Positions 1 through 64,000 of a DNA stretch of 64,000 nucleotides are shown here, one piece after another. Under the pieces are notes generated by a model. That model searched no databases. It was not told the DNA's origin and worked only from the letters and a program-made list of their open reading frames with translations. The position numbers were made by a program, and so were the translations under genes. The stretch comes from Eledone cirrhosa (Eukaryota): NCBI GenBank assembly GCA_964016885.1, contig OZ024746.1, positions 35,402,001 through 35,466,000 of the forward strand, read 5' to 3'. The first letter of the stretch is position 1; every line of letters begins with the position of its first letter.

Positions 1-34952: not shown

Positions 34953-35017
34953 TATTTCATTATACATATTTCAGGGATACCAAATTAAAATATGGTATGC
35001 CTTCATCGGACAAAATA
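34953..35017 (-). ncRNA. Mirror hammerhead copy with core mutation (CCGAUGA)
   Basis: Reverse complement of the 35307-35371 motif with CUGA changed to CCGA. Confidence 0.6.
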
Positions 35018-35306
35018 CAATATATAAACAGTTTTATAAAAAATGTTGACGTACCCTATTAGATGCGACCATTATTTTTGGAAGCTGTCTTTATCTCAAA
35101 CAATATACAGCCCCCCCCCCCGCCCGAGTCTCTCCATCATACGGATGGAGAGACTCGGGGGGGGGGTGCTGTGTGGAGAGAGGAGGATAATAACTTTCAT
35201 ATGTCTACCCTTGCAATATCTTGTTTGAGATGAAGACAGCTTCCAAAAATAATGGTCGCATCTAATAGGGTACGTCAACATTTTTTATAAAACTGTTTAT
35301 ATATTG

Positions 35307-35371
35307 TATTTTGTCTGATGAAGGCATACGATATTTTAATTTGGTATCCCTGAAATATGTATAATGAAATA
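35307..35371 (+). ncRNA. Type I hammerhead motif (family C)
   Basis: TATTTTGT-CTGATGA-AGGCATAC...GTATCCCT-GAAA-TATGTA-TA-ATGAAATA. Confidence 0.78.
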
Positions 35372-35683
35372 AATATGGTTTTATAAATATAGTTTCCATT
35401 TATTTAATATCGTATATATATATTTATATATATATATATTTATATATATATAAATATATATATCTATATATAAATATATATATATATATTTATATATATA
35501 TAAATATCTATATCTATATATAAATATATATATATATATTTATATATATATAAATATCTATATCTATATATAAATATATATATATATATTTATATTTATA
35601 TATATATAAATATATCTATCTATATAAAAATATATATATATATAAATATATAAATATATATATATATATTTATATTTATATAT

Positions 35684-35963
35684 ACTAGTACAGCGTTCCT
35701 TTGTCAGTGTTGAACAAATGAGCAACGGTGGTTGCTAGACACTACTGCTTAATACGGGATGTTTGTTTACAAACACACCGAGCATTATAATAAATGTTCG
35801 GTGAATCCATACGTGCATATATATATGTGTGCATGTATGTATATATATATATACGTACTACTGTACGTCGGTATACATATATGTATGTACGTGTACATAC
35901 TTATATTTAAGTAACAGCCGTACTAAGATTGGGAAATGAAATATCGTTTCATTTTTTCCGTTT
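35684..35963 (+). mobile_element. Diverged family B copy starting at the HHR stem III
   Basis: Begins ACTAGTACAGCGTTCC and ends TTCATTTTTTCCGTTT then TA; inverted relative to 36139-36918. Confidence 0.8.
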
Positions 35964-35987
35964 ATATATATATAAATATATATATAA

Positions 35988-36018
<31 letters not shown>

Positions 36019-36038
36019 CATTTATATATATATACATT

Positions 36039-36087
<49 letters not shown>

Positions 36088-36094
36088 ATACATT

Positions 36095-36138
<44 letters not shown>

Positions 36139-36423
36139 AATGGAATAGAATGAAACGAAATTTCATTTCTCACTCTTTGTACGGCACTTACTTAAATGTA
36201 AGTATGTATGTATGCATACGTACACACATATATGTATACAGACCTACAGTAGTATGTATATATATACATACATGCACACACATATATATGCACGTATCGG
36301 TTTATCGAACATTTATTATAATGCTCGGTTTGTTTGTTTGTAAACAAACAAACAAACACCACGGATTACGCCGTACAGTGTTTAGGCAATCACGTCACCT
36401 TTTTGTTCAACACTGATACAGGA

Positions 36424-36466
36424 ACAATGTACTAGTTTCAAACTTATTAGCTATCGTCAGCATCGT
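36424..36466 (-). ncRNA. Minimal type I hammerhead motif (family B, copy 1)
   Basis: Minus: ACGAUG-CUGACGA-UAGCUAAUAAGUUU-GAAA-CUAG-UA-CAUUGU; differences from copy 2 are G-U wobbles. Confidence 0.85.
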
Positions 36467-36860
36467 ATACCTTCCTACCAGATGGTTGAACGTCTGAAAG
36501 TATGTACTTTCCTTATACATATTAACGGCTGAGCATCCCAATTTGCATATCGAGTGAGTTTAGTCGGCTGGGCTCACCGAAAACGATAAATGGAATAGAA
36601 TGAAACTAAATTTCATTTCTCACTCTTAGTACGGCACTTACTTAAATGTAAGTATGTATCTATGTATACGTACATACATATATGTATACAGACGTACAGT
36701 AGTATGTATTTTATATATACATACATGCACACATATATATATATGCACGTATCGGTTTACCGAACATTTATTATAATGCTCGGTTTGTTTGTTTGTATAC
36801 AAACAGCCCGTACATTGTTTAGGCAACCAAGTCACCTTTTTGTTCAACACTGACACAGGA

Positions 36861-36903
36861 ACGATGTACTAGTTTCAAGCTTATTAGCTATCGTCAGCAT
36901 CGT
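36861..36903 (-). ncRNA. Minimal type I hammerhead motif (family B, copy 2)
   Basis: Minus: ACGAUG-CUGACGA-UAGCUAAUAAGCUU-GAAA-CUAG-UA-CAUCGU; perfect 6-bp stem I, palindromic CUAG loop. Confidence 0.9.
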
Positions 36904-36918
36904 ATACCTTCCTGCCAG

Positions 36919-38400
36919 GCGTCTAACTATGGCATACCGCCTTTGTATGGGCTCCGCAAATACCACAAGACAGTCGACGACCCGACAACAGGACCACCAA
37001 CAAGACCTGTATGCGGAGCAAATATAGCTAGCAAATACAGGATCTCCTACTTCCTCTCAATAGTTATACACCCCATAATCAAGATGTCCCCAGATGTATG
37101 TGACAGTACAGAGGACCTCCTCAGCAGAATCAGTGAGTGCAACAAAAACAGGAACCTATCCAACTGCATAATAGGCAGTATGGATGTGGTATCACTGTAC
37201 CCATCCAGTAATATTGATTTTGATGTGGAAAAATGTGTGGAGATGATCATTGAGAGTGAGGTGGAGTTCTGCGACGTCGACACAGACGAACTGGGCCTCC
37301 TACTTAGACTTACCTACGACACTGACTACCTTGACAGCCATGACCTTAGACCTTTTTGCCCCAGTAGACTCATAAGAGGTAGATCCCCCACCATAACCTC
37401 AATGGCTCCCATGGGAAGGTGGATTGGGTGGACCAAAGCTACACGGACCTCCAAAAACAATGATCAGGTAAGAAAAATGGTCGCACATGCAATAGGGGCT
37501 AGTATCAAAACTACCCTAAAGGGCCACATATTCAAGTTCAACGAGAAGATCTACAGCCAAAATGAGGGAGCAGCCAAACTGTTTATGGTATGGTGGGAAA
37601 GGAGACTCAAAGATCTCCTTGATGAGAGCTCCATAGACCTCATCATGTACTCTCGTTACGTAGACGATATCAATATAGTAATAAGGACATCCCCACCAGA
37701 GAGTACTAGCAAGTTTGAATTAGAACATAGCACAATGGAAAGGATCCAGCAGATAGCTAATTCCATGCACCAGAGTATAACTGTAACTATCGACTACCCT
37801 TCCAAACACCCTAACAATAGACTACCTGTATTAGATACGGAATTCTGGATTAACACTATAGACGAGAGAGCCCACATTCTCCACTCACACTATGCTAAAT
37901 CCATGGCCTCCAAATACCTGATACTCAAAAACTCAGCAATGTCCAGCAGTGCTAAGTTTAATATTCTGATCGCAGACTTGGTACGAGTGATGAAGAACGT
38001 GTCCCACATGTGCGACCAACAGAAATGTAAAGACACATCCAACACTTCATCAACCGCATGCAGTTCTCTGGATACAACCAAAGAGACAGAATCCGAGTAT
38101 ACGAAGGAGCCACGGAGAAGTATATGACCCTCATAGAACTGGACATGAAAGGAGCAAATTATACAGGAGCAAATCATGGAATAGCTTAGATAGGACTAAT
38201 TATAAGATAGGGAAAGCCACCTCATGGTACGACAACTAGAGATACCAGAGTGTCATGTTAGTGGACGCTACCCCTGGAGGGAAATTAGCTAACCTGTGTA
38301 GAAAGGCCCCGAGAAAGACCCACTTAAAGATTAAGGCGGTAGAAAAGCCAGGAGCCACCATACAATCCCTGATCTGCAAAACCTACCCTTTTAAGAAAAC
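36919..38400 (+). pseudogene. Penelope-like element reverse transcriptase fragment (Nematis-like, inferred)
   Basis: PPLYGLRKYHK, PTRPVCGA, SMDVVSLYP, KLFMVWW, YSRYVDD, LPVLD motifs. Motif B looks deleted (QNEG|AAKLF). Frameshift near 38020, then YQSVMLVDATPGGKLA...VEKPG...TYPF; ends before the endonuclease. Confidence 0.9.
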
Positions 38401-39084
38401 CCAGAAGGCGGCGGAGTGATAGAGTGAAATAGATACACTGTGCTAGAGAAGGTCGTGACAGTAACAGTTGCAGAGAGAGGAATAATGTTAAAGCACTTTG
38501 ATTGTATACTGTAGTGGTGGTCTAGAAGTTGGTAATAACTACATACAAAAGAAAGTACGGGATAGTTATATCCAAAAGAATGGAGAAGGTGAAGGAGCGA
38601 TGAGAAGGATGATGATATATGAGAAATTAGAGCCTCACGCGAAAAACGATAGGATATTCAAACAGAGTAACATTTATAAATATATAATAGATTACGGCTC
38701 TGTTTTCAATAATTCGAAACAAAGGCAAAATAAATACTTAACAAATATTTAATACAATATATATTTAATTTGATGTTTGAAGTAATGTTTAATACACGTT
38801 ATTACCAGGTTAAAGATAAATTTGACCTCAGTGAGATCAACACTCATAAAGTAAACGGATAAATTTAAAAAATAAATGAACAGAACTATAATAACAATGC
38901 TATCGGGAGTTAAATGCAAACATTGTTAATGCAAACATTTTATAAGTGAGAAATTCAACTCATGATCGTTTAGATACAAGGTCCTTAGGGAATAAATAAC
39001 GTTGATTCTCAGTAGCTTATCCAATCCGCTACCAACTACTGCTAGATAAACTGCAACTGGTGCAGCTGGTCATTGGGGTGGTAC

Positions 39085-39530
39085 TCTACACTCTTTTGCA
39101 GTCATTCGTCGCCACTCGTCCCGCGTAGAAGGTTATATAGGTGTTGTGACCAGTTGATGTTGTCAGACAGGGATTTTCTTTGTTTCTTCTTCGCCCTCGC
39201 CAGACTGTGCCCTCAAGAATAGGTTGGGATAAGAAGTAGTGACGGGATTTTGACCCTACAAGCAAGCTCCCTTATTTTTACTATCGCAAGGAATGGTTAC
39301 TGTCTTCAGTATATTTGTTGATTTGCTGCCTGATAAAGCTGTTTCTTTTGTGATCCGTATGACAAATATTGAAAGTACACATTAGATATTTTTAGATTTG
39401 CTGAAGTTAAGCGGTTAAAACGATTAATCTGAATCTCCTCCCCACAAACACAAGATAGTTCGATAGTCTTTCGTGGGCATATTTCCCTTTCCTCATGAAA
39501 TAAAATAGACGGTCTGAACAAGGGAAGCAC
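39085..39530 (-). mobile_element. Decayed RTE-type LINE 3' region
   Basis: Broken minus-strand frames read AIVK..ELA..G...RH..LSQPILEGTV...KQRKSLSDNINW, like RTE C-termini. Confidence 0.55.
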
Positions 39531-40743
39531 CTTAATGATTCCTCATGTCAGCAATCATTTTCCTGCTGTTGGATTCTTCTCCTACCTCATCAATGATTTA
39601 CTTTTCCAAATGAAATTATCGTTTTAGTTGTAGACATTTTAAACTTTAACACGATTTTCATGCCAATCAGCGTGACATAATATTGCTAAGCAGCACTTTG
39701 ACTTACACGTACAAACAAAAGGGCAAGCGCTGAGGAGAATAAACCTCAAAATTGGTCTGGTATTTAACGTGTTAGAAAGTATGAAAGGTAAATTGATCTT
39801 AATGATATTTGAACCAGTTGTAGAGAGAAACGGAATGGATTTTCCAATTTGCCGTATTACGTAGTTGAGCTCTTCGGTTTTGCAGAGTTAAACACTAAAA
39901 TAACGTATTGACAGTATGTGGATACGAAACCCTGATTTGATGCCTTGTACCCTAGTACACTATCTTAGCTGCTTTGACCAACGATACACCAAATTCTTAT
40001 TCAGAGAAGGATTTACCTCTTATCCGCTTAACGGATCGGCTATCGGATTCAAGCACCTGTCCAGTATTGCTTCATGTTTGGAAAGGATTAACTCAGTCAA
40101 GTTATCTAATCCGTTAATGATTGCCAATCCGACCAAGGTACATCTACGTGGTCGCTCGATCTGCTGAGTATAGCAGCCAAATCTTTCCCGAATAATGTAC
40201 CATCTTATATACATTGTGATTCAATAACACATGATGGGCTTATGGTTAGAGCATTATTGACTGGACATTTATGATATGTTTCTCTAGCATTAAATTTGAT
40301 GTGAAAAAGAAAACTTCCGTGGATAAGTCACACGAACCTGACTTGCAACTTCAGTCGTTAATTTTCTTCCTCACAGTAAATTGAAACAAATAATTAAATG
40401 TAGTGAAAGACGAAATGCCTGTAGGGGTAATGAGCTCTCAGTAATTGAGCTGTCAATTTAAATAGTTTATCAATTCATCCATTCTATCCAATCGTTCATT
40501 AATTTCTATTACTATTTCGTATGTAAAATATTTCCATGTTTTGTGTTAGTTCTCACATTATCTAAACAATTCAAAAATTCAATAATACGCAAAGCCACGG
40601 GTGATGCATGATGGCTGTAGTATGGCCGAATCACATGCGGAGTTGATTAAGATATTGTCATCGTATGTGTTTTATTTGATCGATGCAATTTCTCTCATTT
40701 GCAAATCTCTCATTTGCGAAAAGCTACGGATAATACTTGATCA

Positions 40744-41030
40744 TTAGTCTATGATAATATTAGGTTGACCACATACTACGAAATATGGCATACTATTTGC
40801 AAAGTCGACAAATCGTTCACCGCTGTCATTATAAAATGTAATAAAATTGTATTTCGCCGAAGCAATATCATACAATACTAGAAAATTCTCTGAACATTCG
40901 GAAGCTTTTGCGGACGCGGTATGACGTTTGTAGAGACCAACAATGACAATTAATTTCAGCAGAATAACACGGCAATTGCGTTTGGCCAAATGATTTATTG
41001 TATCATCACCGAATATTCCAAGTCCAGGAA
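40744..41030 (-). mobile_element. Decayed LINE APE endonuclease remnant (RTE-like)
   Basis: TWNIR and NDSGERFVDF motifs in minus frames; heavily degraded. Confidence 0.4.
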
Positions 41031-41073
41031 AGTTGTAAAGTAAATAAAAATGTTTATTCTTTTACAGATTTTT

Positions 41074-41256
41074 AATAATTGTTTCTACTTTAGGCACAAG
41101 GTCTGTAATTACTCCAGGAAATTACTGGTACTTTATCGACAACTTAATAATGAAAGGCAAAGATAACTACGGCGGGATTTGAACTCAGACCACAAAGGGG
41201 CGTAACACTATGCTGCAAAGCATAGCGTTCGACCCTTTGGCGATACTGTCAATCCA
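41074..41256 (-). mobile_element. tRNA-type SINE
   Basis: Homologous to 56747-56931. Confidence 0.85.
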
Positions 41257-41319
41257 AAATGAGGACAATTAGTTTTCACACACATGCACTCCACCCCCAT
41301 ACACACACATTCACCCCAA

Positions 41320-41632
41320 TATATATTGAAAAACAACTTCACCTGCAGCTCAGAGAACCTGATCTATTTAATCACATGTGGTGGGTGTCGACATACCTAC
41401 ATAGCGCAGGCGGGTGTGTCATTATGCAAAAGAATGACCTTCCATCACCAGCAAATCCGTGACGTAAACTCAAGAAAAATAACCTCAAGTGGCCACATTG
41501 CAGATTGCGCAGGAATGACCCTACTCAACTTTAAAATCTTCTCCCTTTATAAGTGCTCACATTCTTTCAAGCAACAAAATAGAATAAATAAATAAAAAAG
41601 TATTTCTTAACAAATTTAAACCAAAATTATAT
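41320..41632 (+). pseudogene. PLE GIY-YIG endonuclease fragment (Neptune-like, inferred)
   Basis: FTCSSENLIYLITCGGCRHTYIAQAGVSLCKRMTFHHQQI...SGHIADC...FKIF, ending near KFKPKL. Confidence 0.78.
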
Positions 41633-41735
41633 ATGTAATCGCCCCCATTAGATTATTCATCTGGACCTATTAACTAAGCACACACACATAGACAGACAGA
41701 TCAATATATTTGTACACATAGACTCATGTGTGTAC

Positions 41736-43091
<1,356 letters not shown>

Positions 43092-43112
43092 TTTATATAT
43101 ATATATATACAT

Positions 43113-43117
<5 letters not shown>

Positions 43118-43190
<73 letters not shown>
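43118..43190. repeat. (CT)n microsatellite
   Basis: Direct reading. Confidence 0.95.
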
Positions 43191-43201
<11 letters not shown>

Positions 43202-43455
43202 TATATGAGTGTGTGTACCTACACGGAGACACACTCACACATACACACACATACGCTTTAAAACCATATTCCTAAAATAGCATTTCTTTTACAATTCTAT
43301 AGATTTGTCAATCCTATATACATCCCTCCCCTAAAGCAATTGTCTCTAGCTTAAATTTCCCCTCTTCGTCACCCCCAACTGAACTCTTGACCAGTTCTTT
43401 AACACAATTAAGATACCCACACATATATACAGAACATTTCCTCCCCCTAAAAACA

Positions 43456-43468
43456 CTACTACTACTAT

Positions 43469-43509
<41 letters not shown>

Positions 43510-43510
43510 T

Positions 43511-43558
<48 letters not shown>
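43456..43558. repeat. (CTA)n microsatellite
   Basis: Direct reading. Confidence 0.95.
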
Positions 43559-43880
43559 CTATCTCTATATATAAGGTTCCGTTTTAGACCCTGTCTTCCT
43601 TCCAGACCTTCTTCAACAATTAATTTTAAATTGTTTATCTTTAATTCTTTTTTAATTCTTTATAATTGCTATATTTAATATTTGATAAGATGGATTACAT
43701 CGATACATCGAAAGGGGTAATATTTTATATATTTTATATACTTTATAAAACTCCTTTTTTAAAAAAAGAATTGTTCATCTTATTTTTACAATAAAATCAC
43801 TTTGACGGATCAAAGAAGAAAAAAAATAAAATAGATTTTTAATTATATTTGCCGTGCTATTTCCAACCCTACTTCCCATG

Positions 43881-44740
<860 letters not shown>

Positions 44741-45037
44741 GTCTGCTATCAAGAGATTAAACAATACTGTCTGAGGTTGCTGCGCTTCCGTGGATCATGT
44801 ATATGGGGGCGATGGGCTTCAGACAATGTGAACAGAAGCTTTGGGCTTTGTCAGACGTAGTTTCCAGCCAGAGATCGTGACTAACACAAGCATTCTGCGG
44901 CGGAGTTTCTTATTTGGGTATGGTCTCCATCAAATATAATAATATCTCTTTCAGCACAATATTTCACAGCAAGAATCTTGCAAAACAAATACATAAGCTA
45001 ATATATATATATATTAGGTTATGTATTATGTATTTAA

Positions 45038-45959
45038 CTCAACATTAAAACCAATGTAGGAAAAACATTTCTAGCCCTCTTAGATAGACACTTTCCGATA
45101 GGTCATAAATACCGATCCATCTTTAACCGGCACAAAGTTAAACAAGGATACTCCTGCGCTAAGAACATTAAGGCCCACATCACGAGCAGCCCTAGGAGCA
45201 ACACCCCACCAGGGTGCTCTTGCCGTAAGCCTGAAGCTTGCCTCCTTCAACAGCAATGCAACACACCAGCTGTAATTTATGAAGCTGTGGTCGCTTTCAA
45301 CCGACCAAACGAACCACAGGAGGTCAAATCCTATGTGGGCATGGCGGAGGGCCGATTTAAGCAATGTTTCCTGAACCACCAGTCTAACTTCAGGTACCCG
45401 TACATACGTTCATCCACGAAACTCGGGAGCCACGTATGATCCCTCAAGGACTCAAGTATAGACTACTCCATTCAATGGAAAGCCATCAATAAGTCAAAGC
45501 CATACGCAAGGGGAAATCCGACGTGTGGCATATGTATTGACGAACGAATAACTATTCTAAAGAGATTACGCAATAGTGATTGCCTAAACACGAGTTATGA
45601 ATTTTTCACACGTTGTCCACACGTCGCCAAACACCTATTGCATAACTATAAGGCTCCGGACTGATTCTTTGTAATTTTATTTTCAACCTAAAAACTTTTC
45701 GGACTTTCGCAGTTATCTCCCTTACACCTCTCGCACGCAGTCTAGTATTGTCTGTGTGAAGTGACCGGGTTTCTGCGCATGCGCGTTGGTACGGTTGTCC
45801 TCCCTGTTCCTATAACCATGCCCATTCCGAGCTGAGGATCCGCTAAGGTGAAACAATTGTTCTCGGTATAATGAACTAGCTGTTGTGTAACCGCTTCTAC
45901 CTAGCTGGTCCCATGGACGAGTGCTCTACCACTACCGATATTACCTTCCAGTGTTCCAC

Positions 45960-45962
<3 letters not shown>
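45038..45962 (+). mobile_element. 5'-truncated PLE (Hydra-clade-like, inferred): GIY-YIG region plus HHR tail
   Basis: Frame 45041-45664, absent from the ORF track: KTNVGKTFLALLDRHFP...IFNRHKVKQGYSC...CSCRKPEAC...VIYEAVV...YVG...CGICIDE...LN...RCPH. One in-frame TGA at 45437-45439; tail ends CCACCAC then (TA)n. Confidence 0.88.
45827..45866 (+). ncRNA. Minimal type I hammerhead motif in PLE 3' tail (family E)
   Basis: CCGAG-CTGAGGA-TCCGCTAAGGT-GAAA-CAATTG-TT-CTCGG; 5-bp stem I, palindromic stem III. Confidence 0.82.
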
Positions 45963-45997
<35 letters not shown>

Positions 45998-47524
45998 AAG
46001 AGACATATATAATTCACATGGTACATCCTAATAACCCATAGTAAGGTACTTTCACTAAAAAGGATCAACATTTCGAATTTTTGTTATTTTTGTTTATATA
46101 GTGAAACATGAAGCAAACCAGTGTCGAATTCTGATATACAATCTTAAGGAAATATATAAACGCGCACGTGCACGTGCACCCACCCACACACACACACACA
46201 CATATATGTACAGTAAGTTGTGAAATTTTTCTTTCGCAGTGCGTGCAGTTCAGGGCGATCTAAGAAGAGTAAGATACTGGGAGCAGGGACCACTCTCTCT
46301 CTCTATATATATATACGGATATATAGGGAAGAGTGGGAGGGGGTACCTATATATCTTATTATTGATTCCCCATCGATTTCGATCAACTGAACGTCTGACA
46401 TCTTAATTAACGTGCAAGGGATTTAATATTTTTCAGTCACATGAAATTGAAACTTATCTCTTAGGTATACTCCGCGTGACTCACCGTACCTCTTCACCTA
46501 ATGTCTCGCAAAAGGCTTGGGTTGTCTCCAATATATGCTATAATGACGTGTTCAAGTCATAGAACCCCAACCCTCATCATTGCGAAGCGAACTTTTTTCC
46601 CACTCAAACATGCATACTTAATCCAACAGCATCACGATTTTAGCTTGCTTCTTTCAAATGATTTTAGTGCTATAAAATAAAAGGTAGCTCCCAACCAGAA
46701 ACTTGAATGCGGTTAGCGGTCCCAAACAACACCACTTATATCATGTTCAAAAGCCTTTTGTTACCTATGACCTAATAGAACTTATAAGAATTTAATTTCC
46801 GGGCATTTGTATTTTAGAGATATTTGACACATGTCTTTCGCAAATTCTTCGTCGCATTAAAAGCGAATCTGTTTGCTCCCCAATTAAGGGTCAAAATCAC
46901 GACGTTCAATTTCATTAGATATTTATTTTAATTTATTCCAAATATATGACATTCAATTTAGATATAATGTTTGATCTGTTGATTATAACTGCTCCAGAAT
47001 AATTATACAACTGACGTGTCGCTCCGTGCCATGGTGTCGAAAATAGAATTAAAATGTCGAATCAGCTTTCAGTCGTCATAATATGAAGATTGTCCATGGT
47101 GATCTCTGCATCAACTTTTTATGCGTTCTCGAATTCAATAGAATCGTATGATTTCAAATTCTCATTCAAATATTTTCATTCTATTAGAAAATTTGTCAGA
47201 TCATTCTCTTGAAGAGACTTTCACAATTATAATCGGCAGATCATTGCCAACAAAGATATTGCCGCAAATTCAGTTCAGACCTAGTCAAATTCATCTAAAA
47301 ATTAAAACACACTTTATGACTCATTTTCGTTTGAAATTTCCGTGTTAATTTGATTTGAATTTCAAAGTTCATTCAAATCTGTCTAATTGCATTTAAAATA
47401 TAAAGCTGCGGAAGATTAATGTTTTTACGAGAAATATAGCACTAGCGAATGTCTATTTAGAATAAAAATAATAAATTTTGTTCATATATATTTGCTGCTT
47501 TTTAATTTTATTATCTAGTCAGTA

Positions 47525-48110
47525 GAATGGCAGTGAATTCGTACAATCGCTACAGCCTGGGACAAAATACATTGTGGCCTATAGTTATTGCACTTTCCGT
47601 TCGTGATCAAGTAACCCAGAGTTCAGCTTCTCCATTCACCCTTCTGGGATCGATATAATGAAGTACTAGCCAGGCACAGAGTCCAATTTACTGACTAAGT
47701 CCTTCCCACAAATAGGTGACATTGTGTCTAAGTTAGAAATCATTATTTAGTCAGCATAGTGTAGAAGAATGCCAAAACATCAGAACATGTAGAGCCTCAG
47801 GCAGAATGATTTGCAGCATACATTTTGGCACTTTTCGTTCTGAGTTTGAATTCTGTCAAGGTCAACTTTCATCTTCATACTACATGAACAGATAAAACCA
47901 AAGTACCAGTCAAGTAACATGGTTTAATTAATCGCGTTTCCCTTGCTCCCCTCTCTTTACAAAAATGAGAAACAATTATATAGTCGGTGAATTGGCAGAA
48001 TCATTAGAACATCGGACAAATGTTTTGGGGCTTTTAGTTACTGCCCTTTACATTCTGACTTCAAATCTCGCCAAGATTAACTTTGCCTTTCAGTGTCGCA
48101 TAAAATAAAG
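47525..48110 (+). mobile_element. Cluster of about three old, degenerate SINE copies
   Basis: Repeated TGGCAG(A)AT heads, GAGTT(C/T)(A/G)AAT B-box-like segments and TTTCATC/GATA..AAGTAC cores. Confidence 0.6.
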
Positions 48111-48776
48111 CAGAATGTCGATATAACAGGTGTCGATATGCCAAAATAGAGATCATGTACAGGTTTATGCCATTTATTGCATGGTTGATTTCCGTGACAC
48201 ATAAAGGCTTTTTTAGTAAATTGACAGCGTCGTTAGAGCATACTATATTTGTTCCAGCTCCCTGATCTCCGACTTGAAATTCAGTTGCTGCCAATTAAAT
48301 AATTGATTAAGGTTGACGTATTATCTGAACCTAAAATAAAACCTAGTCTTTGCAGTGGAGAACCTCGTATTTCTGATGTACTTTGACAATCCTATATCAA
48401 TGATGCCACAGTTAGAGGGTACCAAATATTGAGATGTCTAACACTTGTAGATATTTAGTATTCATGCTTAAAGTGGGCGTGTTACAATTTATATAATTCG
48501 TATTTATTTTGCTGATGTTGTTGGAAGAGACAACCTCACTACAACAACGTTTCCGTTCAGGAAAACAGTGCAAGTCTCACGTGAATTGTTTAGTTTCTAT
48601 GTCATAGTGAGTAAGTCATTAATATACAAAAACATTAAAAGAATGGAGTGTGAGTAATAATCTGTCTGAAGTATCTCGGAAGAATCTTCTTATCTAAAAG
48701 ATGAGAGATGGTTGGAGAAAGTAGGTGGGTAGCTTAAGTCACCAACGGTGAATCAATGATGATGATTCACACACTC

Positions 48777-48832
<56 letters not shown>

Positions 48833-48944
48833 TATATATATATATATATATTTATATACATACATATGTGTGTGTGTGTGTGTGTTTGTGCACGTGCGTG
48901 TGTGTTTGTGTGTGTGTGTGTGTGTGCGCGCGCAGGTATATATG

Positions 48945-49012
<68 letters not shown>

Positions 49013-49296
49013 TATATATATATATAGTTCAAGAATACATAGGACAAACACAGACACTTAAACCATAGTTTTATTAGTTACACTCTTGAGAATAGAGAAA
49101 AAGAAATAGGAAACAAGAAGTAAATGGATATGTTAATATATCGGACATATGTCCTTCTTCGGGAAATAGCAATGTTGCGAGAGAGAGACAGCAGATTAGA
49201 ACAACTGAGGTTGGAAGGTCGAAAATCAAAATATTAAGAACTGTGAGGAGGGTAGGAGACTAATCTGGCCCTGGGAGGTGGGGACCGAGGTGGTGA

Positions 49297-49364
49297 GACC
49301 AGATGTACCATGTGACCAGATGTATCACGTGACCAGATCTATCATGTGACCAGATGTATCATGT
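49297..49364. repeat. 17-bp minisatellite x4
   Basis: GACCAGATGTATCATGT consensus, four contiguous copies. Confidence 0.9.
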
Positions 49365-50433
49365 GTGCTGCTATGTGTGTGAAACTGGAGTGTATTTTGT
49401 TGGTGTGCATTATTTCTTCTGTGTGTATGTATGTGTGATTTGTGTATCGCTGATGGGAGTGTGCATGTGTGTGTGTATTTATGTATAAGTTTGTGTCAAT
49501 ATACTCATATGTGTCTGGATTTTTAATGTATATTTTTATATGCGTTTGTGTGTGTGCGCGTATGATTATGCGTGTGTGAGAGTGTGAGCTTATGTGTTAG
49601 CACATGTGTGTCTGTGAATTGTTTATGTAATTTTACGTCTACCTATGCGTACACGTTTCTGTGCTTCGGTGGGCTTCTGTGGTTATTAACCTTTGTATGT
49701 GAATGAGTTAGTGCGTGTGTGTGCATAAGCCTGAATGACTGGCTATATCAGCGTGTGGTAGAATCCAAGGCTGAAATCGATATAAATAGGAAGAAATTGT
49801 GTGTAGCGATCACACCTGGGCTACTTTAGGAAGTGTTCAGTGGTTGGCTGTGTGTAGCGCACTAAGAACGACAGTGGTAAGGGGTGAAGTTGTGGTGACG
49901 ACTAATGAGGAGGTAGGATAGAAACAAAAGTCAGTGTGAGGACAAGATGTACTTAATTTTGGTGGTCGTGGTGGTGGTAGTTGTGTGTGTGTGTACTGAT
50001 AAACCTCTTTACTACTACTACTACACACACACACACATATTTGTTGTGAAATACTTATTTCTCAGTCAGCCGACACAAACCTACATTTGGCGCAAAATAA
50101 ATTTTTTACATTCACATGACCTCTACCGACCAATCAAAACTGTTTTGACCACAAGAATTTTTGCAACACGAATTGGCGCAAAACTTATTTTAATACCGCT
50201 GGAGCCACTTTTTTTAACATAAAAACAGGTAGAATTCCCAAAACTAATCAGATCAGAGCAAACATCACGGACGCTCTATCTCAAAATTATTTTTGAAAAG
50301 CATTAGAAATGCGCAACCGGTAAAACTTAAAACCAAAACTGAACACTAACCAATACTATTACTAATTCTCACTTATTCCTAATTAAACTATTTTTCACTG
50401 TGAACAATTTGTCAGCATTTTCTATTCCGTTTA

Positions 50434-50491
<58 letters not shown>

Positions 50492-51441
50492 GTGGATTTT
50501 CTTGAATCACCGCTCTAACATTTTAGATTAATCAAACGATTCAAATAACGTAATAGTCTGGCAATATACAGGTAAAAATATTTAAAATATCATGACGTGA
50601 TTGGTTTAAACTGCAAAGAAATGTATTGGTCACTGTATAATAAAACAAAAAACATCATAAAAATAAACTTTCATTTTTAAATGTCTTAAAAACATTCCTA
50701 TACACGTCTTTGATGTGAATTATTTTTCATGCTGCAATAAATACCTGGACATTTTCCATAGAGTCAGTACAACTTGGAAAATGGTGAAGGTCTGTATCGG
50801 CAAAATTCAATCTATAAATGTTAGTAGAAAATAAATAAATTACTCAGACAATTTCCTATATATAAGCCAGAAAAACATTTTCTGTAACGGAGAGATAAGT
50901 GTTCTCTCTATAGATAGACAAGTGTTCGAAATGTTCAAATACACAACCACACAGTTGATTTATCTATGCTTTACTAAAAGGTTTCGTATACTTAAACATG
51001 TCTACGTTACTGAATGTTTATTTTACATAGATAAGTCTAGCTATTAATATATTCTCAAATTCTACATGATGTGTTGATTGTACATGTTTATTTATGTATG
51101 TTCTGTATGAATGCATGTTATGTATGTATGTATGTATGTATGTATGTATGTATGTATGTATGTGTGTATGTATGTATGTATGTATGTATGTATGTATACA
51201 TGTGTGTATGTATGCATATATGTGTTGATGTAACACCTGCAACCCTGATGGTATCCAATGATGTTGACTTGTTCTTCTTTTTGGTAAATATCATCTTGGT
51301 TAAGAGAGTGGGACTGGCTTTGTGCAGTGCCTTTGCTCACTATAAAAGCTTCACGGCACAGGCATTGCTTTATATCTGGAGATCTCTCTGCATTTGTCGT
51401 CACATGGTACCATGGGCCCAGCACTATGTGTCAATAATTAT

Positions 51442-51580
51442 CACAAGTGTAGTGTTTGTACCAGAGCTTTCAAGTCGCTGGCTGGACTAAAAAGTCACAC
51501 TCGTTCAGCGCATCAGTAGGGGTTCTCCTACATGGATATAAAGTAGTGGCCGTACTCGAAAACGAGTTGGCAGCCACCAT
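51442..51580 (+). mobile_element. LINE (RTE-like) 3' end with C2H2 finger
   Basis: HKCSVCTRAFKSLAGLKSHTRSAHQ* (C-x2-C-x12-H-x4-H, stop 51517-51519), short 3' tail, then microsatellite. Confidence 0.55.
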
Positions 51581-51591
51581 ATGTGTTGATG

Positions 51592-51645
<54 letters not shown>

Positions 51646-51657
51646 ATGTGTGTGTGT

Positions 51658-51716
<59 letters not shown>

Positions 51717-52028
51717 AGTGTGCGTCATGGATGTGTTTCTGTTGAGTTTTAAACTTTTCATATTCATATCTTCAAAGATTCATAACATAAATATTTATAA
51801 TATACAGAGTAAAAACAGAAGAAAATATTATTAAAGCGTAAACGAAAATAATTAAAATGTGTTGCAGAGACAAGATTAAAGGAAAACAAATTTGTATGTG
51901 GAACCTAAGAAAAGAAAATATTTCATATATTTAAAAACACAACTTTAAGTGAAATAAAAAAAATATATATTATATATATTTTATTTCGGGCGAAGCTCCA
52001 ATAAATAAGAGCTTTATGTGTGTTATAT

Positions 52029-52199
52029 GGTGGATTGGCAGTATTGGTAGAGGGTCGGACGCCATGCTTTGCAGAGTTACGGGCTTTTATGGTCTGAGTT
52101 CAAATCCCGCCGAGGTTAACTTTGCGGGGTCGATAAAATAAAGTACCAGTAATACACTGCAATAATTGCTGGTCTTGTGCCAGTAGTAGAAACAATTAT
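52029..52199 (+). mobile_element. tRNA-type SINE with small internal deletion
   Basis: A-box-like TGGCAGTATTGG, B-box GAGTTCAAATCC; lacks CTTTCATCCTTAC. Confidence 0.85.
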
Positions 52200-52806
52200 A
52201 TTAAACAGATATATTTGTGATGGACAAACATTTATAGTAAGAAGATAAATCTTGAAATATTACATCATCATCATCATCATCATCATATTCATGGACAAAG
52301 ACAGCGCCATAATATAATCACATGCTTACATTCATACAAACACATATCTATGTAAACAAGAACACACAAAAACGTTAGTGAATGCGCGACATTTTCTATT
52401 CATGTAGATTACGATAAGTTATATTAATCCAATATCTTACAATCCTCTGTTCATTCAATTCTCGAGATTCGAGAATGGTTAGGATTCTATTGAATAATTC
52501 TCTTACTAGAAATGACATTATGTCTGACCAACACAGCTGTCTTGTTTTCCAAACTTTACTAACGTTTTTTTTCGCTTCTAATCTTATTAATACTTTAATG
52601 GGATTTACGAATGTACGTATGAATGTACACGCATGCGCGTGCACACACACACACGCGCACGTACACACACGCATACATATATAGAGAGAGCCCGATAGAG
52701 ATAGATATATGCATGTTTATGACTGTATTTCTCTCTCGTTCTCTTTATGTATACATATACATATATATATAATATAAAATCAAAAGATGGTTAAAAGTGT
52801 TCCATG

Positions 52807-52877
52807 TATTTTATTATGCGCATTTCAAAAACAAATATCATCATGGGATGATATTTGCGTTCTTATCAGATAAAATA
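52807..52877 (-). ncRNA. Mirror hammerhead copy with core mutation (CUGAUAA)
   Basis: Reverse complement of 52975-53045 with G8 changed to A. Confidence 0.6.
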
Positions 52878-52974
52878 GGGAGACATGATATGAAGCTTAA
52901 AAAACACTTGCGAGCAGTGAAGTGTTAAATCAACATATGTTGATCAGATAAAATAGGGAGACATGATATGAAGC

Positions 52975-53045
52975 TATTTTATCTGATGAGAACACAAATA
53001 TCATCCCATGATGATATTTGTTTTTGAAATGCGCATAATAAAATA
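52975..53045 (+). ncRNA. Type I hammerhead motif (family A) with long stem II
   Basis: TATTTTAT-CTGATGA-GAACACAAATATCATC-CCAT-GATGATATTTGTTTTT-GAAA-TGCGCA-TA-ATAAAATA; perfect 8-bp stem I. Confidence 0.88.
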
Positions 53046-53749
53046 CATGGAACTCTTTTAACAATATTTTGATCTAATATTATTTATACTTCAGTACTAT
53101 AAACTGTGGAGTGCTACTTATCCGATATTTGCATTGCTTTATTGTGCTACAATAAAACTCACCTCCTACATTATATATATATATATATACACACACACTT
53201 ATATATGTCTGTATGTTAGTATGTATGTATGCATGTATGCATGTATATATGTATGTATGTATGTATGCTTGTATGTATGCATGTATGTATGTATACACAC
53301 AAACCCACACATATATGTATGTGTGTATATTTGTATGTATGTATATACATCTGTGTGTAGTGGGTTTTTATATAGAGTCAATTATTTTTCTTTCATTCTT
53401 TCTTTTCTAAACATTCCTTCACTTCTAGATTTTGATATATTAGGAATTGTAGGAGCTGAAGTCGGAGAAATGATACAACAGTGCCGCCGGACATACTTTG
53501 CGTTATTCTATTGGAGCTACTTGTCATTTCGTTTTTAAGTTCAAAGAGGCTTATATCACCTTTACACCCGCCATTTACAATAATATTAGTAATATATTGG
53601 AGGGCAAATAGATAAAGGAATAAAGAATATATACGCCTCCTTAGAGTCATTGTGTTTTATGCGGGTACAGCTCCACAAGTGGATCAGATATGATTACTAC
53701 AATAATTGGTTGGATAATACAACAGAGAAAGGAGGAGAGAGAGAGTGAG

Positions 53750-53852
53750 AGAAGAAGAAGAAGAAGAAGAAGAAGAAGAAGAAGAAGAAGAAGAAGAAGA
53801 AGAAGAAGAAGAAGAAGAAGAAGAAGAAGAAGAAGAAGAAGAAGAAGAAGAA
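53750..53852. repeat. (GAA)n microsatellite
   Basis: Direct reading. Confidence 0.95.
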
Positions 53853-54002
53853 TGCAACTCGAGTCTTGTAATCCTGAACCTAAGTATATATAACAAACCA
53901 TTAATATAGTTCATGATATTCACAATTTAGTATTTGAGTTGTAGGATACCATTTTTTCTTTCTTTCGTAAATAAAAGAGTTAATTATAATATTCACTTGT
54001 TA

Positions 54003-54186
54003 ATAATTGTTTCTACTTTTGGCACAAGGCCAGCAATTACCCAGTACATTACTGGTACTTTATTTTATCGACCCCGTAAGGATGAAAGGCAAAGTTAACC
54101 TCGGCGGGATTTGAACTCAGATCGTAAAGGGACGTCACTCTTTGCGACAAAGCATGGCGTCCGACTCTCTACCGATACTGCCAATC
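54003..54186 (-). mobile_element. tRNA-type SINE
   Basis: Nearly the reverse complement of 56747-56931. Confidence 0.88.
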
Positions 54187-54439
54187 AAAGATTCTTTATG
54201 TGGAATTCCCTTATTTGCAAGCATTCTAGCCATATTTCTACCAGACTCAGACAAGTGTCATGGACGGTTACTGTCCCTTTTTGGTTAAGCTGCTGTAAAA
54301 ACAAAGCTTGTACATGTCGAGTATGCACTGTGTGAGTCAATAAGATAAATGTATGAACAGATCTGGCTCAAAGACAATCGCCCAAAGTGAATTTGATATC
54401 ATATATCTCGATCAGCGCTGACGTAGGGCTAAGTATTAG

Positions 54440-54990
54440 CAATAGCAATAGAAACAGCAGCATTACTATTAGAAACGCTGTTACTATTTCAATGTAGTAA
54501 AGTGCTTTACAAGATCGTAGGGAATCATCATCGTTTAGCAACGTTAGTCGAAACAGACCTCCGATCTCCTTCTCAGAATCCCTTCTGCAAATCCACAGCA
54601 AGACCTTGAACTTCATCCCGAATCTCTATTGATGAGATACGTGTAGGAGAATTTGAAACTTTTGCCATTAGCTGGATGAAATCTCCAACGGAGGTATGAT
54701 AACGAAAGGTCATTTTTTTTTTATCACTACATCATTGCCCACCACATTGTATTTTACGTTGTAATTCTTTTTGTGAGACGAGTGGTACAGATAAATCTAT
54801 TAGTTTTGGGTGACGCGCTACAGAGAACGGTAACAGTATCTTTCATGACTGTCGAAATTTGAATAAAGGTCACAGTACTACTCCAAGCAAATCTAAACTG
54901 TACATCATTTCCCAAACCAGTTAATGTCTTAAACTCATCAAAAACAAAATGCATCGCTCGGTTCAAGTATATATAAAACAAACGTTAGAA
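54440..54990 (+). mobile_element. Possible very decayed LINE RT
   Basis: Scattered ETFAI and LNSSKTK-like segments in broken frames, in the expected order. Confidence 0.3.
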
Positions 54991-55978
54991 TAACGCAATG
55001 ACCATGCTATGGCACACCAAACGAAACCGATCCAATCCAGAGTCTTCTCACTCCTCATGGCGGAACCCATCTCTGTTTGAACTCCTCCACTTTCTATTTT
55101 GTTTTGGTTATGTCATGGGTGTAGCCGTACTCCCCACGCGTGGCCAATTGCGGGCTGGAGAAGCTGATAACCCCTTTAACAGCTCTTTTTTGTGTTGCTG
55201 GAGTTCCACTTACACTTCTCATCAGACCAGGGTCTGGCAAGGGAGCTAGTTTAGTCACCGATGACATGACCATGAAGCAGGTTGTATTTGGTTTCATGGT
55301 ACAAGTAGCAGGCGGAAGCCAGACCTGACCTGATAAGTCACGATGTAGAAGAAAATAACAAATATTCAACTCCTGAATAGGACCAAATATTCCCAGAGTA
55401 GAAGAGATATATAAATATTTATATGTGTACAAAATATGTTAATATACGTATGGAAAATCTATTCGTGCAACATAAACACAATTAAGGAGTTGAATTATGG
55501 CTTCACTGTGCTAATATATTACAACCAGAATTTGAGGAAAGCTCGTAAAATGTTATCATAGTGGACACTTTGTAATTATATTTTCTGGCGGTTTTTGCAG
55601 GTGCATCTCTATACAGTTATCAGCTGGTAGTTTTCCTTTATTAGTTGTTTAAAATGCTGCAGTTATAATCAACTATTATTTTATTGATGCGGGTGTGTCT
55701 ATAGCAATATTTGTAATTGTCTAGTGTACATTTGTGTCGACAGTGACATTTGTATTTCGGCTAGGGGGAAATCATTTCCTTTTCAGAAATGACGTCTCTT
55801 CGACTAATAATACTTTGTTTGAAATCCCGTCTTAAACGTGAAAAGAGGTTTTATTATTACTCATGACTAACAGTGAAATTATTTTTTTTTAGTGGCGGGT
55901 TTATGGAGTGGGTTTATGGTCAGACATTTAACGAAATATTCCATCTCAGTATATTCTTTAACGTATATCATAAATAAT

Positions 55979-56162
55979 TATTCTACTTTAGGCACAAGGC
56001 CAGCTATTACCCAGTGCATTACTGGTACTTTATTTTATCGACCCCGTAAGGATGAAAGGGAAAGTCAACCTCGGCGGGATTTGAACTCAGATCGTAAAGG
56101 GACGTAACTATGCTGGAAAGCAAAGCGTCCGACCCTCTACCGATACTGCCAATCCACCGCCC
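55979..56162 (-). mobile_element. tRNA-type SINE with 15-bp TSD
   Basis: TATATCATAAATAAT at 55964-55978 and 56163-56177. Confidence 0.92.
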
Positions 56163-56746
56163 TATATCATAAATAATAAATAATTATATATATATATATA
56201 TATATATATTAAATAAAGTGCAGTTAAGACGGAGTTACTTAACTATAATTGCTTTACAGCATGATATTTATTTATGTTACATGGCTATAAATGTGACTTC
56301 ATCAGATTCTCATACAATCTTGGGAATATGTCATTGGTCATGTATTACCATCCAGTAGTGATGACGGCAGATATGAGTTTCTGAATCTCTTATTCTTAGT
56401 AAGTTCTAGTGGTAGATGTATCCGCCTTCTGATTGGTTGAGTTTGGTGGCTCCGGGTAAAAGTCCTGGGCTGTGGGAAGGCCAGCATGTGGGACCCCATT
56501 TGCTCACCATACAGAGAGATAGGGGAGGGCGAGAGAAATGGACGCGATAATGGGAGTTCGGCTTTTCCACATACGTACCATATCCTTGTGGTTGTGTTTA
56601 ATGTAGTTGTGTATTACATGCTACATTATTTAACTTTGCTTGTTGTCCAGCCAGTATTGACAGATTTACTGTTACATCTCAGCTTGTGCTCCGTCATTTC
56701 GCCTGTTGAATGTAGTTCTCGGTATCATTATATTGCCATTAGCCAG

Positions 56747-56931
56747 GTGGTGGATTGGCAGTATCGGTAGAGGGTCGGACGCCATGCTTTGACGCAAAGA
56801 GTTACCGCTCTTTCCATTCTGAGTTCAAATCCCGCCGAGGTTAACTTTGCCTTTCATCCTTACGGGGTCGATAAAATAAAGTACCAGTAATACATTGGGT
56901 AATTGCTGGCCTTGTGCCAAAAGTAGAAACA
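56747..56931 (+). mobile_element. tRNA-type SINE with 20-bp TSD
   Basis: A-box-like TGGCAGTATCGG, B-box GAGTTCAAATCC, core CCTTTCATCCTTACGGGGTCGATAAAATAAAGTACCAG (resembles the MetaSINE core, from memory). TSD ATTATATTG(C/A)CATTAGCCAG at 56727-56746 and 56932-56951. Confidence 0.92.
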
Positions 56932-57199
56932 ATTATATTGACATTAGCCAGACGAACATAGTGTTCAGACCGTCTAACAGTGGAACTATAAATGTTAGCG
57001 AAACGGACAGAAGAGACAAGAAGTAGCGGCTTGTTTTGTTGATGGCTCTTCGGTCCGCTTCGCTCAGCTTTACTGGTGCCAGTGTTTGGCAGCATGAATA
57101 CACTCTACCCAACGGCAACGGCGATATAATGATAGCGAGGACTACAGATAACAGATGAAACAATAGACAACCATATATATATATATATATATATATGCT

Positions 57200-57254
<55 letters not shown>

Positions 57255-57269
57255 GTATATATATGTGTG

Positions 57270-57337
<68 letters not shown>

Positions 57338-57371
57338 TACATATATACATATATATGTGTGTGTGTGGGGT

Positions 57372-57407
<36 letters not shown>

Positions 57408-57411
<4 letters not shown>

Positions 57412-57507
57412 ATTAATATTTATATCTACTCCAAATATTTGTCGAGTGCTTTATATCAGTTATAATAATATTTGCTTGTTGTATCCCAACAATTTAAATA
57501 GAACTTT

Positions 57508-57510
<3 letters not shown>
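57408..57510 (+). mobile_element. Solo 3'-terminal fragment of family C
   Basis: Reverse complement of 34821-34920, between TA tracts. Confidence 0.8.
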
Positions 57511-57543
<33 letters not shown>

Positions 57544-58259
57544 CATACATACATATATATATGTGTGTGTGTGTAAGGGGGGGGGGGTATATGTATAGAC
57601 ACTCACACACACTAAAACACATACACGCATATATATATATATGTATGTGTGGGCGGGCATGTGTGTGTCTACATGGATTTATATATGTATTGACGTGCGA
57701 TGACTTTTTCTATAGTGTCTAAATTATATTAGAGTTGAGCCAAATCAATATACATATTTGTTCCCTTAAAATATAGAATGTGATCGATATATTCACATAT
57801 TCCTACATACAAAATCCCTTACATACGTATAATCAATCATACGTGCATACATACATATATATGTATGTGTGTCTGTATAATACATTTATATGGAAAATAT
57901 TGTTTTACGGTATAAAATTTTGTAATCGTTAATTTAACATTAAAAATATATATTAGATTTTACCATACATATATATTTTTTGAACACTATTTTATTTATA
58001 ACAATATTCTATAAAGCAATACAGAGTTGTGATTAAATGTTCGATTTTCAATATAATTCAGTAATCAATATTGAATTACATACAAAACCTTACATTAGAA
58101 TTCTTTAAATACACTTGTCTTGCAGAAAACCGATACAAACAATAATATATCGAACGAAAAAATCAATTCTAATGTGTTATTAACTGAAGCACACACACAC
58201 ATGCACACACACACACATACACACATACACACACACATATATCTATCTATCAATCTATC

Positions 58260-58290
<31 letters not shown>

Positions 58291-58305
58291 CTGTGTCTGT
58301 GTACG

Positions 58306-58389
<84 letters not shown>

Positions 58390-59062
58390 TATATACATAT
58401 ATATATACATATATATAATTTATATTTCAATGATTAATCGATATATCGAAACATCAACATCAATACATCAATATATATATATATATATACACCTATATGT
58501 GTGTGTAGATTTTAATACTTTCATGTGTTATAATCGATATATCAATAAAAGACACCGCATTATGATGTTATCTGTCTTTTTGTTTCATATCCTTATACAT
58601 ATACATGTCAATATGTGTTTTTTCTCTGGGATTTACTCTCTATGAGTGTAAGTGACCTTTCTGTTCTTCGTTACATTATGTTCGATTAAACTATCGTTCA
58701 TTCATTTATTTATTTTGTCATTGCCATGTAATTTCAAGACTTTTCTTTTCCTTGTATGAACTTTATGATTAACTGCCGCGCTTCGTACTGTTTTCGTTAC
58801 ATTGCCCTTCCTTTAAAATACACCAGTACGCTATTTAAACTATGTTGTTGGAAAAAAGTAAGCCCGAATGGACTACCACTACATTCGTTAATGGGTATTT
58901 CTTATTTCGACAGCTGAGGATCACTGAGATTTTTATCCTGTGCATGTTACCATTATTGCGTCGTTTATTTACCATTTTTGTCTCTTTCATTCTCACTCTA
59001 TCTTTACGTTAATTATCTACCTTTATCGCTCACACACACATACAACCAAATATATATATATG

Positions 59063-59122
<60 letters not shown>

Positions 59123-59148
59123 TATATATATATCTCTATATATATATG

Positions 59149-59179
<31 letters not shown>

Positions 59180-59211
59180 CTCTCTATATATATATGTATA
59201 TATATAAAAAA

Positions 59212-59310
59212 GTGGTTACACAACAGTTAGTTCACCATACCGGGAACAATTGTTTCACCTTAGCGGATCCTCAGCTCTACCACTACGGATATTACCTTCC
59301 AGTGTTCTAC

Positions 59311-59313
<3 letters not shown>
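59212..59313. mobile_element. Miniature inverted insertion of the family E (Hydra-like) tail
   Basis: 59212-59277 is the reverse complement of 45829-45893, including the HHR core; 59274-59313 equals the terminal 45923-45962; TA flanks. Confidence 0.85.
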
Positions 59314-59360
<47 letters not shown>

Positions 59361-59364
<4 letters not shown>

Positions 59365-60578
59365 ATACTTTGGGAGGGTCAGGTTGCCAATAAGAAACAC
59401 ACACACCAGTAGCTTTCACTCCAATTTATTATAAGTTAAATTAAATTATAAATTTAAGAAATTTATAACTTTCGGTTGGTTGGTTGGTTCCACAAACGGA
59501 CGGTTGTTCATATATTGTCAAAATTCTTTCGTCACACATTCTATTACCTCTCAATTGACCAGGAATTCGTTTCTTTGTTTTGTGCCTCTCCTTTGTTCTG
59601 TCCTACGCCATCTTGTTTTTGTGTGTGTTGAGTGCTCAGTTTGCGCATGTGTTACATCCGGGTGTCTGTGTGCGTTTTTATTTGTTTATTTATTTGTTTA
59701 TTTACATGTTACTGGTTGGTTGTTTGTTCTATGTGTGTGTTTTCATTCTGTCCTTAATTATAAGTTGTGATGTTGCTATTCCATTCATTGATTTCTATTT
59801 AATTTTGGTTGGAGTTTATTTATGTTTATTGCCTCTGTGATTTGTCTAAACATTGCGTCTTTTCTGTGTGTAGATTTTATTTTTATTTCTATGTTCTGTA
59901 ATTAGCACTTATGTTCTATTTTAGAATGTTGCAGGTGTACTGGTGAATCTTTTCTATCTTGAAGCTCTCGCCAGTGTTCATTTAATCGTTCTCCTATACT
60001 ACGAGCTGTCTCACCTATGTACACTATATTCTTATCTTTACATTGTCCCCCAGTACATCTTATGCTATATACTATGTTTCTAGTTTTGCAGTTAATATGG
60101 GGGTTTAGTATACAGATTATGCATTTCTTATCTATACAGGGAGGTCTTTGAAAAGGGTATGTATTAATAATAAGTGTTTTTATGGAGGTAGCTGGTCTTT
60201 CCACTATGGTAATATTTAGTTTAAGTTTATCTAGGGCCTTTCTAGATTTGTAAGCTAGTTCACCCCTAGGGGTTGTATTGATGAACATTACACTCTGGTA
60301 TTTATTGCTATCATACCATGAGTTTATTCTATTAACCCTATCCCTAGTTTTTTCTATTCTATTCCAAAATTTGCTCCTACACAAGGGGCAGGTCCCATTT
60401 GTATCATTATTTACCATTTTTTCCCATTTGGTTCAGGCTCCTCTATATTTAGTACGGGTGATGAGGAACGTTTCCCGCATGTGCAACCCCAAAGAACTAG
60501 AGAGACACATACAACACTTCATCCACCGTATGGTGTTCTCTGGTTACAAGCAGAGAGATAAAATCACAGTATATAGAG
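59361..60578 (-). mobile_element. 5'-truncated PLE (Nematis-like, inferred) with inverted 5' segment
   Basis: ORF 59902-60417: YQSVMFINTTPRGELA, C-x4-C-x2-C linker, IVYSIRC...YIGETARSIGERLNEH. 3' UTR runs to a TA tract; 60449-60578 encodes the upstream LVRVMRNVS...RMVFSGY region on +. Confidence 0.9.
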
Positions 60579-60794
60579 ACGGGAGAAGGAGACAGGGTGT
60601 TCGAGCGGCAAGGGTGGAAGGTGGTGTGTGTGTATGTGTTTAGGGGTACGTGTGTTTGTGTGTGTGTTTGGATGTGAATTTGAGAGTTTGGGGAATAACG
60701 AGGTTCCATGTTCGGGTACTAGGGAAACCAGTATGCACATGGGGCTGGGGTGTAAGTCAGTGTGTGTGTGCGCGTGTGGATGGAAAGGGGTCAG

Positions 60795-60942
<148 letters not shown>

Positions 60943-62450
60943 CTTCCCAAGACACGGCGAACAGAATCTATGAGACGTTCAACAACACGGACGAGAACAT
61001 TGACTTCAGTGTTGAACACCCCAACGAAGACGGGTCACTTGCCCTCCTCGACTTCCGAATCAACATCACGGAACAAGGAGGGATCCACTGCAACTTCTAC
61101 AGAAAGGCAGCCTGCAGGGACCTATTCGTTCACTACAAGTCCGCCCTCCCTAACATTGCCAAAAGAGGATACATCATGAACGAGATCGTGCGAATCAAAG
61201 ACAGATGCAGCGATCCCGCGAGTAGTGTCACTCATACCAAGCGATTCCTCGAGGTGCTGGAGACGAACGGGTACCCTACCTCGATCACAGACAGAATAGG
61301 AGACACCAGACGCAAGAGACAGAGAAGCACCCAAGGCAAGTGCTTCCTTAAAATGCCACACCTGGGCGAGAAAACCACCAACGCTATCCGCAAGGCTATA
61401 CGGAGGGAGGGCCTCGACATCCACCTGGCCCACTCGGGCCCCTCCCTGCGAAGATGCCTCTCCAGGAAAACCGAAAAGTCTACTGACGCATGCTCCCTCA
61501 GAGACTGCCCGATACGCCATGCTAACTGTTGCCTACGCACATACGTCGTGTATAAGATAGAATGTGACAGGTGCAACCAATACTACATAGGTAGCACAAT
61601 TCGACCTTTGCACATCCGGATCAAGGAACACATTAAAACCAGGGCCTCGTTTTTCCGGAAACACAGACAAATGCGGAAACAAAGACGGAAGGCCCATTGT
61701 CACAATGCTAGCGACTGAAAGAAACGTCGGCACGTTACGTATTAAGGAAGGGCTTCTTATCAAACGACTACAACCGCAAATAAACAACCGATTAGAGAGA
61801 AGCGAAATGAAATGGCTGGTTTAAGTTAACAAGCGATGCAACAACACACAACACACGCACACACACACACACGCAAACGAGACAACTACACACACACACG
61901 CACACACACACACAGTAGCATTCCACCATACGAACATACTACACTGCCAATACAGATGAACAAGGCAACTACACACGCACACACACACACACACTCAAGC
62001 GAGACAACAACACACGCACACACACACACAGTAACATTTAACAAGCAGGCAGAGAATGGACTGACAGCTAGCGCCATCCCACTCCCTCATTCGGCCGTTG
62101 ACTTCTGTACGACCGACCCCATTTCACGCGCACGCGCGCTCGACCGAATACCTCAGATATTCAAATCAACAAACAGCGAAAGACGCGTTCCGAATTGTCC
62201 GACAGACAACCTTTTCCCCCACCCCGGAAAAAAACCCCAGTTGATGGATGTGAATCCGAAATATATAGGGACTATTAAATCTCTCCCAAGGTAACTCTCT
62301 CTCTTGTGTTGTTATTAGTATTTTTACCCTTTCACTCTTCCCTTCATTCTACACATCTCACACATCTTATACACACCACGCATCTCAACGTACATCCACT
62401 TACATATCTCTCTCTCCTCCACCGGACCCTGTTACCCGCAGATTTACCCA
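60943..62450 (+). mobile_element. 5'-truncated PLE (Penelope/Poseidon-like, inferred): RT C-terminus, GIY-YIG, 3' tail
   Basis: IDFSVEHP...LALLDFRI...[32 protein letters not shown]; frameshift near 61670, then RIKEGLLIKRLQPQIN. Starts right after (TA)n; right boundary approximate. Confidence 0.9.
62235..62270 (+). ncRNA. Degenerate hammerhead motif in PLE tail
   Basis: CCC-CAGTTGA-T-GGAT GTGA ATCC-GAAA-TATA-TA-GGG; stems present, core differs from CUGAUGA at two positions. Confidence 0.5.
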
Positions 62451-62559
62451 TTTAAATTGTCGAGGCTTCCAAACGACTTATAAATATTTACTTATTGTTC
62501 CACAATGCTTCAAGCAAACTTCAATACTCTCTTATTTATATATATATATATACACTCAA

Positions 62560-62594
<35 letters not shown>

Positions 62595-62761
62595 TATATA
62601 CAAATGTATATAAATATATACAAATGTATATAAATATATACAAATATATATATATATATATATATGCATATATATATATATATATAACGAAGGAAGTTTG
62701 GTAAGGAACCAGATGGACCATAACGCACTAGAGTACTCAATAATTAGGTGTCTTGAACATT

Positions 62762-62842
<81 letters not shown>

Positions 62843-62858
62843 TTACATATATATATAT

Positions 62859-62895
<37 letters not shown>

Positions 62896-62909
62896 TCGTT
62901 TCTGAATTT

Positions 62910-63411
62910 GAAAAGACGCAATGTTTAAATAATTCACAGAGGCAATAAACATAAATGAATTCCAACTAAAATTAAATAGAAAACATGAATGGAACAGCAA
63001 CATCGCAACATTCAATTACGGACAAAATGAAAACACACACGCACATAGAACAAACGACCAACCGGTAACATGTAAATAAATAAATAAATAAACAAATATA
63101 AACACACACAGACACCCGGATGTAACACATGCGCAAACTAAGAACACAACACACACAAAAACAAGATGGCGTAGGACAGAACAAAGGAGAGGCACACAAA
63201 CAAAGAAAATAATCCCCAGTCACCGAAGAGGTCACATAACGTGTGACGAAAGAACTTTGACAATATATAAACAATCATCTGGTTGTGGAACCAACCAACC
63301 AACCAACCGAAAATTTATTAATTCCTAAATTTATCAATTTATTATAATAAATTGAAGTGATATCAACTGGTACGTGTGTTTCTTATTGGCAACATGACCC
63401 TCCCAAAGTAT

Positions 63412-63416
<5 letters not shown>
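62910..63416 (+). mobile_element. 3' end of the same PLE family as 59361-59865, opposite orientation
   Basis: GAAAAGACGCAATGTTTA...CCCTCCCAAAGTATAACAA matches the reverse complement of 59361-59865; TA flanks. Confidence 0.88.
63219..63261 (+). ncRNA. Hammerhead motif with one core mutation (family F)
   Basis: GTCA-CCGAAGA-G-GTCACA TAACG TGTGAC-GAAA-GAAC-TT-TGAC; more decayed twin at 59517-59559 (minus). Confidence 0.6.
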
Positions 63417-63491
<75 letters not shown>

Positions 63492-63495
<4 letters not shown>

Positions 63496-63757
63496 AATGT
63501 AATCGGAGCTTTTCGAATATTAATAATAACATTCGATTCGTTTTTTTGCAATTGTGCAAACATCCTCAATTTTATAGCCATGTCAGTAGAATGAACACTT
63601 TATTCTCGCTCTTGTGTTCGCATGCCAACACAAGAGCAAGAATGAAGTGTTCATTCTACTGACATGGCTATAAAATTGCAAACGAATCAAATATTATTAT
63701 TAATATTCGAAAAACTCAGATTACATTTATTGTATTCAGCCATGTAGAGCGAAATTT

Positions 63758-63762
<5 letters not shown>
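63492..63762. mobile_element. TA-flanked foldback element (family G)
   Basis: Arms 63492-63619 / 63626-63731 with a deletion in the right arm, short unpaired tail. Confidence 0.8.
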
Positions 63763-63787
<25 letters not shown>

Positions 63788-63809
<22 letters not shown>

Positions 63810-64000
63810 CGAAGGAATTGTGGTAAGGAACCAGATGAACCATAAAGCACCAGAGTACTCAATATTTAGGGTAGTAGAGTGGGAAATAGGAAAAAAGTAT
63901 GATGCTGACGGCAGAGCTCAAGCCGTTTCGACGTATTGGTGTTCATGTTTCGATATATCGTCCAGAAATAGCTGTCGAAACGGCTTGAGCTCTGCCGTCA
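63788..64000. mobile_element. TA-flanked element with inverted repeat, cut by the window end (family H)
   Basis: Start AACGAAGGAA...GAGTACTCAATA shared with 62686-62748; perfect 27-bp inverted repeat 63906-63932 / 63974-64000. Confidence 0.7.

Follow-up and report, generated by a model that had tools for sequence, protein, structure and literature searches.

The repeat described here lies on the minus strand of the window (the whole 64,000-nt stretch that was analysed, to which all positions refer), in a host genome of 3.0 Gb that is rich in microsatellites. It consists of one full and one partial unit, has a GC content of about 0.34, abuts a (TA)n microsatellite on one side and meets a fragment of a Penelope-like element (PLE) on the other. 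The only open reading frames overlapping the unit are low-complexity read-through frames, and none is protein-coding. Coordinates are collected in Table 1. The first-pass annotation had proposed a tandem unit with two intact minus-strand hammerheads spaced by 437 bp, and the CTGACGA cores that start at 36897 and 36460 bear out both the integrity and the spacing. The hammerheads do stand head to tail; however, the array does not comprise two full units, and the partial one is 88% identical to its neighbor. Cleavage after GUA is predicted in both copies.

Table 1. Features of the retrozyme-like array and its immediate surroundings in the window
Feature	Position	Strand	Remark
Subfamily Y copy, separate, 5'-truncated (unit 46-333, 81%)	35684..35965	+	tail-to-tail, same microsatellite
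(TA)n microsatellite	35963..36136	.	target at the unit's 3' end
Partial unit B, unit positions 1-331, stops at the family's long 3' end	36138..36481	-	88% to unit A
PLE-type tail, approximate bounds	36138..36200	-	between short (unit ~266-276) and long (unit ~333) 3' ends
Type I hammerhead B	36413..36481, core 36460-36430, predicted cut 36430/36429	-	four rare transitions
Predicted 437-nt monomer	36430..36866	-	span between both cuts; release would follow from cleavage
Repeat unit A, full, 437 nt	36482..36918	-	near-full-length matches of 87-100% in 40/40 scored genome candidates
Octamer-like motif ATGCAAAT	36541..36548	-	lies upstream of hammerhead B; a lead for a possible internal promoter
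Type I hammerhead A	36850..36918, core 36897-36867, predicted cut 36867/36866	-	family's commonest base throughout positions 1-75
CCAG 4-nt microhomology, head-to-head junction of unit and RT fragment	36915..36918	.	window alone spans the junction among 40 scored matches
Broken Neptune-like PLE fragment (retains RT and thumb; lacks the 5' part, the GIY-YIG endonuclease and the 3' pLTR)	36912..38403	+	separate family

Both motifs share one anatomy. Stem I begins with 5 bp adjoining the core and continues through a GGUAUA internal loop into a distal helix, stem II has a U-U mismatch followed by 3 bp and a UAAUAA loop, and helix III is a single pair (A15.1-U16.1) closing CUAG. This loop is self-complementary, as had been stated, and lies within the palindrome ACUAGU. 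A type I descriptor yielded 4 motifs in 31801-64000, compared with a mean of 0.01 (maximum of 1) in 300 dinucleotide shuffles. Rfam returned no match to the motifs at the gathering score, and none of its 34 matches at E<=10 belonged to a hammerhead family; weak miRNA matches were discarded, as they arise from TA-rich hairpins. Because Rfam gave no hammerhead match, the hammerhead call rests on this anatomy and on the covariation described below.

The window holds further sequences with related features. About 28 kb (3926-31775) are degenerate (TA)n with a strong G-over-C skew, and short unit-like pieces occur there at 11905-12576. A palindromic element at 34904-35420 carries another hammerhead-like motif (core 35315, plus strand) and, close to its end, a similar TTCCATTTAT; L037, L040, L045, and L059 have related motifs as well. 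A PLE endonuclease-like ORF fragment (45038-45439, plus strand) is followed at 45832 (plus strand) by a hammerhead-like motif whose loop, CAATTG, is palindromic; a second copy of this motif lies at 59274 (minus strand). Another hammerhead family, with a palindromic TGCGCA loop, a long stem II and inverted copies, is present at 52983 (plus), 19251 (minus), and 19389 (plus). The 1.2-kb inverted repeat at 41893-43106, which has further partial copies, is possibly another PLE-type inverted insertion.

Three genome searches with the unit or parts of it gave 2,478, 370, and 1,545 first-look candidates, of which 40 were scored each time; these figures are lower bounds and not copy numbers. Subfamily Y, used as a genome query, returned no matches. 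A total of 92 loci (90 from the searches and 2 extended) was reduced to 80 by dropping 12 repeats of the same place, and this sample is biased towards good matches to the window copy. Two of the loci, L117 and L118 (C2, ~81 kb apart), have near-identical flanks and copies and are probably a segmental duplication or an assembly duplicate. Both were counted in the arm and 3'-end counts, and L118 was excluded from the allele-sharing and core-mutation tests.

At least two hammerheads were present in one arm at 37 of the 80 loci (26 of 27 from the full-unit search, 9 of 51 from the less biased short-query searches, and both extended loci), the remaining 43 having at most one per arm. The 47 natural cut-to-cut monomers measured 416 to 468 nt, and the hammerhead core was intact in 117 of 147 family pieces. 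The family displays sequence-level features of non-LTR retrozymes: a type I hammerhead per unit, head-to-tail repeats of ~150-450 bp in many copies, neither a protein-coding ORF nor LTRs, GC below 50%, and a monomer circle predicted to be highly self-paired. One locus, L091 (G000:C8:34012954-34021999 and beyond), holds at least 20 units, with internal partial units, higher-order and local duplications and several shared broken cores. The units of this long array carry 9 to 19 changes each, and the locus is a retrozyme turning into satellite DNA.

The ends of the copies are not distributed alike. Among the 167 arms at the 80 loci, 66 had a short 3' end (unit ~258-282) and 63 a long one (~326-336), with 38 ending elsewhere; 129 of 167 thus stop at one of two fixed sites ~60 nt apart. 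The short end falls in a TA-like part of the unit, which blurs its exact position. A TA-rich flank adjoined the long 3' end in 60 of 63 cases, the short one in 54 of 66, and an end elsewhere in 3 of 36. Under a target-site duplication criterion of >4 bp, flanks of copies were either (TA)n or altered at the 5' junction. The 5' ends were scattered, as in random 5' truncation, and only 4 of 129 canonical arms began around the cut (positions 46-60), against ~4.4 expected under uniform spread. Arms were paired head to head in 54 cases. Both ends were canonical in 34 of them, and the other 20, with one arm ending elsewhere, were set aside. These 34 pairs comprised 31 long-short and 3 short-short combinations and no long-long combination (binomial P = 4e-7 against 0.5). 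The inverted arms overlap in sequence, many junctions overlap by 1 to 7 nt, and at L007 and L097 the two arms derive from different subfamilies. Taken together, the two fixed 3' sites, the random truncation at the 5' side, the inversions, and the (TA)n targeting are marks of retrotransposition.

These marks can be compared with what is described for PLEs. A PLE protein was shown to cleave AT-rich DNA on both strands, to extend both, and to start reverse transcription at two internal sites, leaving a genomic tail; the tail and the paired start sites are described as PLE-only features (PMC11167929). PLE copies include partial tandems and inverted 5' copies, often with the tail at one end only, and show a microsatellite bias (PMC8557442). 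The copies analysed here likewise combine a tail from two internal RT start sites with 5' truncation, an inverted 5' arm and a microsatellite target. It is likely that the locus is a 1.8-unit copy of a non-LTR retrozyme, put into (TA)n by a PLE RT-endonuclease acting in trans. In the proposed mechanism, the PLE protein would nick (TA)n and begin reverse transcription within the RNA at unit ~270 or ~333. At inverted insertions both DNA strands would be primed, one at each start site, and the two cDNAs would join via microhomology. We hold these insertion steps to be very probable. So far, arguments on the carrier enzyme of animal retrozymes have drawn on co-occurrence and pLTR phylogeny; in these copies, the PLE-specific tail and inversion signature is direct.

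Selection on the ribozyme has to be judged separately within the family and between families. Copy B departs from the commonest bases by C5T, C40T, C56T, and G65A. The first-pass annotation had pointed out that differences between the two hammerheads keep pairing as G-U wobbles. Such wobbles exist, but they are rare private C-to-T decay in copy B and do not support a function; C5T and G65A make up one double change, which may be due to chance. Across the family, G-U wobbles were rejected as covariation: pairing survives in 42 of the 113 changed pairs, compared with a 26% expectation derived from the substitution spectrum, and ~16 of these 42 represent two inherited alleles of a single pair. 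A deficit of core mutations, considered as a trace of selection on copies (43 versus 69, uncorrected), was also rejected, since it vanished upon correction; with non-independence handled, 26 rare core changes were observed and 30 expected. Judged from these comparisons, main-family copies decay neutrally, and selection becomes visible between lineages.

The evidence for the latter comes largely from sister family Z, which is 70% identical to the unit and was represented by 2,439 candidates, 40 of them scored. It keeps CUGANGA, GAAA, the GGUAUA loop, and the unpaired 10.1/11.1 position. Double changes affect pairs 18/56, 21/53, 30/41, 32/39, and 48/49, the last inside the palindrome; loop III reads CAUG in place of CUAG and is palindromic still, and the triplet is GUU. 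Subfamily Y adds pair 19/55, where U19-G55 replaces A19-U55. For 11 chosen sequences, pairing holds in 98% of cells, compared with 23 to 43% in slid controls, and both partners change in 7 of the 16 pairs; this covariation amounts to about seven events rather than 27, and the window sequence served to draw the structure. Five compensatory double changes with the core kept in family Z thus argue that the dimeric ribozyme was selected, and the palindrome-preserving change is natural evidence of selection on a dimeric hammerhead. Family Z (L083:195-627, L128-L157) is older, apparently has the same two 3' ends, and showed no linked ORF at 30 loci.

The octamer-like motif was intact in 111 of 129 pieces and is retained in all three lineages, including family Z. 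It may be an internal promoter element, although the whole surrounding context is equally kept. The promoter of newt satellite 2 uses an octamer.

Folding of 36918-36410 gave model energies of -142.8 kcal/mol for the dimer, -129.4 kcal/mol for two monomers, and -145.8 kcal/mol without constraint. In this energy model the exchanged-strand dimer is thus 3 kcal/mol less stable than the unconstrained minimum and 13 kcal/mol more stable than two separate monomers. Because the model favors the dimer, a two-unit transcript would be cut as a dimer. For such motifs, dependence on a dimer has been shown in PMC7229834 and discussed in PMC4209133. The circular fold of the monomer reached -120.1 kcal/mol with 63% of bases paired (z of -4.85 against 60 shuffles), a value that TA-rich palindromes inflate; 13 other monomers, with 15 shuffles each, were also low (14 of 47 folded).

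Reverse transcription begins downstream of the cut, at a distance of 217 to 280 nt, and usually continues across it; in the short-query set, 27 of the 41 arms with canonical ends span an intact cleavage site. Since it reads through the cut and no copies end there, the template would be a religated circle or an uncut multimer; the lack of a 5'-end pile-up at the cut argues that the cleaved linear monomer is not the usual template. Rare alleles were shared at 14.5% within an arm and at 0.6% between loci (10 of 36 arms). Rolling-circle copying predicts such sharing, yet it was rejected as proof in view of the duplication patterns. At L014, L011, and L100, adjacent units share different allele subsets, and units A and B of the window share none. 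Judging by sequence patterns, later DNA-level duplication fits L014, L011, L100, and L091 better than a rolling circle does. A single linear master was also sought in position-specific variants. None of 15 common alleles was convincing: 330A is a 3'-junction effect, and other low P values track the sampling of subfamily Y.

The best overall explanation, to which we assign a probability of about 0.78, is a non-LTR retrozyme that a PLE mobilized in trans into a (TA)n microsatellite. In a two-unit transcript, the hammerheads would pair via ACUAGU, and cleavage after GUA would set free a monomer of ~440 nt; we consider this step probable. A host ligase would then close the monomer, and the circle, unable to dimerize in cis, would be copied by the RT more than once round. 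Towards this step we incline slightly, mainly by analogy with the non-LTR retrozymes of coral, mussel, and axolotl, which accumulate as circles (PMC7229834). Weighing against the explanation, cleavage of Xenopus retrozyme dimers in vitro was reported for only 1 of 9 (10.64898/2026.07.22.740005). We doubt that the slightly decayed copy in the window is still transcribed.

A possible but less probable account is that of a non-autonomous PLE derivative copied from uncut linear multimers, the hammerhead cutting slowly or acting at a different step and the circle being unnecessary. Read-through of intact cleavage sites is in line with it, long arrays such as L091 are possible sources, and the test of within-arm sharing did not single out a rolling circle. 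Uncut RNA is also the main PLE substrate in vitro, where the PLE hammerhead is dispensable for insertion (PMC11167929). However, compensatory changes that keep the fold and the palindrome indicate that cleavage matters in spreading lineages. The long array that was examined is heavily mutated, unlike most dispersed copies with their predominantly intact cores, and the accumulation of other non-LTR retrozymes as circles (PMC7229834) also argues for the circle.

The PLE fragment that adjoins unit A was called Neptune-like from a YVDD motif, a CX4CxxC linker and GIY-YIG-like motifs in translations of its family; the linker ahead of a GIY-YIG-like domain corresponds to the Neptune/Nematis layout. 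Pfam did not name the fragment, and one piece of a relative matched RVT_1 below the cut-off. The family comprised 4,075 candidates, of which 40 were scored. It has its own 3' pLTR and tail, similar to the unit only in TA-rich sequence, and because this pLTR is a different one, the unit is not the pLTR of the RT-fragment family. In inverted copies of this autonomous family the tail was, by our reading, one-sided in 8 of 9, as in the inverted insertions of the unit. DNA beyond 38403 is single-copy. DNA contigs over 36130-37200 were fragmented, with a bin past the junction lacking cover. The fragment differs from the family column majority at 3.6% of sites, and units A and B differ at 9 of ~270 and 6 of ~166 scored columns, respectively, some of these differences being common alleles. 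Their ages are compatible, which fits co-insertion and later landing alike.

A partner for the unit was looked for in the same material. Neither two Neptune-like families nor the fetched loci, a non-exhaustive portion of the genome, yielded an autonomous PLE whose pLTR is homologous to the unit. No PLE ORF continued from the unit at the other 79 loci or at 30 family Z loci, and among 35 unpaired arms only that of the window adjoins a PLE ORF. The second Neptune-like family, 68% identical to the first, is represented by a 3' end with its own pLTR and a (TA)n terminus at 59380-60390 (minus strand) and at L006:1-835. At L032-L060, a Neptune-like pLTR contains a CTGACGA...GAAA core-like motif with no obvious palindromic loop III or stem I, and the Neptune-like ORF has a long Asn-rich N-terminal stretch.

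The junction also suggests a more speculative model, in which each inverted insertion is built from two RNAs by a PLE dimer that starts at the long site on one DNA strand and at the short site on the opposite one. The window would then record a mixed event, a retrozyme arm joined to a Neptune-like mRNA arm by the 4-nt microhomology. The predominance of long-short pairs (31 of 34), the mixed-subfamily arms of L007 and L097, and the similar divergence of the two window arms are consistent with this model. Against it, the Neptune arm lacks a 3' end, the junction is unique, and PAc showed no difference between the strands in its start site in vitro (PMC11167929). Landing of a retrozyme by an older fragment, with a deletion, accounts for the window equally well, and we regard the two-RNA model as unlikely. 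We found no account of inverted arms drawn from two RNAs in the literature consulted, mostly non-subscription papers. If true, the model would turn the window into physical evidence for mobilization of a retrozyme in trans by a PLE whose own pLTR is unrelated. Near-strict long-short pairing and arms of two subfamilies provide a testable rule for a PLE dimer priming both strands.

Very improbable is a DNA-level minisatellite with an inherited dead hammerhead, which can stand only in a secondary role. In keeping with it, L091 is locally duplicated and its units share broken cores, some arms of three to four units show duplication patterns, and private mutations strike the core at the background rate; the retrotransposition marks (fixed 3' sites, 5' ends truncated at random, inversions and (TA)n targeting), the mostly short and dispersed loci (43 of 80 with at most one hammerhead per arm), and covariation between families speak against it. 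Least credible of all is that the adjacent Penelope-like RT element has these repeats as its pLTRs, in inverted or tandem arrangement: the unit does stand head-to-head with a 5'-truncated PLE RT ORF, as in PLE 5' inversions (PMC8557442), and hammerheads are typical of pLTRs (PMC4209133), but 0 of 29 other copies of the RT family have the unit within 1.5 kb, that family's own 3' pLTR and tail are unlike the unit outside TA-rich sequence, and the junction is unique among the 40 scored matches.

On criteria that can be tested in sequence, the window contains a new member of the non-LTR retrozymes, for which cleavage and a circular RNA are predicted. The retrozyme-like character proposed in the first-pass annotation was upheld by the tandem genomic copies, the dimer favored in the model and the palindrome kept in the sister family. 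That annotation mentioned neither the marks of PLE insertion nor the Neptune-like RT fragment that directly adjoins the 5' end of the unit. The contribution of the locus is the PLE insertion signature together with the long-short rule; the element class has been described already, and the locus is one decayed copy of many.

The metazoan non-LTR retrozymes of coral, mussel, and axolotl (Cervera and de la Pena 2020, PMC7229834) resemble the unit in their head-to-tail type I hammerhead repeats, low GC, lack of an ORF, and predicted self-paired monomer. The one-pair helix III with a palindromic tetraloop is similar to that of axolotl HHR_Amex1, and the U-U at the base of helix II to that of HHR_Amex2 (PMC7229834). 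At ~440 nt, the unit lies at the top of the 150 to 450 bp range of retrozymes (PMC7229834). It differs in being known from DNA only and in its explicit PLE tail and inversion marks, for which the sections consulted in PMC7229834 give no counterpart. Li, Clavereau, and Pollet (2026, bioRxiv 10.64898/2026.07.22.740005) treat retrozymes as non-autonomous PLEs. Both window cores being intact, the unit is "active" by their definition (at least two consecutive complete hammerheads), and it co-occurs with Neptune-like PLEs. Their case is built on co-occurrence and pLTR phylogeny, whereas ours is built on an insertion signature, with no homologous pLTR partner found.

Neptune/Nematis-type PLEs (PMC4209133, PMC8557442, PMC11167929) resemble the unit in the tail that results from two internal RT starts, in truncation and inverted arms at the 5' side, in (TA)n targeting, and in a hammerhead that depends on a dimer, by prediction in the unit. 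In contrast to these PLEs, the unit has no RT-EN ORF and its tail is ~60 nt, compared with 30 to 40 nt. The minimal pLTR hammerhead is described with a long helix II, whereas in the motif of the unit stem II is short and stem I is long and interrupted by an internal loop. Newt satellite 2 (as cited in PMC7229834 and PMC2220036) is likewise a tandem repeat with a dimer-dependent hammerhead. Its snRNA-type promoter (PMC2220036) has a possible parallel in the octamer-like motif of the unit, which may form part of an internal promoter of the same type.
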